64,000 nt of DNA from an uncultured Smithella sp. (GTDB lineage: Bacteria > Desulfobacterota > Syntrophia > Syntrophales > Smithellaceae). The position numbers and the translations under genes are program-made. Positions 1 to 64,000 of the stretch are shown here, one piece after another. Within the stretch, counting starts at the first letter, position 1. Each line of letters begins with the position of its first letter. The notes beneath the pieces are model-generated. The model did no database searches. It was not told the DNA's origin and saw nothing but the letters and a program-made list of their open reading frames with translations. Location: positions 12,457 through 76,456 of the forward strand of contig CAYMYR010000003.1 of assembly GCA_964394715.1 (NCBI GenBank), given 5' to 3'.

Positions 1-179
1 AGTATCCCGAAAAATGGGGCGAAATTGCTTCTGTTTTTTCCAAAGACGCCATCCTCAAGGGCTCGTTTGACAAATATGCCGAATCCAATAAAGGCAAGCG
101 TGGCACCGCTGAAGTGGACAGCGCGTTTCTAGCGGAAATAGAAAGCTGGCGCGAGATGCTGGCTTTTGCTGAGGGTTAA
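1..179 (+). pseudogene. Truncated N-terminal part of a type IIG (Eco57I-like, fused REase-MTase) restriction-modification gene, running in from the left edge
   Basis: The frame from nt 3 reads YPEKWGEIASVFSKDAILKGSFDKYAESNKGKRGTAEVDSAFLAEIESWREMLA-FAEG-stop (TAA 177-179). I recognise this segment as the region preceding the MTase domain in type IIG enzymes. No MTase motifs follow. Confidence 0.6.
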
Positions 180-217
180 GAGATGGCTTTAGAAAACCAG
201 AAGGTGGTGTTAAATTA

Positions 218-571
218 ATGAAGAGACGAGACTTGGATCATCTCGCAGAACTTTTGCGGGAATTTGCTATTGAACGGGATTGGGAACAATTTCACTCACC
301 TAAGAATTTGGCAATGGCGCTTACTGTAGAAACCGCAGAATTGCTCGAGCATTTCCAGTGGATGACTGAGGTTGCAAGTGCAAAACCGTCTCCAGAAAAG
401 CTACAGCAAATCAGGGATGAGATTGGTGATGTGTTGATTTATCTGACGTGTTTTGCTGATAAGCTCGGAATTGACCCGCTTGATGCGGCATACAAGAAGT
501 TGGAAATAAATCGCCAGAAATATCCTGTTGAAAAAGCACGAGGTTCTGCAAAAAAATATACGGAGCTATAG
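218..571 (+). CDS. MazG-like nucleotide pyrophosphohydrolase (dCTP pyrophosphatase/RS21-C6 type)
   Basis: RDWEQFHSPKNLAMAL..E.AELLEHFQW and EIGDV motifs. Confidence 0.9.
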   Translation: MKRRDLDHLAELLREFAIERDWEQFHSPKNLAMALTVETAELLEHFQWMTEVASAKPSPEKLQQIRDEIGDVLIYLTCFADKLGIDPLDAAYKKLEINRQKYPVEKARGSAKKYTEL

Positions 572-645
572 AAAAACTTTGTAATTTAAAACATATGATA
601 GTGGTGACAAGGCTTCCATAGCCTACTTCAATCGGAGCTAATCTA

Positions 646-3087
646 GTGATTGTTTATTCCGCTACGAAAGCAAAATTTCAAGATGACGTCATGACAAATG
701 ACATCGGTAATATTATTTACGATAAATATAAGGCTGTTACAGGTAGGAAGACAGGGAAAGCAGAAATAAATTCTTGGATGAATTCTCTGCAATACATGGA
801 TCGCGTTTTAACGGACGATGATATCCCGAGTGACGCAGGTGTTGCGATCGAGTATCATATTCCGCAAACGTCAAACCGAATCGACTTTATATTAACGGGG
901 ACAGATGACCAAGATAGAGAATCAGCAATACTTATTGAGCTCAAACAGTGGCAACATGCAGCCTTAACGGCAAAAGATGCAATAGTTAGAACACGATTTC
1001 AACATGGAGAAATAGAAAGGCCACACCCCTCCTATCAAGCATGGTCATACAAATGTCTTCTGGAAGATTTCAACCAGACCGTGCAAGAAGACAAAATACA
1101 ACTTTATCCCTGCGCATATCTTCATAATTATGAGCAAGACAAGGTTATTGCCAACGATTTTTACAATGAATACATTCGCAAAGCCCCTCTTTTCCTTAAA
1201 GGCGATGCTCTTAAGCTGCGCGAGTTCATAAAAATTAACGTAAAATATGGCGACACAAAGCAAATCATGTACCGTATTGATCACGGCAAGATAAAACCAT
1301 CAAAAAATCTTGCTGATCAACTTTTGTCAATGCTTCAGGGTAATGAAGAGTTTATAATGATTGATGATCAGAAGGTCGTTTATGAAACGGCCATCAAATA
1401 TGCCAAGGAATCTTCTGCAAAAAAGAAAAAAGTGTTGATCGTTGAGGGTGGCCCAGGGACAGGAAAGTCAGTTATCGCAATTAACCTGCTTGTTAAACTA
1501 ACAAATCGCGAACTTGTTGTGCAATATGTTACGCGCAATTCGGCGCCACGTTTAGTATACGAGGCCATGCTCACCAACTCATTTAAAAAATCACGTATAT
1601 CAAATATGTTCAAAGGTTCGGGATCTTATTATTCAATAGCAGAGAACAGCTTTGATTGTTTGATCGTCGATGAAGCTCACAGACTCAACGCAAAAGGGGG
1701 TATATTTAATCATCTTGGTGAAAATCAGATTAAAGAGATAATCAACGCCAGTAAGTTCAGCGTATTTTTTATAGATGAAGACCAAAAAGTGACCCTCAAA
1801 GATATTGGTGATAAAGAAGAAATCAAACGTTGGGCAAAACAGTTGAAAGTAGGTGTTGCCGAACTCAAACTTGAGTCACAGTTTCGATGTAATGGTTCTA
1901 CAGGATACCTTTCCTGGCTTGATAATACACTACAGATTCGACAAACAGCAAACGAAATACTTAAATCTAATGAATATGATTTCCGTATTGTTGATAGTCC
2001 GGTAGAACTGCACAATATTATCCGTGAGAAGAACAAGGAAAAGAATAAAGCTCGATTGGTTGCGGGTTATTGCTGGAAATGGATAAGCAAGCGCAATCCC
2101 CACCTCAAGGATATTGTTATCGGTGATTACAAGGCAACTTGGAATCTCGACACCGACGGACAAGCTTGGATTATCAAGCCTGATTCAGTCAGTGAAGTCG
2201 GCTGTATACATACTTGTCAAGGATTAGAATTAGACTATGTTGGCGTAATTGTTGGCAATGATTTGATAGTGCGTAATGGGAAAATCATTACTCAACCCCA
2301 AGAACGAGCTAGTACGGATAAATCAATCCATGGTTGGAAATCTCTTTTTCGAGAAAAACCAGGCGCTACAATGAGGCGTCTCGATGCCATCATTAAGAAT
2401 ACTTACCGTACGCTTATGACCCGTGGACAAAAAGGTTGCTACGTCTATTTTACAGATAAAGAAACTCAACAACATTTTGAGAAATACATGGAGACTCCGT
2501 CTACCGGTTTCGAAATCACCATTGCTAAGTCTTTAACTGAAGAAACTCATTCATCTGTTATTCTACCTTTCAGGCGGTTGTCGCTCGAAGATGTTAGACC
2601 TTTTGAAAATTGTGTTCCTCTATATGATCTTAAGGTAGCGGCTGGAAAGTTTAGCGATGAACAACAGGTTACGGATATACATGGTGGATTGAGCGAACAA
2701 ACTATTCACGATAATGAGTGGGTTCAACTTCCCGATGTCTTTCGCCATCAGCGAGGTCTTTTTGTAGCGCAAGTTGTTGGTGAGTCGATGAATCGCCGCA
2801 TACCGAACGGCTCATGGTGTCTCTTTAGGCTAAATCCCGCAGGTACTCGGCAAGGCAAGATCGTCCTTGCACAACATAGAGATATTAATGATGTTGACAA
2901 TGGGGGACAATTCACCGTTAAAAAATACGAAAGTAAAAAAAGACATCTATCAGATGGAACGTGGCGGCACACTTCTATTATTCTATTACCCGAGACCACC
3001 TTACCAGGATATGAACCACTAACATTTACAGAGGAACAATCATGTGATGTGAAGGTAATTGCAGAACTAGTGGCTGTGCTTGGTTGA
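646..3087 (+). CDS. DUF2075 (Schlafen group 3-like) nuclease-helicase with C-terminal S24/LexA-type peptidase domain
   Basis: PD-(D/E)xK-like motif (AIEY..RIDF..IELKQW), Walker A GGPGTGKS, Walker B IVDEAH, motif VI TYRTLMTRG. C-terminus has KVAAG cleavage-site-like motif, VVGESMN (Ser) and TVKKY (Lys). Confidence 0.85.
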   Translation: MIVYSATKAKFQDDVMTNDIGNIIYDKYKAVTGRKTGKAEINSWMNSLQYMDRVLTDDDIPSDAGVAIEYHIPQTSNRIDFILTGTDDQDRESAILIELKQWQHAALTAKDAIVRTRFQHGEIERPHPSYQAWSYKCLLEDFNQTVQEDKIQLYPCAYLHNYEQDKVIANDFYNEYIRKAPLFLKGDALKLREFIKINVKYGDTKQIMYRIDHGKIKPSKNLADQLLSMLQGNEEFIMIDDQKVVYETAIKYAKESSAKKKKVLIVEGGPGTGKSVIAINLLVKLTNRELVVQYVTRNSAPRLVYEAMLTNSFKKSRISNMFKGSGSYYSIAENSFDCLIVDEAHRLNAKGGIFNHLGENQIKEIINASKFSVFFIDEDQKVTLKDIGDKEEIKRWAKQLKVGVAELKLESQFRCNGSTGYLSWLDNTLQIRQTANEILKSNEYDFRIVDSPVELHNIIREKNKEKNKARLVAGYCWKWISKRNPHLKDIVIGDYKATWNLDTDGQAWIIKPDSVSEVGCIHTCQGLELDYVGVIVGNDLIVRNGKIITQPQERASTDKSIHGWKSLFREKPGATMRRLDAIIKNTYRTLMTRGQKGCYVYFTDKETQQHFEKYMETPSTGFEITIAKSLTEETHSSVILPFRRLSLEDVRPFENCVPLYDLKVAAGKFSDEQQVTDIHGGLSEQTIHDNEWVQLPDVFRHQRGLFVAQVVGESMNRRIPNGSWCLFRLNPAGTRQGKIVLAQHRDINDVDNGGQFTVKKYESKKRHLSDGTWRHTSIILLPETTLPGYEPLTFTEEQSCDVKVIAELVAVLG

Positions 3088-3132
3088 TTTAGGATGTAGA
3101 TACTGCCTACGGCAACCAATCTATGTGACGGC

Positions 3133-3207
3133 AAACAGATCGACAAACTGGTTTATGAACTCTATGGCCTGACCGAAGACGAAATTAAAATCGTTGAAGG
3201 CACATAA
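3133..3207 (+). pseudogene. Orphan 3' tail of a type IIG RM gene, copy 1
   Basis: KQIDKLVYELYGLTEDEIKIVEGT-stop, the typical C-terminus of Eco57I/TaqI-like enzymes. In-frame stop at 3097 upstream and no start codon. Confidence 0.7.
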
Positions 3208-3210
3208 AAT

Positions 3211-3278
3211 GTAGGGGCTGTTCGCCGAACAGCCCGATTAAGCCGCAAATAACGGCGTGTTCGGCGAACACGCCCTAC
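3211..3278. repeat. Inverted pair of GTAG-type REP elements (REPIN-like), copy 1
   Basis: GTAG-GGGCTGTTCG-C-CGAACAGCCC (3211-3235) and, inverted, GGCGTGTTCG-G-CGAACACGCC-CTAC (3254-3278). Confidence 0.8.
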
Positions 3279-3418
3279 AAAACGTAACTCCCGGAAGAAA
3301 TCACCAACGTGGAAAAACGAGGTAATTGCAATATTTTTCTTTTCCCAAAATAGAACATATGCTATTCGTTCCATAAATCTCACAATCAATTAATCACCCA
3401 TATCCAACAGGATAGAAG

Positions 3419-3928
3419 ATGAAAAGGTTTTTTTCATTCTTGATATGTATCTTTCTGGTTACCGCGTGTAGCCCTGCCACAAAGGAAAAGGAAATTTCGG
3501 GTTTGACCGTTGATAGACTTATTTTGGAAAAATCCAAAAGACAACTCCATATGCTTTCGAACGGGAAAATTGTAAAAACCTATAAGGTATCTTTGGGGAG
3601 AAATCCTATAGGACACAAAACCCGGGAGGGTGATGGAAAAACGCCGGAGGGCGCTTATTTAATTGACAGAAGATATGCAAGAAGCGCCTATCACCGTTCC
3701 TTGCATATCTCTTACCCTTCGGCTGACGATATAAAGAAGGCTCAAATGGCTGGTGTGTCTCCGGGTGGTGATATTATGATTCACGGCCTTCCAAACGGTT
3801 TTGGTTTTCTTGCCCCATTCCATCATCTGAAGGACTGGACACAAGGCTGCATTGCCGTGGCCAACAAAGAAATTGAAGAAATATGGAACAACGTTTCTGG
3901 TGGAACGGTTATTGTCATTAAACCATAA
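3419..3928 (+). CDS. L,D-transpeptidase family (YkuD/YafK-like) lipoprotein
   Basis: Lipobox-like FLVTAC, KTREGDGKTPEG, IMIHGLPNG...WTQGCIAV catalytic His/Cys. Confidence 0.9.
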   Translation: MKRFFSFLICIFLVTACSPATKEKEISGLTVDRLILEKSKRQLHMLSNGKIVKTYKVSLGRNPIGHKTREGDGKTPEGAYLIDRRYARSAYHRSLHISYPSADDIKKAQMAGVSPGGDIMIHGLPNGFGFLAPFHHLKDWTQGCIAVANKEIEEIWNNVSGGTVIVIKP

Positions 3929-3952
3929 TAATATTGGACGGAGATTAATCTT

Positions 3953-4693
3953 ATGTTCGGACATGAGGTGCAAATCGAGGTACAAGGAAGAACTTATTGT
4001 ATTTACAAATGGCCCAATATTCCAACCTATTTATGTATCGAACATGAAGTATACCCAGACCATGTTTTACCGTCCTGCCGTAACGATTCGATAAACATGA
4101 TGAGGTTGAGATCTGTTTTGGACAACACATACCAAAATCATTTAAACCGCATGTCCAACGATCAAGTTATTAAAGCTGTCAAACATATGCTGAGCACCGG
4201 CAGAGCAGTTCTTGCTGGAAAACGCAATCTACAGTTTGTTCAGTCACTGCGCTTCGATGGAAAAAAACTATGTTGGATCGATTATTGCGGATCGGAAAGA
4301 AAATGTTGGCCCGCTGTGTCCGGACGTTCGGGATATCAGACCAAAGAGCACCAAGGAAAGGCTGATGATGGGCCTTTACCGGAAGGACGCTGGCTTGTTA
4401 GGCAGTCAGGTTATCAGAAAATATCCCTTGCAGATGCTGTTGTCGGAATGACGAGTGTGATAGGATTTAAACGAGGAAAATGGCCGGGAAGTGTAATAGC
4501 GTGGGGCGCTCATCGTGTCTGGCTTAATCCATGCGCTGGAACCAATACTTTTAACAGGAAAGGTTTTTCCATACACGGAGGGTGGGCAGCAGGATCAGCA
4601 GGTTGCATTGATATGACTTCATCCATTTCGGAATTTGTTTCTTATTTTTTAGAATACGGAAAAGACATGGAGTTGATTGTTGAATACAAATAA
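3953..4693 (+). CDS. Tlde1/DUF2778-domain protein (L,D-transpeptidase-fold effector-like) with an unknown N-terminal ~90 aa
   Basis: AVSG...GPLPEGRW...GFSIHGG...GSAGCID motifs. Confidence 0.75.
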   Translation: MFGHEVQIEVQGRTYCIYKWPNIPTYLCIEHEVYPDHVLPSCRNDSINMMRLRSVLDNTYQNHLNRMSNDQVIKAVKHMLSTGRAVLAGKRNLQFVQSLRFDGKKLCWIDYCGSERKCWPAVSGRSGYQTKEHQGKADDGPLPEGRWLVRQSGYQKISLADAVVGMTSVIGFKRGKWPGSVIAWGAHRVWLNPCAGTNTFNRKGFSIHGGWAAGSAGCIDMTSSISEFVSYFLEYGKDMELIVEYK

Positions 4694-5018
4694 ATCAAAG
4701 ATCATATTTAGATATATAAATATTGTTATTGCAGTACTCACGGGCATTCTGGCTGTTATTTTAGCCTGGGATTTAATCGATTTTATGAAAAATCCAGAAG
4801 GGTATTATCGACTTTTCGGTAAAGGAACCAGCCTTGGTTGTAATTATCAATCTGCCAAAAACTATATGATTTTTGCTGCCACGGGAACAATTTCAATGCT
4901 TGTTGCTTTTACCATTGGCTTCTTCTTTAAAGATAACCGATGGGCAATTTGTGCCAGACTCTGTTGTGCGGCGTTTGTTTATGTTATTGAATATATACTT
5001 TCTATTCAATTATGTTAG
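4677..5018 (+). CDS. Small membrane protein (about 3 TM), candidate immunity protein
   Basis: Overlaps the end of the Tlde1-like gene by 17 nt and has three hydrophobic stretches. Confidence 0.55.
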   Translation: MLNTNKSKIIFRYINIVIAVLTGILAVILAWDLIDFMKNPEGYYRLFGKGTSLGCNYQSAKNYMIFAATGTISMLVAFTIGFFFKDNRWAICARLCCAAFVYVIEYILSIQLC

Positions 5019-5035
5019 TTTTTAACAAAGCCAAC

Positions 5036-5110
5036 CGGCAGATCAACAAACTGGTTTACGAACTCTACGGTCTGACCGAAGACGAAATTAAAATCGTTGA
5101 AAGCACATAA
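5036..5110 (+). pseudogene. Orphan 3' tail of a type IIG RM gene, copy 2
   Basis: RQINKLVYELYGLTEDEIKIVEST-stop. 5039-5110 matches 3136-3207 at 67 of 72 nt. Confidence 0.7.
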
Positions 5111-5113
5111 AAC

Positions 5114-5200
5114 GCAGGGGCTGTCCAGTGACGTTTAGGTTATTCTCGAACAGCCCGATTAATCCGCAAAATAACAGCGTGTTCGGGGAACACGCCCTAC
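5114..5200. repeat. REP pair copy 2, with a disrupted first REP
   Basis: GCAGGGGCTGT-[22 nt]-CGAACAGCCC...GCGTGTTCGGGGAACACGCCCTAC, homologous to 3211-3278. Confidence 0.75.
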
Positions 5201-5228
5201 ACGACACATCAAATTATCTCAAATTATC

Positions 5229-5257
5229 TTGACACACTTTCGGTGTTTCTATAAAGT
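5229..5257 (+). promoter_or_regulatory. Sigma70-like promoter of the liv-type operon
   Basis: TTGACA-17 nt-TAAAGT. Confidence 0.55.
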
Positions 5258-5330
5258 AGCTTTCAGTTAACGCAAAAGTGGAAGCAGATGTAGAACCCCT
5301 CTGGTGCATCAGTAGTAGCGTGGTGATCCT

Positions 5331-6401
5331 ATGGACATGAAGCGCGATTACTTTGAAGACATCGAGCTTTTCAAAAGTGGAACGGTTCTTGTGTGGACCC
5401 TCATCTTTCTTCTGTTTCTTTTTACCCTGCCCCTGTATCTGCCTTCTTATAATATTTACCTGATTAACATCATTATGGTTAACGTCATTCTGGCGGTTGG
5501 CCTGAATATCCTTGTGGGCTATACCGGCCAGATTTCTCTGGGGCATGCCGGGTTTTTTGCCGTGGGCGCGTATGGCACTTCTCTGATTATGACGCACCTG
5601 CATTTTCCCTTCCTCGCCGCTATTGTCATTGCTGCGCTGATCGCGGCTTTCCTGGGCTTTATCATCGGCCTGCCTGCGCTTCGCCTTGAAGGGCCATATC
5701 TCGCCATCGCTACTCTGGGCTTCGGCCTCACCATCATGCATATTATCGGCCGCTGGGAAATCTTTGGAGGCAGAATGGGAATCACCGCGCCGCCTCTGGA
5801 TCTGGGGCTTCCTGATTCCTCCTTTAGTTTTGTCATCAAGGGGGATGTCCAGATCTATTATCTCATTTTGATTATTACGATATTGCTCGTTATCGGGGCG
5901 CGCAATCTTATGAAAACACGCGTGGGAAGAGCGTTCATGTCCATTCGCGACGACGATATTGCCGCCGAAGTCATGGGCGTGAATCTGACCATCTATAAAA
6001 CCATGTCTTTTGCCGTGAGTGCTTTTTATGCAGGAATTGCCGGCGGTCTTTACGGTTTTGTTGTCAGTTTCTTCGATCCCTTTTCCTTCAATCTGATTCT
6101 TTCCATCATCTTTCTGGTGATGGTGGTTGTCGGTGGCCTGGGGTCTGTTCTTGGTGCGATTATGGGGGCTATTCTCATCACCTACCTGCAGTATGACCTT
6201 TTAAAAAACGTGGAAAACCTGCCATACCTGGGAGGACTGCTGGTAGCCATCTCCAAGAAGTGGTTTACGGTCATCGGACTGGCGAACTTTGCCGGCATTG
6301 CCCTGGGACTCATCATGATTGCCATTGTTATTTTTGAACCGCTCGGAATGTTCGGTATCTGGATCCGGATTAAGAAGTATTGGAAGACCTGGCCGTTTTA
6401 G
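5331..6401 (+). CDS. livM: Branched-chain amino acid (HAAT) ABC transporter permease
   Basis: GYTGQISLGHAGFFAVGAY, LRLEGPYLAIATLGF, GRAFMSIRDD. Confidence 0.92.
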   Translation: MDMKRDYFEDIELFKSGTVLVWTLIFLLFLFTLPLYLPSYNIYLINIIMVNVILAVGLNILVGYTGQISLGHAGFFAVGAYGTSLIMTHLHFPFLAAIVIAALIAAFLGFIIGLPALRLEGPYLAIATLGFGLTIMHIIGRWEIFGGRMGITAPPLDLGLPDSSFSFVIKGDVQIYYLILIITILLVIGARNLMKTRVGRAFMSIRDDDIAAEVMGVNLTIYKTMSFAVSAFYAGIAGGLYGFVVSFFDPFSFNLILSIIFLVMVVVGGLGSVLGAIMGAILITYLQYDLLKNVENLPYLGGLLVAISKKWFTVIGLANFAGIALGLIMIAIVIFEPLGMFGIWIRIKKYWKTWPF

Positions 6402-6423
6402 GGCCAAAAGGGAGTTGTTTTAC

Positions 6424-7296
6424 ATGTTTGAAATGCTGCTGATTGAGGGTCTGGCCATCGGTGCCTGTTACGGCCTTTTCGGCGTCGCCGTTGCCATTAT
6501 CTACAAAACGTCGGATGTGGTAAACTTTGCCCAGGGTGAGATGGGCATGATGTCTACCTTTGTCGCCTACCAGATCATGACCGTTTACGGGTGGCCTTTC
6601 TACATTGCTTTCCCTGCAACGCTCATCTTTGCCATTTTGCTCGGTATGGCCATCGAATTCTGCTTTTTACGCCCGGCCAAGGAACCGACGGTTTTGGGGC
6701 TGCTCATTTTAACGCTGGGTGCGGAAATGCTGCTCATGGGACTGGCCGGATGGAAATGGGGCGCGGAGCAAAAAGATTTTCCGTTTCTGCTTTCCGTCCA
6801 CAAAACCGTTGAAATTTTTCCCGGCTTTGCACTGAACGAATGGACAATCGGGGTCTTTGTGCTGACTACCGTTGTCATGGTTCTGCTTTTCCTGTTTTTC
6901 CGCTATTCCAAACTGGGGATCGCCATGAGGGCAACCCAGCAGAATGAAAATGCCGCCAAAATCATGGGGATCAAGGTTGAAAGAGTTTTTTCTATTACGT
7001 GGGGAATGAGTTCGTTAATTGGCGCGCTGGCGGCCATGTTTTTCGCAGCCCGTTCCGTGCTGGATCCTAATTTCATGATGGAACCTTTTATGCGCGCCTT
7101 CGCAGCAGCCGTTTTGGGAGGGCTTACCAGTATTCCGGGCGTGGTCATCGGCGGATTAATAATGGGCATAGTTGAGAACTTCTTTGGCTATGCATGGCCG
7201 GAATGGAAACCGATTGTGGCCTTTGTTGTCATTATTCTGATTATTACCGTCAGGCCAAGCGGATTGTTCAGCAAACATTACGTAAAAAAAGTTTAG
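6424..7296 (+). CDS. livH: HAAT ABC transporter permease
   Basis: VVNFAQGE, GIAMRATQQN, AFAAAVLGGL. Start taken at ATG 6424 behind a GGGAG site. Confidence 0.92.
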   Translation: MFEMLLIEGLAIGACYGLFGVAVAIIYKTSDVVNFAQGEMGMMSTFVAYQIMTVYGWPFYIAFPATLIFAILLGMAIEFCFLRPAKEPTVLGLLILTLGAEMLLMGLAGWKWGAEQKDFPFLLSVHKTVEIFPGFALNEWTIGVFVLTTVVMVLLFLFFRYSKLGIAMRATQQNENAAKIMGIKVERVFSITWGMSSLIGALAAMFFAARSVLDPNFMMEPFMRAFAAAVLGGLTSIPGVVIGGLIMGIVENFFGYAWPEWKPIVAFVVIILIITVRPSGLFSKHYVKKV

Positions 7297-7354
7297 GATT
7301 GATTATCGCTGCACGTATCCGGCCAGCGGGTCTGATTCAATACGGAGTCTTTTC

Positions 7355-7807
7355 ATGAGCGGGAAGAAAATCATCATAGCCTTTTTTATCGCCGTCGTGA
7401 CATTGATAGCGGGTATGCTGGCCTGGGATGTTCCCCGCAATAAACTGGAAATGATGTTGGAGAAAAGCGCAGTCGAACAGGCCGCCGGCAATTATTTGAA
7501 GGCCGAAAAGGAAGGAAATCTGGAGAAGGTTTATGCTCTTCTGGCTCCATCTTCCACTTACAGGAAAACGCATTCCTACGATCAGTTTCTGCAGGATATG
7601 GCCAGCCAGCCTCCCGTAAAAGTCAACACCTACCGGATTGTGAATATTTGCCGACTCCGGGACAACGACATGAGGAAAGACTATCCCGACGTGGACAAGT
7701 TCGTCCAGGTCGAGGTGGACGTGACGTTTGAGCACTCGGGGGAAAATAGTGTTTTTAATTACAGTTTCACTTTTCTGAAAGAAAAGGGGAGCTGGTACAA
7801 GGGATAG
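7355..7807 (+). CDS. Hypothetical membrane-anchored extracytoplasmic protein, possibly NTF2-like fold
   Basis: N-terminal TM helix, ends F.KEKGSWYKG, sits inside the transporter operon. Confidence 0.65.
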   Translation: MSGKKIIIAFFIAVVTLIAGMLAWDVPRNKLEMMLEKSAVEQAAGNYLKAEKEGNLEKVYALLAPSSTYRKTHSYDQFLQDMASQPPVKVNTYRIVNICRLRDNDMRKDYPDVDKFVQVEVDVTFEHSGENSVFNYSFTFLKEKGSWYKG

Positions 7808-7871
7808 CATGAAAAAGATCATTGGGGAAGGTCACAGTCAATCATTTACCGTGTGAACAAAAGGAGGGGTT

Positions 7872-9062
7872 ATGAAAAAAGTTTTTGTTGCAGTTATGAT
7901 TTTATGCGCGGCCTTTTTGATTCCAATGGCGGCCGGAGCGGCCAAACCGGGGTTTGACGACAAGGAAATCCGGATTGCTCAGTGGGGACCCCAGACAGGT
8001 CCTGCCGCGCCATGGGGATCGGTCGCCCGGGGCAGCGATATTCTCTTTAAAATTGTCAACGATGAAGGCGGTATCCACGGCCGTAAAATCAAGTACTTTA
8101 TTCGCGATGATCAGTATAATCCCGCTCAGACCAAGGCTGTGGTCAAGGAACTGGTCGAGCGTGAGGGAATTTTTGCCTTTGTCGGAGGCGTCAGCGCGGC
8201 GGCCGGCATGGCGGTCAAAGGTTATCTGGCCGAAAACAAGGTCATCTGGGTTGGTCCCGCAACGGCCATTAATGAGTATGTTTTCCCGGTAAATCCATAT
8301 CTTTTTGGAATTTATCCCCTTTACGACGATGAAGCAAGCATTTTGACCAAATATGCAGTGGAAAAGCTCAAAGCGAAAAAAATCGCATTCTTTTATCAGA
8401 ATGATGCGTACGGCAAGAGCGGTTTGCAAGGCTGCAAGGCCAGGATGGCCAAACTCAAGATGAAACTTGTGGAAGAGAGTTCGGTAGAACCCGGCGAAAA
8501 AGATCTTTCCTCCCAGATGTTGCGCCTGAAAAAATCCGAAGCCGACGTGGTGATCATGTGGGTCAATCCAACCTCGGCCACGATTGCGCTGAAAACCGCC
8601 TCAACCATTGGATTTAAACCGCAGTGGATTTCTTCCAACACGCTGTCCGACTATCCGCTGATGAATAAAATAACCGGCGGACTGTGGGAAGGCGTTATCA
8701 CCGGCGCGTTTGCCCTTGCTCCTGACTCCGACACACCGCTTCTGAAAAAATACCGTGAGGCCGCAAAAAAATATGCTCCTGAAGAACGCTGGGGTACCTT
8801 CTACATGGCAGGTATCCTCTTTGCCGAACCTCTGATCGAAGCCCTCAAAAAGACCGGTCCAAAACTCAGCACGGAAGCGGCCTTAAAACAGCTCAACTCG
8901 ATGAAAAAGTTTCAGGGAATCGGCCCTCCGGTGACCTGGAGCCCTGATGTCCATCAGGGATCGGATGCCATCATGATTCAGAAGTGCGGTCCCAATTCCA
9001 CGTACATCACGCTTCAGGACTGGACAACCAACGAATTGGCAACCTGGAAAAAGAAGAAATAA
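7872..9062 (+). CDS. HAAT ABC transporter substrate-binding protein
   Basis: Signal peptide, GGIHGRKI...DDQYNP, YQNDAYG. Confidence 0.92.
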   Translation: MKKVFVAVMILCAAFLIPMAAGAAKPGFDDKEIRIAQWGPQTGPAAPWGSVARGSDILFKIVNDEGGIHGRKIKYFIRDDQYNPAQTKAVVKELVEREGIFAFVGGVSAAAGMAVKGYLAENKVIWVGPATAINEYVFPVNPYLFGIYPLYDDEASILTKYAVEKLKAKKIAFFYQNDAYGKSGLQGCKARMAKLKMKLVEESSVEPGEKDLSSQMLRLKKSEADVVIMWVNPTSATIALKTASTIGFKPQWISSNTLSDYPLMNKITGGLWEGVITGAFALAPDSDTPLLKKYREAAKKYAPEERWGTFYMAGILFAEPLIEALKKTGPKLSTEAALKQLNSMKKFQGIGPPVTWSPDVHQGSDAIMIQKCGPNSTYITLQDWTTNELATWKKKK

Positions 9063-9070
9063 TTGCAATA

Positions 9071-9104
9071 AACGGGAAGCGGGGTCCTTACCCTGCTTCC
9101 CGTT
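9071..9104 (+). terminator. 14-bp stem-loop after the binding-protein gene (partial terminator or mRNA stabiliser)
   Basis: AACGGGAAGCGGGG-TCCTTA-CCCTGCTTCCCGTT, no U-tract. Confidence 0.6.
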
Positions 9105-9144
9105 GGAAAAAACCGGTTTTTGCGGTCTCGGGTAAATAAGGTCT

Positions 9145-9918
9145 ATGGCGCATTTTAAAGTGCAACACTTAAGCATCGCTTTCGGCGGCATCAGGGCAGT
9201 CAATGATGTCAGTTTTGAAGTCGAGCACAATAAGATATTCTCGATCATCGGACCGAACGGAAGCGGAAAAACAACCATCTTCAATATGATCAGCGGCATT
9301 TACAAGCCCAATGAAGGCGAGGTGATCCTGGAAAGCGAAAATCTTATCGGCCTGCGTCCCGATACCATTGCCCGTAAAGGCGTCGCGCGAACCTTCCAGA
9401 ATATCCAGCTTTTCGGCAATGCCACCGTTATGGACAACCTTATGCTGGGTCGGCACATTCACATGAAAACGGGGATCTTAAGCGGCGCCTTTATGTGGGG
9501 CAAACGTTCACGGGCTGCCCGGGAAGAGATCAGGCATCGGGAAACCATCGAACACATTATTGATTTCCTTGATCTTCAGTCTCTGCGCGACCAGTTTGTC
9601 TCCAATCTGCCCTATGGGAAACGCAAGCTGGTGGAGTTGGGCCGGGCGCTGGCCCTGGAACCCAAAGTGCTGCTGCTGGACGAGCCGTCTGCCGGCATGA
9701 ACACGGAAGAAAAAGACGATCTCCGCATCTGGATCAAGGACATTCAGGAAGACTATAAAGTGACCATTCTCCTCATCGAACATGACATGAACATGGTGAT
9801 GGGTATTTCAGACAGAATCCTGGCCATCAACCAGGGAGTGAAAATTATCGAGGGAACACCGCAGGAAGTTCAGAAGCATCCGGACGTGGTTGCTGCCTAC
9901 CTGGGGGAGGAAGACTGA
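9145..9918 (+). CDS. livG: HAAT ABC transporter ATP-binding protein
   Basis: GPNGSGKTT, LPYGKRK, LLLDEP. Confidence 0.93.
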   Translation: MAHFKVQHLSIAFGGIRAVNDVSFEVEHNKIFSIIGPNGSGKTTIFNMISGIYKPNEGEVILESENLIGLRPDTIARKGVARTFQNIQLFGNATVMDNLMLGRHIHMKTGILSGAFMWGKRSRAAREEIRHRETIEHIIDFLDLQSLRDQFVSNLPYGKRKLVELGRALALEPKVLLLDEPSAGMNTEEKDDLRIWIKDIQEDYKVTILLIEHDMNMVMGISDRILAINQGVKIIEGTPQEVQKHPDVVAAYLGEED

Positions 9919-10688
9919 TGCTGTCCGTAAAAAATATCGAAACCTGGTATGATCTGATCCGGGCGCTGCACGGCATCTCCTTTGAAATCAAGCAGGGAGA
10001 CATAGTAGCGCTTCTGGGCAGCAACGGCGCCGGGAAGACGACCACGCTCAAAACCATCATGCGCCTTCTGGAAGATGACCAGCCGGAAAAAGGCACCATT
10101 GAGTTTATGGGTAAAAGAATCGATCGCATGGACACGGAAGAAATCGTTCGTCTCGGCATCAGTTACGTACCAGAAGGACGAGAAGTTTTTCCGGAGCTCA
10201 CGGTGATGGAAAACATTCAGATGGGTGCTTATACGCGCAAAGACCGACAGGGTATTAAAGACGATATTGAAGGCATTCTCAAACAGTTTCCTATCTTAAG
10301 CGAGCGCAGGAATCAGCAGGCCGGGCATTTAAGCGGTGGCGAGCAGCAGATGCTGGCAATCGGACGGGCGCTGATGAGCCGCCCCAAACTGCTGATGCTG
10401 GACGAGCCGTCGCTGGGGCTTTCACCGCTTTTGACCAAGGAGATTTTCGCGATTATTCAGAAAATCAATCAGGAGGGTGTAACCATTTTACTTGTCGAAC
10501 AGAATGTCAATATGGCGCTTAAATATTCCCACTATGCGTTTCTTATGGAGAATGGTCGCATTGTTCGGGCCGACAAGCCGGAAGTGTTGCGTGAAGATGA
10601 TGACGTGAAAGAATTCTACCTGGGAATTGCTACGGAAACATCGGCGAAGGGATACAAGCGCTATCGCAGAAAGGTCCGTTTCCGCTGA
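9918..10688 (+). CDS. livF: HAAT ABC transporter ATP-binding protein
   Basis: GSNGAGKTT, LSGGEQQM, LMLDEPSLGL. Confidence 0.93.
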   Translation: MLSVKNIETWYDLIRALHGISFEIKQGDIVALLGSNGAGKTTTLKTIMRLLEDDQPEKGTIEFMGKRIDRMDTEEIVRLGISYVPEGREVFPELTVMENIQMGAYTRKDRQGIKDDIEGILKQFPILSERRNQQAGHLSGGEQQMLAIGRALMSRPKLLMLDEPSLGLSPLLTKEIFAIIQKINQEGVTILLVEQNVNMALKYSHYAFLMENGRIVRADKPEVLREDDDVKEFYLGIATETSAKGYKRYRRKVRFR

Positions 10689-10700
10689 GGTGCGTAAAGA

Positions 10701-12518
10701 ATGGATAAAGACAACGTTCAAACTCTGCCACAGAGCCTGAAAATATTAATGCAGACCCAGCCGGACCGGATCGCCATGCGCATGAAGGATTACGGCATCT
10801 GGCACGATATCACCTGGTCGCAGTACTATCAGAATGTGAAGAAGGTTGCCATGGGGCTGCATTCTCTCGGCGTCAAACGCGGCGACCATGTGGCGATTGT
10901 CGGCGAAAACAAGCCCGAGTGGCTTTTCTCAGCCATGGGGGTGATGTCGCTGGGCGGCATCTTTGTCGGTGTTTATACCACGAACCCGGTAGCTGAATGC
11001 GAATATGTTGTCGGGCATTCCGAATCTGTTGTTTTTTTCTGTGAGGACGAAGAACAGTTTGATAAAGCTCTGGCGTTTCGCGAGCGGACGCCGCATCTCA
11101 AAAAATGCGTGGTCTGGGACATGGAGGGACTCAGGCATTTCAGCGACCCGATGCTGATGAGTCTGGACGATTTGATGGCGCTTGGAGAGAAAACCGATCG
11201 GGAGAATCCGGGCCTGTATGAGAAAATTGTAGAGGAAGGAAAAACCGAAGAGACCGCGTCCATTATTTACACGTCGGGCACCACCGGCCCTCCGAAAGGT
11301 GCGATGATCGCACACCGGAATTATTTATGGATTGCGCGTCAGACTGAAAAAATCACAAAGATGGAAACGAAGGATGAAACCATTTCCTTCCTGCCGCTCA
11401 ATCATGTCTATGAACAGATCTTTGATATGATGATGCACATGCGGGCGGGCCATATCGTCAACTTCACGGAGAACACCGATACCGTCATGAATGATCTGCG
11501 CGATGTTTCGCCCACTCTCTTTCATGCGGTGCCCCGCATCTGGGAAAAATACCATTCGGGGATCGTGCTTAAAATGGCCGATGCCACATGGTTAAAGCGG
11601 ACGGTCTTTAACCTCTGTTTCAAGATTGGTTCCCGCTACAACACTTACAAATTAAGCAATAAGCCCATCCCCTGGTATTTATATCTGGGGTACCAGCTGG
11701 CTTATTTCAGCGTTTTCTGGAAACTCAAGGAGCGTCTGGGGTTTGACCGCGTTCGCCTGGGGTTTTCCGGCGCGGCGCCTATTTCACATGAGATCCTGAA
11801 ATTCTTCCAGAGCATCGGCATTCCGATCCGGGAAGGTTACGGGCTCACCGAGACCACGGGCATCACGCACATTTCCGACGCGGAAAATTTTAAGCTGGGG
11901 ACCGTGGGCAGGAGCCTGCCGGACGCCAAAGTAAAAATTGCCGAGGATGGGGAAATCCTGATTCAGCACGGCGGGATCTTTCAGGGCTACTTCAAGGAAC
12001 CCGAAGCTACGGCTGCGGCTCTGGAGGGCGGCTGGTTCCACACGGGTGACGTGGGAGAGGTGGATGAGGAAGGTTATCTCAAAATAACCGACCGAAAGAA
12101 AGACCTGATCATAACAGCAGGCGGCAAGAACATCGCGCCTCAGTATATTGAAAATCTGCTCAAGTTTTCCCCGTACATCACTGATGCCGTAGTCATTGGC
12201 GACCGGCGCAAATTTGTTTCGGCGCTGATTGTCATTGATGAGGAGAACGTTGTCAAATATGCACAGGATAATAAAGTACAGTACACAACCTTTGCCAGCC
12301 TCACCCGGACAGAGGAGGTCATCAAGCTGATCTCCGATGAAGTGGAAAAAGTGAACAAGCAGATCGCCCGTGTGGAAAACATCCGCAAGTTCCGCCTGCT
12401 GGATAAAAAGCTATACACAGAGGATGGCGAAGTTACACCGACAATGAAAGTCAAACGCAAATCCATCGCCGAACAGTACAAAAACATCATTGAAGAAATG
12501 TATCAGTCGGGCGAATAA
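10701..12518 (+). CDS. fadD: Long-chain fatty acid-CoA ligase (AMP-dependent synthetase)
   Basis: YTSGTTGPPKG, EGYGLTET, FHTGD, DRKKDLIITAGGKNIAP. Confidence 0.9.
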   Translation: MDKDNVQTLPQSLKILMQTQPDRIAMRMKDYGIWHDITWSQYYQNVKKVAMGLHSLGVKRGDHVAIVGENKPEWLFSAMGVMSLGGIFVGVYTTNPVAECEYVVGHSESVVFFCEDEEQFDKALAFRERTPHLKKCVVWDMEGLRHFSDPMLMSLDDLMALGEKTDRENPGLYEKIVEEGKTEETASIIYTSGTTGPPKGAMIAHRNYLWIARQTEKITKMETKDETISFLPLNHVYEQIFDMMMHMRAGHIVNFTENTDTVMNDLRDVSPTLFHAVPRIWEKYHSGIVLKMADATWLKRTVFNLCFKIGSRYNTYKLSNKPIPWYLYLGYQLAYFSVFWKLKERLGFDRVRLGFSGAAPISHEILKFFQSIGIPIREGYGLTETTGITHISDAENFKLGTVGRSLPDAKVKIAEDGEILIQHGGIFQGYFKEPEATAAALEGGWFHTGDVGEVDEEGYLKITDRKKDLIITAGGKNIAPQYIENLLKFSPYITDAVVIGDRRKFVSALIVIDEENVVKYAQDNKVQYTTFASLTRTEEVIKLISDEVEKVNKQIARVENIRKFRLLDKKLYTEDGEVTPTMKVKRKSIAEQYKNIIEEMYQSGE

Positions 12519-12567
12519 CATTTCTCATTTCCTTCCTTTGTCAAAAGGTTTTCTCTCGTTTGTGCGG

Positions 12568-12596
12568 TTGACAAACCGTTCCATCAATTGTATGAA
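12568..12596 (+). promoter_or_regulatory. Sigma70-like promoter
   Basis: TTGACA-17 nt-TATGAA. Confidence 0.45.
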
Positions 12597-12650
12597 ATTA
12601 CCTTTAAAAGTAAATACGTTTGTGGAAAAAAGCAGGGAACTATCAAACAA

Positions 12651-12977
12651 ATGTCCATCTATTTACAGATTCTTCTACTGGTTGCCGCCTTTATTGTCTT
12701 TGTTTTTGCGGCCATGTATTTTGCGGGATTGGGACTGCGGCGGGTATGCTTTAAAATGATCGCCGAAATGGAAGAGGCCGGGGCCTTCAAGGCCAGCAAG
12801 GCGATTAAGCTGCAGGATGAAAGGAAGAATTTTTTTCAGGTGGGTACGGGCAACCTGCGGCCCAGAGCACTTCAACTGCTGATTTCCGACAAACTGGTTG
12901 TCAAAACACCAGAGGGTAAATATTATCTGGACAAAGAGAAACTGGCGGAAATGAGAACTAAATTGAATAAAACCTGA
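12651..12977 (+). CDS. Hypothetical protein, one N-terminal TM and a winged-helix-like C-terminus
   Basis: ORF with hydrophobic N-terminus, ends LVVKTPEGKYYLD. Confidence 0.6.
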   Translation: MSIYLQILLLVAAFIVFVFAAMYFAGLGLRRVCFKMIAEMEEAGAFKASKAIKLQDERKNFFQVGTGNLRPRALQLLISDKLVVKTPEGKYYLDKEKLAEMRTKLNKT

Positions 12978-13241
12978 TTTCCGGTTTTTCAATATCCATA
13001 CGATTTTTTTTCGACAGTCCTCCGAGCCGCCAAATCTATGAATTACAGAAAACACGATGCTTGCCACGATCACGTGAATCGGTTATGAAGTCACGCAATG
13101 GTTACTCCGGCAATGCTGAATCTTTGATTGACTTTGCCGTGTCTTTTTTCTATATGCCAAATGACATTTTAGATTTGCAGTATTGAGTATCGAAGATCAT
13201 GATAAGGGACAAACAGGCGGTTCCATGCCCCGGTCCGGGAG

Positions 13242-14399
13242 ATGAATTTGCAATTTAACCCGTGTATTAAACATAAACTGATCCGCAACTCCGCCCGGCA
13301 TTTTGCCGAGACGGAACTTGCGCCGATTGCTGCCGAAATTGACCAGCAGCGGATTTTTCCCCGTGACGCCATCAATAAGATGAAGGCCCTTAACTATTTT
13401 GGTCTGCAGGTGCCTGAGGAATACGGAGGCGCAGCCCTGGATTCCATAAGCACTGCCATTGTCGTGGAGGAACTGTCGCGCGTGTGCGCCGCGGTTGGCT
13501 TGTGTGTAACCGTTCATAACGGCGTGGCGGTCTATCCTTTCCTGCAATTTGCCAGTGCCAGCCAGAAGGAAACTTACCTGCCTCAATTGGCTTCGGGTGA
13601 TGTAATCGGTGCGTTTAGTCTCACTGAGGCCAACGCGGGATCTGATGCCGGCAGTGTCGAAATGACAGCCGTGAAAAGCGGTTCGGATTACATTTTAAAC
13701 GGCACGAAAATTTTTGTTACCAACGGCGGAGTATGCGATGTCGCTTTAATTTTCGCATTGACTTCTCTGCCGGAAAATAAGCTGCAAAGCAGTGTCTTTA
13801 TTGTTGAAAGTAAATATCCGGGCTTCCTGCGCGGCGAACTGGAAGATCTATGTGGTATGCGTGCAAACCCTGTTTCGTCCCTGTTTTTTGAAGACTGCCG
13901 CGTGCCGGAAGAAAACCTTCTGGGCAAACTCGGCGACGGCATGAAAATTGGCCTGGCGACCCTGGACAACGGCCGGATCGGCGTGGCCGCACAGGCCCTG
14001 GGCATTGCGCAGGGCGCCATGGAAGCGGCGGTGAAATACGCCAAAGAAAGACAGCAGTTCAAAAGACCCATTGCCTCCCAGCAGACGATCCAAAATTATA
14101 TTGCCGATATGGCGACAGAAATCATGGCTGCCCGCCTGCTTTTGTACCGTGCCTGCGAACTCAAGGACGCGGGGGCGCCGTTTGGATGCGAAGCGTCCAT
14201 GGCCAAGCTCTACTGCAGTTCCGTGGCTTCCAGAGTGACGGGATTGGCTGTCCAGATTCACGGAGGCTACGGCTACAGCAAGGAGTATGACGTAGAGCGT
14301 TATTTCCGGGACGCCAAGGTCACGGAAATTTACGAAGGCACAAGCGAAATCCAGCGGATGGTGATTGCCCGCGCCATTCTATCTCAATCGATGATGTGA
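13242..14399 (+). CDS. Acyl-CoA dehydrogenase (butyryl-CoA DH-like)
   Basis: FSLTEANAGSDA, NGTKIFVTNG, QIHGGYGY, IYEGTSEIQR. Confidence 0.95.
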   Translation: MNLQFNPCIKHKLIRNSARHFAETELAPIAAEIDQQRIFPRDAINKMKALNYFGLQVPEEYGGAALDSISTAIVVEELSRVCAAVGLCVTVHNGVAVYPFLQFASASQKETYLPQLASGDVIGAFSLTEANAGSDAGSVEMTAVKSGSDYILNGTKIFVTNGGVCDVALIFALTSLPENKLQSSVFIVESKYPGFLRGELEDLCGMRANPVSSLFFEDCRVPEENLLGKLGDGMKIGLATLDNGRIGVAAQALGIAQGAMEAAVKYAKERQQFKRPIASQQTIQNYIADMATEIMAARLLLYRACELKDAGAPFGCEASMAKLYCSSVASRVTGLAVQIHGGYGYSKEYDVERYFRDAKVTEIYEGTSEIQRMVIARAILSQSMM

Positions 14400-14404
14400 A
14401 ACCT

Positions 14405-15226
14405 ATGCTGAATATTGTGGTGTGTATCAAACAGGTGCCAATGGTCACCGAATTGCCCTGGGATGAAGGATCCGGAACGCTCAGACGGGATCTGGCGGCG
14501 GGAATGATGAATCCTGCCTGCAAGCACGCGGTGGAAGCGGCCCTGCAAATCAAGAACAATCAGGGCGCGTCCATTACGGTCATGACAATGGGCCCGCCTG
14601 CAGCGGAAGAAGTTTTGCGGGAAGCGCTTGCCATGGGAGCGGACCGCGGTGTCCTGATCTGCGACAGAGTGCTGGCGGGTGCCGACACCTATGCGACCTC
14701 ATTTATCCTTGCGTCAGCGATTAGAAAAAAATGTCCTTCCTTTGATCTCATTCTGTGCGGTGCATATACATCGGACAGCGAGACCGCACAGGTCGGTCCT
14801 CAGCTGGCGGAGGAGCTGAGTCTGCCGGCGGCGGCCTACGCGGAAAACATCGAAATAAGCAGCAAGACGCTGCGGGTTCGCCGTCTGGTGGATCATTTTC
14901 GGGAGACGCTGGAGATGGAACTGCCGGCGCTGGTGACGGTCTCCATGGAAAAATATCAGCCGCGTTACGCATCGTTTTCCGGATTGGACAAGGCTTTTAC
15001 ACGGGCCGGCATTTCCGTTCTGAATGCAGAGAAACTCGGCATTTCATCCATAGATCTTGCCGAGCAGGGGTCACGAACCAGAGTCCGCAAGGTTTTTGTC
15101 CGCAAAGCGCAGAAGGAAAATGTAATGATCACGGGAGCGGCGGCCAGGGCTGCGAGCGAATTTCTGGACCGGTATGAAAGAAAAATCGGAGCGGCAATCG
15201 GCAAATCCATCGAGGCGAAAAAATAA
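14405..15226 (+). CDS. etfB: Electron transfer flavoprotein beta subunit
   Basis: VCIKQVP, ALAMGAD, GADTYATS, DSETAQVGP. Confidence 0.92.
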   Translation: MLNIVVCIKQVPMVTELPWDEGSGTLRRDLAAGMMNPACKHAVEAALQIKNNQGASITVMTMGPPAAEEVLREALAMGADRGVLICDRVLAGADTYATSFILASAIRKKCPSFDLILCGAYTSDSETAQVGPQLAEELSLPAAAYAENIEISSKTLRVRRLVDHFRETLEMELPALVTVSMEKYQPRYASFSGLDKAFTRAGISVLNAEKLGISSIDLAEQGSRTRVRKVFVRKAQKENVMITGAAARAASEFLDRYERKIGAAIGKSIEAKK

Positions 15227-15256
15227 CGGCATCAGGGGGCGGAGTCGGGTCCAATC

Positions 15257-16258
15257 ATGGTGAGCAAACAAAAAAGTATCTGGGTATTCGGTGATTACCG
15301 CAATTATTATCAAAACCGGGTGACGCTGCAGCTGCTTTCCAGGGCGGTTGATCTTTCGCGCACACTGAAAGCGGAAGTATGCGCGGTTTTGTTCGGCCAT
15401 GATATTGAAGAGTGGATCATGGAATACACCGCGCACGGTGCGGATCGTATACTGGCCATCGACCATCCGTCCCTCACCAGCTATAGCACGGAGAACTACC
15501 TGGCGTTGATTGAAAAACTGGCCAGGGAAAGAGATCCGGACATCATTCTGATTGGAGCGACAGATTTCGGTCGGGAATTCGCGCCGCGGCTGGCCAAGCG
15601 CCTGCAGACGGGGCTGTCCGCCGATTGCGTTGGCCTGGACATCACGTCCGAAGGACTGCTGGTTCAGATCGCGCCATCATTTGGCGGCAACATGCTGGCG
15701 GAAATTGTCACGGAGCATCATCGTCCTCAGATGGCCACCGTTCGTCCCGGTACTTTCAAGGAAATTCCGCACAACAACGAAAGAACGGCTATTGTGGAGC
15801 GCCTGCCGCTGCCTGCCGATCTTCCTGCCTCGCGGGTTCGGCTGGTCGAGTATGAACGGGCTGCGCAGCGGGAGCACAGAATGGAAAACGCCGCTGTGAT
15901 TGTCTGCGGCGGACGCGGCATGGGCAATAAAAATAATTTTAAAAAACTCGACGAACTGGCCGGACTTTTAGGCGGAGATGTCGGTGCGACGAGGCCCGTG
16001 GTTTACGCCGGTTGGGCCGGACATGATTCGCTGGTCGGTCAGGCGGGAAAACATATCAAGCCGAAAATACTGTTTTCTTTCGGTATCAGCGGCGCCATTC
16101 AGCACACGGCGGGACTGGGGGAAGCGGATTTTATAGTCGCGATCAACAAAAACCCTCAGGCGACCATGATGAAAATGTCGGATGTCGCCATCGTGGCCGA
16201 TGCCGGTGATTGGCTCCACCACCTGATCAGGGAATTGAAAAAAAGAATCCGGGAATAA
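15257..16258 (+). CDS. etfA: Electron transfer flavoprotein alpha subunit
   Basis: TGLSADC, RPQMATVRPG, GGRGMG, GISGAIQH. Confidence 0.92.
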   Translation: MVSKQKSIWVFGDYRNYYQNRVTLQLLSRAVDLSRTLKAEVCAVLFGHDIEEWIMEYTAHGADRILAIDHPSLTSYSTENYLALIEKLARERDPDIILIGATDFGREFAPRLAKRLQTGLSADCVGLDITSEGLLVQIAPSFGGNMLAEIVTEHHRPQMATVRPGTFKEIPHNNERTAIVERLPLPADLPASRVRLVEYERAAQREHRMENAAVIVCGGRGMGNKNNFKKLDELAGLLGGDVGATRPVVYAGWAGHDSLVGQAGKHIKPKILFSFGISGAIQHTAGLGEADFIVAINKNPQATMMKMSDVAIVADAGDWLHHLIRELKKRIRE

Positions 16259-16273
16259 AAAAGCCGTTACCTG

Positions 16274-16858
16274 TTATCGCGCAGCTGAGGTTCCATGTTT
16301 TTTGCTGCTTGTCCCTGTCAGCGGAAAGACACCCTTGCGGACAGAGCGTACATCTTCAATCGTGAAAAATGCCATTGGATTACAGGTTCTGACGATTTCG
16401 AGCACCCGGTCAATGTCTTTTCTTTTCACGATGGTAAAAATAATTTTTACCGGTCCCATAACGCCTTGGGCATCCACGTGTGTAACACCATACCGGTTGG
16501 TCTTCAGAACCTCAATGAGCGGCAGGGCTTCTTTCTGGGTGATAATGCGGATGACCACGGTGCCGATGGCCATTTTTTCTTCCAGGATAATCCCGATGAA
16601 GTTGCCCATTGCGAAACCCCCTGCATAGGCTACATAGCAAACCGGATTGGACAGGTTTTGGAAAATCTGGCTGATGGCCATGAGCCAGATCAACACCTCA
16701 AAAAAACCGATCATCGGCGCGGCAAACTTCATTCCACGCGATACATAAATAATGCGAAGCGTGTCGAGCGTCACATCGCAGATGCGGGCCATGAAAATTA
16801 AGGCCGGTAAAATTACAAATTTAAAGATCTCGGAATGATAAATTGCAGCGATGTCCAT
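16274..16858 (-). CDS. UPF0316 (DUF2179/DUF5698) membrane protein
   Basis: IFMARICDVTLDTLRII, YAGGFAMGNFIG, YGVT. Confidence 0.85.
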   Translation of the reverse strand: MDIAAIYHSEIFKFVILPALIFMARICDVTLDTLRIIYVSRGMKFAAPMIGFFEVLIWLMAISQIFQNLSNPVCYVAYAGGFAMGNFIGIILEEKMAIGTVVIRIITQKEALPLIEVLKTNRYGVTHVDAQGVMGPVKIIFTIVKRKDIDRVLEIVRTCNPMAFFTIEDVRSVRKGVFPLTGTSSKKHGTSAAR

Positions 16859-16918
16859 GGTGTTGGTTCCAGTCAGGTGATATTGATTTCATTATAAGCA
16901 TATAAATACTTTATGTCA

Positions 16919-16946
16919 ACAAGGGCAATTGCACAAGGGCAATTGC
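16919..16946. repeat. Perfect 14-bp tandem repeat containing the palindrome GCAATTGC
   Basis: ACAAGGGCAATTGC x2, between divergent genes. Confidence 0.8.
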
Positions 16947-17011
16947 CAGACAGGGGGCTTGATTTCTGTGTTCCAGTCGTTATAAAGAACCCTGGAATTT
17001 GCCATAAAAGG

Positions 17012-17039
17012 TTGACATCAATGGATGATAATATATAAT
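17012..17039 (+). promoter_or_regulatory. Sigma70 promoter of the usp gene
   Basis: TTGACA-16 nt-TATAAT. Confidence 0.7.
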
Positions 17040-17068
17040 TCCAATCCATCAACCGGAAGGGTTTCTTT

Positions 17069-17479
17069 ATGAACACGTACAAAAATATTTTATACGCGAT
17101 CAATCTCAACGATGAAAACATTAAATCCATCATTTATGCTCTGGAATTTGCCAGGCTTTTTAACAGCCGGATTCACATTGTCTATGTCAATGATCCGCAG
17201 GCCGGTTATCGCCACCCGACAGACAGGGAAGACGCTGTGTCTCTGAGAGTCAGGGAGACCGTGCCCGAATCTCTGCTGGAAAATCTGGATGTTGTCTATG
17301 CCGTATCCAAGGGAAATACGGCGGAAGAGATCGTCCGGTATGCGCAGGAGCATCAGATCGATCTGATCATGGTTGGACATAAGCACCGCAGCAAGCTTTA
17401 TTCAACGCTTTTTGACAGCGATGATGTAAATATTATTGATACGGCGCAGCTGCCCGTCTTAGTCATTCCGGAAAAGTAG
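17069..17479 (+). CDS. Universal stress protein
   Basis: YKNILYAI, G.TAEEIVRYA...IDLIMVG, ends PVLVIP. Confidence 0.88.
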   Translation: MNTYKNILYAINLNDENIKSIIYALEFARLFNSRIHIVYVNDPQAGYRHPTDREDAVSLRVRETVPESLLENLDVVYAVSKGNTAEEIVRYAQEHQIDLIMVGHKHRSKLYSTLFDSDDVNIIDTAQLPVLVIPEK

Positions 17480-17558
17480 ATCATCATCGCCGAAAGGTGG
17501 CCCGGAAATTTTCACAAATCATCAGTTTATTGTTTGATAGGGCGTTAAGGAAAATATT

Positions 17559-18638
17559 ATGGGTTTTTTGGAAGAAGTTTATTTAGGCAATACCCTTCAG
17601 AACTGGTTGATTGCCGCCGGTATCCTGGTTGCTGTTTTGACCTCTTTGAAAATTATTCAAAAATTTTCCATCTATAAACTCGGCAAACTGGCAGCCACAA
17701 CGGACAATCAGGTTGACGACCTGATTGTCCATATGCTGGGGCAGACAAAATTTTTGATTCTGCTTGCGGGGTCTGCCTATATTGCCTCTTCTGCGATTAT
17801 CCTCAAACCTTCCGTATCCGCATTATTGCAGAAAGCGATGGTTCTGATTCTGATTTTGCAGGGTGGTCTGTGGGCCGGCGCCGGAATTACTTTTGTATTG
17901 GGCAGGGCCGCTCAGAAAAAAATGGATCAGGATTCATCAAGCGCCACAACGATCACCTTTCTCGGATTTGTGGCGAAATTGATTTTGTGGGTCATTGTTT
18001 TCCTGCTGATTCTGGATAATCTGGGCGTCAATATTACCGGCCTGGTTGCGGGTCTGGGCATTGGCGGAATTGCCGTGGCCTTGGCTGTTCAGAATATTCT
18101 GGGGGACCTTCTGGCTTCTTTATCCATTGTGCTGGACAAGCCTTTTGTGATCGGAGATTTTATTGTTGTGGATGCGCTCTCGGGAACGGTCGAGTATATC
18201 GGTCTGAAAACCACCCGGATCCGAAGCCTGAATGGTGAGCAGCTTATTTTCTCAAACAATGATCTCTTGAAAAGCCGGATTCACAATTATAAGAGAATGC
18301 AGGAAAGACGAATCGTGTTTGGCTTCGGCGTTGTTTATCAGACCCCGGAAGAAAAACTTACATTCATCAACGATATCGTGAAAGAGGTTATTGAAGCCCG
18401 GGAAGGTGTTCGTTTTGAAAGGGTCCATTTCAAGGAATATGGCGACTCCGCGTTGAAATATGAAGTTGTGTATCACGTAAAGGGACCGGACTATAAAATT
18501 TACATGGATGTTCAGCAGATGATTAATCTGGAGATTTTCCGTCGCTTCCGGAAAGAAGGGATTGAATTTGCCTATCCGACAAGAACCGTTCACTTGCAGA
18601 GTGAAGGACGGGAGCAGGAGTTAAACAGAAATTTATGA
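17559..18638 (+). CDS. mscS: Small-conductance mechanosensitive channel
   Basis: AGLGIGGIAVALA.Q, DKPFVIGD, GTVEYIGLKTTRIR. Confidence 0.93.
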   Translation: MGFLEEVYLGNTLQNWLIAAGILVAVLTSLKIIQKFSIYKLGKLAATTDNQVDDLIVHMLGQTKFLILLAGSAYIASSAIILKPSVSALLQKAMVLILILQGGLWAGAGITFVLGRAAQKKMDQDSSSATTITFLGFVAKLILWVIVFLLILDNLGVNITGLVAGLGIGGIAVALAVQNILGDLLASLSIVLDKPFVIGDFIVVDALSGTVEYIGLKTTRIRSLNGEQLIFSNNDLLKSRIHNYKRMQERRIVFGFGVVYQTPEEKLTFINDIVKEVIEAREGVRFERVHFKEYGDSALKYEVVYHVKGPDYKIYMDVQQMINLEIFRRFRKEGIEFAYPTRTVHLQSEGREQELNRNL

Positions 18639-20059
18639 AAAAAGCCGGCTTGTTTCTGACGGGGCTTCCCTTACTGCTTCTTCTGTTTCCTTTTCCCTGC
18701 CTGGCTGTGGAGGCCGTGGGAAATATTGGCACGATGCTGCCACTATGGTCAATATTGCCCTTTGCGGGTATTCTTCTTTCCATCGCCCTGATGCCCCTGT
18801 TCGTTCCTCATTTCTGGCATTATCATTTTCCGAAGGTTGCCGCTTTCTGGGCGGTGTGCTTTGCCGTGCCGTTTTTGTATTTTTTCCGTGAAATCGCGGT
18901 GCATGAGATTACCCACATTATCATTATTGATTACATCCCTTTCATCCTGCTGCTCTGGGCCTTATTCACGGTTTCGGGTGGAATTTACGTGAAAGGGTCT
19001 TTAAAGGGAACACCTGCCGTCAACACGGTCATTCTGCTGATCGGAACGCTTCTGGCATCTGTCATTGGCACAACCGGTGCTTCCATGCTGATGATCCGGC
19101 CGATCTTGCGGTCCAATGCATGGCGGGTGCATAAGGTCCACACTATTGTTTTTTTTATTTTTCTTGTCAGCAATATCGGCGGTGCGCTGACCCCGCTGGG
19201 CGATCCGCCTCTGTTTTTAGGATTTCTGCACGGCGTTCCCTTCTTCTGGACGATGCATATTTTACCGGAGATGGCGTTTGCCAGTTTCATTCTCCTGGTG
19301 CTCTATTTCCTCATGGATTCGTATTTTTATAAAAAAGAAAGCAAAACCGACGCTCCTGATACCGAGCCGGAGCCCTTGAGTATTGAGGGATCTTACAACT
19401 TTATTTTTCTTGCAGGCATCATTGCTGCTGTTTTGTTCAGCGGAACGGTTAAACTGGGTGAAGTCAATCTCTTCGGAATCCATCAGGCGACGGAGAATTT
19501 GATTAAAGACGCTGTCTTGATCCTGATGGGTGTCTTGTCCCTGCTTTTTACAAAAACGGAAGTGCGCAGGGGCAACGAATTCAGCTGGGCGCCGATCCTT
19601 GAAGTGGCCTATCTCTTTGCCGGTATTTTTATTACCATCATTCCAGCCCTGGCGATACTTAAAGCAGGTGAGCAGGGAGCTCTGGCGATACTGATTAAAT
19701 CTGTAAACACGCCTGCCCATTATTTCTGGGCGACGGGTTCGTTGTCCAGTTTTCTGGACAACGCCCCGACTTATCTGACCTTTTTCAACAGTGCGTTGGG
19801 CAAATTTTATCCAGGTGTACCTGAAGCACAGGCGGTTTCCGCACTCATTGTCGAAAAAATACCCTATCTGGCTGCAATTTCCGCGGGAGCGGTTTTTATG
19901 GGTGCCAATACCTACATCGGCAACGCACCGAATTTCATGGTGAAATCGATTGCGGAAGAGGCGGGTGTTAAAATGCCGAGCTTCTTTGGTTATATGTTTA
20001 AATATTCGATTCCGATTCTGGTAACTTTGTTTATAGGGATCACTTTTATTTTCTTCTGA
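18635..20059 (+). CDS. Putative sodium:proton antiporter (CitMHS-like family)
   Basis: NIGGALTPLGDPPLFLGFL, SSFLDNAPTY, GANTYIGNAPNFMVK. Confidence 0.85.
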   Translation: MKKAGLFLTGLPLLLLLFPFPCLAVEAVGNIGTMLPLWSILPFAGILLSIALMPLFVPHFWHYHFPKVAAFWAVCFAVPFLYFFREIAVHEITHIIIIDYIPFILLLWALFTVSGGIYVKGSLKGTPAVNTVILLIGTLLASVIGTTGASMLMIRPILRSNAWRVHKVHTIVFFIFLVSNIGGALTPLGDPPLFLGFLHGVPFFWTMHILPEMAFASFILLVLYFLMDSYFYKKESKTDAPDTEPEPLSIEGSYNFIFLAGIIAAVLFSGTVKLGEVNLFGIHQATENLIKDAVLILMGVLSLLFTKTEVRRGNEFSWAPILEVAYLFAGIFITIIPALAILKAGEQGALAILIKSVNTPAHYFWATGSLSSFLDNAPTYLTFFNSALGKFYPGVPEAQAVSALIVEKIPYLAAISAGAVFMGANTYIGNAPNFMVKSIAEEAGVKMPSFFGYMFKYSIPILVTLFIGITFIFF

Positions 20060-20223
20060 TATTTCAATAACATACCATATAATAAATATTTCTTGAAGAT
20101 GCAGAGGAAAGCAGATAAGGTACAAATTACCTTGCGTCCTGATGCTGCCGTTATTAACTTAACTTACAATGCTGTACGGGAATGATAAGGCTGGCAAACG
20201 GAGAATATGGAGGACAACGTTTC

Positions 20224-21075
20224 ATGGCTGCAAAACTGCGAAATACTTTAAAAACCATCGAGGATTACAAGGCAACCAATCCTCATTACACCGATCTTCT
20301 GGACATCCTGGCGGATATTCTTATTCTTCGCGAAAATTACCGCAAGAACATGACAAGCCCGATCTTTTCAGTCGAAGAAAAGTTGATCGATGGAAAAATG
20401 AAGGGTGGATTGCCCCTGATTGATCTTGCGGGGCAAAAGTATGATTTGACCCGTCCGAAGGAATATTTTTACTCGCTCATTTCCATTGCCGAGAAAAGAA
20501 TCCCGTCAGAGGCTCAAAAGTTTTTGGATGTTATTAAAAATAAAAATTTTAACTGGGAAAATATTATCCATGCGTCGTTCAGTCCTTCAGAGGATGACGC
20601 ATCCACCCGGAACCTCACAGCGGCGGATGAAAATGACGATCAGTTTGACCTGATTGATCTGTTTTTCGAAGAAAGCCTTCGTCCCGAACTGGAAGTGATT
20701 GCGGAAAAATATGGTGCAGCGGTTGAGAAAAGCGGATGGCTGGAGGGCTACTGTCCGATTTGCGGCAAGGAGCCGAAAATCGGGGAAATCCGTGAAAGTG
20801 AAGACGGCAGACGCTATCTGTTCTGTCATCAGTGCGGTTATAAATGGCACTTCCGCCGAATCAAATGCCCCTTCTGCGGCAATGAAGAGCAGCATTCGCT
20901 GGCTTATTTTGCGGTGGAAGGAGAAGAAAGCCATCGTGTTGACGTCTGCAACAAATGCCGCCGCTACATCAAGATTATTGAACTTCCCAAGTCATCCGAG
21001 GACGTGAATCTTGATATCGAAGATATCGCCACCCTGCACCTCGACATGCTGGCGTACGAGGAAGGGTACAACTAA
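20224..21075 (+). CDS. fdhE: Formate dehydrogenase accessory protein FdhE
   Basis: CPICG, C..CG..W.FRRIKCPFCGN, CNKCRRYIK, LHLDMLA.EEGY. Confidence 0.88.
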   Translation: MAAKLRNTLKTIEDYKATNPHYTDLLDILADILILRENYRKNMTSPIFSVEEKLIDGKMKGGLPLIDLAGQKYDLTRPKEYFYSLISIAEKRIPSEAQKFLDVIKNKNFNWENIIHASFSPSEDDASTRNLTAADENDDQFDLIDLFFEESLRPELEVIAEKYGAAVEKSGWLEGYCPICGKEPKIGEIRESEDGRRYLFCHQCGYKWHFRRIKCPFCGNEEQHSLAYFAVEGEESHRVDVCNKCRRYIKIIELPKSSEDVNLDIEDIATLHLDMLAYEEGYN

Positions 21076-21124
21076 AAGAAAGCCTAATAGACTATAGGCT
21101 TTTAGGCTATTAGGATAAATGGAA

Positions 21125-21159
21125 AAGGCCCAACCAAGACAACGTCTCGGTTGGGCCTT
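21125..21159. terminator. Bidirectional terminator-like hairpin between convergent genes
   Basis: AAGGCCCAACC...GGTTGGGCCTT, 11-bp stem. Confidence 0.7.
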
Positions 21160-21173
21160 CTGTCTTATCTTTT

Positions 21174-21205
21174 CCTACAGTCTAACAGTCTACAGTCTAA
21201 CAGCC
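21174..21205. repeat. Short tandem repeat of ACAGTCT(A)
   Basis: cctacagtctaacagtctacagtctaacagcc, with related TAGGCT/TAGACT units at 21081-21114. Confidence 0.7.
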
Positions 21206-21210
21206 TTTTT

Positions 21211-21810
21211 TTAATCCTGGTGTTTCCCCGGTTCGGGCTTTACCAGTCCCTTGATGATGGAAGTGCCGTACTCCCTGCCGGTATTGAAGGCATGGATGTT
21301 ATTCTCTTTTGTTGCAGCGGGGACAGAATCGAGCACGGCTTTTTTAAGTGCCTCGGCATGAACGAGATGTTCCACCGCCGAAAGGAATCCCAGCATGACA
21401 ATGTTTGCCATCATCTTGGTGCCGAGTTGTTCCGCGAAACGCGTAGCCGGGATGTGAAATGTTTTATGATGCATATCGGCTTTGCGGGTGTGAACCAGGT
21501 CTGTATCCCAGATCAAAGTACCTTCGGGACGCAGGGATTTGACATTTTTCATGTAGGCTTCCTGGCTCATGCAGATCAGGATTTCCGGTTCTTCAACGCA
21601 GGGGAAAAGAATTTCTTCGCTGCTGATGATCACCTGGCTGGAACAGGCGCCTCCCCGCGATTCCGGACCGTAGTTTTGCGTCATGGTGGCGTGCTTGTGA
21701 TCGTAAAGCGTTGCCGCTTTGCCCAGGATATCGCCTGCCATCACAATACCCTGGCCGCCGAAACCGGTAATTAAAATATGTCTTTCCCGTTTATCTGTCA
21801 TGGCGATCAC
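21211..21810 (-). CDS. korC: 2-oxoacid:ferredoxin oxidoreductase gamma subunit
   Basis: GFGGQGIV.AG, YGPESRGG. Substrate specificity cannot be read from the sequence. Confidence 0.9.
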   Translation of the reverse strand: MIAMTDKRERHILITGFGGQGIVMAGDILGKAATLYDHKHATMTQNYGPESRGGACSSQVIISSEEILFPCVEEPEILICMSQEAYMKNVKSLRPEGTLIWDTDLVHTRKADMHHKTFHIPATRFAEQLGTKMMANIVMLGFLSAVEHLVHAEALKKAVLDSVPAATKENNIHAFNTGREYGTSIIKGLVKPEPGKHQD

Positions 21811-22691
21811 CGCGCTTTCTGAGAATCAGCGTGCAGAGAACGCCACTGAGGCATCTGCGGATGATTGAATTTTTCATAATGGTCAAGAAATGTGGGGCGT
21901 TCAATGTCAACAAATTTCCCCACGACAATCTCCTTGTCAATATCCATCGAAGCGTCTTTGGGGTCAATGTCACCCCGGATGACAGAACGGCCCTGGTAGA
22001 ACTTGAGCATTTCCAGCGCGCTTCCCATGCGGTTGCGCCGCCCGAAAGAAGACGGGCAGGGTGTGATGACTTCGACAAAGCTGAAGCCCCGCTTTTCCAG
22101 TGCTTCGCTGATGGAACTGCGCAGCGATCTCACCTGCATGGCTGTCCATCTTGCCACATAGGTAGCGCCGCAGGCGGATGCCAGGTAACTGAAATTGAAA
22201 GGCTCTTCCGGTGCGCCGTTGACGGAAGTCGTTGTTTTTGCACCCAGTGGCGTACTGGGGGCCTGCTGACCACCTGTCATTCCGTAATTCAGGTTGTTGA
22301 CGCAGATCACGGTCATATCCATGTTCCTGCGGGCCGCATGGATAAAATGATTGCCTCCGATGGCGAAGAGATCGCCGTCTCCGGAGACAACCACGACTTT
22401 TGTTTGCGGTCGGGCCAACTTCAGGCCGGTGGCAAAGGGAATGGCCCGTCCATGTGTGGTGTGAAAAGAATCCAGCCGGATATAACCTGCCATGCGTCCG
22501 GTACAGCCGATGCCGGAGACCATGGCAATGGAATTGGGATCCCATCCGGTGTTCTTAATTGCGGATATCACGGCGCTGAACACGGTACCGATACCGCATC
22601 CCGGACACCAGATATGCGGGATTCTTTCTGTCCTCAGAAGGGAATCCATCGGGTGAGGTGGAACATTTTTCAAAGCTTTTGATGTTGTCAT
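21807..22691 (-). CDS. korB: 2-oxoacid:ferredoxin oxidoreductase beta subunit (TPP-binding)
   Basis: WCPGCG, SGIGC, HTTHGRA, GDGD..AIGGNH, YGMTGGQ. Confidence 0.93.
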   Translation of the reverse strand: MTTSKALKNVPPHPMDSLLRTERIPHIWCPGCGIGTVFSAVISAIKNTGWDPNSIAMVSGIGCTGRMAGYIRLDSFHTTHGRAIPFATGLKLARPQTKVVVVSGDGDLFAIGGNHFIHAARRNMDMTVICVNNLNYGMTGGQQAPSTPLGAKTTTSVNGAPEEPFNFSYLASACGATYVARWTAMQVRSLRSSISEALEKRGFSFVEVITPCPSSFGRRNRMGSALEMLKFYQGRSVIRGDIDPKDASMDIDKEIVVGKFVDIERPTFLDHYEKFNHPQMPQWRSLHADSQKAR

Positions 22692-23848
22692 ATTGAACCT
22701 TTTGCCGCCTTCGAGATGGCATTGAGAATCAAATTGGGGTGAATGATTGCACCGCCGAAATTGGAAACCAGGCTTACCGGACAGGCGCCGCAGGCGCAGC
22801 GTTCAAGTTCCAGGACCAACTGACCGCCGTTGATTTCCGCCATGATCATGGCTTTTGCTCCGGGTGCGACACTGCGGATAAGTTCTTCGGGAAACGGCCA
22901 GATGGTTTCCAGAACGATCAGTCCCGCCTTGATGTCTTCATTCCTGGCGTTGCGGACGGCCTGCATGGCCGAACGGGCGCTGATGCCGTACGACACCACG
23001 ACAATCTCAGCGTCATCCAGATACAAATTTTTTGTGCTGATAATTTTTTCGCGATTGTTGCGGATCTTATCGACAAGCCGGGAAATCATTTGTTCCTGTG
23101 CTGCCGCGTTCATTGCCGGATAGCCGCGGTCATCATGAGTCAGGCCGGTTACATGAATCCGGTAACCGTCGCCGCAGTTGGCCATCGGCGCGATGCCATC
23201 CGCATCGGCTTCATAGGGTAGATAATCTTCGCGGGTGACGGAAGGCTTCCGCCGGTTGATGATTTCAATTTCATCTTCGCGCGGAATAATCACCCGTTCA
23301 TTCATGTGCCCGACAACTTCATCCGCAAGAATCAGCACGGGAAGACGGTAATATTCGCTGAGATTGAATGCGCGGATGGTCATGTCGAACATTTGCTGCG
23401 GGCTTGCAGGGGCAAGGGCGATAATTTCATAATGACCATGCGACCCCCAGCGCGCCTGCATCACATCTCCCTGTCCGACGGAAGTGGGCAGCCCGGTGCT
23501 GGGGCCGGCCCGCTGGACATTGCAGACCACACAGGGGGTTTCCGTGCAGATTCCCAGCCCGATGTTTTCCATCATGAGAGAGAAGCCCGGTCCCGAAGTG
23601 CTTGTCATGGATTTCACACCGCCCCAGCTGGCACCTAGAATTGCCGCCATGGACGCGATTTCATCTTCCATCTGAATGAAAATCCCCCCCAATTGAGGCA
23701 GACGCCGTGACATGGATTCGGCAATTTCCGTTGCCGGCGTTATCGGGTATCCGGCAAAAAAGCGGCATCCGGCCGCCAGAGCTCCTTCGCAGCAGGCCTC
23801 ATCGCCGTTCATGAAGTGTGTTCCCGTCAGGACTTCTTTTGCAACCAA
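22688..23848 (-). CDS. korA: 2-oxoacid:ferredoxin oxidoreductase alpha subunit
   Basis: GYPITPATE, QMEDEIAS, TSGPGFSLM.E, QRAGPSTGLPT. Confidence 0.93.
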   Translation of the reverse strand: MVAKEVLTGTHFMNGDEACCEGALAAGCRFFAGYPITPATEIAESMSRRLPQLGGIFIQMEDEIASMAAILGASWGGVKSMTSTSGPGFSLMMENIGLGICTETPCVVCNVQRAGPSTGLPTSVGQGDVMQARWGSHGHYEIIALAPASPQQMFDMTIRAFNLSEYYRLPVLILADEVVGHMNERVIIPREDEIEIINRRKPSVTREDYLPYEADADGIAPMANCGDGYRIHVTGLTHDDRGYPAMNAAAQEQMISRLVDKIRNNREKIISTKNLYLDDAEIVVVSYGISARSAMQAVRNARNEDIKAGLIVLETIWPFPEELIRSVAPGAKAMIMAEINGGQLVLELERCACGACPVSLVSNFGGAIIHPNLILNAISKAAKGSI

Positions 23849-23867
23849 AACCTGTCTCCTTCAGACT

Positions 23868-24152
23868 TTATTCATTATAGTCATCGTATTCAATCGTATA
23901 AATGGCAAACTCAGGGCAGAGAATTTCACAGAAATGACAATTCACGCACCTTGAGGCGTCATTGACTTCGGGGGGGTGATAGCCTTTTTTGTTAAAGACG
24001 GAAGAAACCCGAAGAACCTGGCGGGGGCAGTTGGCGATGCAAAAGCCGCAGCCCTTGCAGCGGTCTTCAATCACAATGACCTGGCCCTGCCTTTTTTTCC
24101 GGGATCCATTTTCGTCTTGGGGATTGATCTGATATTTCTTTGTTTTTTGCAT
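23868..24152 (-). CDS. korD: 2-oxoacid:ferredoxin oxidoreductase delta subunit (2x 4Fe-4S)
   Basis: CKGCGFCIANCP and CVNCHFCEILCP. Confidence 0.88.
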   Translation of the reverse strand: MQKTKKYQINPQDENGSRKKRQGQVIVIEDRCKGCGFCIANCPRQVLRVSSVFNKKGYHPPEVNDASRCVNCHFCEILCPEFAIYTIEYDDYNE

Positions 24153-24488
24153 GGAGTTAACACAATTCCCCTGTATAAATGAATTACACAAGGCGACTTG
24201 CCGGATGGATTGATTTGCTTTTAGATCGGGGATTTGTACAGGAAACGCTTCCCTGAAGTGTCAAATTCCATCAAATGCGCGCAAAGTTGCTTTTTGAAAT
24301 TATAAAAATTAGCAGGCGCTGTCAAGTAAAAACAATCCTGTTTAACATATTCATTTGTCAGTGATTTTGAAGATCCATGCGGCTGGGATCAAATACGGAT
24401 TTTCTGATAAAGACTTGCTTTTCATTTGGGTGCATATTAGAAAACAGGAATAAAAACGCAAAGACAGGAGTGAAATCAAACGGAATAA

Positions 24489-25145
24489 ATGGAGAAATCG
24501 CATATTCATCAGATCATAAAAATTTTAAAAAAAGAACTTGATGTGGGGGAGATGCCCATTGTGTCACACCTGGCGGAAAGTGAACGCGATCCCTTTGTTA
24601 TTTTGATTTCCACTCTGCTCAGTCTGAGAACAAAAGATGAAGTGACAGCCGAAGCTACAGACAGGCTTCTTGCGCTGGCATGCACACCTGAGGAAATGCT
24701 CAGGGTCCCCCGTGACAAAATCGCCAGGGCTATCTATCCGGTTGGTTTTTACAGAAACAAGGCAAAAACCATTCACCATGTCTGCCACGAACTGATTGAC
24801 CGGTTTGACTCCCGAGTGCCGGATGATCTGGATGAATTACTGAGCATCAAAGGCATCGGCCGCAAGACGGCCAATCTGGTCATTACACTGGCATACGGTA
24901 AAGACGGTATCTGTGTGGACACGCATGTGCACCGCATATCCAACCGTCTGGGTTATGTTACAACGAAAAGCCCGGATGAAACGGAAATGGCCCTGCGTGA
25001 TAAACTTCCCCGCAGGTACTGGATCATTTATAATACCCTGCTGGTTTTCTTTGGCCGTAAAACCTGCAAACCTGTTTCACCTTTCTGCAACACCTGCCCG
25101 ATCAGTAAGTACTGTGATCGTACGGGGGTGACGGTGAGCCGATAA
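24489..25145 (+). CDS. nth: Endonuclease III
   Basis: HhH GIGRKTANL, VDTHVHR, C..P.C..CP....C cluster motif. Confidence 0.95.
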   Translation: MEKSHIHQIIKILKKELDVGEMPIVSHLAESERDPFVILISTLLSLRTKDEVTAEATDRLLALACTPEEMLRVPRDKIARAIYPVGFYRNKAKTIHHVCHELIDRFDSRVPDDLDELLSIKGIGRKTANLVITLAYGKDGICVDTHVHRISNRLGYVTTKSPDETEMALRDKLPRRYWIIYNTLLVFFGRKTCKPVSPFCNTCPISKYCDRTGVTVSR

Positions 25146-25175
25146 TCCTTAAAAACATGAAAGAAAAGAAAATAG

Positions 25176-25204
25176 TTGACGATTATTTATCATTTGGCTA
25201 TGAT
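25176..25204 (+). promoter_or_regulatory. Sigma70 promoter of secG-tRNA-Leu
   Basis: TTGACG-17 nt-TATGAT. Confidence 0.6.
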
Positions 25205-25390
25205 GCCGCGGTTTTTTGGATGACCGGCAGGAAAGCGGTTGGATTAATTCATTAAGATGTATTTGGCATTATTCATGAATTTGTATCCGGCATGAAGGTA
25301 AAAGAAGCGTTGAATAAAATGACTGCCGGTGATATGTACCAAAAAGATAATAATGAATTTCTGAAATTACTTGATTTAAAGGATTAAAAG

Positions 25391-25786
25391 ATGACGGTAT
25401 TTTTAACCATATTGCACATTATTGTTTGTATCACCCTGATTTTGATTGTCTTACTTCAGGCAGGAAAAGGCGCGAACATGGGCGCTGCTTTCGGAGGTTC
25501 AAGCCAGACTGTTTTCGGTTCAAGTGGTGCCGGTACTTTTCTGGGAAAATTGACTGCGGCGGTAGCGATTATTTTTATGCTCACCTCCATTACACTGACC
25601 TACACGGCGTCAAGAAAACCGTCTGGTTTGATGGATAAAGCGTCAGTTCCCGCGGCAAGACAGTCGGTTCCGGTTGCGCCAAAACCCACGACATCACCCA
25701 CGGCGCCGGCAGCACCTTTGCCTGTTCCAGGGGCAGCGACGCAAGCACCTGCCGCGGCACCTGCACCCGCACCTGCGGCGAAATAA
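25391..25786 (+). CDS. secG: Preprotein translocase subunit SecG with Pro/Ala-rich tail
   Basis: LLQAGKGANMGAAFGGSSQTVFGSSG..FL.KLT. Confidence 0.95.
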   Translation: MTVFLTILHIIVCITLILIVLLQAGKGANMGAAFGGSSQTVFGSSGAGTFLGKLTAAVAIIFMLTSITLTYTASRKPSGLMDKASVPAARQSVPVAPKPTTSPTAPAAPLPVPGAATQAPAAAPAPAPAAK

Positions 25787-25871
25787 GATTTGTTCTTTGT
25801 TATCCGGACAATTTGCAAAACCGATTTGATGATCAGCACAAATACGGTGAAAGAATAATTTTCAAACGGCT

Positions 25872-25957
25872 GCCGAAGTGGTGGAATTGGTAGACACGCT
25901 ATCTTGAGGGGGTAGTGGACAAAATCCGTGCTGGTTCAAGTCCAGTCTTCGGCACCA
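25872..25957 (+). tRNA. tRNA-Leu(GAG)
   Basis: Acceptor GCCGAAG/CTTCGGC with encoded CCA, anticodon arm CTATC-TTGAGGG-GGTAG, long variable arm, GGTTCAAGTCC T-arm. secG-tRNA-Leu synteny is conserved. Confidence 0.96.
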
Positions 25958-25968
25958 TAAATAAGATT

Positions 25969-26009
25969 AAGGGGTTAGCTCGTTAAAGGGTTAACCCTTT
26001 TTTCTTTTT
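25969..26009 (+). terminator. Rho-independent terminator after the tRNA
   Basis: AAGGGGTTAGC...GTTAACCCTTT followed by a T-tract. Confidence 0.6.
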
Positions 26010-26035
26010 AAGTTCATTTGACCACAAAATGACAT

Positions 26036-26887
26036 TCAAAGGGCGTTTCCCTCCAGAATTCGTTCGAGGTCGCTGCCGTAGCGACGGTATTTTTCGGGGG
26101 ACAGGATTTCCTGGAGATGCTCTTTGTTTAAAACCATTTCTGCGAGTTTCTCATCGGGCAGAAACATAAATACCGCGCAGTTGGCTTCTTTAGCCTGTTC
26201 AAAACGCCATGCATACAGTTTTTTGATCATTTCTTTCTGCTCGCGGGCAAGCGAGTAATACCCTTTTATTTTTGAGTACCCGCGGCGGTCAAAACTTCTT
26301 TCCTGCCAGCTGGCGGCAGCGATTTTCGCAAAGGCCTCGTCTGCCGCTTTTTCCAGACCTTTTTCGCGCAGGCTGGTTTGCTGCTTTTCATATAGCGCGG
26401 GTAGGAGGGTCACGTCCTGTACGGCATACGCGAGCTGTTCGTCGGTCAACGGTCGCAGGTCCCATCGAGAACGCTGCATCTTCTTGCTTTTCTTGAGTTC
26501 CACCCCGAGGAATTCCTTAATCATCTTTTCCAAAGAGAGCTGATGGAATCCCAACAGCATGGCGGCCCGGTGGGAATCAAAAATATTTTTAAATTCAAAA
26601 CCATAGTCTCTTTTCAACAGGCGGATGTCATTGTCTGCGGCGTGAAGGATTTTCACAACGGATTTACTTTTTAAAGGTCTGGCTAAAAAGGACAAATCCA
26701 GTTGGGCCATCGCATCAATAACATAGGTGGTGGGCTTTGCGTAGATTTGAATTAAGCAGAGTTTTTCCCTGAAATATCTGAAGGAATCGTATTCTGTATC
26801 AATGCCTAAAATGGAAACCTGACGCAAATGTTCGGCGGCGCGTTTTGCGGTTTCGGGCGTATTTACCAGCAGCCAGTTCGTATTCAT
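26036..26887 (-). CDS. rnd: Ribonuclease D-like 3'-5' exonuclease with HRDC domain
   Basis: GIDTE, LCLIQ, KILHAA..D, YAVQDV, W-R...A...N C-terminal HRDC. Confidence 0.88.
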   Translation of the reverse strand: MNTNWLLVNTPETAKRAAEHLRQVSILGIDTEYDSFRYFREKLCLIQIYAKPTTYVIDAMAQLDLSFLARPLKSKSVVKILHAADNDIRLLKRDYGFEFKNIFDSHRAAMLLGFHQLSLEKMIKEFLGVELKKSKKMQRSRWDLRPLTDEQLAYAVQDVTLLPALYEKQQTSLREKGLEKAADEAFAKIAAASWQERSFDRRGYSKIKGYYSLAREQKEMIKKLYAWRFEQAKEANCAVFMFLPDEKLAEMVLNKEHLQEILSPEKYRRYGSDLERILEGNAL

Positions 26888-27071
26888 GGAAAGGTACTTA
26901 ACCGAAACATCAATTTTATGCTATAAAAATGATGAGATCTGTCCGGAAAAACCGGGCTTGTCAGTTATCTATTTGCTTATATTTATTGTGCTATTATGCT
27001 TTACAAAATAATAGGATATGTTACCCTTTCAAAAAAGTCATTGAATGCAGGGAAGGATTCCACATGCTTTT

Positions 27072-27875
27072 ATGAGAAAAATATGGTTTTTTCTTATACT
27101 GGCGATATTTTCCGGAGGTTGTGACATGCAGAACAGATTTCTTTATTTTCCCAATGATGATAGGCCTTCTCCCCAAATGCTGGCTGCTGAAAATATGGAG
27201 CTGTGGCAGACAGAGGGTTCGGATTACCGGGGATTGGTTTCCGTCGGCAATCAGCCGGCTCCCGGAGGCACGATTGTTCTATTTCACGGCAACGGCGGCA
27301 CGGCCTTTGACAGGGGATTCTACCTGGAGCCTCTGTCGGAACTTGGTTTCCGGGTCATCCTGTCTGAATATCCAAAATACGGAGGCCGACCGGGCGATGT
27401 GGGAGAAAAGTCCTTTGTTGCCGATGGCCTGGAAACTGTGCGCATCGCCTATGAGCAATACGGGGACCCCCTCTACCTGCTGGGCGAATCGCTGGGCTGT
27501 GGTGTCGCGGCAGCGGTTGCCCGGCATACAAAGGTTCCCGTTGCCGGCATCATTCTCATTACGCCCTGGGACACGCTGGCGTCCGTTGCCAAGTCTCTGT
27601 TCCCTTTTCTGCCGGTGAAGCTGGTTTTAACGGATAAGTATGACAGCATTTCCAATCTCCAGTCGTTTCAGAAAAACATATCCGTGGTCGGTGCCGAGTA
27701 TGATGAAATCCTTCCCATTAAACACGCTCATAATTTATATGCGAAGCTGCCGGAAGGGAAAAAGCGCATGTGGGTGATCAAGGGAGCGGGCCACAATGAC
27801 TGGCCGTTTTTCGCGGGTGAAAATCTGTGGCGGGAAATGACAGCCTTTGTCAGAGTCGATAAAAAAGGTTCATGA
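27072..27875 (+). CDS. Alpha/beta hydrolase, probable lipoprotein
   Basis: FHGNGG, GESLG nucleophile elbow, GAGHND. Confidence 0.85.
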   Translation: MRKIWFFLILAIFSGGCDMQNRFLYFPNDDRPSPQMLAAENMELWQTEGSDYRGLVSVGNQPAPGGTIVLFHGNGGTAFDRGFYLEPLSELGFRVILSEYPKYGGRPGDVGEKSFVADGLETVRIAYEQYGDPLYLLGESLGCGVAAAVARHTKVPVAGIILITPWDTLASVAKSLFPFLPVKLVLTDKYDSISNLQSFQKNISVVGAEYDEILPIKHAHNLYAKLPEGKKRMWVIKGAGHNDWPFFAGENLWREMTAFVRVDKKGS

Positions 27876-27904
27876 CGCGGGCAAAAGGGGAAGAAGGGGG
27901 CCGC

Positions 27905-28669
27905 ATGTCCTCGAATAAATACAGGATGAACAGGTTCTTTTTAAAAGATACCATCCGTCAGAGGATTGACTTTTCTGAGACTGCCCAGAGCAGGGGGCTT
28001 CCCGCGCCGCCGCCGCAAAAAGACTGTGCGCCGGGGACGGCCCGCATTGATTTGCCAGACGGTGCCAGGGCTCTGACCAGCCTGGCGAAAATGCCGGTGA
28101 GCGCAGCAATAGCTTTGCGCGAGAGTGTTCGTCAGTATACGCCCGCTCCGTTGACTCTGGAGGAGGTTTCCGCGCTGCTTTGGGGTACCCAGGGCATTCG
28201 GGAAATCCTGTCCGCCGAATCGGCGCTTCGGACGGTTCCGTCTGCAGGCGCGCGTCACGCACTGGAAACCTATCTGGTTGTTAATCGTGTGAACACACTG
28301 GAATCCGGCCTTTACCGTTATCTGCCTTTTGACAGCCAGCTAGCAATGCTTCGGCCCGACCCTGAGATCGGACGTAAAGCAGCCATGGCCTGTTTCGGAC
28401 AGGGCTTTATCGCAGCCTCCGCTGTGACATTCTTCTGGACGGCGATTCCGGCGAGGATGGAGTGGCGCTACGATCTGGCCGCGCACAAAGTCATTGCCAT
28501 CGACGCCGGTCACGTCTGTCAGAATCTTTATCTGGCTGCACAGACCATCGGTGCAGGTGTTTGTGCTGTTGCCGCTTACGATCAGGAGGCGTGTGATGAA
28601 CTTCTGGGCGTGGACGGTGAGGAGGAATTCACCATTTACCTGGCCCCGGTCGGGAAAAGAAGGGAATAA
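27905..28669 (+). CDS. SagB/ThcOx-family nitroreductase-fold dehydrogenase
   Basis: RESVRQY, RTVPSAGARH, DAGHVCQNLYL. Confidence 0.88.
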   Translation: MSSNKYRMNRFFLKDTIRQRIDFSETAQSRGLPAPPPQKDCAPGTARIDLPDGARALTSLAKMPVSAAIALRESVRQYTPAPLTLEEVSALLWGTQGIREILSAESALRTVPSAGARHALETYLVVNRVNTLESGLYRYLPFDSQLAMLRPDPEIGRKAAMACFGQGFIAASAVTFFWTAIPARMEWRYDLAAHKVIAIDAGHVCQNLYLAAQTIGAGVCAVAAYDQEACDELLGVDGEEEFTIYLAPVGKRRE

Positions 28670-28829
28670 ACGAGCACCCGTCTGCCCGCATAGATATCCA
28701 GAAAGTTACGGACAAGCGTTCCGTTGTCAGAAAATTCTCTTGATAAAAAATGCCGCAAAGCGTATCGACAGCTTAATCATTTCCGGCAAATAAGGAGGGG
28801 AAAACATCATTTATCGCCGTGTAACCTTA

Positions 28830-29834
28830 TTGCGCGTGTTGCGAATCAGCGCGCTACTCTTTCTGTTGTTTTTGATGCTTTGCTTTGCTGCGCTTTGCCT
28901 GGGCGCCATCCATATCGCGCCCGTGGACGTGGCCAGGGCGGTTTCCGGAGCGTTTTTGGGCAATGTGTCAGGGACATCCGAAGAACAATTGATTTTATTT
29001 TCCGTGCGGCTGCCGCGAATTTTGTTTGCCGGTATCGTAGGTGCGTCGTTGTCGCTGGGCGGAGTTGTGTTTCAGGCGCTTTTGCGCAACCCGCTGGCTG
29101 ATCCATACGTGCTGGGTATCTCCGGCGGTTCGGCGCTTGGCGCGATCGTCGGGATTGTCGTCGGCGCATCTTCCTTTTATCTGGGCGTGCCTTTTCTGGC
29201 TTTCTGTGGAGCTCTGGCAACCGTTTTTCTGGTTTTCATTGTGGCCGGCGGTTCCAGAGGCGTGCTCCTGGATAATTCGCTTCTGCTGGCCGGTGTGGTG
29301 GTGAACGCCTTTTTTTCCGCAGCGATTCTCTTTGCCCTTTCCATCGTCAACAGCATGGAACTGCACAGCATCAGCTTCTGGCTCATGGGTGATCTTTCCC
29401 GCGCGTCACTGAAGGAGATTTTCGGGGCCGCCTTGTGCTGCGCGGCATGTTTCGTCCTGCTTTACGCTCAGGCCCGCAAACTGAATTTGATCGTTCAGGG
29501 GGAAGAGACCGCCCTGCAGCTTGGGGTGAATGTCCTTGCAACAAAATATCTTTTGTTATTAGTCACTTCATTAATCACAGCAGTGGCAGTTTCATTTGCC
29601 GGTATTATCGGTTTCATCGGGATTATGGTACCGCACATGATGCGTCTGGTGTTCGGCTCCGATCACCGGCTGCTGCTCCCCTCTGCGGCGCTCTTCGGCG
29701 CTTCCTTTCTGGTGGTGGCCGATACGCTGGCCAGAACCGTTCTTTCGCCCGCGGAATTGCCCGTCGGGGTGATCACCGCCCTCTGCGGCGCTCCCTACTT
29801 TATTTTTCTCATGAGAAGAAAGGGGCGCGGATAA
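28830..29834 (+). CDS. btuC: Cobalamin/iron ABC transporter permease (FecCD family)
   Basis: RLPRI, FQALLRNPLADPYVLGISGG, GIIGFIGI.VPH. Confidence 0.88.
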   Translation: MRVLRISALLFLLFLMLCFAALCLGAIHIAPVDVARAVSGAFLGNVSGTSEEQLILFSVRLPRILFAGIVGASLSLGGVVFQALLRNPLADPYVLGISGGSALGAIVGIVVGASSFYLGVPFLAFCGALATVFLVFIVAGGSRGVLLDNSLLLAGVVVNAFFSAAILFALSIVNSMELHSISFWLMGDLSRASLKEIFGAALCCAACFVLLYAQARKLNLIVQGEETALQLGVNVLATKYLLLLVTSLITAVAVSFAGIIGFIGIMVPHMMRLVFGSDHRLLLPSAALFGASFLVVADTLARTVLSPAELPVGVITALCGAPYFIFLMRRKGRG

Positions 29835-30610
29835 TGTCAATTCTCTGCACGCAGAACATATCCTTCCGCTACACGGACAAACCGGTGCTGGAAGATATTT
29901 CGTTTGGCCTGGACCGGGCTGAAATCGTGGCGGTTATCGGACCCAACGGGTCGGGGAAAACCACGCTGCTTAAATTAATCAACGCCACGCTGTTTCCGTT
30001 TTCCGGCAGGGTGCTCATCGAAGGTAAAGACACCAGGCAGTGGACGCGACGAGAGATTGCCCGCACCGTGGCCATTGTTCCCCAGGAATCACCCGCCATT
30101 TTTCCGTTTTTTGCAGAAGAAATTGTCATGATGGGCCGTTTCCCGTACATGAGTTCGCTGGCGTTTGAAACCAGGGCGGACTACCGAATTACCCGCGAGG
30201 CCATGGCTCAAACCGACTGTCTCTCCTTTGCCCAACGCCGCTTCAATGAACTTTCCGCAGGTGAACGGCAGCGCGTGCTGATCGCGCGCGCTCTGGCGCA
30301 GGAGCCGAAGATTCTGCTTCTGGATGAAAGCACGGTTTTCCTGGATCTGAAACATCAGGCGCAGTTTCTTTCCCTTTTGAGGCAATTGAACAGGGACCGT
30401 CATCTTACAGTAATTTTTGTCACGCACGATGTCAATCTGGCGGCGCAAAACGCCGACCAGCTTCTTTTGCTTTACAAAGGGAAAAAATATGCTATAGGAA
30501 CTCCCGCGGACGTTTTAACCGCGCGAAATATGCAAGAGGTTTACGATGTCGAAGTCGGGATTGACCTCAATCCACATAATGGTTCGACCCGCGTGACATT
30601 GCTAACCTGA
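29834..30610 (+). CDS. btuD: Cobalamin/iron ABC transporter ATP-binding protein
   Basis: GPNGSGKTT, LSAGERQR, LLLDE. Start at ATG 29834 overlaps the permease stop. Confidence 0.88.
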   Translation: MSILCTQNISFRYTDKPVLEDISFGLDRAEIVAVIGPNGSGKTTLLKLINATLFPFSGRVLIEGKDTRQWTRREIARTVAIVPQESPAIFPFFAEEIVMMGRFPYMSSLAFETRADYRITREAMAQTDCLSFAQRRFNELSAGERQRVLIARALAQEPKILLLDESTVFLDLKHQAQFLSLLRQLNRDRHLTVIFVTHDVNLAAQNADQLLLLYKGKKYAIGTPADVLTARNMQEVYDVEVGIDLNPHNGSTRVTLLT

Positions 30611-30750
30611 ACAGGCTGTTCAAAAAAAGGAAGCCGGTTTAAATCCGGCGCTGCCCCGCAACTGTACGCGGAACGAAATCCACAAAATGCCACTGACGCA
30701 TGGCGTCGGGAAGGCGTGGAAAGTAGGTCGCCGCAAGCCAGGAGACTTTA
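30611..30750 (+). ncRNA. Cobalamin (B12) riboswitch
   Basis: GGAAGCCGGTTTAAATCCGGCGCTGCCCCGCAACTGTA...GCCACTG...GGGAAGG...AAGCCAGGAGAC, upstream of btuB. Confidence 0.93.
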
Positions 30751-30798
30751 TGGACAGTCAACATAAACTTTGTTCCCGAGGGGGAAAGGAGAAAGTCC

Positions 30799-32997
30799 AT
30801 GAAGCATTTTTCAAAATCAGCTGTAATTCTTTTTTTAATCCTTTTCATCATTGTTTCCGTCCATTTTGCTCTTGCGGCAGCTCAGAGTGATCCTCCAAAA
30901 GACGCGGCTGCTGCAGAAAAACTGCAGAAGGGGGATTCAAAGGAAGATGTCGTGTCCAAGGAAGAAGCACAAAAAGGTGATTCTTCCAATCAGCCTGTCC
31001 GTATGGAAGAGGTGGTTGTCTCTGCCACGAAGCTTCCTTCGATACGAAAAGATATCCCCAATGCCGTTGTGATCAAGGACAGAAGAGATATTCAGGTCTC
31101 CGGATCGAAAACGGTCGGGGAGATCCTGGCAAGTGAACAGGGGATCGATTGGCAGACCTATGGCAACTACGCCGGATCGACACAGGAAATTCATATTCGC
31201 GGCATGCGGGGCAACGCGACCCAGGTACTGGTCAACGGCGTCAATTACAATGCACCTTCATTGGGCGTTGCAGATGTAGGAAAGATACCTGTCGACAACA
31301 TTGAGCGGATCGAAACCGTAAAAGGTTCCGGTTCGCTTCTCTATGGATCGGGGGCTATGGCTGGAACCGTCAGCATCATTACCAAGGAACCGGCAAGGGA
31401 CAAAATGGATCTGAAGGTCAGCGCCGGTTACGGCACACAAAACACCTATCGTCTGGCGGCGGAAAACGGGATGTTTGTCATCGGCGATTTCGGATATTAC
31501 CTGACTGCCGGCAGAACCGAGACAGACGGGTTCAGGGACAACAGCTGGCTTCGGCAGAATGACGTGTCCCTGAAGCTGTTGTTTGACAAGAAAGAGATGA
31601 TTCATGTCAGTCTGTACGGCGATTATATAGACCGATCCTACGGTGTACCAGGTGTCAAACCGCCTGCAGGCACCCAGGATTATTATGTTGGTGGAGAGAG
31701 ATTTTACAACAGCGAATCGTCAACTCTGCTGGACCATAGCACGGATAAAGACGGGCACATTGTCCTGAACGTCAAGGGCAAACCCATCAAATGGTTTGGC
31801 TACGATTGGAAGGGTTATTACACAGCCCTGGAGAATTACAACTATGCCCGCTATGCATTTGACGGCACGGGGGCGGAAAACTGGGTGGCAAACCGGGTGT
31901 TGGGAACTGACGGGCATCTGGACATTTATCCTTTAGAGGGGGCCCAATTACTGCTGGGTTTCGAGTACAAGGATTTCAACTGGAAGAATCATGGTTACGG
32001 TCTGGATTCATCGGGCCTCCGCGACGGCTCCGATTCAACGATAGATGCACATGTATTCTCTCAGGGATATTTTATGGAAGCTCAGTACAGACCTTTTAAA
32101 TACGGAAAAGTCTTTGCGGGTTTCCGTCATGAAATACACTCTGCCTTTGGTTCGGAGAACCTGCCCCGCGTAGGCGTGGTCATCAATCCCTTTGAAACAA
32201 CAGCTTTGAAGATCAGCCACGGGAAACACTTTCTGGCGCCCACACTGAATGATCTGTATTGGCCGGCTGATCCATACACCAGGGGAAACCCCAACCTCAA
32301 GCCCGAGAACGGCTGGCATACCGATGTTACTGTCGAGCAGTCATTGTTTAATGACAAATTATTTATGACGATATCGTATTTTCACTGGAATGTGGATGAT
32401 AAAATCCAGTGGGAGCCGGATTCGCAGGGGGTATGGAGCCCCATAAACCTGGCCGGCTACAGGGCCGATGGCATTGAGGCAGGGCTCAAGGTGGGGCCCT
32501 TCTACGGACTTTCACTGGGACTGAGTTATACATACACGAACGCTGAAGAGGAAAACCGTGACTACATCCGGCAGGATTACGGATGGCCGCCGGACATTCC
32601 CCCGGATTTTCAGTATTTCATGGTCAAACGGCGCGCGACCATGACGCCGCAGAATCAGTTCAAGGGAAACCTGACATACCAGAGTCATTTCGGAATGACT
32701 GCGACGGCCACTTTGCGGTATGTGGGACACCAGATCGTTTATAATACAGAGACCACCACTTATCCGGATACGCAAACCATAAACTATACCATCGGGGACT
32801 ACTGGACAGCGGATTTAAAGATTGAACAGCGCCTGTTCAAACATTGGGTTTTGTCGCTGTCCGGCTATAACCTGTTTGACATGCAATACGATACCCGTCT
32901 GCAGTCTTTTACCGATCAGACCACTTTCAAAAATACGATGTGCGGTTATCCGGGAAGGGGAAGGTCTGTTTTCGGAAGCGTGACTTATGAATTTTAA
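30799..32997 (+). CDS. btuB: TonB-dependent cobalamin receptor
   Basis: Signal peptide, EEVVVSA, IRG.....VLVNG, IERIETVKG.GSLLYG, C-terminal YEF. Located behind the B12 riboswitch. Confidence 0.9.
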   Translation: MKHFSKSAVILFLILFIIVSVHFALAAAQSDPPKDAAAAEKLQKGDSKEDVVSKEEAQKGDSSNQPVRMEEVVVSATKLPSIRKDIPNAVVIKDRRDIQVSGSKTVGEILASEQGIDWQTYGNYAGSTQEIHIRGMRGNATQVLVNGVNYNAPSLGVADVGKIPVDNIERIETVKGSGSLLYGSGAMAGTVSIITKEPARDKMDLKVSAGYGTQNTYRLAAENGMFVIGDFGYYLTAGRTETDGFRDNSWLRQNDVSLKLLFDKKEMIHVSLYGDYIDRSYGVPGVKPPAGTQDYYVGGERFYNSESSTLLDHSTDKDGHIVLNVKGKPIKWFGYDWKGYYTALENYNYARYAFDGTGAENWVANRVLGTDGHLDIYPLEGAQLLLGFEYKDFNWKNHGYGLDSSGLRDGSDSTIDAHVFSQGYFMEAQYRPFKYGKVFAGFRHEIHSAFGSENLPRVGVVINPFETTALKISHGKHFLAPTLNDLYWPADPYTRGNPNLKPENGWHTDVTVEQSLFNDKLFMTISYFHWNVDDKIQWEPDSQGVWSPINLAGYRADGIEAGLKVGPFYGLSLGLSYTYTNAEEENRDYIRQDYGWPPDIPPDFQYFMVKRRATMTPQNQFKGNLTYQSHFGMTATATLRYVGHQIVYNTETTTYPDTQTINYTIGDYWTADLKIEQRLFKHWVLSLSGYNLFDMQYDTRLQSFTDQTTFKNTMCGYPGRGRSVFGSVTYEF

Positions 32998-33116
32998 ATG
33001 ACTGTTTCGTAAAGCTGTTTTTATGGCTGATGTTGAAATGAGAAAAAAGAATGGGTAAACGATTAACAAGCGCTCGGAGGACGTTCTTACTCCGGCAAAT
33101 AAATATGTCAAAGGAC

Positions 33117-33178
33117 GTCATGCCGGACTTGATCCGGCATCCAGTATATTCCTGGATTCCCGCCTACGTGGGAATGAC
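33117..33178. repeat. Small palindromic dispersed-repeat element (RPE/dRS3-like)
   Basis: GTCATGCCGGACTTGATCCGGCATCCAG...CTGGATTCCCGCCTACGTGGGAATGAC. Terminal GTCAT/ATGAC, contains ATTCCC-N8-GGGAAT (33156-33175). Confidence 0.75.
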
Positions 33179-34115
33179 AACCATTGTTGCCAAGGTAATA
33201 ATATTTTTTTTAACGGTTTTGCTGATGGTTACTTGCGCAGAGAGATCCTGCGCCCTGGAATTCAGAGATGAAACAAACCGTCTTGTCCGGATCCATTCCG
33301 TGCCGCGGCGAATCGTTTCTCTTGCGCCCGGAATTACGGAAACCCTTTATGCGCTCGGCCTGGAAAACAGGATCGTCGGGGTAACCACTTTTTGTGACTG
33401 GCCGGTTGCCGCGCGCTTAAAACCTCGGATCGGCGGATTTACGAATCCGTCGATAGAAAAGATTGTCGCATTGAAGCCGGATTTAATTCTGGCCACTGCT
33501 GACGGTAACCGCAGGGAGACCGTTCTTCAGTTGGAGAGGCTCGGGCTGCCCGTTTATGTGACCAATCCTTCCGATACGCGATCAGTCCTGAAAAGCATTC
33601 TGCGGATTGGTGAAATCACCCATCAGGAAAAAAATGCCAGGAGGCTTGTGGGAACACTTCAAAAGAGGCTGGATTGTGTTACAGCCCAGACCCGGCATCG
33701 AGATAAACCTCGCATTTTTTTTCAGATTGGTCTGGAGCCCATGGTTACAGCAGGCAGAGGTACATTGATCAATGAAGTCATTGAGCGTGCCGGGGGTGTG
33801 AATGTTGCGGGCGCTGACCTGGCCAACTACCCCCGATACAGTGCGGAAGGGATTATCGGTGCATCACCCGACATCATCATCTTTGCTCCGATGATCAATG
33901 ATAATAAATTTGAAGCGGTGAAAAGATTCTGGAAGAATTTTCCGGAAGTGCCGGCGGTAAAAAACCATAAAATTTACCCGGTCGATGCTGACTTGATTAA
34001 CAGGGCATCCCCCCGCCTTTTTGACGCTGTTGAGATCATGGCATTGTTTTTTCATCCGGATATCAATATCTCGGCGACCTGTTGCCCAAACGATATCCCT
34101 TTGAGCGGCCATTGA
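33174..34115 (+). CDS. btuF: Cobalamin-binding periplasmic protein
   Basis: PRRIVSLAPGITETLYALG, EKIVALKPDL, RASPRL. Alternative in-frame start at 33105. Confidence 0.88.
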   Translation: MTTIVAKVIIFFLTVLLMVTCAERSCALEFRDETNRLVRIHSVPRRIVSLAPGITETLYALGLENRIVGVTTFCDWPVAARLKPRIGGFTNPSIEKIVALKPDLILATADGNRRETVLQLERLGLPVYVTNPSDTRSVLKSILRIGEITHQEKNARRLVGTLQKRLDCVTAQTRHRDKPRIFFQIGLEPMVTAGRGTLINEVIERAGGVNVAGADLANYPRYSAEGIIGASPDIIIFAPMINDNKFEAVKRFWKNFPEVPAVKNHKIYPVDADLINRASPRLFDAVEIMALFFHPDINISATCCPNDIPLSGH

Positions 34116-34273
34116 AAGCGCTTTGTCTCATGAATCAAGACGTAGCGAAAGATCAGTAATGACAACTGTTTGAGCCGCAGGCGAGTTTTGTCATTACCTT
34201 TCGCAAGCTTTAGATTTATTCAAAACGCTTTTAGGCAAGCGAAAAGGATATTTGGGCAACAGCCCGTCGAGAT
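34068..34273. mobile_element. MITE-like nested palindromic element of about 206 bp
   Basis: Perfect 12-bp IR CTGTTGCCCAAA (34079-34090)/TTTGGGCAACAG (34251-34262), extendable to ATCTCG/CGAGAT. Inner IRs AAAGCG/CGCTTT, TGAAT/ATTCA, GCGAAAG/CTTTCGC, GTAATGACAA/TTGTCATTAC. No ORF. Confidence 0.7.
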
Positions 34274-34291
34274 GATACAAAGGAAAACATC

Positions 34292-35335
34292 ATGAATTAT
34301 CCGTCAATTCCACCTTTGGATGAGGATGCGGCACGCCAGGCCCGAATACGGCAAAACCAGTTGACCAAGCCGCCCGGGAGCCTCGGAAGGCTTGAAGAAA
34401 TTTCCATCCGGCTGGCCGGAATGAAAGCCGATCCCTGTCCCTCCGTTTCCCGGAAAGCGGTCATTGTGATGGCTGCCGATCATGGAATTGCCGCGGAAGG
34501 TATAAGTGCCTTCCCTGCAGAAGTAACAAAACAAATGGTGATGAATTTTCTAAAGGGTGGAGCCGCCGTCAATGTGCTGGCGCGTCAGGCCGGGGCTTCA
34601 CTGACGATTGTTGATATTGGCGTCGCATCCGACTTCGATCCTTCCCTGCCGGGACTGCTGCAACGCAAGGTCGCCCGTGGCACACGCAACATGGTCAGCG
34701 GGCCCGCTATGATCCGGGCAGAGGCTGAAGAAGCTCTTGCTGTCGGTATGGATGTGCTTGACAAAGAGGCCGAAAACGGTCTTGATTTGCTTGCGACCGG
34801 AGACATGGGAATCGGCAATACCACACCGTCATCGGCCATTGCATCCGTTTTGACCGGACTTCCGGTTTACGCTGTGACCGGGCGTGGTACCGGACTTACC
34901 GATGCAGGCCTGGCACACAAAGTGAAAGTGATCGAACAGGCGATTGCTTTGAACAGGCCCGATCCGAAAGATGCGATGGATGTTCTGTGCAAAGTCGGAG
35001 GACTGGAAATCGCGGGGCTTGCCGGTGTGATGATTGCCTCGGCCGCCCGCCGTATCCCGGTCGTTGTGGACGGCTTTATCTCGACCGCGGCCGCCATGAT
35101 CGCGATTGGTCTTGTGCCGGATGTGTGCAATTATTTATTCGGCTCTCATGAATCTGTGGAAATCGGTCACCGGGTTATGCACAAACATCTCGGCCTGACT
35201 CCACTCATTAATTTGAATCTGCGCCTGGGAGAAGGAACCGGGGCGGTGCTGACTTTCCACCTGATTGAGGCTGCGTCCCGCATCATCAGGGAAATGGCGA
35301 CATTTGCCGAGGCAGGGATAAAAGATAAAGGATAA
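34292..35335 (+). CDS. cobT: Nicotinate-nucleotide:DMB phosphoribosyltransferase
   Basis: LTKPPGSLGRLEE, AADHG, GDMGIGNTT, LRLGEGTGA. Confidence 0.96.
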   Translation: MNYPSIPPLDEDAARQARIRQNQLTKPPGSLGRLEEISIRLAGMKADPCPSVSRKAVIVMAADHGIAAEGISAFPAEVTKQMVMNFLKGGAAVNVLARQAGASLTIVDIGVASDFDPSLPGLLQRKVARGTRNMVSGPAMIRAEAEEALAVGMDVLDKEAENGLDLLATGDMGIGNTTPSSAIASVLTGLPVYAVTGRGTGLTDAGLAHKVKVIEQAIALNRPDPKDAMDVLCKVGGLEIAGLAGVMIASAARRIPVVVDGFISTAAAMIAIGLVPDVCNYLFGSHESVEIGHRVMHKHLGLTPLINLNLRLGEGTGAVLTFHLIEAASRIIREMATFAEAGIKDKG

Positions 35336-35343
35336 AGGAAATC

Positions 35344-36063
35344 ATGAGGAATCTGCGTATCGCTTTTGGATTATTGACGACGCTGCCGTTCGGAATACGG
35401 GGAAGCTGGCAGCCCGGGGACAGCGGACGTGCCGGAATCTGGTATCCGTTGGTTGGCGTTGTGATCGGCGGATTGACCTGGTTGGTCTGGTACGTGCTGA
35501 AACAGTATTTTCCTCCGCTGGCCGTTGGCGTTATGGCCCTCGTGGTGTGGGTTGGCCTGACGGGCGGACTGCATCTTGACGGATTGGCGGACTGCTGTGA
35601 CGGTTTACTTTCATCAAATACTCCCGAGCGGCGTTTGGAGATCATGAAAGACCCGCATCTGGGGACATTCGGCGGTATCGGTCTGATCCTTGTTTTATTT
35701 TCCAAAATCGTGGCATTGAGTATGCTGACATCTTCCAATGGTTTGGGAATCATTTTCGCTGCGACGATCAGCCGCTGGATGATCCTGCCCGCTTCGCTGC
35801 TGACGCTTGCCAATCCCGGCGGAATGGCCGCTGATTTTGCTTCAGGGATCAGGCGCAGTGCCATCTTTCTTTCAGCGATTTTTCCGCTTGGTCTTGCCTG
35901 TTTGCTCGGAATCCCGGGGTTTATTGCGCTGGTTGCCGCCGGGGTTACGGCGGCGGCTGTGCTCTTATTGTCTTGCAGACGTATAAATGGTGTGACCGGT
36001 GATGTTTTCGGTATGCTGGTTGAGGTAACCGAAGCGGCTGTTTTGCTGAGCTTAACCCTATGA
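35344..36063 (+). CDS. cobS: Adenosylcobinamide-GDP ribazoletransferase (cobamide synthase)
   Basis: TGGLHLDGLADCCDG, MKDPHLGTFG, GVTGDVFG. Confidence 0.95.
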   Translation: MRNLRIAFGLLTTLPFGIRGSWQPGDSGRAGIWYPLVGVVIGGLTWLVWYVLKQYFPPLAVGVMALVVWVGLTGGLHLDGLADCCDGLLSSNTPERRLEIMKDPHLGTFGGIGLILVLFSKIVALSMLTSSNGLGIIFAATISRWMILPASLLTLANPGGMAADFASGIRRSAIFLSAIFPLGLACLLGIPGFIALVAAGVTAAAVLLLSCRRINGVTGDVFGMLVEVTEAAVLLSLTL

Positions 36064-36845
36064 TCGATACGAATGGTTTTCCTTTCAGATTTGGCACAAC
36101 CTCCTACATCATTCCTGCGGATATTCTGTCCAATGTCCGATATCTGGCAGGGAAAGTGCGGGATGTGGAGCTGGTGTTGTTCGATGTGGATGATGGCATG
36201 AACAATCTGCCGTCACCGGATGAGATTGAGCAACTGCGTATGATTGCTTCTCAAACTGACCTGACCTATACCGTTCACCTGCCTCTGGATTTGCGCCTGG
36301 CAGAGGGCGGCTCTATTGTCAAGGCCCGTCGGGTCATCGATTGCACTCGCAGGCTTGACCCGTGGGCCTATGTTTTGCACCTGGACGGAAAATCCGTTCG
36401 TCATGGGGCGTCGTCAGGAGAGCTAAAACACTGGCTGGGGCAGGCCGTTCGATCGCTTGAAATCGTCGGTGAATGCGCAGGAGGAGTGGAAAAACTGGCT
36501 GTCGAAAACCTGGAAGGTTACCCGCCTGATTTCTACAAACCTGTGCTGAACCAGATTGCCGTGAGCCGTACGGTGGATATCGGGCATCTGTGGCTCGATG
36601 GTTTCGATCCGGTAAGATATTTATACGACGCCCTGCCGCGAACGCGTGTCATTCACATTCACGGGATCGACGGGCGCGATCACAGGTCGCTTATGAATGT
36701 ACCGCAGGAAAAACTGAGCGCTGTTCTCAGCGAGCTTATCCGTACCGGCTACCCCGGCGTGTTGACCGTCGAGGTATTTTCCGAGGAGGATTTTCTGACC
36801 TCCTGTGCGGCTGTTCAAAAAGTGATGAAAGGAGAACAGAAATGA
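36060..36845 (+). CDS. cbiR: Cobamide remodelling phosphodiesterase (AP endonuclease 2/TIM-barrel fold)
   Basis: FGTTSYIIPA, DVELVLF, YTVHLPLD, AVENLE, DIGHL, HIHG..GRDH, TVEVF. Lies between cobS and cobU. Confidence 0.82.
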   Translation: MIDTNGFPFRFGTTSYIIPADILSNVRYLAGKVRDVELVLFDVDDGMNNLPSPDEIEQLRMIASQTDLTYTVHLPLDLRLAEGGSIVKARRVIDCTRRLDPWAYVLHLDGKSVRHGASSGELKHWLGQAVRSLEIVGECAGGVEKLAVENLEGYPPDFYKPVLNQIAVSRTVDIGHLWLDGFDPVRYLYDALPRTRVIHIHGIDGRDHRSLMNVPQEKLSAVLSELIRTGYPGVLTVEVFSEEDFLTSCAAVQKVMKGEQK

Positions 36846-37393
36846 TTCCTGAAATCCCCGAAAACGGTCTGACGATGATTCTAGGTGGCGCGCGCAGCGG
36901 TAAAAGTTCTTTTGTGGAAAGAATCGCACGCGATTCAGGAAAATCCGTGCTTTACATCGCCACTGCCGCTGCGGGTGATGATGAAATGGCCGAGCGCATC
37001 CGCAACCATCAGGCATCGAGGCCGGCAGGATGGCAGACCCTTGAATGTCCATTCAACATTGGCCGCCATCTTGACGCGCCGCCTGCCGAAGTGGTAATCG
37101 TGGATTGTATTACTTTGCTGGTCAGCAATATTCTTCTTTCTTTTCCGGAAGGCACACCAGCGGAAACCGTCGAGAAAAAAGTCAATATTGAGGTGGATGA
37201 ACTCATCGGCTTGCAGTCCAAAATTGGCGGGCAGTGGCTGTTCGTGTCCAATGAAGTGGGTCTGGGTCTTGTGCCGCCGTATCCGCAGGGACGCGTTTAC
37301 CGCGATCTTCTGGGACGGGCCAATCAAAGTCTGGCACAGGCCGCGGAGCGTGTCATCCTGATGGTTGCCGGAATTCCGATGGTAATCAAGTGA
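36842..37393 (+). CDS. cobU: Bifunctional adenosylcobinamide kinase/guanylyltransferase (CobU/CobP)
   Basis: GGARSGKS, RIRNHQASRP.GW.TLE, DCITL, SNEVGLG.VP, MVAGIP. Confidence 0.94.
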   Translation: MIPEIPENGLTMILGGARSGKSSFVERIARDSGKSVLYIATAAAGDDEMAERIRNHQASRPAGWQTLECPFNIGRHLDAPPAEVVIVDCITLLVSNILLSFPEGTPAETVEKKVNIEVDELIGLQSKIGGQWLFVSNEVGLGLVPPYPQGRVYRDLLGRANQSLAQAAERVILMVAGIPMVIK

Positions 37394-37442
37394 ATCCTTC
37401 ATAAGATTGATTTATTCTGTCTTTTGTTATAAAAATCTCTAA

Positions 37443-38405
<963 letters not shown>

Positions 38406-38429
38406 ATAGTGATACGGGGAAAAATATTC

Positions 38430-39179
38430 ATGAAACGCAAAATCATAAAAATTGACGAAGAAAAATGCACCGGCTGCGGATTGTGTGTGCCGGGCTGCGC
38501 CGAGGAAGCCCTCAAGATCGTCGACGGCAAGGCAAAACTGGTCAAAGATATATACTGCGACGGTCTGGGGGCCTGTATCGGTGAATGTCCGGAAGGTGCT
38601 CTTTCCATTGAAGAACGTGAGGCGGATCCGTTTGACGAAAAGAAAGTCCAGGAAGCGATTGCCCGGAAAAAAGGCGAGGCGACGGCGCAGCATCTTCATG
38701 TCATGAGCGGGGCTGCTACTTGTCCAGGTTCAACTCACGCCGTCTTTGAAAGAAAAGATCAGGCCGGTCCCGGCAAAGTGCAAACGGCCGGACAGGCGTC
38801 CGAACTGACTCACTGGCCGGTTCAACTGCACTTGATCAATCCCGCCGCCGACTTTCTTCTCGGCAAAGATGTTGTGCTGGCTGCGGACTGTGTCGCGTTT
38901 ACTCTGGGGGATTTTCATCAGCGATTTCTGAAAGGAAAAAGCCTGGCCATTGCGTGTCCCAAACTCGATGATGGATTGGATGAGTATATTGATAAAATCC
39001 GGAGGATGGTGGATGAGGCCAGGATCAACACGCTGACTGTGGTGATGATGCAGGTGCCCTGCTGTCGTGGATTGATGCAGGTTGCTCAGGCCGCCCTGCA
39101 GAAGTCAGCAAGAAAAGTGCCGCTGAAAGCCGTGGTTGTCAGCATCCAGGGTGAGGTGCTTTCTGAAGAATGGGTGTAG
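38430..39179 (+). CDS. 4Fe-4S binding protein (iron-sulfur oxidoreductase-like)
   Basis: CTGCGLCVPGC, CDGLGACIGECP, HWPVQL, ACPKLD, MQVPCC. Confidence 0.85.
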   Translation: MKRKIIKIDEEKCTGCGLCVPGCAEEALKIVDGKAKLVKDIYCDGLGACIGECPEGALSIEEREADPFDEKKVQEAIARKKGEATAQHLHVMSGAATCPGSTHAVFERKDQAGPGKVQTAGQASELTHWPVQLHLINPAADFLLGKDVVLAADCVAFTLGDFHQRFLKGKSLAIACPKLDDGLDEYIDKIRRMVDEARINTLTVVMMQVPCCRGLMQVAQAALQKSARKVPLKAVVVSIQGEVLSEEWV

Positions 39180-39234
39180 GATACATCCATTCTTGTTCAC
39201 CAATGGATCCCGCATGATCAGGGAGAATAAAGAG

Positions 39235-40161
39235 ATGCCTTTCTTTACGACCAATGATGGCGTCCGTCTGCATTATCAGACAAGCGGTTCCGGAAAACCG
39301 GTATTGCTCATTCACGGACTGACGGCAAGTTCCCTTTTTTTCCAAAAACAGATTCCCGCACTGGCAGGACACTTTCAGGTGATTGCACCCGATTTGCGCG
39401 GACATGGACTGTCTGAAGCGTCAACGGACCATCTGACCATGCGCAGGCTGGCTGAAGATTTAAAACAGTTGATTGACCACCTGAATTTGTCAGAAATATC
39501 AATAATCGGCTGGTCGATGGGCGCGCACGTGATTTTTGAATACATCAAGAACCATTCGTGTGACGGAATAGAAAAAATTCTGATCATTGAGATGACGCCC
39601 AGGCTGATGAAATCAGAAGACTGGCGCCTGGGGTTGCCGGGCATTGTCAGCAGGAAACAGGGTGATTTCAGCCATGAAGATAACCTTTATCTGCTTTCCG
39701 TGATGCTGGATGATTGGGAAATCTACAGCAGGGTTGTTGTTCAGAGGATTTTAAACAAATCGCTCTATAACGAAAAAATGGAATTCAACGCCAAGGCCGA
39801 TTTTAAGGGGAAAGAAGACCTGGGCTGGCTTTATGAAGAAGCAAAAAAGAACAATGCTTCGGTCATTGCCGCTTTCTGGATTTCCATGGCTATGCAGGAT
39901 TACCGGCCGGTCTTGAAAAACATTTCGGTTCCCTGTCTTCTGGTTTACGGAACCGAAAGCAATTATTATCCGGCAGAAAATTATGACTACATGCAAAAGC
40001 AGATTCCCGATGCAAGGGTTGTTGCTTTTGAGGGCTGCGGGCATGCCCTGCATATTCAGGATCCGGAATTATTCAACCGGGTGGCAATGGATTTTTTATT
40101 GGCGGGTTTTTCTGCTTGTGAGGGCCAGCACAACGCCTCCGAGCCCGAAGGTAATGGCTAG
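39235..40161 (+). CDS. Alpha/beta hydrolase (non-heme haloperoxidase-like)
   Basis: LIHG, DLRGHG.S, GWSMG, GCGHALH. Confidence 0.87.
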   Translation: MPFFTTNDGVRLHYQTSGSGKPVLLIHGLTASSLFFQKQIPALAGHFQVIAPDLRGHGLSEASTDHLTMRRLAEDLKQLIDHLNLSEISIIGWSMGAHVIFEYIKNHSCDGIEKILIIEMTPRLMKSEDWRLGLPGIVSRKQGDFSHEDNLYLLSVMLDDWEIYSRVVVQRILNKSLYNEKMEFNAKADFKGKEDLGWLYEEAKKNNASVIAAFWISMAMQDYRPVLKNISVPCLLVYGTESNYYPAENYDYMQKQIPDARVVAFEGCGHALHIQDPELFNRVAMDFLLAGFSACEGQHNASEPEGNG

Positions 40162-40938
40162 AGCCTTGATCAGCATCCCGATGTAAAAAGGGATCCATCC
40201 GAGAAGCCACAGGATACACAACCCCACCAGCGTTTCTTTCACAATGGATTTTGGATAGCCGCGGAATATTATTGAGATGATCCAATTGCCAAGCAGTGAA
40301 CCACACGCGGTAAAGCCGATGATCGCTGCCAGAAGCAGGGCTGTGAAAGCAAGCGGTATCAATAAAATGCCGATGACAGAGATCGCCAGCAGCATAAAGA
40401 AGGGCACGATCATCAAAGTCGCCAGAAACCCCCAGAAAAAAGATTTTAGCTTGCTGGTCTGGATGGCGACAACAACAGCGTCCAGTGACCGGGGCAACAG
40501 CAGCGCCATGATCAGCGCGATAATCAGGATGATGGCGAAAAAGCACAGGGAAATTACATTGAGAATTAAAGACCAGCCCTCCAGTTCCCCCCTCATGGCC
40601 GAGTTAATGGAATCCGCAAGAGTGGCTGAATTCACTTCCGTAATGTCTCCGAAAACAAGAGAGCCGCTGCCTTTTGCCACGATGCCGCCGATTACGATCA
40701 CATTTCCCCGGACAACGGCATAATTGGTCAATACGGCGGAACCGCCGACGACAATAACATTCTGCTCAACCAGCCCGTTTATGGTTGCCTGTCCGCCGAC
40801 AACGATCACATTTTCGACTTTTTCTCCCTGTTCCACCGTGATGTCGCGTCCGGCCATGAAGATGTGTTTTGCCTCAACAGGCAATGAAAGAAGAAGCAGC
40901 AATGCCAGTGTGAAAATAACGGTAAGTTTCGTTCTCAT
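40096..40938 (-). CDS. Membrane protein with bactofilin/polymer-forming-like N-terminal repeats
   Basis: Signal peptide, repeated NVIVVGG/NVIVIGG units, then several TM helices. Confidence 0.7.
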   Translation of the reverse strand: MRTKLTVIFTLALLLLLSLPVEAKHIFMAGRDITVEQGEKVENVIVVGGQATINGLVEQNVIVVGGSAVLTNYAVVRGNVIVIGGIVAKGSGSLVFGDITEVNSATLADSINSAMRGELEGWSLILNVISLCFFAIILIIALIMALLLPRSLDAVVVAIQTSKLKSFFWGFLATLMIVPFFMLLAISVIGILLIPLAFTALLLAAIIGFTACGSLLGNWIISIIFRGYPKSIVKETLVGLCILWLLGWIPFYIGMLIKALAITFGLGGVVLALTSRKTRQ

Positions 40939-40955
40939 AAAGAAACCTTCATTGC

Positions 40956-41609
40956 CTACGCGATGTTTTGACGAGTGATCATTTTCTGACGGATGTAGGC
41001 AATGACACCCGGCATTACGGAAATGATAATGATCGCAAAAATAACGATGGTAAAGTTACTTTTGACCGCCGGAATATTGCCGAAGAAATAACCGCCCAGC
41101 AGAAAAATAAAAACCCACAGGAGGCCTCCGACGATATTATATAAAATGAATCTGGGGTAACTCATTGCCCCGACCCCGGCCACGAAAGGGGCAAATGTGC
41201 GGATAAACGGCATAAAGCGGGCGATAATAATGGTTTTCCCGCCGTGCTTTTCATAAAATTCATGTGTTTTGATCAGATATTTCTTTTTAAAGAAACGGCT
41301 TTCTTCATAATGAAAGACTTTAGGACCGATATAGTGGCCGATCGCATAGTTGACGCTGTCCCCGGCAATGGCGGCGATACTCAGCAAAATCAACAGAGCT
41401 TCAATATGAAGCGCCCCCAGCGCGGCCAGCGTTCCCAGAGCAAAAAGCAGCGAATCGCCCGGAAGAACAGGCGTGACAACAAGGCCGGTTTCGCAAAAAA
41501 TGACAAAAAAAACGATTATATAAATCCAGACGCCGAAATTTTTGATCAGATCCGGCAGATATTTATCCAAGTGGATGAAAAAATCTATAAAATAGAAGAT
41601 CAGGTCCAT
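40956..41609 (-). CDS. dedA: DedA family membrane protein
   Basis: FCETGL...LPGDSLLF, GGKTIIIARFMPFIRTFAPFVAG. Confidence 0.93.
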   Translation of the reverse strand: MDLIFYFIDFFIHLDKYLPDLIKNFGVWIYIIVFFVIFCETGLVVTPVLPGDSLLFALGTLAALGALHIEALLILLSIAAIAGDSVNYAIGHYIGPKVFHYEESRFFKKKYLIKTHEFYEKHGGKTIIIARFMPFIRTFAPFVAGVGAMSYPRFILYNIVGGLLWVFIFLLGGYFFGNIPAVKSNFTIVIFAIIIISVMPGVIAYIRQKMITRQNIA

Positions 41610-41810
41610 TTTATGGTCGTGCTCATTTCCGAGAGAAGTTTTCTTATTGCGAGACACCCTATATAGGGTTAACAGGGGGAGTGTCAACATGAAAAAGGCG
41701 GCGATGAAAAAGCAAAATGCCGAAACCGGAAAAAACATGATTGTATAAACAGGTTTCCCGGCATTCGGCGTGCGAAGCATGGGGCGGCTTTTGTATAGGA
41801 TGACGCAAAC

Positions 41811-42299
41811 TTATAAGAAATAGTAAGACATAAAGGTTACCGGGAAGACAAGCTGCGGGAAAATTTTTTCTTCCACTTTTTCAAAACCGAGTTTTTCATA
41901 CCAATCATGCAATTCCTGGTGTTCAGCAATAATGCCGACTTGCACGCGGAAAACGCCGAGGTTCATCGCTTCGGACAATGCGTGCTTCACCAGAGCTTCA
42001 CCGAATCCCTGTCGGCGCTGCCCTGGTAAAACCGCGAGGCGCTCCAGATAGCAGACCTCATCGTTTATTCTTTCCAAAGCGACGCATCCTGCGGCTTGTT
42101 CCCCAAGTTCCAGTATATAGTAGGTGACGCCCCGGTTCATTTCACGGATGATCCATTCAGAGCGGCAGTTGGAAGGATGGGTCGGGCTGTTCTGCGGGGT
42201 AAGTCCGAATTGTTCGGCAACGTCCAGAAAAGAATCCTGAATGATCTCGGCCAGAACATCGATGTCCACACTTGTCCCCACGCGTATCCTGTATTCCAT
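41811..42299 (-). CDS. GNAT family N-acetyltransferase
   Basis: LERLAVLP.QRRQGFG, WYEKLGF. Confidence 0.85.
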   Translation of the reverse strand: MEYRIRVGTSVDIDVLAEIIQDSFLDVAEQFGLTPQNSPTHPSNCRSEWIIREMNRGVTYYILELGEQAAGCVALERINDEVCYLERLAVLPGQRRQGFGEALVKHALSEAMNLGVFRVQVGIIAEHQELHDWYEKLGFEKVEEKIFPQLVFPVTFMSYYFL

Positions 42300-42454
42300 T
42301 GTCCGGCCTCCTTCAATTCCTGTTTCTGGCAATCCTAAACTATATCCGTCTTCAGCACAAGGCCGATTGGGAAAACCAAATGGTTTTATAGACGGTTATT
42401 GTTTTCACCCGATAAATTCAGCCGTATTTCCAATATATTGAATATAAGATCGCC

Positions 42455-42483
42455 TTGACATGCAGAAACATGTTTCTTATAGT
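42455..42483 (+). promoter_or_regulatory. Sigma70 promoter with a perfect 14-bp palindrome in the spacer
   Basis: TTGACA-17 nt-TATAGT, with AGAAACATGTTTCT at 42464-42477. Confidence 0.7.
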
Positions 42484-42605
42484 TCGCCGAACTAAAACGA
42501 CCTTATATCAATCCATGGTCTGTCCGGCAAATGGCGGATAAAAACCTACTGTAAAATGTAACCGGTGAAGTTGGGATGCGAATTTTTTTATAAAGGCTAG
42601 CGTTA

Positions 42606-43457
42606 ATGAATGAGTCAAAACATGTGATTGTACGTAATATGACACTGGATGAGTTTTGTCTGGCGATTGAATGGGCAGCCGGGGAAGGCTGGAACCCGGG
42701 AATACATGATGCGGATTGCTTTTACGCAGCTGATCCCAACGGATTTTTTCTTGCAGAACGAAATGGCGAACCGGTGGGGTGCCTGTCGGCTGTAGCTTAT
42801 GATGAGTTTTTTGGTTTTGCCGGGTTTTATATTGTAAAACCGGAATTACGAAACGGTGGAATCGGACATGAGTTGATTGGGAGAGCTTCGGCTTACATGG
42901 CCAACCGCACCATTGGCAATGACGCGGTCGTTGCTCAGCAGGAGGCTTATAAAAAATATGGTTTCCGGATGGCTTATCGCAATATACGTTACCGCGGGAC
43001 CGCTTCATCCGGAATGATGAATGTCTCTGAAATACTTGACTTGCGTAATATACCATTCAGCCGATTGGCCGCCTATGATCGTGAAATGTTCCCGGCCCGA
43101 CGTTCAAATTTTCTTAATTGCTGGATCAATCAGCCGGAAGGAGCGGCTCTGGGTTACGTAAAGAACGGGCAACTTTCAGGATACGGGGTGATCAGGAAAT
43201 GCCGGCAGGGTTATAAAATCGGGCCGTTGTTTGCTGATGACGAAGCCATTGCCGATCAATTATTTCTGGCTCTTACCGGAAGAATATCCGGCAAGGAATA
43301 TTTCCTCGATGTTCCCGAACCGAATTCCGCTGCCACAAGGCTCGTCAAACACTACAACATGCAAATGGTTTTTGAAACCGCCCGAATGTATTCCGGCACG
43401 GTCCCTTCGCTGCCTTTGGATAAAATATTCGGGGTGACCAGCTTCGAATTAGGGTAG
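42606..43457 (+). CDS. Two-domain GNAT acetyltransferase (YitH-like)
   Basis: EGWNPG..D, FYIVKPELRNGGIG, YKIGPLFAD, FETARMY. Confidence 0.87.
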   Translation: MNESKHVIVRNMTLDEFCLAIEWAAGEGWNPGIHDADCFYAADPNGFFLAERNGEPVGCLSAVAYDEFFGFAGFYIVKPELRNGGIGHELIGRASAYMANRTIGNDAVVAQQEAYKKYGFRMAYRNIRYRGTASSGMMNVSEILDLRNIPFSRLAAYDREMFPARRSNFLNCWINQPEGAALGYVKNGQLSGYGVIRKCRQGYKIGPLFADDEAIADQLFLALTGRISGKEYFLDVPEPNSAATRLVKHYNMQMVFETARMYSGTVPSLPLDKIFGVTSFELG

Positions 43458-43506
43458 ACCACTCTTTCTCTTTGGAGCGCAGCCTTATTATGCCGGGACT
43501 GGTAAA

Positions 43507-43533
43507 TCAGGCAGGGGTTGTGCCCCTGCCTGA
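43507..43533. terminator. Bidirectional terminator hairpin
   Basis: TCAGGCAGGGG-TTGTG-CCCCTGCCTGA between convergent genes. Confidence 0.75.
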
Positions 43534-43554
43534 CTTGATCCGGTATCCTGTTCA

Positions 43555-44367
43555 TTAACGTCTGTAGGGTGGTGGAGGAGCGTAGCCGTCATTGTCCCAG
43601 ATCCGGTTTGATGAATACCGATCAGAATAGCCACGGCAATCAATGATATTCTTTTTGCACAGCGTTTGTCTCCACTCATATTTAATCAGGATGGATTCAG
43701 CGGCCCTTCTTTCCGGATTGAACGAAACCTGATAGGAAGGTGAATATTCTTCCCGTCCATAGCCGGTTCCGGCGCTATCCATGGCTTCGGACTGAGCTGA
43801 CGGTGCTGCCGCTTTGTTTCTGGATTCGAATTTACCTTCAGATTCTGAACGGTCCTTCTTCCAGGGTGCAGGAAAAATACCGTCCCTGTGCAGCCAGAAA
43901 CGGCGCTTTTCGGGATAAGCCACTACGGCGATCACACCCATGGCGGACTCGTCGCCAAAAGCGGCTGCGTATGAATCGGGAACATCGGTAAAGTAGAAAC
44001 GGTTGATAGTATCCTGAGCCGACCGCCAGCCCGCATATTCATAGGTGGCGTATGGTTCAAGAATATACATTCTTTCATGATTTTTAAGCCATGACTTCTG
44101 ACCTGAAATGATATTGCGGCCGTCCACTGCGATCACAACACCAACTCTGCGGTTGAGTTTGTTACGGACAACAATCCTGTAATGATCCCCTTTTACAGCT
44201 TCCGCATAAACTTTTTTCAGTTTCGGGTCATTTTTTACCGGGTAGAATGGCAGCAGACGGCCGTTATCGGACACAATGCTGACCTCTACCGTGTTGCCGG
44301 TTGTTTCGGCAGCGACAAAGCTGACCCACATGAATAAAACCGCACAAATTGTTAATAATGTTTTCAT
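43555..44367 (-). CDS. Hypothetical secreted protein
   Basis: Signal peptide MKTLLTICAVLFMWVSFVAA, long ORF behind a GGAGG RBS. Confidence 0.75.
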   Translation of the reverse strand: MKTLLTICAVLFMWVSFVAAETTGNTVEVSIVSDNGRLLPFYPVKNDPKLKKVYAEAVKGDHYRIVVRNKLNRRVGVVIAVDGRNIISGQKSWLKNHERMYILEPYATYEYAGWRSAQDTINRFYFTDVPDSYAAAFGDESAMGVIAVVAYPEKRRFWLHRDGIFPAPWKKDRSESEGKFESRNKAAAPSAQSEAMDSAGTGYGREEYSPSYQVSFNPERRAAESILIKYEWRQTLCKKNIIDCRGYSDRYSSNRIWDNDGYAPPPPYRR

Positions 44368-44483
44368 GTATTTTCCTCCTTCACACTGAAAATGTTTTGT
44401 CTTTTGTTTTTTAGACAAAACAAAGTGAAGAAAAGTTCCTGTTTTTTTATTTTTTAAGGGTTTTCGTGGAAGATATTATCCTC

Positions 44484-44512
44484 TTGACAAACAAGGCACC
44501 CTCTCCTATATT
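44484..44512 (+). promoter_or_regulatory. Sigma70 promoter of the cyanophycin-associated operon
   Basis: TTGACA-17 nt-TATATT. Confidence 0.65.
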
Positions 44513-44554
44513 CGAGCCCGCTTAAATGTAAATGAAATTGTTGTCATTTTAAAA

Positions 44555-46858
44555 ATGCGACCTATGACATCCATCGCCGGCCCCCCTGCGAACACACAAA
44601 AATCACTGCCTGATTCCTGGCGTGGCGAGGTGCAAAACTGCCTCGTTGCCGGCGAGACCATTGAGTCCTGGGTGGAGATTAATCTCGATACCCGCCTTCA
44701 CTTCGCCGAAAGCCTTGTAATTATTACCAATCGTCGCCTGCTGGCGTGCAGACCGGGCAAAGGCGCATGGGAAAGCTGGGATTTTCGTGAGGGACTTTCG
44801 CTGTGCCATCGCGACCATGCCGGTATTGGCACGCTGGAGCTGGTGGACGATAGCGGCCGGCTGGCCATCTGGCACTACACCATGGGCCGCAATATGGCCG
44901 CTCTCAATGTCATGAGGGCTTTTGAGGAACAACTAGAAAGTTTCGTCACCGGTAAGCCGGTTGCCAAACCTGCAGAAATTCTCTGCCCCAGGTGCAAGGC
45001 ACCCCTTCCACCCGATGTCGAGGAGTGTCCGATTTGTACCCGGGAAACGCAGATACCACCTTCCACATGGACGCTTTTTCGCTTATGGCGATTTGCCAGG
45101 CCTTACAAAGGTCGTCTATTGGCGGGCTTTGTGCTGACGCTGGCCTCCACCGGTGCTACCCTGGTACCCCCTTACCTGACCATGCCGCTGATGGACAACG
45201 TGCTGATCCCGTTCCAGAACGGCAAGCCCATCAACGTCCACCTGGTACAGCTATACCTTAGCGGCCTGCTGGGCGCCGCCCTGCTTGCCTGGGGTCTTGG
45301 CTGGGCCCGCACCTATATCCTGGCCGTGGTGTCCGAGAGAATCGGCCGTGACCTGCGCACCGCAACTTTTGAGCATCTGTTGCAGCTGTCGCTGGAATAC
45401 TTCGGCAACAAGCGCACCGGTGATTTGATGGCCCGCATCGGTTCGGAAACGGACCGCATCAACCTCTTTCTCTCGCTTCATCTGCTGGATTTTGCCACGG
45501 ACGTTCTGATGATCGTTCTTACGTCGATCATCCTTTTTTCCATCCATCCCTGGCTGGCTGTGGTCACCCTGCTTCCCCTGCCCATCATCGCCTGGATGAT
45601 CCACACCGTTCGCGATAGACTGAGAACCGGTTTTGAGAAGGTGGACCGCATTTGGGCCGAGGTTGCCAACGTACTGGCAGACGTCATTCCCGGTATCCGT
45701 GTGGTTAAGGCCTTTGCACAGGAAAGGCGTGAAGCCGCCCGTTTCCGTGAAGCCAATCACCACAACCTGGTTTTAAACGACCGCATCAACAGGATATGGT
45801 CTCTCTTCAGTCCCACGGTGACACTGCTTACCGAAGTCGGTCTGCTGGTCGTGTGGGGTTTTGGAATCTGGCAAATCAGCAAAGGAGAGATCACCGTCGG
45901 CGTGCTTACGGCCTTCCTCGCATACATCGGACGCTTCTATACCCGGCTGGACTCCATGAGCCGAATTGTTTCCGTGACACAGAAAGCCGCTGCGGGGACC
46001 AAGCGCATCTTTGATATCCTTGACCACGTGTCCAGTGTGCCGGAGCCTGTCAACCCGGTGCATCTCACTCAGGTGCAAGGCGAGATAGAGCTAAAGAACG
46101 TCGGCTTCCGCTATGGCACCCGTGCGGTCATTCATGATGTCAGCCTCAAGATCAAACCCGGCGAAATGATCGGGCTTGTCGGTCATTCCGGCTCCGGTAA
46201 GAGTACCCTTGTGAATCTTATCTGTCGTTTCTATGACGTAACCGAAGGTGCCGTGTTCATCGACGGTGTGGACGTGCGTTCCGTTCCGGTGGCCGAGTTC
46301 CGCAGAAACATCGGACTGGTGCTACAGGATCCTTTCCTTTTCTTCGGCACCATTGCCGACAACATCGCTTATGGCAAACCGGATGCCACCCGTGAAGAAA
46401 TCATCGGTGCCGCCCGCGCGGCCCATGCCCACGAGTTTATCCTTAGTCTGCCCCACGGCTACGATTCTCTACTGGGTGAAAGGGGCCAGGGCCTTTCCGG
46501 AGGAGAGCGCCAGCGTATCTCCATCGCGCGGGCCCTGCTCATTAATCCGAAGATCCTGATTCTCGACGAGGCTACCTCTTCGGTTGACACCGAGACCGAG
46601 AAGGAGATCCAGAAAGCCCTGGATAACCTTGTGCTTGGCCGCACCACCATCGCCATCGCCCACCGCCTGTCCACCCTCCGAAAGGCCGACCGGCTCGTGG
46701 CCATGGACCGTGGCCAGATCGTGGAAATGGGCAGTCACGATGAACTGATGGCAAAGGAAGGCCACTACTACCGTCTTTACCAGGCCCAGGCCAGAAACGT
46801 TGATACCGAACCGGAAATTCCCCGTGCCGTTAGTCAGTTCAGGGAGCACGCCGCATGA
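44555..46858 (+). CDS. Cyanophycin metabolism-associated ABC exporter (N-terminal PH-like domain, Zn ribbon, TMD and NBD)
   Basis: CPRC...CPIC ribbon, 6-TM exporter domain, GHSGSGKST, LSGGERQR, ILDEATS. Confidence 0.88.
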   Translation: MRPMTSIAGPPANTQKSLPDSWRGEVQNCLVAGETIESWVEINLDTRLHFAESLVIITNRRLLACRPGKGAWESWDFREGLSLCHRDHAGIGTLELVDDSGRLAIWHYTMGRNMAALNVMRAFEEQLESFVTGKPVAKPAEILCPRCKAPLPPDVEECPICTRETQIPPSTWTLFRLWRFARPYKGRLLAGFVLTLASTGATLVPPYLTMPLMDNVLIPFQNGKPINVHLVQLYLSGLLGAALLAWGLGWARTYILAVVSERIGRDLRTATFEHLLQLSLEYFGNKRTGDLMARIGSETDRINLFLSLHLLDFATDVLMIVLTSIILFSIHPWLAVVTLLPLPIIAWMIHTVRDRLRTGFEKVDRIWAEVANVLADVIPGIRVVKAFAQERREAARFREANHHNLVLNDRINRIWSLFSPTVTLLTEVGLLVVWGFGIWQISKGEITVGVLTAFLAYIGRFYTRLDSMSRIVSVTQKAAAGTKRIFDILDHVSSVPEPVNPVHLTQVQGEIELKNVGFRYGTRAVIHDVSLKIKPGEMIGLVGHSGSGKSTLVNLICRFYDVTEGAVFIDGVDVRSVPVAEFRRNIGLVLQDPFLFFGTIADNIAYGKPDATREEIIGAARAAHAHEFILSLPHGYDSLLGERGQGLSGGERQRISIARALLINPKILILDEATSSVDTETEKEIQKALDNLVLGRTTIAIAHRLSTLRKADRLVAMDRGQIVEMGSHDELMAKEGHYYRLYQAQARNVDTEPEIPRAVSQFREHAA

Positions 46859-47322
46859 ACACTTCCAACCTTCAATTCATGCACAACTCCTTTGGCAGGC
46901 TGATTCTCATCACGGCTGAGGGCACCCGGGAAGAAGTCGTTCCCATACGCTCTTTTCCCATCGCTGCCCCGGACAAAGGCATTTCTCTGGTCGGTGCGGA
47001 TGGTCACGAAGTGGCCTGGATTGATTGCCTTGCCGATCTTGAAGACGCCCAGCGCAACCTGGTGGAAGAAGAACTGGCCAATCGCGAGTTTGTACCGGAG
47101 ATCCGCGCACTCAAAGCCATTTCCGGGTTCACGATACCCAGTACATGGAAGGTCGATACCGACCGCGGTCCCTTCACTCTTGTGCTTGAGAGCGAAGACG
47201 ATATCCACCGCATCTCCCGAACCATGCTTTTGATCTCCGATAGCAACGGTATTCATTTCCTGGTGCGTGATCTGTCTAAACTGGACCGGAACAGCCGCAA
47301 ATTTCTGGATGGATTTCTATGA
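46855..47322 (+). CDS. DUF1854 family protein
   Basis: V.PIRSFPIAAP..GISL, REFVPEI, W.VDTDRG. Confidence 0.82.
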   Translation: MNTSNLQFMHNSFGRLILITAEGTREEVVPIRSFPIAAPDKGISLVGADGHEVAWIDCLADLEDAQRNLVEEELANREFVPEIRALKAISGFTIPSTWKVDTDRGPFTLVLESEDDIHRISRTMLLISDSNGIHFLVRDLSKLDRNSRKFLDGFL

Positions 47323-47431
47323 TTCTCTGGTTTAAAATAAATAGGATGACCGGTAATTCTGACAGCCATTCCGATCTGAAGGCGATACCGGGCAGTTCAC
47401 TGTATCCTGCCAGGATACCCGGAAAGGCACC

Positions 47432-49675
47432 ATGATGAGCAAAAGAGATATCGAATTCCTGAAGATTGTTTCATTACGCGGCCCCAACATGTGGACTTAC
47501 CGTCCTGTACTGGAGGCCTGGATCAATATCCATGGTCTGGAAGATGCAAACTCCAGCACCATACCCGGATTCTATGAGCGTCTGTCGGCGTGGCTTCCCT
47601 CCCTGGAAGACCACCGCTGCAGCTATGGAGAACGAGGCGGCTTCCTGCGTCGGGTAAAAGAGGGCACCTGGCCCGGTCATATCCTGGAGCACGTTACCCT
47701 GGAACTGCAAAATCTGGCCGGTCTCCCCGGTGGCTTCGGCAAGGCCCGCGGGACCAACCACCGTGGAATTTACAAGGTGGTCATACGCGCCTGGCAGGAG
47801 GATGTCACCCGAGCCGCCCTTCATGCCGCCCGTGACCTGATTTTGGCCGCCATGGAGGATCGTCCCTTTGACGTGACTGCCACCATTGAACACCTCACCG
47901 ACATGGCTGATTCTCTTTGCCTTGGCCCCAGCACAGCATGCATTGTCGATGCCGCAACAGAACGCGGCATTCCCACGATCCGTCTTCTGCCCGGCGGCAA
48001 CCTGGTACAGATCGGCTATGGTGCCTCCATGCGCCGAATCTGGACGGCGGAAACTGACCGGACCAGTGCAATTGCCGAGACCATCTCCCGCGACAAAGAC
48101 CTGACCAAGACATTGCTTTCCTCCTGTGGCGTTCCTGTACCCGAAGGCCGTGAGGTGGACAGCCCGGAGGATGCCTGGGAAGCTGCTCTGGATATCGGTC
48201 TGCCGGTTTGTGTCAAACCCATCGACGGCAATCACGGTCGCGGTGTCTTCATTGACGTAAAGACCAAAGAAGAAGTGGAAATGGCCTATTCCGTTGCCGT
48301 CAATGAAGGCAGCGGTGTTCTTGTAGAGCGCTCCATCCCGGGCACCGAACACCGCTTGCTCATTGTCGGCGGCAAACTGGCCGCCGCCACCCGCGGCGAC
48401 GTAGTGTATGTGGAGGGAGATGGCAAATCCACCGTAAAGGAACTGATCGGGAGTCAGATCAATTCCGACCCGCGCCGGGGCCCGACCGAACTGCATCCGC
48501 TTTCTGAAATTCTGATCGATTCCATCGTTACCATGGAACTGGCCCGTCAGGGCTTCACCGCGGAATCCATTCCGCCTGCAGGCAAAAAAATACTGATCCA
48601 GCGTACGGACAGCCACGCCTTCGACGTCACCGACGATGTTCACCCGGACAATGCTGCCCTGGCTGCTCTGGCTGCACGCATCATCGGCCTTGATATCGCC
48701 GGCATCGATCTGGTGGTGGAAAATATTTCCAGCCCCCTGTTCGAGCAGCATGGAGCAATCGTCGAGGTCAACGCCGGTCCTGGTCTGCTGATGCACCTTA
48801 AGCCCGCGGTTGGTCAGCCGCGTCCGGTGGGCAGGGCCATTGTCGATTACCTTTTTCCAGAAAGCGAAACAGGGCGTATACCCATCGTCGGCATTTCGGG
48901 TTCCAGGGGAAAGACCTCCGTTGCCCGTTGTCTTGGCCATCTGGTTCGTCTGTCCGGAAAGTTTGTCGGCCTTGCCAGCACCGATGGTCTTTTTCTGAAT
49001 CGCCGCCATGTGCAGAAGACTGACGCCGCCAATTGGACCGCGGCCCGCCGGTTGTTGCTCAACCGCTCCGTGGAGACGGCCATTCTGGAGAACGGTATCC
49101 GCGCCATTCTGGGCGAGGGTCTGGCTTACGATCGTTGTCAGGTAGGTGTGGTGACCAATCTGGATCCTGAAGAAAAGTATCCCGATTTCTCTATCGAGGA
49201 TACCGATGATCTATACAAGGTACTGCGCACACAGGTGGATGTTGTCCTAAAGACCGGCACATCCGTTCTCAATGCAGCCGACCCGAAATTGGTGGAAATG
49301 GCAAACCTCTCCGACGGAGAGGTGATCTTTTTTGCCCGGGACGCTGAAAGTCCCGTCATCATTGAGCATTGCGCCAGGGGGGGACGAGCCGCCGTAGTGA
49401 AACAAGGCGAGATTATCCTGGTTGCCGGCAATGTTGAGACCCGTTTGGCCCGCCTGACAGAAATTCCCAGCGTACAGTTAGGCAATGAACCGTTTCGCAT
49501 TGATAATGTTCTGGCGGTGCTGGCTGCGGGCTGGGCTTTGAAGATGCCGCTGGGACTGCTGATTGCCGGTATCAAGGCTTTCGAGCAGGAAGCACTGCAC
49601 GCCAGAGGTCGCACCGGCAACGGCCGCAGGCGCCATAAGAAGAACAGACAGGGCAACCGTGCCCATTTGAAATAG
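47432..49675 (+). CDS. cphA: Cyanophycin synthetase paralog CphA'-like (degenerate and truncated Mur-ligase domain)
   Basis: LRGPNMW, HILEHVTLELQ, CLGPST, ATP-grasp KPIDGNHGRGV and EVNAGPG. P-loop reads GSRGKT and the C-terminal DYGHN domain is absent. Confidence 0.85.
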   Translation: MMSKRDIEFLKIVSLRGPNMWTYRPVLEAWINIHGLEDANSSTIPGFYERLSAWLPSLEDHRCSYGERGGFLRRVKEGTWPGHILEHVTLELQNLAGLPGGFGKARGTNHRGIYKVVIRAWQEDVTRAALHAARDLILAAMEDRPFDVTATIEHLTDMADSLCLGPSTACIVDAATERGIPTIRLLPGGNLVQIGYGASMRRIWTAETDRTSAIAETISRDKDLTKTLLSSCGVPVPEGREVDSPEDAWEAALDIGLPVCVKPIDGNHGRGVFIDVKTKEEVEMAYSVAVNEGSGVLVERSIPGTEHRLLIVGGKLAAATRGDVVYVEGDGKSTVKELIGSQINSDPRRGPTELHPLSEILIDSIVTMELARQGFTAESIPPAGKKILIQRTDSHAFDVTDDVHPDNAALAALAARIIGLDIAGIDLVVENISSPLFEQHGAIVEVNAGPGLLMHLKPAVGQPRPVGRAIVDYLFPESETGRIPIVGISGSRGKTSVARCLGHLVRLSGKFVGLASTDGLFLNRRHVQKTDAANWTAARRLLLNRSVETAILENGIRAILGEGLAYDRCQVGVVTNLDPEEKYPDFSIEDTDDLYKVLRTQVDVVLKTGTSVLNAADPKLVEMANLSDGEVIFFARDAESPVIIEHCARGGRAAVVKQGEIILVAGNVETRLARLTEIPSVQLGNEPFRIDNVLAVLAAGWALKMPLGLLIAGIKAFEQEALHARGRTGNGRRRHKKNRQGNRAHLK

Positions 49676-49687
49676 AAAGAGGACTTC

Positions 49688-52258
49688 ATGGAAGTTTCAC
49701 GCATCCGGGCCCTGCGTGGCCCCAATCTTTGGACTCGCAATACAGCAATCGAGGCCATTGTCACCTGCGGTGAAAACGAGCGCTCCCTGGATACCCTCCC
49801 CGGTTTCGAAGAACGCCTGCGCGAGCGATTTCCGGAGATCGGATTCATGAACGCCAGCGGACATTACAAGGCCGTGCCCATGGCACGGGTTCTGGAGTTT
49901 GCCGTCCTGGGTCTGCAGGCCCAGGCCGGGTGTCCTGTTACCTTCAGCCGCACCTCGGAGACAATCAATAGCGGTACTTACCAAGTGGTGGTCGAATACA
50001 GCGAGGAAGATGTCGGCCGGCTTGCCTTCACATTGGCCGAACAACTCATCAAGGCCGCTCTTGAAAACAAGCCCTTCGACCGTGCCGGCGCTCTTGCCCG
50101 CCTTAAAGAACTGGATGAGCATGTTCGACTCGGCCCTTCCACCGGGTCTATCGTCGAGGCCGCCGTCGCACGTGGTATTCCTTACCGCCGATTGACACAG
50201 GGAAGCCTTGTACAGCTCGGCTGGGGCAGCAAACAACGCCGCATTCAGGCCGCCGAAACGGATCTTTCCAATGCCGTTGCTGAATCCATTGCCCAGGATA
50301 AGGAACTGACCAAACATTTGCTGCACGCCACCGGCTTGCCGGTGCCTTTAGGCCGTCCGGTCATCAGCGCCGACGATGCCTGGAACGCAGTTCATGAAAT
50401 CAGCGGTCCGGTAGTGGTGAAACCGCGGTACGGCAACCAGGGGAAAGGCATCTCGGTCAATATCCATACCCGCGAGGAGATCACGGCGGCCTATAATACA
50501 GCCATTGAATTCTGCGACGAAGTCCTGGTGGAGCGTTACCTGCCGGGTCATGACTACCGCTTTTTGGTCATTGGCAACAAGCTGATAGCCGCCGCCCGCC
50601 GTGACCCGCCACAGGTGATCGGTGATGGCGTGCACACTGTTCGCGAACTGGTTGAACAGGTAAACGCCGATCCGCGTCGCGGTGAAGGCCATGCGACGTC
50701 CCTTACCAAAATCCGCTTCGATGACATCGCCCTTGCCCGCCTGACCGTACAGGGTTTCCAGGCCGACTCCGTGCCGCCCAAAGGCAACCGCGTCATCCTG
50801 CGCAGCAATGCAAACCTGTCTACCGGCGGTACAGCCACAGACGTTACAGACGATGTACATCCGGAGCTGGCCACCTGCGTTGTTGCTGCCGCCCAGACCG
50901 TTGGCCTTGACATTTGCGGCATCGATGTGGTCTGTGAGACGGTCCTGAAACCACTGGAAGGACAGGGAGGCGGTATTGTCGAAGTGAATGCGGCCCCCGG
51001 TCTTCGTATGCACCTTTCACCCTCCTATGGCAAGGGTCGTTCTGTAGGAGAAGCCGTTGTTTCCATGATGTTCAAGCCGGGTGAGGATGCACGTATCCCC
51101 GTGGTGGCCGTTGCCGGAACCAACGGCAAAACCACCACAGCACGCCTCATCAGCAATATCCTGGCCAAAGACGGCAGATGTGTAGGCTTGACCAGCACAG
51201 ATGGCGTCTACGTTAAAGGCCGGCGTATCGACAAGGGCGACTGCAGCGGTCCTAAAAGCGCACGCAATGTCCTGCTGCACCCGGATGTAGACATTGCCGT
51301 TTTTGAGACCGCACGTGGCGGCGTGCTGCGTGAGGGTCTCGGTTTCGACCGTTGTAACGTGGCCGTGATTACCAATATCGGTACAGGTGACCACCTGGGT
51401 CTCAACTACATCACTACTGTTGAGGATCTGGCCGTCGTCAAGCGCGTTATTGTCGAGAACGTGACCAAAAGCGGCTATGCCGTGCTCAATGCCGCAGATC
51501 CCCACGTTGCGTCAATGGCGGCCAACTGCCCGGGCAAGGTCATCTATTTTGCCCGTGACAGTTTCCACCCTTTGATCGCCACCCATCGTGCACAGGGGAA
51601 AAGGGTAGTCTATGCCGAGGGAAATTTCATTGTCCAGGCCGAAGGCAGAACAGAGCATCGCATTCCCCTGGCATCTATCCCCATCACCAGCGGTGGCAAC
51701 ATCGGCTTCCAGATCGAGAATGCCATGGCTGCAACAGCGGCCTGCTGGGCACTGGGTGTTTCCCAGGATACCATCGCCGCCGGCCTTGCCGCCTTCGTGA
51801 ACGATGCCCAGATGGCACCTGGCCGGTTCAACGTCTTCGATTATCACGGTGCCACTCTCATTGCCGACTATGGGCACAATCCCGATGCTATTCAAGCTCT
51901 GGTCGATGCCATAGAAACTATGCCGGCTAAAAAGCGCTTGGTGGTTATCAGTGGTGCCGGTGATCGCCGCAACGAAGACATTCGCCGCCAGACAGAAATA
52001 CTGGGCCACGCCTTCGACGAGGTTATCCTTTACCAGGATGCCTGCCAACGCGGCCGAAAGGATGGTGAAGTTCTGGCTATTCTGCGTGAAGGCCTCGGAG
52101 GAACTGAACGCACACGCCATATCGAAGAAATTCACGGCGAGTTCCTGGCTATTGACGAGGCACTGAACCGCCTCGAAACCGGTGATCTTTGCCTGATCCT
52201 CATCGACCAGGTGGAGGAGGCCCTTGAGCATATCGCCAGGCGCATTGCCGAAAATTGA
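49688..52258 (+). CDS. cphA: Cyanophycin synthetase
   Basis: LRGPNLW, RLGPSTGSIV, KPRYGNQGKG, EVNAAPGLRMH, GTNGKTTT, ETARGG, DYGHNP. Confidence 0.95.
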   Translation: MEVSRIRALRGPNLWTRNTAIEAIVTCGENERSLDTLPGFEERLRERFPEIGFMNASGHYKAVPMARVLEFAVLGLQAQAGCPVTFSRTSETINSGTYQVVVEYSEEDVGRLAFTLAEQLIKAALENKPFDRAGALARLKELDEHVRLGPSTGSIVEAAVARGIPYRRLTQGSLVQLGWGSKQRRIQAAETDLSNAVAESIAQDKELTKHLLHATGLPVPLGRPVISADDAWNAVHEISGPVVVKPRYGNQGKGISVNIHTREEITAAYNTAIEFCDEVLVERYLPGHDYRFLVIGNKLIAAARRDPPQVIGDGVHTVRELVEQVNADPRRGEGHATSLTKIRFDDIALARLTVQGFQADSVPPKGNRVILRSNANLSTGGTATDVTDDVHPELATCVVAAAQTVGLDICGIDVVCETVLKPLEGQGGGIVEVNAAPGLRMHLSPSYGKGRSVGEAVVSMMFKPGEDARIPVVAVAGTNGKTTTARLISNILAKDGRCVGLTSTDGVYVKGRRIDKGDCSGPKSARNVLLHPDVDIAVFETARGGVLREGLGFDRCNVAVITNIGTGDHLGLNYITTVEDLAVVKRVIVENVTKSGYAVLNAADPHVASMAANCPGKVIYFARDSFHPLIATHRAQGKRVVYAEGNFIVQAEGRTEHRIPLASIPITSGGNIGFQIENAMAATAACWALGVSQDTIAAGLAAFVNDAQMAPGRFNVFDYHGATLIADYGHNPDAIQALVDAIETMPAKKRLVVISGAGDRRNEDIRRQTEILGHAFDEVILYQDACQRGRKDGEVLAILREGLGGTERTRHIEEIHGEFLAIDEALNRLETGDLCLILIDQVEEALEHIARRIAEN

Positions 52259-52349
52259 TCAACCGCCCGCATAAGACTGCAGTCAGAATCGCAGAAGGCA
52301 ACCATTGACAAAGATCTGATGGCTTTGAAGGGGAGGTGTTTGTCAAAAC

Positions 52350-52790
52350 ATGAATAACTTGAAAAATTATCGTTATTATCTTTTGATTGTTCCTGTTTTT
52401 TTTGTATCTTGTGCTTCACTGCCATATAAAAATCTTGAGTGTACGTATCATTATGGCGGCTCTACGCAATCTATGATCATAAAGCCGGTCACGGATCCTT
52501 ACAAGGTTGAAGCAATACAAATTACATTTAAAAATTCTAAAACTGAAGAAATAATCAAAACGAATTTTCTTTTCAAGGTGGTCTATATCGTGCCTCCGGC
52601 TGATGATGCGGCGATTAATATTTATGTTTATTATCTTTCAAAGGCAGGACAAGCGCCAGTCCATCAGGTGAAGTATTTACCCCCGTTTTTAGTCGGGGAT
52701 GACAACCAGGCGTTCGGATTTACAGGCTTGCAAAATGTTTATGAACCCGCTCTGGGAAGACTCTTTCAATATTGCTGCCGTTGGAAATAA
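52350..52790 (+). CDS. Hypothetical lipoprotein
   Basis: Basic N-terminus and lipobox-like FFVSC, C-terminal GFTGLQNVYEP. Confidence 0.65.
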   Translation: MNNLKNYRYYLLIVPVFFVSCASLPYKNLECTYHYGGSTQSMIIKPVTDPYKVEAIQITFKNSKTEEIIKTNFLFKVVYIVPPADDAAINIYVYYLSKAGQAPVHQVKYLPPFLVGDDNQAFGFTGLQNVYEPALGRLFQYCCRWK

Positions 52791-52809
52791 ATATTTTGAA
52801 AAGGGAAGC

Positions 52810-53808
52810 ATGAAAATTTCAAGGTTGATGATTTTTTTGTTTCTATTTTTATTATTTCCCCGTGTAGGTTTTGCTCAGGACCAGATTGTGCGGATCAGTT
52901 TTGTGGGAGATATAATGGTTGCAGGGCTGCCAGGTGATCTTATCATCAAGGGCCGCGACCCTTTTACTGCATTTGCTGATTTTTTTAAATCCAGTGACAT
53001 CAATATAGGAAACCTGGAAACATCGGTTGCGTCAGGGGGTAAACCTTTGAACAAACCTTATATTTTCCGGGCAGCTCCTGCAACAGTTCCCGTTTTAAAA
53101 CGTTATTTCGACGCCATGTCACTGGCCAATAATCATTCGGGAGATTATGGACAGGGCGCATTGAAGGAGACCTTTCAGCATTTAAAAAAAGGCGGACTCA
53201 GTTACTTTGGCGCCGGCTATAATTTAAGTGAAGCGCACACTCCGCTTATCATTGAGCGAAAAGGATTCCGTATTGCTCTTTTGGGATACAACGAGTTTTT
53301 TCCAAGACAATTCGAGGCGGGTGCAAGCATGCCGGGGGTTGCCTGGAGTTCTGAAGATGAGCAGGTGGTAGCCGACATTAAAAGGACGCTCCGGCAAGAT
53401 AATCCGGATATCGTGATCACTTACATGCATTGGGGCTGGGAGAACGAACCGCTTCCCTGTGAAAGGCAGAAAATGATGGCCCGTAAAATGATTGATGCCG
53501 GTGCCACGGTTGTCGTCGGCAGCCATCCACACATCCTTCAAACCGTTGAGTATTACAATGGAGGTTTGATTGTATACAGTCTGGGTAATTTTGTGTTCGA
53601 TGAATATGATGATGACGCCGGTCGCACCGGCTGGCTGCTTCGATTAAATTTTGATCGCAAGGGTCTTCTGAATTGGGACACCATCGTTTCATACATAGAT
53701 CCGAAAACCGGTTTCCCTCATCCCAAACTGGATATCAAGAGCCCCTGCGGGAACAGGCAAAGGCAAGAGATCACATCTTGTATTGCGGGAACACCATTGA
53801 AAGAATGA
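52810..53808 (+). CDS. CapA-family (poly-gamma-glutamate capsule protein-like) metallophosphoesterase, exported
   Basis: Signal peptide, GDIM, GNLE, ANNHSGDYG, MHWG, GSHPH, YSLGNFVF. Confidence 0.9.
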   Translation: MKISRLMIFLFLFLLFPRVGFAQDQIVRISFVGDIMVAGLPGDLIIKGRDPFTAFADFFKSSDINIGNLETSVASGGKPLNKPYIFRAAPATVPVLKRYFDAMSLANNHSGDYGQGALKETFQHLKKGGLSYFGAGYNLSEAHTPLIIERKGFRIALLGYNEFFPRQFEAGASMPGVAWSSEDEQVVADIKRTLRQDNPDIVITYMHWGWENEPLPCERQKMMARKMIDAGATVVVGSHPHILQTVEYYNGGLIVYSLGNFVFDEYDDDAGRTGWLLRLNFDRKGLLNWDTIVSYIDPKTGFPHPKLDIKSPCGNRQRQEITSCIAGTPLKE

Positions 53809-53930
53809 TTTCAGACAGACATCAGCTCAAATTTGGTTGATTTGCATACATGAACGGACCGTCAATATAAATTGACAAATGGCCACCTTTCCTATAGTTC
53901 GCGTCAAAGAAAAAAGAAGATCCTGATACC

Positions 53931-54076
53931 AAGCCGCATATAGTTGCCAATTTCAGAGTGGCAACTACCGATAGGGGAGGACTTGTTTCTTTTTGCGCTT
54001 CCTTACGGAACGCGCATCCGGTCTTTGGCTAACTTTGTTGGCATTGTCGCGTGCCCCCAGGCATGGGGGTCGGCTT
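53931..54076 (+). ncRNA. Candidate structured RNA (multi-branch fold), family not recognised
   Basis: Seven mutually compatible nested helices (see findings). Upstream TTGACA (53872)...TATAGT (53893), with a short 15-nt spacer. Confidence 0.5.
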
Positions 54077-54111
54077 CCTCAACGTATAACCTAAAGGTCA
54101 CGCGTCAATAA

Positions 54112-54246
54112 TACGCCTGCGGAGCCTCCTCCTTGCCGCCGCGTTATCCTTTGAATGCAACTTGGTATAACCCCATCTCCGGAGCGGAGGGACAAACTGT
54201 TACTCAAAGGGATTTCCGGAATCGGAGATACAGGAAGGGTCGCGTA
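54112..54246 (-). ncRNA. Candidate rod-shaped RNA with 6S-like features
   Basis: 135-nt imperfect inverted repeat with internal loops. G-U pairs favour the minus strand. Confidence 0.35.
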
Positions 54247-54348
54247 CTGGCCGTGAGAAGCATCGCGCATCCTGACTTGCGTGATAAGCATATCCGGGCA
54301 TCGTCATGATTTAAATTTATGTAAGGATCAAGGGGAGTAAAAAATATT

Positions 54349-56352
54349 TTGGTTTCATGTAAACTTTTTCACTGTAAACACCGTCGGCTGATCTGCGTCT
54401 GCTCATTTTTACTGTTTCTGGTGCTTGCTTCAACGGCTTTTGCCGGAGAAAACATTGCAGCATATCCTTATTTGCCAAAGGGTTACAAATCCATCAGGGT
54501 ATTTGACAGTCAGGGGAGATTTGTCGGCCGCATTCTCGCGGAGAAGCGCTACTGGGTTGAAATTGATCAGGTTCCCGTCTTTCTGCAAAAAGCGCTCATT
54601 GCCGTTGAGGATGCCCGCTTTTATGAGCATAGCGGGATTGATATGCGGGGAATCGCCCGCGCCCTTGTTAAGGATGTGATGAAAGGACGGATGGCGGAAG
54701 GCGGTTCGACGATTACCCAGCAGTTGATCAAGAACAAGTATTTTAAGGGGGAGAAGACGATTGAGCGAAAGGTCCGGGAAGGAATCCTGGCCATGGAATA
54801 TGAAAATAAATACACCAAGAAGCAGATTCTCGAGATGTACTTCAACGAGGTCTATTTCGGAAACGGGGCATGGGGCATTGCGCAGGCCGCCCGGCTTTAT
54901 TTTGACAAAACGCCTCAGGAGTTGAACGAGATAGAGTGTGTCATCCTGGCTGCGACGCCTAAGGCTCCGACGCACTACAATCCTCTGGGCGACCCGGCAA
55001 TGATCGACAAGAGAAAGAGACTTATTTTAAGTCAGATGGTAAGCCTGAAAATGATCACCTCGCGGAAGGCGAAAGAACTCCGCTCACGTCGTGTTTCCTT
55101 CACAAAACAGGGAGAAGCCCCGTATTATGTGGCCCATGTCCGCAAAAAGCTGATGGAGCAATACGGGCCGGATATTATTGAGCAAGGAGGTCTTGATGTC
55201 ATCACAGCCATGGATTTACGTATGCAACGGCTGGCGGAGAAAGCATTGCGGGAAGGTGTCCAGAGCATCAATCCGCAGCTGCAGGGCGCGCTTGTGGCTC
55301 TTGATCCGAAAACAGGAGATGTCCTGGCGGCCGTAGGTGGTATTGATTTTATTGAGAATCCTTACGACCGGGCTTTTTCAGCCAGACGTCAGCCTGGTTC
55401 CGCCATCAAACCCGTGATCTACGCGGCGGCCCTTGAAAAAGGATACACGGCGGGAACCATTTTCAACGATGCTCCGGTTTCTTACGGGCGAGGGAACGGC
55501 AGGAAATGGACCCCTAAAAACTTCCAGCGGAAATATTACGGAGATTTAACCCTAAGGCAGGCCCTGGCATATTCAAACAATGTCATTTCCGTAAAGCTCC
55601 TTGATGCTATGGGAGTTCCTTATTTTGTTGATTTTGCTTCCCGGCTCGGGCTGACTTTAAACACGGGAAATGACCTCACCCTTGCTCTCGGTTCCGGCGA
55701 AGTTACCCTGCATGACCTTGTCTCCGCTTATACACCATTCGCGAACAGCGGTCTGCGGCCCCAGTCCCGAACGATCATCCGTGTCTTTGATCGCAATCGC
55801 AGGACCTGGACGGAAACACCCCCGTCCGTATCCTCTGTCCTTTCCCCCGCATCCGCTTTTATAACAACGCAGATGCTTAAAGACGTTCTGATCTATGGCA
55901 CCGCAAAAACCATGAAGAGTTTTGTTATGAAGCGTCCGGCTGCAGGGAAAACGGGCACAACAGACGATTACCGGGACGCGTGGTTCATCGGTTATACCCC
56001 TCAGATCATCGCGGGAGTCTGGGTGGGCTATGACAGGCCAAAACCGGGAGGGACAGGTTTTACGGGCGGGGCCGTCTGTGCGCCCGTTTGGGGACGCTTT
56101 ATGCGTAACGCTCTGGCCGGGAAACCTGTGTCTGATTTTTCAAAACCCGATACGGTTGTCGGTGTTATGATTGATCCGGAAACAAATGAATTGGCAACGT
56201 CCGGATGTCCTGTCCAGCGCGAAGAATTTTATATTGCGGGAACAGAGCCGACAAAACCCTGTGGAAAGCATGCTGTATCTGACCGCGAACACGATCCTGA
56301 TTCTCGCACTCAATCACTGCCGCAACCGATACAGGAAATGGAGATCCGTTAG
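54349..56352 (+). CDS. Penicillin-binding protein 1A family (transglycosylase-transpeptidase)
   Basis: EDARFYEH.G, GGSTITQQL.KN, YFNEVYFG, RQPGSAIKP (SxxK), SNN, AGKTGT. Confidence 0.93.
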   Translation: MVSCKLFHCKHRRLICVCSFLLFLVLASTAFAGENIAAYPYLPKGYKSIRVFDSQGRFVGRILAEKRYWVEIDQVPVFLQKALIAVEDARFYEHSGIDMRGIARALVKDVMKGRMAEGGSTITQQLIKNKYFKGEKTIERKVREGILAMEYENKYTKKQILEMYFNEVYFGNGAWGIAQAARLYFDKTPQELNEIECVILAATPKAPTHYNPLGDPAMIDKRKRLILSQMVSLKMITSRKAKELRSRRVSFTKQGEAPYYVAHVRKKLMEQYGPDIIEQGGLDVITAMDLRMQRLAEKALREGVQSINPQLQGALVALDPKTGDVLAAVGGIDFIENPYDRAFSARRQPGSAIKPVIYAAALEKGYTAGTIFNDAPVSYGRGNGRKWTPKNFQRKYYGDLTLRQALAYSNNVISVKLLDAMGVPYFVDFASRLGLTLNTGNDLTLALGSGEVTLHDLVSAYTPFANSGLRPQSRTIIRVFDRNRRTWTETPPSVSSVLSPASAFITTQMLKDVLIYGTAKTMKSFVMKRPAAGKTGTTDDYRDAWFIGYTPQIIAGVWVGYDRPKPGGTGFTGGAVCAPVWGRFMRNALAGKPVSDFSKPDTVVGVMIDPETNELATSGCPVQREEFYIAGTEPTKPCGKHAVSDREHDPDSRTQSLPQPIQEMEIR

Positions 56353-56412
56353 GGACAGCGACAGAAGCCTGAGGGGAAGAGGGTAGCCAGTTTTAAAAAA
56401 CGTGTTCATCTT

Positions 56413-56655
56413 TTAGAAAAGAATCCAAAGCGCGATCAGCGGTCCAAGGTTAAACAGGATGACGGCAATTTTGTACCCGGCCAGGCCCGCGTAATGAATC
56501 GCATCGAATGTTTCAGCCGGGATTTTGAACCAGCGGCTGTGCAGCTTGTACATCCAGTCATGGGCCAGGATGAATGCTCCTGCCCAGATTAGAAGCATTA
56601 CATAATTGACGATAGTGCAAAAAAGAAGAAAGTCTTTGATTTCATTCATGGTCAT
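56413..56655 (-). CDS. Small membrane protein (DUF6868-like)
   Basis: HDWMYKLHSRWFKI..ETFDAIHY.G. Confidence 0.7.
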   Translation of the reverse strand: MTMNEIKDFLLFCTIVNYVMLLIWAGAFILAHDWMYKLHSRWFKIPAETFDAIHYAGLAGYKIAVILFNLGPLIALWILF

Positions 56656-56693
56656 AATAAACCTCCGTGGCATCCTCCAAGAGATTGTTTATT

Positions 56694-56942
56694 TTACCGC
56701 TTAATCAGGCGATACAGAATCAACAAAAGAAGAGCTCCTCCGATTGCCAGAAGCAGGCTTATCATGTTGAATCCGGTAACGGTTCCGACTCCGAGAAAGG
56801 ACCCGATATATCCCCCCAGGAAAGCACCGGCAATGCCGATCAGGATGGTAATGATAATACCTCCAGGGTCCTTGCCCGGCATGATTAATTTTGCAAGAAC
56901 GCCCACGATAAGTCCCATCGCGATCCATGATAAGATTCCCAT
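56694..56942 (-). CDS. GlsB/YeaQ/YmgE transglycosylase-associated membrane protein
   Basis: GILSWI..GLIVG.LAK.IMPG, GIAGAFLGG. Confidence 0.9.
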   Translation of the reverse strand: MGILSWIAMGLIVGVLAKLIMPGKDPGGIIITILIGIAGAFLGGYIGSFLGVGTVTGFNMISLLLAIGGALLLLILYRLIKR

Positions 56943-57060
56943 GACCAACCTCCCTTCAATTTTTTAAAAGGTTAATGTTACTTTGCCCTTGGTTCGTAAC
57001 GGCGCAGCATCATTTCTTTGGCAGAGCTTTTTCTATCACATCCTTAATGTCGCGGTCAAA

Positions 57061-57636
57061 TTAATCCATGCCCTGCACTCTATAACGCCTGCGGAATTCC
57101 ATTGGCCGTTCGTATTCCGGCAGCGACCATATTCCTCTTTTTGCTGATTTAGCTTCCCTGCGGGCATCAAGAAATGGTTTGCTGTAAGGATACCGAAGGT
57201 ATTCGAAATAACAGTCCGCGTATCCTTCTCTGATCATTTCCAGATTGATATTCCTGTCTTCCAGACGGATAATTCCAACCATGCGCCTGTATTGATCAAC
57301 CTCAATAATGTCCAGTTTTACCTTATTGCCGAAAACTTTATTTTTAAGAGCTTTGGCCGATTCTTTTGCTAGAGATTGTCCGGGGATATTCCATTGGCCT
57401 TTCCGGTGATCGGTCTTCGGTGTTTCGGGTGCATCAATACCATACAGCCTGACCTTAAGAATGGTTTGATTTGGTGTTGTTAATTGAATTGTGTCTCCGT
57501 CATACACCCGGGTGACGGTTCCTTTTACCGTACGAATTGTGTAGGAATGAACAGGCGCTCGGGTAAATGTTGCGAGGATAATGAAGGCCAGCAAGAAGAA
57601 AAAAAATTTTAAAAGATATCCTTGTGACCGCGTCAT
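57061..57636 (-). CDS. Thermonuclease (SNase-like) family protein
   Basis: V.DGDTI, VRLYGIDAPE, DQYRR, N..MIREG, KRGIW. Confidence 0.9.
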   Translation of the reverse strand: MTRSQGYLLKFFFFLLAFIILATFTRAPVHSYTIRTVKGTVTRVYDGDTIQLTTPNQTILKVRLYGIDAPETPKTDHRKGQWNIPGQSLAKESAKALKNKVFGNKVKLDIIEVDQYRRMVGIIRLEDRNINLEMIREGYADCYFEYLRYPYSKPFLDARREAKSAKRGIWSLPEYERPMEFRRRYRVQGMD

Positions 57637-57800
57637 GATGGCAATTCCCCCCGCTGTCTTGTGGTTGAGCATAAAGGGAATGGTTTTGATTGTCAAAACA
57701 ATTGTGCCATGTTTATGGAATGCACATCTGTTCTGTATTTCAGAACGGCCGCTGTAACAAGGAAGAAAGGATTGACGTACGACGTTTCAAAACCGCAATT

Positions 57801-58826
57801 TCAATAACGAACGTATCTGTAATAATCATAGACGTTATCAAGGCACTTTTCTATTTCCGAGGATTTGGCAATGCAAAAGACGATATGTTTTTCTTTGGGG
57901 ATGGCTTTTTCCAGATATTCAAAAACGGATAAATGGGGATCCGCGACCGCTACGGTCAATTTCCTAGCGCTGTTATTTAAAACGACAATCCGATTCTTCA
58001 ATGCATATTGTTCGCCTATGGCTTTTTGCAGGATGCGGGATACGGTGTAACCTCTTAAAGAAACAACAGGCATACTGAAGTGAGCAGACAGAGCATGGAC
58101 GTAGTCTTTCTCTGTGATCATCTTGCTTTTGGCCAGCAGGGTCCCCAGGTTTTTGTGAACGCCGAAATATTTTTGCTGCTTTTGCTGCTCGAGAATGTCA
58201 TTTAACTGCTCCCGGGTTATGATATCCAGCTCGATGAGAATTTCTCCCAGTTTTTTTCTTTTGTTGCTGTAGTAAAGGCCTTTCATGATTTTGGATTGGG
58301 AAAGGCCCATTTCACACAGTATTTGCCCAAGATATTTACCGGGCTCACGTTTTTTCATGTCCATCGCTGTTTTTAAATCAGATTCCGATATGATTCCTTT
58401 CGACACCAGAATCTGGCCGATTTTATTGGACGAGGATTCCGCTTCCTGAATTTTGGATTCGAGCTTCTTTGTAACAGCATGGAGACCGTTCAATGCTTTG
58501 CTGATGTTCATATAGGAATTGGCTTGGATGAGACCCATCTCACGAAGGATTTGAGCAGGTGTCTTGTCAGGCTGCTGTTTTTGCCTTTCCATGGCTTCGC
58601 TCAAATCTTCTATCGTAATATTTCTTTTCGCAATGACAGGCTTCCCGTCTTTTTCAGACGAGAACTCGGCCTGTTTCATCCGGGATTCGAGTTTTTTTGC
58701 TGCGTCGCTCAGGGTGTTTAACGCTTTATTGATTTGGACACTGGGCTTCTGAGAGGATGTAATGGGACTGGTACGTTCGGGTGATTTGTTGGATTCGCGT
58801 TTTTTTCTTTCCATGGTCTCGCTCAA
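57801..58826 (-). CDS. Stand-alone MshEN/T2SSE N-terminal-domain protein lacking the ATPase
   Basis: KIGQILVSKGII, LGQILCEMG, RKKLGEILIELDIITREQL..IL.QQ, LGTLL, T2SSE_N-like VAVADP. No Walker motifs. Confidence 0.72.
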   Translation of the reverse strand: MSETMERKKRESNKSPERTSPITSSQKPSVQINKALNTLSDAAKKLESRMKQAEFSSEKDGKPVIAKRNITIEDLSEAMERQKQQPDKTPAQILREMGLIQANSYMNISKALNGLHAVTKKLESKIQEAESSSNKIGQILVSKGIISESDLKTAMDMKKREPGKYLGQILCEMGLSQSKIMKGLYYSNKRKKLGEILIELDIITREQLNDILEQQKQQKYFGVHKNLGTLLAKSKMITEKDYVHALSAHFSMPVVSLRGYTVSRILQKAIGEQYALKNRIVVLNNSARKLTVAVADPHLSVFEYLEKAIPKEKHIVFCIAKSSEIEKCLDNVYDYYRYVRY

Positions 58827-59209
58827 ATTGTTTGTTGGGAATTTATCAGGGTTGGAATTTGAAATATAGGCTCCACACGCTTTTCTCCGCAGGATGTTTC
58901 ACAGTTACTTCTTTGACGAATCATGATTCCCGATCAGGTTATTATGAGACTTGCCGTGTTCAAAACCCGTTTGGGTGTTCATTGTTCAGCATTTAACCGA
59001 TGAACGGGATTAGAATTACAAAACTTCAAAACAGATCCTTCAGCCGTTAAAACTGCTTCGGAATAATAATACCCATTATTTTTCCTGTAGCGCAATATAA
59101 ATAAACCTTTTAAATAATGCAATGAAAATGCCGTGAATCTGCTGATTAAGTGAGAAACCACTGTGATTTTAAGCATTAAGCTATTTGAAACTGCCAGTTT
59201 TAAGGCAAG

Positions 59210-59230
59210 GATGCCGGTTCTGCCGGCATC
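59210..59230 (-). terminator. Hairpin downstream of the 59265-59771 gene
   Basis: GATGCCGG-TTCTG-CCGGCATC. Confidence 0.5.
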
Positions 59231-59264
59231 ATGAATGATGATTTTCCTGTAAGTGGTATAATTT

Positions 59265-59771
59265 TTATTTTCCGGATTTTCTCCTTAAAGTAATTCCATA
59301 ACTCCATTGGCACTCCATGCCATCGGGATGGAGATACCGCGAACTGGCTTCCCCGGTTGCCAGTTCATTCGTTAAAACGGTCAATCGAAAGGCGTTTGTC
59401 ACTTCTCCTCCCTCATCATCAACCCTGGCCTCATTGACAAAGACAAGTTCATTTCCCGACAACGTACCGTTGAAGGTGCACAGAGATGCAGGGTTGCACA
59501 CTCTGCCGGATTGAAAAACAAGAATGTAAGGACGAACCCCACCGCCCTTGCTGATCGTCAATGTGCCTGATGCCGGACCACCGGCAGGGCACATTCCCTG
59601 AACTGAGGGCATTGTTGCGCTATAATTCCAGGTCCCGCTGATCCTGATGAGTTTCGGGTTGATCGGCTTCACGAGAGGTACCAGGGGAATATCACTTTGA
59701 GAAAAAGCTGAAGAGCTGCTTAAAACAACTGCCAGCATGATGCTGAACACTGCCGCATTTATCTTTTTCAT
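59265..59771 (-). CDS. Hypothetical secreted protein
   Basis: Signal peptide, beta-rich Cys-containing domain, GGAGG RBS. Confidence 0.72.
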   Translation of the reverse strand: MKKINAAVFSIMLAVVLSSSSAFSQSDIPLVPLVKPINPKLIRISGTWNYSATMPSVQGMCPAGGPASGTLTISKGGGVRPYILVFQSGRVCNPASLCTFNGTLSGNELVFVNEARVDDEGGEVTNAFRLTVLTNELATGEASSRYLHPDGMECQWSYGITLRRKSGK

Positions 59772-59869
59772 GATTTCCTCCTTTTATGGAAATGACCATG
59801 TTTACGGATAAATTCAGCCGAAGCCTTGATGAACAGGACAAAGGGCCTGGCAGAAATACTTTCAGGCCC

Positions 59870-60634
59870 CTATTTCAGCTCAAACGCAAAGGTGCTCACA
59901 ACCCGAATTTTTTTCACAGAAGTGCTTGTCGGGCTGTACGGGGCAGATTCATCGTTGCCGTCGCTGCCGAATATCTGGATCATTCCCTGGTTTGCAGAAC
60001 AAATTCTTCCGACTGTGGCGCCGGAATCAGAGGCAAATTGTGAAGCGGTGAGGCGGGCGTTTTTTGTGGCTTCGGCAAGGAGCTGCGGGCGCAGGTCGTT
60101 AAATGTTGTGACAACATAGCGGGGGTTGGCCATGCCTTCCCCCTGCTGTCCATCCAGGAGTACGCCTGATTTGAGCAATTCTTCAGTGGCGCCCAGGGCT
60201 TTGGTCACGAGGTCGATATTTGTGGTCGTTACCTTTACGGAACTGGTTGCAACATATCGAAATCTGTCGCCTGCCTGGTTTTGACTGTATTCGCGGGCGA
60301 GTTTATCGATGGTCCGCGTCGGCTGCCGGCTGATTTCCTTGTCTTTAAACCCCTGCTTTTTAAGGAAGGCAACGGTGGTGTCCCGGTCAAATGTGATTTT
60401 GTTGTGAATGTCTATAATATCTTCGCCGGCTCTTCTGAAATTCAATGCCCAGATCGCCTGGTCCGCCTTGACCTCTTTTTCCACCAGGCCCTTGACTGTG
60501 ACCGTGCGGGTATCCGACTTGAAACGGGTGACACCTTTCCCGACAAAGTATCCCCCCAGAGTTAGTCCTGCAATCAGAGAAATTCCAAGGATGATGGCCG
60601 CCGGAACGAGATTTTGTTTTTCATTGGATGTCAT
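59870..60634 (-). CDS. SIMPL domain (DUF541) protein
   Basis: RTVTVKGLVEKEVKAD.A.W, EATKNAR..A.QFA.DSG, KKIRVVST. Confidence 0.88.
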   Translation of the reverse strand: MTSNEKQNLVPAAIILGISLIAGLTLGGYFVGKGVTRFKSDTRTVTVKGLVEKEVKADQAIWALNFRRAGEDIIDIHNKITFDRDTTVAFLKKQGFKDKEISRQPTRTIDKLAREYSQNQAGDRFRYVATSSVKVTTTNIDLVTKALGATEELLKSGVLLDGQQGEGMANPRYVVTTFNDLRPQLLAEATKNARLTASQFASDSGATVGRICSANQGMIQIFGSDGNDESAPYSPTSTSVKKIRVVSTFAFELK

Positions 60635-60917
60635 GACATTTCCCTCCCCGCTTTATGAATTGAACTCTCCAACGTTCTTACTCAAACGTCACTTTTATGA
60701 ATACGCGGACCCTCTGAAGCCCATCCTGTTACTCAAGGTTCCGTGGGGGTAAATACGATTATGCCTGATTTGCGTATAATCATAGCATCATTTGGGATAT
60801 TTGAAAGCAGAAATAATCATTCATGACAGACCCGATACCGTTTCGTAAGACGTGCGGTCTTCGAATGCGTCATTCTTTATTCATTGCGATGATATCGGTC
60901 AAAGTTTGGCAAATAGC

Positions 60918-63560
60918 TCACGAAGCCAGAAGCTTTTCCAGCGCCGGGAAAACCTGAGGCAGATTTTCCGGTTCGGTGCCTCCGGCCTGGGCCATGTCGG
61001 GACGGCCGCCGCCCTTGCCGCCGACGATCGGGGCCAGTTCTTTGATGATATTTCCCGCGTGATACTTTCCGGACAGATCCTTTGTGACCATGCACAGGAG
61101 CATTGCTTTGTCACCGGTTCTGCTGCCCAGAAGAATGATGCCCGAGGCCATTTTGTCGCGCAGTTTGTCGCCGAAGTCGCGCAGGGTTTTTGCGTCGGAA
61201 ATGTTCACTTCCTCGGCCAGCACTTTTACACCGGCGATGTCCCGCACACGGCCCATCAGGTCACCGGAATCTTTTGCGGCAAGTTTGCCTTTCAGACCCT
61301 CAATCTCCTTTTCCAATTCTCTCACGTTCTTAAGCAGTTTCTCGGCGCGGTCGTAAACTTCCAGGTGTCCGGCTTTGAACAGGCCCGCGGTCTGTTTTAA
61401 TTCTTCCTCCGCTTTTTGAATATGCAAAACGGCTTCCCGTCCGGTGACGGCTTCGATTCTGCGAACGCCTGCGGCAATGGCCGATTCATGTATGATTTTT
61501 ATAAGTCCGATGTCCCCGGTCCGCTCCACGTGCGTTCCGCCGCAAAGTTCCATGCTCATGTCTCCCATCTTGACAATGCGCACGGTCGCACCGTATTTTT
61601 CGTCAAACACCGCCGTGGCTCCAGTCTTGAGGGCGTCTTCCAGCGAGCAGACTTCCGTCTGAACCAACAGGTTTTTGCGGATCATGTCGTTGGCAATGGT
61701 TTCTATGCGTTGAATCTCTTCGTCGCTGATTTTGGAAAAGTGGGTAAAGTCAAAACGCAGATGTTCGGCGTTGACCAGCGATCCGGACTGCTTGACATGG
61801 TCCCCCAGCACGGCCTTGAGCGCTGCCTGAAGAATGTGCGTGCCGGAGTGATTGGCGGCAATGGCCCTGCGTCGTTCCAGATCGACTACCAGATTTGCGG
61901 TTGCTCCGATTTTGATTTCGCCGCTTTTCACGCTGCCTTTATGGACGATGAAGTTCTCAACCGGCTTTTTCGTATCCTCAACAATGAAATTGAAATCAGC
62001 TCCTTCCAGGTACCCTGTGTCGCCTGTTTGCCCGCCGGATTCGCCGTAAAAAGGCGTGGCATCAAGGACGATTTCGGCCTGTTGTCCTTCGCGTGCGATG
62101 TCCACAGGTTTTCCGTCCACAAGGATGGCGGTCACTTTTGCCTTGTCGCGGGTCAAACCTTCGTAGCCGCAGAACTCGCTCTGGATTCCTGAACTCGATA
62201 CTTTCAGGTAACATTCCGCCACTGCTTCTTCACCACTGCCTTTCCAGGCACCGCGCGCCCGTTCGCGCTGCAGCTCCATCTGGGCTTCAAATCCGTCCAT
62301 ATCAAGGGTCATACCGTCTTTTTTAACGATATCCGCCGTTAAATCGGTCGGGAATCCAAAAGTGTCATAAAGCTTGAAAATCAGCGAGCCCGGCAAAACC
62401 GATTTGCCCGCTTCTTTGAGCCCGGCCGTTTCTTCCTGCAAAACGCGCAGCCCCGCGTCCAGCGTCTCCATGAAACGCTGCTCTTCGTTGAGGATGACTT
62501 TGGTAATGTAGGATGCCTTGTCGGCCAGATCCGGGTAAGTGTATTTCATCATGTCGATGACGACCATCGCCGCCTCATTCAGAAACGGTTTGTTGATGCC
62601 GAGCATTTTTCCGTGGCGGGCGGCACGGCGCAGGATCCGGCGCAGCACATAACCGCGGCCTTCGTTCGACGGCATGATCCCGTCACCGATTAAGAAAGTG
62701 ACGGCGCGGCTGTGGTCCGAGATGACACGGATGGAGATGTCATGGTCCGCGTTTTTGCCGTAGATTTTTCCGGCTGTTTTTTCGACAAAACGGATGATCG
62801 GCGCGAACAGATCAGTATCATAGTTGCTTTTAACGCCCTGGATGACGGCGGTGAGGCGCTCCAATCCCATGCCGGTGTCGATGCTGGGTTTGGCCAGAGG
62901 AGTCAGTTTGCCGGTTTCGTCGCGGTCGTATTGTGTGAAAACGTTGTTCCAGATTTCCAGGTGGCGGTCGCAGTCGCAATAAATATCGCATTCGGGGCGG
63001 CCACAACCGGTTCCTTCACCCTGATCGTAGAGGATTTCGGAGCAGGGGCCGCAGGGGCCGGTTTCCCCCATCATCCAGAAATTGCTTTTTTCCCCCATGC
63101 GGATGATGCGTTCCGCGGGCACATTCATTTTTTCGTGCCAGATTTTATAAGCCTCGTCGTCGTTTTCGAAAATTGTCACCCATAGTTTATCCTTGGGCAG
63201 TTTGACCACGTCAATGAGATATTCCCATGCCCAGGAAATCGCTTCTTCCTTGAAATAGTCGCCGAAGGAAAAATTGCCCAGCATTTCGAAAAAGGTGTGA
63301 TGGCGTGCGGTAACTCCGACGTTTTCCAGATCATTGTGCTTGCCGCCGGCGCGTGCGCATTTCTGGCAGGATACGGCCCGCGTATAACCCCTGTTCTCGA
63401 GACCCAGAAATGCGTTTTTAAACTGTACCATTCCCGCGTTGGTGAAAAGGAGTGTGGGGTCATCCTTGGGAATCAGCGCGGAGCTTGGAACCCGTGTGTG
63501 TCCCTTGCCTTCAAAAAATTTAATAAAACTTTCCCGTATCGCGTCGCCTGTTTTAACCAT
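60918..63560 (-). CDS. alaS: Alanine--tRNA ligase
   Basis: DDPTLLFTNAGM, RHHTFFEMLGNFSFGDYFK, ELCGGTHV, GGGRPDMAQAGG. Confidence 0.99.
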   Translation of the reverse strand: MVKTGDAIRESFIKFFEGKGHTRVPSSALIPKDDPTLLFTNAGMVQFKNAFLGLENRGYTRAVSCQKCARAGGKHNDLENVGVTARHHTFFEMLGNFSFGDYFKEEAISWAWEYLIDVVKLPKDKLWVTIFENDDEAYKIWHEKMNVPAERIIRMGEKSNFWMMGETGPCGPCSEILYDQGEGTGCGRPECDIYCDCDRHLEIWNNVFTQYDRDETGKLTPLAKPSIDTGMGLERLTAVIQGVKSNYDTDLFAPIIRFVEKTAGKIYGKNADHDISIRVISDHSRAVTFLIGDGIMPSNEGRGYVLRRILRRAARHGKMLGINKPFLNEAAMVVIDMMKYTYPDLADKASYITKVILNEEQRFMETLDAGLRVLQEETAGLKEAGKSVLPGSLIFKLYDTFGFPTDLTADIVKKDGMTLDMDGFEAQMELQRERARGAWKGSGEEAVAECYLKVSSSGIQSEFCGYEGLTRDKAKVTAILVDGKPVDIAREGQQAEIVLDATPFYGESGGQTGDTGYLEGADFNFIVEDTKKPVENFIVHKGSVKSGEIKIGATANLVVDLERRRAIAANHSGTHILQAALKAVLGDHVKQSGSLVNAEHLRFDFTHFSKISDEEIQRIETIANDMIRKNLLVQTEVCSLEDALKTGATAVFDEKYGATVRIVKMGDMSMELCGGTHVERTGDIGLIKIIHESAIAAGVRRIEAVTGREAVLHIQKAEEELKQTAGLFKAGHLEVYDRAEKLLKNVRELEKEIEGLKGKLAAKDSGDLMGRVRDIAGVKVLAEEVNISDAKTLRDFGDKLRDKMASGIILLGSRTGDKAMLLCMVTKDLSGKYHAGNIIKELAPIVGGKGGGRPDMAQAGGTEPENLPQVFPALEKLLAS

Positions 63561-64000
63561 CCGTATCTTCCTCCGCTGACTTTCCCAGTTGATGTAAGAT
63601 CAAGCCCGGGGGGAATCCGCGCCCCATCAGGCTTTGGAATATTCTCTGTTTTTCTTTGACGTTCATTAACACCGTGCTCTTCCTTGCCGTCCGTTTTTTA
63701 ATCAAAATGGCAATGGCGTTTTCTTCGGTCATGTCCTGCCTAGCCGAAGCGACGGCATCGTTGATCAAACGGGCAGGTACGCCTTTTTCCTGCAGGCTGG
63801 CGATGATTTTTCGATTGCCCCACAGTTTGTTTGTCGCGAGGTTCCGCGCCCACTGCATGGCAAAAGACGCGTCATTGAGATACTTCAAATCGAGGAGTTT
63901 TTCCAGCGCTTCTTTTACGACAGCTGCGGGAAATCCCTTCTCCCGCAGCTTTTTTTCCAGTTCTTTTTCCGAATGAGGCCGCATCGATAAAAGACGATAC
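63553..64000 (-). CDS. recX: Regulatory protein RecX (5' end beyond the window edge)
   Basis: YRLLSMRPHSEKEL..KL, YLNDASFA, G.RKI...L..KG, L..RGF. Upstream of alaS as in the usual recA-recX-alaS order. Confidence 0.9.
   Translation of the reverse strand, partial: YRLLSMRPHSEKELEKKLREKGFPAAVVKEALEKLLDLKYLNDASFAMQWARNLATNKLWGNRKIIASLQEKGVPARLINDAVASARQDMTEENAIAILIKKRTARKSTVLMNVKEKQRIFQSLMGRGFPPGLILHQLGKSAEEDTDG

Follow-up and report, generated by a model that had tools for sequence, protein, structure and literature searches.

Two proteins that carry an N-terminal nuclease and a DUF2075 domain have verified anti-phage activity, Nhi of S. epidermidis (SERP2475; Bari et al., bioRxiv 10.1101/776245) and an Nhi-like protein (Millman et al. 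2022, bioRxiv 10.1101/2022.05.11.491447). In both, and in AbiO, a PD-(D/E)xK nuclease is followed within one polypeptide by a DUF2075 (PF09848) SF1B helicase, and Nhi and the Nhi-like protein act as single genes. Defences that work by nucleotide depletion, with dCTP deaminase and dGTPase, were reportedly described by Tal and colleagues in 2022, and the hydrolase in such systems is a stand-alone effector. A defensive role of MazG domains has been predicted without validation (DefensePredictor; PMC13092281). A literature search returned no paper joining DUF2075 with MazG, or Schlafen with MazG in prokaryotes, and nothing relevant on S24 peptidase, anti-phage and RecA or on MazG-like, anti-phage and helicase; none of these domains is mentioned in a domain-centric screen (NAR 2026).

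The window analysed here (64,000 nt of contig CAYMYR010000003.1 from an uncultured Smithella sp.) holds a gene for a predicted nuclease-helicase (gene B) behind a gene for a MazG-like pyrophosphatase (gene A; Table 1). The segment that contains them appears to be a self-contained, horizontally mobile two-gene module, the most likely role of which, judged from sequence comparison, is defence against phages or mobile elements of the Nhi kind with two additions, the MazG partner and a LexA-type tail on gene B. The initial annotation had proposed the pair as a candidate anti-phage system, co-oriented, 74 nt apart, AT-rich and lying in a restriction-modification (RM) locus. The first two of these descriptions hold for the intact ORFs, and the third agrees with a GC content of 0.38-0.42 across window positions 500-5000 vs 0.47-0.55 on either side. 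The motifs that it named are likewise present and invariant (IELK, with E98 and K100; GKS, with K274; and the MazG acidic residues E38, E41, E44, E68 and D71). The GTG start of gene B is backed by homologs beginning MIVYS and by the GGAG upstream of it. NCBIfam gave no informative match.

Table 1. Features of the gene pair and its surroundings, in window coordinates.
Feature	Position	Strand	Basis or remark
3' part of 213-aa ORF, Type IIG N-terminal PD-(D/E)xK nuclease domain	1-179	+	PADLOC, Pfam, comparison with G035
Replacement segment, 2,968 nt	165-3132	+	tblastn/blastn vs intact G035 Type IIG gene; GC 0.38-0.42
Gene A, MazG-like all-alpha NTP pyrophosphatase, DCTPP1/RS21-C6 type	218-571	+	117 aa, ATG start; intact ORF; PF12643, PDB match
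Spacer between genes A and B, 74 nt	572-645	+	GGAG 9 nt before gene B GTG; sequence read directly
Gene B	646-3087	+	813 aa, GTG start; intact ORF
Gene B aa 1-255, predicted RecB-like PD-(D/E)xK nuclease domain	646-1410	+	invariant motifs; AF2; Foldseek weak
Nuclease motif codons	E69 850-852, D80 883-885, E98 937-939, K100 943-945, Q131 1036-1038, Y135 1048-1050		
Gene B aa 261-604, DUF2075/Schlafen group 3 SF1B helicase	1426-2457	+	PF09848
Walker A, GGPGTGKS	1447-1470	+	
Walker B, DEAH	1669-1680	+	
Disordered linker (predicted), aa 618-637	2497-2556	+	pLDDT <50; most variable region of the alignment; between helicase and S24
Gene B aa 658-813, LexA/UmuD-type Peptidase_S24 domain	2617-3087	+	PF00717
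Putative cleavage site, A666-G667	2641-2646	+	
Ser714	2785-2787	+	
Lys759	2920-2922	+	
Orphan Type IIG C-terminal tail and two hairpins	3133-3279	+	tail 3133-3207, KQIDKLVYELYGLTEDEIKIVEGT then stop; hairpins 3215-3235 and 3254-3274; read directly
Second low-GC block	YkuD 3419-3928, YkuD-like 3953-4693, membrane ORF 4677-5018		closed by the 5039-5201 repeat
Second orphan tail and twin-hairpin copy	5039-5201	+	direct repeat with 80% identity to the copy at 3133-3279; blastn and translation

The pair occupies the interior of a gutted Type IIG restriction gene. A 213-aa ORF that begins 462 nt upstream of the window (G000:C3:11994, G000 being this genome) matches the PADLOC model REase_MTase_IIG (E 3.1e-68, positions 10-216 of 1011) as well as Pfam HSDR_N, and shares 83% identity with aa 1-209 of an intact enzyme (972 aa) from a genome of the same family (G035). 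Homology to intact Type IIG enzymes stops at window position 164 (codon 209) and resumes in an orphan tail that has 19 of 24 residues in common with the C-terminal 24 aa of the G035 enzyme; codons 210-948, including the methyltransferase with its NPPY motif and the target recognition domain (TRD), have been replaced by the cassette, which contains the MazG gene and gene B only, with about 50 nt of left flank and about 45 nt of right flank. The flanks thus correspond to the nuclease domain and the C-terminal tail of MmeI/BpuSI-like enzymes, which in related genomes are intact at 960-1040 aa. What the initial annotation called an RM locus is accordingly one only in its remains: the nuclease, gamma-class N6-adenine methyltransferase (NPPY) and TRD that make up a Type IIG polypeptide are not found together and, since no methyltransferase or TRD is left, the locus is not a working RM system. 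The nuclease stub nevertheless survives as a protein of 213 aa on which purifying selection is strong (dN/dS 0.043, from 12 nonsynonymous and 55 synonymous changes, against the same ORF in the same-genus genome G220), and the cassette is probably transcribed together with it. The replacement is lineage-specific: G000 and G220 have it, and G214 has a decayed form in which about 80 codons of the Type IIG N-terminus are followed, after 36 nt, by the C-terminal half of gene B; no Type IIG fragments were found beside the cassette at any of 80 loci elsewhere.

Gene A had been described as dCTPase-like, and profile and PDB searches agree, with a score of 61.8 bits against PF12643 (cut-off 27) and a match to mouse and human DCTPP1 (PDB 2a3q/6sqw) at E 1.5e-26 and about 47% identity over 112 aa. 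DCTPP1 and MazG are known for house-cleaning of the dNTP pool. Gene A falls in the same all-alpha MazG-like fold family as DCTPP1/RS21-C6 (mammalian dCTP pyrophosphatase 1; PDB 2a3q, 6sqw, 2oig) and shares with it the WEQFH, FQW, DVLIYL and NRQxYP motifs and the acidic metal ligands. The metal-binding residues ExxE(xxE)...ExxD are intact and align with the DCTPP1 motifs, and conservation amongst 44 partner genes is 90% or higher at E38, E41, E44, E68, D71, W22, H26 and Y102. Unlike DCTPP1, the 117-aa protein is without the eukaryotic extensions and stands in an operon with a nuclease-helicase, and dCTP is only its putative substrate. PADLOC gave no match for gene A.

Gene B is a predicted nuclease-helicase, as it had been annotated, with a C-terminal Peptidase_S24 domain that had been missed. 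The helicase matches PF09848 at E 1.2e-107, with Walker A (GKS) and Walker B (DEAH) invariant across an alignment of 56 homologs. Upstream of it, the putative nuclease residues E69, D80, E98xK100 and Q131xxxY135 show no variation among 56 sequences (37-83% identity), and an AF2 model of the nuclease domain (pLDDT 88.9) places the motif residues on consecutive strands. Foldseek matches for this domain were non-significant (best Card1 at E 0.028, then Exo5, EcoO109I, EndoMS and Can2), so the fold is called on the motifs, and the weak matches are mostly PD-(D/E)xK nucleases; neither a profile of the nuclease domain against the PDB nor gene B as a single sequence against solved structures returned a match. 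In the full-length AF2 model (pLDDT 82.8, pTM 0.70) the top Foldseek matches of the helicase were human SLFN11 (E 1.9e-11), SLFN14, RecD2, RecD, Dna2 and Upf1. The gene B helicase is thus a bacterial counterpart to the helicase domain of the human Schlafens, SLFN11 and SLFN14 giving the best structural match, and the order predicted for gene B recurs in Dna2, whose RecB-like nuclease precedes an SF1B helicase, though the identity of gene B to Dna2 and the Schlafens is only 9-13% and the RNase domain at the Schlafen N-terminus bears no relation to the nuclease domain of gene B.

The predicted domain order of gene B is that of Nhi, the Nhi-like protein and AbiO, and the extra LexA-type domain sets it apart from Nhi. 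A check against PADLOC, suggested with the original proposal, called no known system at the gene pair and gave partial matches of gene B only, to PDC-S41 (2.8e-16), AbiO (1.8e-11) and Nhi (3.6e-11). The Nhi (PDLC02372) and AbiO (PDLC02350) models match the Walker A/B region (E ~1e-11, aa 234-418) and not the full length, the Nhi match pairing about aa 235-418 with positions 180-333 of 470.

The S24 domain scores 30.3 bits against PF00717 (cut-off 23.3) and was also flagged in a genome-wide scan. S714 (in GESM) and K759 (in TVK) occur in 56 of 56 sequences, while the putative cleavage site has alanine (43/56) or cysteine (13/56) at position 666 (P1) and glycine at 667 (P1') in 55 of 56. A profile of the domain against the PDB matched LexA and UmuD only (E 1e-3), with the VAAG site lying on the LexA cleavage loop and GESM on LexA GMSM; the region as a single sequence matched no solved structure. 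The Ser-Lys dyad and the upstream Ala/Cys-Gly site stand in the same order and spacing as in LexA, UmuD and lambda CI (MEROPS S24), but the passenger here, in place of a polymerase subunit or HTH repressor domain, is an N-terminal nuclease-helicase of 650 aa. The tail is probably the regulatory key of gene B, with self-cleavage and RecA dependence predicted from these residues. In other genomes of the order the same tail (43-48% identical) ends a 1975-aa DEAD/MZB (DruE/YprA-like) helicase beside AbiEii.

As a defence system, the module might operate as follows. The helicase would load onto DNA from phages or other foreign sources, or onto intermediates of replication or damage, and feed it to the nuclease, with the S24 tail serving as a post-translational switch. 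RecA-ssDNA filaments, or another cue of infection or damage, could induce self-cleavage at A666/G667, which would part the C-terminal domain from the enzyme and change its activity, be it on or off. The MazG partner may hydrolyse dCTP or 5-modified dCTPs, which would either starve phage replication or keep phages from building modified, nuclease-resistant DNA.

The two genes belong together well beyond this lineage. A MazG homolog lies directly upstream of gene B on the same strand at 64 of the 76 informative loci (those gene B loci with upstream sequence available), from Desulfobacterota, Gamma- and Betaproteobacteria, Bacteroidota, Elusimicrobia, Verrucomicrobia and CPR, an adjacency far beyond chance. 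Rare co-occurrence of the homologs, named in the initial annotation as evidence against a two-gene system, can be rejected because of this pairing. The spacer at other loci is 0-98 nt (about 700 nt in two loci), with frequent gene overlaps, and the pairing is kept while the partner alleles are shuffled (Mantel r 0.29; e.g., gene B at 83% identity with MazG at 39%). The idea of a two-gene system holds. Gene B stands without MazG at 12 of the 76 loci (~16%), and relatives in CPR and Bacteroidota are without the S24 tail, so that neither add-on is obligatory. The dNTP-destroying enzyme, which recalls nucleotide-depletion systems in its defence context, would here be accessory to a nuclease effector, and gene B departs from the single-gene habit of Nhi at most loci. 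The upstream ORFs of the 12 loci, read by eye, include no substitute hydrolase (e.g., NUDIX) and no recurring partner, and all-against-all clustering of 868 neighbour ORFs revealed no third conserved gene, with no family in more than 8 of 80 loci.

Defence context was judged from neighbour tallies (top 25) and five annotated loci, and elsewhere the surroundings are defence- or mobile-element-like: they vary between loci and are rich in genes of toxin-antitoxin (TA), Abi and restriction systems and of mobile elements. The neighbours of the pair in G. sulfurreducens PCA are ParE/Phd, transposase, PLD-DEAD-DUF3427, SIR2, PRTase+RT, HNH and Mrr genes, and other loci feature Abi_2 with an integrase, HigB/A-like genes, a WYL regulator with Fic and BrnT, or restriction enzyme fragments; the tally includes, amongst the top 25 listed, Fic/SoFic, HNH, RhuM, RadC, HipA, McrB_N and nSTAND3. 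In this genome the neighbours besides the Type IIG remains are housekeeping and cell-wall genes (PNPOx, DUF6982, YkuD, ABC transporter), and there is thus no local defence island.

These non-defence neighbours would fit an accessory module for DNA-damage response or repair, in which gene B processes stalled forks or damaged DNA in the manner of Dna2 or RecD2, the LexA-like tail ties it to the SOS response and MazG cleans damaged or non-canonical dNTPs. An intact LexA/UmuD-type domain, structural relatives that include Dna2, RecD2 and RecD, and the clear DCTPP1 homology of gene A are in keeping with such a role, which a LexA-like tail and a dNTP-sanitising enzyme would suit, and RecA is encoded on the same contig as the gene pair. 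This reading is nonetheless unlikely. Repair genes normally show vertical inheritance and synteny, but of 151 genomes of the order just 5 carry gene B at full length, variants within one genus are discordant (the second carrier is only 46% identical) and homologs at 72-78% identity occur in bins labelled as unrelated phyla. Relatives are carried on bacterial and archaeal plasmids and by one Microcystis phage (Mwe-JY31), the insertion sites vary and adjoin TA, Abi, restriction and retron genes, and here the cassette sits inside a destroyed restriction gene.

The same mobility could point to a selfish or mobile-element module that serves plasmid or phage maintenance, competitor exclusion or a toxin-like nuclease checked by its partner, with any benefit to the host incidental. 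Among the plasmids is one of 25 kb from Marivirga, on which an annotated nucleotide pyrophosphohydrolase and the helicase gene come under one match. Beyond the phage and the plasmids, the cassette has integrase fragments, transposases and TA pairs beside it, and its dS between two species (0.14-0.20) is lower than that of the flanks (0.43-0.57), hinting at recent lateral exchange. Most copies are, however, chromosomal and without recognisable mobility genes of their own, and only 4 phage records match, none of them with the S24 form; moreover, exclusion of competing elements is defence in practice and overlaps with the main reading. As a separate explanation it appears improbable. That the pair is an accidental neighbourhood or a set of decaying remnants, as the broken Type IIG gene and the decayed derivative in G214 might suggest, is scarcely credible and already contradicted, as neither ORF is truncated or has lost a catalytic residue, both genes are under purifying selection (dN/dS 0.09 for MazG and 0.16 for gene B vs G220) and the pairing is retained across phyla.

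Within the defence reading, the parts can be joined in a bolder form, which is put forward tentatively. The LexA-type tail would be a portable, cis-encoded sensor that places immune nucleases under RecA-ssDNA control, so that phage replication or DNA damage cuts it at A666/G667 and switches the Dna2-like enzyme; the DCTPP1-like partner would remove modified dCTPs, leaving phage DNA cleavable, and in this lineage the nuclease domain of the displaced Type IIG enzyme might have been domesticated as a third component. The occurrence of the tail on the DruE/YprA-like helicase would then hint at a general wiring principle. If the defence reading is right, a defence nuclease gated by LexA-style self-cleavage would be a direct link from SOS/RecA to an effector at the protein level and not via transcription, and a dNTP-sanitising enzyme would be the standing partner of a DNA-targeting effector, possibly against modified-cytosine phages. 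SLFN11 responds to replication stress and, given the Schlafen-type helicase, the system could help to explain an old connection of antiviral restriction with the sensing of DNA damage.

The arrangement here also illustrates how a defence locus turns over: the interior of a restriction gene has given way to a cassette, and the nuclease domain that remains is still under selection. Downstream, the orphan tail with its twin hairpins recurs once as a direct repeat behind a second low-GC block (Table 1). A genome-wide REP element was considered for the twin hairpins and rejected, the exact hairpin-core pattern occurring only at this place in the genome. Related copies are present in other genomes of the order.

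Both co-oriented ORFs of the initial annotation, the MazG-like gene and a nuclease-helicase gene (hereafter gene B), are present as described, separated by 74 nt, and the GTG start of gene B agrees with an MIVYS N-terminus common to all homologs and is preceded by a GGAG 9 nt upstream. The GC content from ~500 to 5000 is 0.38-0.42, compared to 0.50-0.55 over the 12 kb that precede the window (locus L002) and 0.47-0.52 on the downstream side.

Features of the cassette and its surroundings (window positions unless a contig is named; G000 is the source genome, and the window spans G000:C3:12457-76456)
Feature	Position	Strand	Description
Type IIG N-terminal stub ORF	G000:C3:11994-12635, ends at window 179		213 aa
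MazG-like ORF	218-571	+	117 aa, ATG start
Gene B ORF	646-3087	+	813 aa, GTG start
Type IIG tail and twin hairpins, first orphan copy	3133-3279
YkuD	3419-3928		second low-GC block, between the tail copies
YkuD-like	3953-4693		second low-GC block
Small membrane ORF	4677-5018		second low-GC block
Type IIG tail and twin hairpins, second orphan copy	5039-5201		80% identical to the first copy; closes the second low-GC block
recA	G000:C3:76700-77488	-	~240 nt outside the window on its right side; on the cassette's contig

Relatives of gene B number in the thousands, and the best 120 (68-93% identical, full length) are named by their sources only as 'DUF2075' or 'AAA ATPase'. A tblastn survey of 80 loci, drawn from species-representative genomes across many phyla, placed a MazG homolog directly upstream of gene B and co-oriented with it in 64 cases; the gap is 0-98 nt in 62 of these and reaches about 700 nt in two. 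Of the remaining loci, four had no upstream sequence and 12 possessed gene B without MazG, with no recurring substitute partner seen when their upstream ORFs were inspected by reading. Because MazG adjoins gene B this often, the homologs do not co-occur rarely, and the proposal that the two genes form a unit held. Clustering of 868 neighbor ORFs produced no third conserved gene, with the next family present in eight loci. The distances of MazG and gene B are weakly correlated (Mantel r 0.29, 0/2000 permutations as high) and clear discordances occur (e.g., gene B 83% identical with MazG 39% identical), which indicates that alleles have been swapped while the pairing persisted.

Gene B combines three regions, the last of which, a Peptidase_S24 domain (PF00717, aa 658-767, 30.3 bits against a cut-off of 23.3), had been left out of the initial annotation. 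The central region (aa 261-604) is an SLFN-g3_helicase/DUF2075 domain (PF09848, E 1.2e-107), and in an alignment of 56 homologs (37-83% identity) the Walker A (GGPGTGK) and Walker B (DEAH) motifs are invariant. A confident AlphaFold model built on that alignment (pLDDT 82.8, pTM 0.70) had as its best PDB matches human SLFN11 (E 1.9e-11), SLFN14, RecD2, RecD, Dna2, and Upf1, and based on these matches gene B is assigned to the SF1B helicases. In the N-terminal domain, E69, D80, E98, K100, Q131, and Y135 are invariant, an E...D...ExK...QxxxY pattern that we take to be that of the RecB/Cas4/Dna2 branch of the PD-(D/E)xK nucleases. Modeled alone, again with confidence (pLDDT 88.9), this domain had weak structure matches throughout, mostly to PD-(D/E)xK nucleases (Card1, E 0.028; Exo5, EcoO109I, EndoMS, and Can2), and the assignment as a putative PD-(D/E)xK nuclease therefore rests mainly on the motifs. 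The S24 domain follows a linker predicted to be disordered (aa 618-637) and has invariant S714 (GESM) and K759 (TVK), while 43 homologs have Ala and 13 have Cys immediately before the conserved Gly667. The scissile bond is Ala-Gly in LexA/CI and Cys-Gly in UmuD. When the last 174 aa were searched as a profile against all solved structures, only LexA and UmuD were returned (E about 1e-3), with vPLydlKaAAG of gene B aligned on lPLvgRvAAG of LexA and GESM on GMSM.

The MazG-like protein matches MazG-like PF12643 (61.8 bits, cut-off 27), and among solved structures it is closest to mouse and human DCTPP1/RS21-C6 (E 1.5e-26), with which it shares the motifs WEQFH, FQW, DVLIYL, and NRQxYP. Amongst 44 partner genes from other loci, the acidic metal ligands E38, E41, E44, E68, and D71 are at least 90% conserved, as are W22, H26, K29, and Y102. 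No model in PADLOC or NCBIfam matched this protein; for MazG domains, a defensive role has been predicted but not validated (PMC13092281).

The nuclease-plus-DUF2075 layout of gene B is the same as that of Nhi and 'Nhi-like', verified single-gene defenses (bioRxiv 10.1101/776245; 10.1101/2022.05.11.491447), and AbiO is also related. The PADLOC models Nhi, AbiO, and PDC-S41 matched gene B in part only, and a literature search located no paper tying DUF2075 to MazG or an S24 domain to a defense nuclease. Taken as a two-gene anti-phage system, the pair draws support from the linkage of MazG and gene B across phyla and from mobile, defense-type contexts; the partial PADLOC matches count against it. 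That reading is partly supported. The pair is most likely a variant of Nhi-like defense, putative in function, and its local evolutionary history is unusual.

As a defense, gene B would be an effector resembling Dna2 or Nhi, unwinding and cleaving DNA that is foreign or damaged, with RecA-ssDNA filaments prompting the S24 tail to cleave itself at A666/G667 and so change the activity of gene B in either direction. MazG would hydrolyze dCTP or 5-modified dCTP, and phage replication would be starved or phage DNA kept unmodified. The nearness of recA to the window is probably coincidental. In four further genomes of the order (G041:C1, L105:790-6717, minus strand; G049; G099; and G108), a 1975-aa DEAD/Helicase_C/MZB (DruE/YprA-like) helicase located beside AbiEii also terminates in an S24 tail, which shares 43-48% identity with the gene B tail. 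This LexA-type tail is thus present on at least two kinds of defense-like helicase, which argues that it may be a portable regulatory module. A rival explanation is that the pair constitutes an accessory DNA-damage repair module.

Full-length gene B is present in five of 151 genomes of the order, and the other sampled carrier in the genus has a gene B only 46% identical. Plasmids of bacteria and archaea also carry relatives, as does one Microcystis phage. Homologs 72-78% identical were found in bins of very distant phyla, labeled Methanobacterium (L005), Saccharibacteria (L025), Kaiserbacteria (L027), and Blastocatellia (L039), reflecting either recent horizontal transfer or mis-binned contigs. 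In Geobacter sulfurreducens PCA, Pfam annotation of the neighborhood revealed Phd/ParE, a transposase, the pair, PLD-DEAD-DUF3427, SIR2, PRTase+RT, HNH, and Mrr; in a 5.2-Mb genome, DUF1016 and BsuBI/PstI restriction enzyme fragments lie on either side of the pair, and three further annotated neighborhoods contain UvrD, Abi_2, HTH, and an integrase fragment; a Gp49/HTH pair, DUF3987, and DnaB; and a WYL regulator, Fic, and BrnT/CopG. Across the 80 loci, the nearest neighbors matched 163 different Pfam families, the most frequent including Fic, HNH_2, RhuM, RadC, HipA, McrB_N, and nSTAND3, along with TPR-repeat, methyltransferase, and HTH_3 families, and the commonest PADLOC matches were SoFic, HNH, PDC-S05, and PDC-S23. 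This pattern is that of a putative mobile defense-type cassette, the enrichment in defense genes being qualitative; the pair has alternatively been considered as a module serving a mobile element.

A protein of 1041-1045 aa directly follows the pair in G. sulfurreducens PCA and Geomesophilobacter sediminis (L083:12426-15551 and L019:8401-11526), annotated in L083 as the PLD-DEAD-DUF3427 protein. This agrees with a report that DUF3427 restriction enzymes adjoin DUF2075 NTPases (PMC6765204), and as it is present in only three of the 80 loci, the protein is a neighbor and not a component.

The surroundings, initially described as a restriction-modification locus, are instead a single gutted Type IIG restriction gene, with no methyltransferase nearby the pair. 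The stub aligns to the Type IIG model (1011 positions) over positions 10-216 only, while intact 960-1040-aa relatives are found in 20-odd genomes of the order. Compared to the 972-aa enzyme of G035 (same family), aa 1-209 are 83% identical and homology stops at window 164, with the last 24 aa (QIDKLVYELY.LT..EI.IVEGT*) recurring at 3133-3207 in another frame. As only these two ends remain, codons 210-948, including the NPPY methyltransferase and TRD, have been replaced by window 165-3132, which holds exactly MazG and gene B, and the borders neatly mark it off as a unit of two genes. Of 339 genomes in the order, 73 contain tail-like sequences, frequently in multiple copies; speculatively, these sequences may act as recombination handles for cassette exchange.

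A genome of a second species in the genus, G220, is syntenic with window -769 to 3179 (92.6% nucleotide identity) and likewise carries the 213-aa stub, MazG, and gene B in intact form. Between this one pair of genomes, the dN/dS (Nei-Gojobori) of the stub is 0.043 (12 nonsynonymous and 55 synonymous changes; dS 0.57), as low as that of the flanking ABC permease (0.042; dS 0.55), such that the stub is maintained as a protein; the nuclease domain of the restriction enzyme appears to have been retained as an independent protein once the methyltransferase and TRD were lost. The values for MazG (0.091; dS 0.14) and gene B (0.161; dS 0.20) indicate purifying selection on both, which, with the kept linkage, contradicts a pair that results from decay or a chance neighborhood. 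Across the low-GC blocks (218-5018; compared to G220 locus L114), dS is 0.11-0.26 for four of five genes and 0.37 for YkuD1, while flanking genes are far higher (0.43-0.57), which hints that the two species have since, and recently, exchanged the island laterally, or that codon constraints are strong. A genome of another genus in the family (G214) contains a decayed chimera at about 5028-6517 of L115 (G214:C8:36000-48000), in which about 80 Type IIG N-terminal codons are followed by 36 nt, the C-terminal half of gene B (equivalent to window 1931-3166, 80% nucleotide identity), and the beginning of the tail, a derivative without MazG, the nuclease domain, or the P-loop.

Follow-up and report, generated by a model that had tools for sequence, protein, structure and literature searches.

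A putative composite operon of Smithellaceae: a cyanophycin synthetase cassette joined to a periplasmic CapA pair

Like the locus described here, the poly-gamma-glutamate systems PgsBCA(E)/CapBCA(E) of Bacillus have a PGA_cap-family protein outside the cytoplasmic membrane, encoded beside Mur-ligase-type ATP-dependent amide ligases; their PgsA has a membrane anchor. Cyanophycin is a cytoplasmic reserve (PMC10206079). For a four-gene cassette (DUF1854, ABC gene, cphA, cphA'), Price et al. 2016 (bioRxiv 10.1101/072470) reported cofitness among the genes, phenotypes in motility and stress, and no cyanophycin formation by the Cupriavidus homologues; they proposed export of an amino-acid polymer to the cell envelope. 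Export of the product of this cassette is already a published idea, and the first-pass annotation of the locus described here, which inferred a secreted or surface polymer, was anticipated on this point. MslH is a lasso-peptide C-terminal Trp epimerase (PDB 8GQ9; PMC10406935).

The window, a stretch of 64,000 nt from a Smithellaceae (Syntrophales) genome, carries six open reading frames at 44555-53808, on the plus strand like all other features described below. We read the region, with about even confidence in this explanation as a whole, as a composite operon of two units with separate histories. Coordinates and profile matches bear out the description of six co-oriented genes given in the first-pass annotation: all frames lie at the coordinates first assigned, the intergenic gaps are exactly -4, 109, 12, 91 and 19 nt, and the family assignments are far above chance. 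The 19-nt gap follows from adopting the signal-peptide start MKISRL at 52810 for the CapA gene, whose mechanical open reading frame begins at 52699. The reported lack of cphB and isoaspartyl dipeptidase also stands, neither family being found in a Pfam scan of the ~35 open reading frames of the window.

Unit 1 (44474-52258) corresponds to a cassette that is already defined in NCBIfam and is typical of Betaproteobacteria. The ABC exporter gene (44555-46858) encodes a 767-aa half-transporter with ABC_membrane (PF00664) and ABC_tran (PF00005) domains and an N-terminal cytoplasmic extension of ~170 aa carrying CxxC...CxxC; the protein scores 1418 bits against NF052233, "cyanophycin metabolism-associated ABC transporter" (cutoff 880), and is 84-85% identical to the Rhodocyclaceae/Azonexaceae copies. 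The DUF1854 gene (46855-47322), which shares a 4-nt overlap with the ABC gene, encodes a 155-aa protein (NF052234, 206.8 bits, cutoff 150; PF08909, E = 8.5e-47) presumed to be the cytoplasmic partner subunit of the exporter. The product of cphA' (47432-49675; 747 aa) matches PRK14016 with 1029 bits over model positions 1-725 of 871, and has N, ATP-grasp G and Mur_ligase_M domains (PF18921, PF08245) and a basic C-terminal tail; Mur_ligase_C (PF02875) was not found in the Pfam/NCBIfam profile search, and the protein is a truncated cyanophycin synthetase paralogue. It resembles CphA2, which has a truncated M domain (PMC10273328), but keeps the whole Mur_ligase_M part, whereas the M domain of CphA2 is shorter. 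The product of cphA (49688-52258; 856 aa) scores 991.8 bits against TIGR02068 (cutoff 850) and contains PF18921, Mur_ligase_M (PF08245) and Mur_ligase_C (PF02875); its N and G domains and complete M domain make it a cyanophycin synthetase of full length, sharing the full N-G-M architecture of the cyanobacterial CphA1/CphB system. Unlike that system, the Smithella cassette has an associated exporter and no cyanophycinase.

The same four genes, in the same order, form the cassette of three Rhodocyclaceae/Azonexaceae loci (L021, L023, L024), where the ABC and DUF1854 genes likewise overlap by 4 nt, the scores exceed the curated cutoffs, no cyanophycinase is adjacent, and the proteins are 79-85% identical to those of unit 1. 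In NJ trees the Syntrophales cph copies form a single clade, sister to these three loci. The GC-rich composition of the four genes (GC 0.53-0.58, GC3 0.60-0.67; window mean GC 0.496) and this level of identity argue for horizontal acquisition of unit 1, which has its own promoter, from Rhodocyclales-like donors. The Smithella copy differs from the betaproteobacterial cassette in its host, a Syntrophales (Thermodesulfobacteriota) anaerobe, in its clade-specific sigma-70-type promoter, and in the lipoprotein/CapA pair that lies directly after it (before it in a sister subclade). The lipoprotein and CapA genes have GC values of 0.376 and 0.458 and GC3 values of 0.35 and 0.46. The earlier remark that these two genes are AT-rich, perhaps separate arrivals, is confirmed: GC, nearest relatives and the free-standing occurrence of the module elsewhere indicate separate origins of the two units.

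Unit 2 (52350-53808) is an autonomous, widely distributed periplasmic two-gene module. The small lipoprotein gene (52350-52790) encodes 146 aa with no Pfam or NCBIfam match, and the N-terminus ends in the lipobox FFVSC, fitting a lipoprotein signal pattern. It has 10 close relatives and 181 representatives at 50% identity, and the family alignment shows two invariant cysteines (C31, C143). The AF2 model (pLDDT 77.5, 8 strands) predicts an all-beta fold for which the structure search found no PDB neighbour; the protein is probably a disulfide-bonded beta-protein and, in the Smithella window, a lipoprotein. Several homologues have ordinary signal peptides, and lipidation is not conserved across the family; because of these signal peptides, the "anchor" role first given to the lipoprotein is not a family-wide feature. 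The CapA/PGA_cap gene (52810-53808) encodes 332 aa (PF09587 PGA_cap, E = 1.8e-70) with a Sec signal peptide (...GFA, cleaved before QD) and two invariant C-terminal cysteines.

The small protein is the partner protein of CapA. The nearest outgroup of the Smithella CapA is betaproteobacterial and only 52-58% identical, and in all four betaproteobacterial CapA loci (L014, L015/16, L017/18, L115/116) a homologous small open reading frame (E = 7e-24 to 2.5e-13) precedes the CapA gene with a 4-nt overlap, with no cph genes within 10 kb. One natural fusion protein (P0382) combines the small domain and PGA_cap. The pairs have varied neighbours: that of L017 is followed by a YkuD L,D-transpeptidase, that of L115 is immediately preceded by an M20 peptidase, and in the Smithella window PBP1A lies downstream.

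The AF2 model of CapA (pLDDT 90.3) has a calcineurin-like metallophosphoesterase fold, and its best PDB match is MslH (E = 4e-21, TM 0.74). Seven of the eight metal/catalytic residues of MslH are kept: D11, E44, N87, H88, D91, H261 and H295 correspond to the invariant D34, E70, N108, H109, D112, H207 and H241 of the Smithella protein, whereas H259 is replaced by Tyr or Phe in the CapA family; the classical GxHxH motif (GSHPH) is kept in the Smithella CapA. The two proteins are only ~20% identical, and the Smithella CapA reaches 65 bits against NF038314 (cutoff 700), is ~100 residues shorter, is predicted to be periplasmic, and has no lasso-peptide genes nearby.

The two units are adjacent in every Smithellaceae/Syntrophaceae locus with readable neighbours (~35 loci), which between them show two gene orders and no fewer than five flank contexts. 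Three contexts have the six genes in the order of the window: between up287 and PBP1A (context A: the window, L002, L011, L012, L019, L020, L101, L102, L105-L114), between PsiF/HpaB and ADC (context B: L001), and between rSAM and prfA-rpmE-rho (context C: L099/L100). Two contexts are permuted: lipo-CapA-ABC-DUF1854-cphA'-cphA-third ligase between Fic and hsdR (D1: L022/L013), and lipo-CapA-ABC... after mnmG (D2: L003-L010). Homology between loci with different flanks starts at ~44474, at the promoter region. At the 3' boundary of the conserved block (53809-53875, from the end of inter-locus homology), contexts A (window) and C (L099) remain homologous until ~67 nt past the CapA stop codon, and homology with context B goes no further than the stop codon. 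The units diverge in parallel across loci. Each gene order belongs to one of two subclades, and a single rearrangement explains them; tandem duplication followed by loss would preserve adjacency without selection. One related locus, L103/L104, which groups with L022, has the cassette without the pair. Among the DUF1854 loci of 80 species-representative genomes, the cassette has CapA or the lipoprotein as a neighbour in the 3 Syntrophales genomes alone, and in 0/77 of the non-Syntrophales loci, 56 of which have the full cassette with 1 kb or more of readable sequence on each side. The cph/ABC system therefore does not require CapA and the lipoprotein, and, because the cph copies of Syntrophales are monophyletic, their linkage to the pair counts as a single origin in evolution. 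The interpretation given in the first-pass annotation is partly supported by this survey: the linkage it had proposed is real in the ~35 clade loci, yet limited to one clade, as the 77 loci and the four betaproteobacterial pairs lacking cph genes indicate.

The conserved 5' boundary (44474-44554), located by promoter scan and inter-locus homology, contains a strong sigma-70-like promoter, TTGACA-17-TATATT (11/12 matches; 44484-44512), with the -35 TTGACA at 44484 and the -10 TATATT ending at 44512. Every Syntrophales context keeps this promoter, which in the permuted order stands between CapA and the ABC gene; it cannot be aligned in Rhodocyclaceae. The junction between the modules is a 91-nt spacer (52259-52349) with a Shine-Dalgarno GGAGG ~12 nt before the lipoprotein ATG and, as far as the scan showed, no terminator-like site; it is moderately conserved among contexts A, B and C and bears no relation to what precedes the lipoprotein gene in permuted loci. 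No promoter of its own is recognisable for the pair in orders A to C. A transcript across 52258-52350, suggested earlier as a check, is consistent with contigs from RNA runs that cover the junction (X25 52043-52433; X26 52266-52416; X30 52098-52335 and 52335-52519), these being metatranscriptomic, of depth 2-6 and strandless, with DNA carry-over possible. The gene order of the window would place unit 2 under read-through from the cph promoter, a part of the explanation that we hold at even confidence. The earlier picture of six genes behind one promoter thus applies to the window but is not conserved: the permuted order puts the pair upstream of the cph promoter, and therefore shared regulation is not conserved.

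A composite operon whose units were kept adjacent in one lineage, with the CapA pair acting on the exported cph product, is the reading we favour, giving it an even chance of being right. The adjacency may instead be a historical accident, a foreign cassette having landed by a resident pair in the ancestor of the Syntrophales clade and not yet separated from it, with the pair acting on unrelated cell-wall or other periplasmic peptides and the cph product remaining cytoplasmic or being exported independently. This is possible, if somewhat doubtful. The free-standing betaproteobacterial pairs with their varied neighbours, the 77 DUF1854 loci lacking the pair, the single origin of the linkage in a monophyletic clade, the lack of the pair at L103/L104 and the different promoter placement in the two gene orders all agree with it. 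However, the junction between the units remained whole through at least 3-4 changes of both outer flanks, the sole internal rearrangement preserved adjacency and orientation, homology across contexts breaks off precisely where the six-gene block begins and ends, and orders A to C show no recognisable separate promoter for the pair, with RNA contigs bridging the junction.

The capsule-like model of the first-pass annotation, an analogue of poly-gamma-glutamate systems with CapA integral to export or polymerisation and the lipoprotein serving as anchor for an Asp/Arg polymer at the surface, draws on the presence of a PGA_cap protein, Mur-ligase-type amide ligases and an exporter in one locus, and on the envelope export proposed by Price et al. 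We consider it unlikely. The parallel fails on content because no CapB/PgsB- or CapC/PgsC-type gene is present among the six genes, and a PGA-type capsule system was rejected for the locus on this basis; the ligases here are cyanophycin synthetases and export would proceed via an ABC transporter. Moreover, the Smithella CapA has a cleavable signal peptide, as read from the sequence, in place of the PgsA membrane anchor, is predicted to be soluble or exported, and has a dedicated small partner whose family does not conserve lipidation; and the cassette works without CapA in organisms with measured phenotypes, CapA being absent beside it in 77/77 non-Syntrophales loci. Ordinary cytoplasmic storage, with CphA granules as a nitrogen reserve, ABC/DUF1854 moving other cargo (amino acids, dipeptides) and the CapA pair irrelevant, seems more improbable still: cphA does exceed the cyanophycin synthetase equivalog cutoff, and cyanophycin is an established reserve of this kind, but the cluster and the scanned window contain no cyanophycinase, the transmembrane domain of the ABC protein (PF00664) is of the exporter type, and the cofit genes and cyanophycin-free Cupriavidus homologues of Price et al. 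point elsewhere.

Under the composite-operon reading, CphA and CphA' would assemble a cytoplasmic polymer or oligomer that has an Asp backbone and contains Arg; the exporter and DUF1854 would carry this product or its fragments across the inner membrane, in line with the proposal of Price et al.; and the periplasmic CapA-like enzyme with its small partner may modify or trim the peptide at its carboxyl end, by either epimerisation, as in MslH, or hydrolysis. A functional link of the CapA pair to the cph cassette is plausible, though unproven, and the presence of the periplasmic pair beside the cassette hints at processing of an amino-acid polymer outside the cell.

The best-supported reading of the six co-oriented genes at 44555-53808 (+ strand) is that of a composite locus, in which a horizontally acquired, known cph/ABC/DUF1854 cassette stands beside an autonomous periplasmic small-protein/CapA pair, cassette and pair having stayed side by side throughout a single Syntrophales lineage. 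The order, strand and spacing of the six ORFs are exactly as the first-pass annotation gave them. The ABC exporter (44555-46858; 767 aa) corresponds to NF052233, the 'cyanophycin metabolism-associated ABC transporter' (1418.2 bits over residues 12-755, cutoff 880), and its ABC_membrane domain is of the exporter type; the DUF1854 protein (46855-47322; 155 aa), whose gene lies directly 3' of the ABC gene with a 4-nt overlap, matches NF052234 (206.8 bits against 150) and PF08909 (E = 8.5e-47). The cphA product (49688-52258; 856 aa) is a full-length cyanophycin synthetase (TIGR02068, 991.8 bits against 850, PF02875 present), and the cphA' product (47432-49675; 747 aa) is a truncated paralogue covering positions 1-725 of the 871 of PRK14016, without Mur_ligase_C (PF02875). 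As judged from the predicted proteins, the window holds all three elements of gene content that characterise an ABC/DUF1854/cphA'/cphA cassette. No cyanophycinase or isoaspartyl dipeptidase family was found among the ~35 window ORFs scanned, in agreement with the absence noted earlier. Price et al. (bioRxiv 10.1101/072470) reported that the Cupriavidus enzymes make no cyanophycin, that cyanophycinase is missing, that the four genes are cofit and that cassette mutants show fitness phenotypes; the export idea, the core of what the first-pass annotation had proposed, is already present in that work.

Several features of the cassette stand apart from these family assignments. At the end of cphA' (49600-49675), a strongly basic low-complexity tail, RGRTGNGRRRHKKNRQGNRAHLK, replaces the Mur-ligase C-terminal domain. 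The N-terminal cytoplasmic extension of the ABC protein (44555-45070; ~170 aa) carries a CPRC...CPIC zinc-ribbon-like motif and falls within the NF052233 model, without a Pfam domain; no solved structure was found for this extension or for DUF1854. A third cyanophycin-synthetase-like gene, GC-rich and missing from the window, directly follows cphA in the sister subclade (L022, 15359-17557; L103, 15514-17649), encoding a protein of 711-732 aa with the Cyanophycin_syn N domain and ATP-grasp, without Mur-ligase domains.

The closest relatives of the window proteins belong to the 'Deltaproteobacteria bacterium ADurb.Bin151' MAG (92-98% identity), uncultured Smithella, a Smithellaceae MAG and an uncultured Syntrophaceae MAG (Smithellaceae being placed in the Syntrophales, Thermodesulfobacteriota), and near-identical copies of the sequence occur in numerous metagenomes from digesters, sludge and sediment. 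DUF1854 was found in at least 574 species-representative genomes (one genome scanned per species), and the best 80 of these loci, used for the neighbourhood survey, are almost all from Betaproteobacteria. The window cassette is 84% (ABC), 79% (cphA') and 83% (cphA) identical to that of a Rhodocyclaceae MAG (L021), with similar values for L023 and L024; in neighbour-joining trees of CphA and of ABC, every Syntrophales copy falls in a single clade whose sister is formed by these Rhodocyclaceae/Azonexaceae sequences. The topology and the GC excess of the cassette genes (GC3 0.60-0.67; window mean GC 0.496) indicate, at the level of sequence, that the four-gene cassette was gained once, by horizontal transfer, in the ancestor of this Syntrophales group.

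The two remaining genes are of another kind. The lipoprotein (52350-52790; 146 aa) has a lipoprotein-type signal ending in FFVSC, no match in Pfam or NCBIfam, and only ten close relatives among 5.8 billion proteins; a profile search gave 181 representatives (50% identity), almost all of them 120-185 aa long. CapA follows after a 19-nt gap (52810-53808; PF09587 PGA_cap, E = 1.8e-70), its true start being most likely at 52810, where the signal peptide begins: the N-terminus, MKISRLMIFLFLFLLFPRVGFA followed by QD, reads like a cleavable Sec signal peptide, where the CapA of poly-gamma-glutamate systems has an uncleaved N-terminal transmembrane helix as its anchor. The window has a small exported beta-protein with two conserved cysteines, encoded directly 5' of a co-oriented, exported PGA_cap protein. 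The nearest CapA relatives beyond the clade are betaproteobacterial (52-58% identity; Propionivibrio, Accumulibacter, Uliginosibacterium, Noviherbaspirillum, Rhodoferax), and in all four betaproteobacterial loci examined (L014, L015/16, L017/18, L115/116) a small ORF lies 5' of CapA with a 4-nt overlap and is homologous to the lipoprotein (hmmsearch E = 7e-24, 3e-17, 2.5e-13 and 5e-22, respectively), with no DUF1854 or cyanophycin-synthetase gene within 10 kb in any of the four. The two proteins also occur as a natural fusion in P0382, an exported homologue of 502 aa (small domain 47-149, PGA_cap 196-430), in which a Pro/Ala-rich linker joins the domains and stands where CapA has its signal peptide. 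Each protein has an invariant pair of cysteines (C31/C143 in the small one, C313/C324 in CapA), which fits a periplasmic site for both. Because of these cph-free loci, the fusion and the invariant cysteines, the small two-cysteine beta-protein and CapA are seen to form a conserved, autonomous two-gene unit with a predicted periplasmic location.

Lipidation is not conserved, several homologues of the small protein carrying ordinary signal peptides, so the role of 'anchor' earlier assigned to the lipoprotein is not a property of the family. In P0001, which represents 27 member sequences and shares 89% identity with the lipoprotein of the window, Phe stands in for the lipobox Cys (FFVSF), so lipidation may be dispensable even inside the clade. 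The AF2 model of the lipoprotein is an eight-stranded all-beta domain of moderate confidence (pLDDT 77.5), and Foldseek against the PDB returned nothing at E <= 0.001, so that the fold yields no functional lead. A Peptidase_M20 gene lies 12 nt 5' of the pair, co-oriented, in one betaproteobacterium-like contig (L115, 8080-10993, and L116), and a YkuD L,D-transpeptidase gene lies 3' of it in L017; these neighbours hint at peptide or cell-wall substrates.

The composition break flagged at the last two genes is real (GC3 of 0.35 for the lipoprotein and 0.46 for CapA against 0.60-0.67 for the cassette), and the suggestion that they arrived separately is borne out by their free-standing occurrence elsewhere, their different GC3 and their different relatives. 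A joint transfer of the six genes from a single betaproteobacterial donor is ruled out, because CapA is 52-58% identical to its betaproteobacterial relatives and the cph genes 79-85%, despite similar rates within the clade (both modules are ~77-81% identical between the window and L022), and because of the strong GC3 difference. Two separate acquisitions of the cassette, one on each side of the pair, are likewise ruled out by the monophyly of the Syntrophales cph genes.

The AF2 model of CapA is confident (pLDDT 90.3), and its closest PDB match is MslH (8GQ9; E = 4e-21, TM 0.74), followed by generic metallophosphoesterases. MslH, which epimerises the C-terminal residue of a lasso-peptide precursor in a Ca-dependent manner, has Ca-binding residues E44, N87, H259 and H261 and the His/Asp dyads H88/D91 and H295/D11 (PMC10406935). 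By HMMER alignment to 8GQ9, with conservation scored over 43 homologues, seven of these eight metal and dyad residues are kept in CapA and are invariant or nearly so (D11 as D34, E44 as E70, N87 as N108, H88 as H109, D91 as D112, H261 as H207, H295 as H241); MslH H259, in contrast, is Tyr/Phe in CapA, which, unlike MslH, has an extra H239 restoring the classical phosphoesterase motif V, GxHxH. From the fold match and these conserved residues, CapA is an active-looking calcineurin-fold enzyme. It failed the threshold of NF038314, the MslH equivalog model (65.4 bits, cutoff 700), which rules it out as an MslH orthologue, and hydrolase chemistry is a possible alternative. The locus shares a PGA_cap protein with poly-gamma-glutamate systems (PgsBCA/CapBCA), but no Pfam or NCBIfam match to the CapB/PgsB ligase or the CapC/PgsC membrane protein was found among the six genes and the flanking genes; it is therefore ruled out as such a system, and the capsule-pathway analogy drawn in the first-pass annotation is weak.

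A CapA/lipoprotein homologue stands beside the cassette in three of the best 80 DUF1854 loci (of at least 574), all Syntrophales (L019, L020, L022), and in none of the other 77, 56 of which carry the full cassette with 1 kb or more of readable sequence on each side. For lipoproteins at least 56% identical to that of the window, the cph cassette is the direct neighbour in every locus with a readable contig. The association earlier proposed for the pair and the cassette thus holds, with one exception, throughout the Syntrophales clade where it can be read, and not in those 77 loci. The block occurs in five settings: between the secreted 287-aa protein and PBP1A (context A: the window, L002, L011, L012, L019, L020, L101, L102, L105-L114); between PsiF/HpaB and acetoacetate decarboxylase (B: L001); between a radical-SAM cluster and prfA-rpmE-rho (C: L099/L100, Smithellaceae); in the permuted order lipoprotein-CapA-ABC-DUF1854-cphA'-cphA-third ligase, between Fic and hsdR (D1: L022/L013); and after mnmG as lipoprotein-CapA-ABC... 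(D2: L003-L010). Nucleotide homology across contexts begins at ~44474, just 5' of the -35 box, and stops at the CapA stop codon or at most ~67 nt past it. The two modules diverge in parallel from locus to locus, which is consistent with joint inheritance since the clade ancestor. The exception is L103/L104, which the CphA tree places with L022 and which share its third ligase gene: no lipoprotein or CapA lies within reach, and a Y1 transposase is nearby. The 287-aa secreted protein (43555-44418, - strand), divergent from the cph promoter region and without a match in Pfam or NCBIfam, is kept only in context A relatives.

The promoter at 44484-44512, TTGACA-17-TATATT, is near-consensus, and neither a terminator-like hairpin between cphA and the lipoprotein gene nor a recognisable own promoter for the pair was found in the window's order. 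The single promoter earlier proposed for all six genes stands for orders A to C; it does not for order D, where the same conserved TTGACA-17-TATATT promoter lies between CapA and the ABC gene. The sequence 5' of the lipoprotein gene in order D is unrelated to that in orders A to C, and the two cannot be aligned, ruling out a lipoprotein promoter common to both. Contigs from RNA-labelled runs cover the cphA-lipoprotein junction (X25, 52043-52433; X26, 52266-52416) or abut within it (X30, 52098-52335 and 52335-52519); with a depth of only 2-6 and no strand information, they are consistent with co-transcription without proving it. Cassette and pair are probably co-transcribed in the window's arrangement.

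The CapA-PBP1A spacer carries a MITE-like insertion of ~245-260 nt (53912-54171), with imperfect terminal inverted repeats at 53926-53939 and 54155-54168. It is missing from the closest relatives (L105-L109), whose flanks are ~21 nt apart, and related genomes have partial copies at other sites (L019, 4227-4337; L099, 840-948). Metatranscriptome contigs are stacked over its 3' part (54075-54161; depth 86 in X30 and 13 in X25) and run on into differing sequences. Since tRNA and Rfam scans of 43-55 kb gave no match, this spike 3' of CapA is not a known RNA family.

If cassette and pair work together, an exported Asp/Arg peptide or polymer would be passed to the CapA pair and processed in the periplasm. 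Such a hand-off is plausible, its chances being about evenly balanced. Its main rival is inherited adjacency without a common function, with the pair working on other periplasmic or cell-wall peptides. The two gene orders coincide with two subclades, pointing to one origin and one permutation, and the same outcome would follow without selection if the block had been duplicated in tandem and then reduced by reciprocal loss, or had moved through a circular intermediate; yet both outer flanks were replaced several times while the inner junction survived, and the sole internal rearrangement left the modules adjacent and co-oriented. The only characterised relative of CapA, MslH, acts on a peptide carboxyl terminus. 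That the pair is a periplasmic tailoring complex for exported non-ribosomal amino-acid polymers, recruited in Smithellaceae to the cassette product and, for example, epimerising or trimming its carboxyl-terminal residue, is a speculative proposal that we consider rather unlikely.

The literature search returned no paper that connects CapA to cyanophycin genes or cyanophycin to Smithella, and DUF1854 turned up in a single paper. The finding is a clade-restricted variation on a known cassette, and a lineage that keeps this cassette tied to an enzyme pair outside the cytoplasm gives circumstantial support to the export hypothesis. As a by-product, an unnamed, conserved periplasmic module of two genes is defined (a small two-cysteine beta-protein and a CapA-like protein, also found as a fusion), a starting point for the many Gram-negative 'CapA family proteins' without a poly-gamma-glutamate system. 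Smithella-type syntrophs abound in sludge and anaerobic digesters, and an envelope or storage polymer in them would be of some ecological interest. If the tailoring proposal were true, they would have an extracytoplasmic, possibly D-residue-containing, cyanophycin-like envelope polymer, and the locus would be the first genetic handle both on the product of the orphan betaproteobacterial cph cassette and on the role of hundreds of stand-alone Gram-negative CapA proteins.
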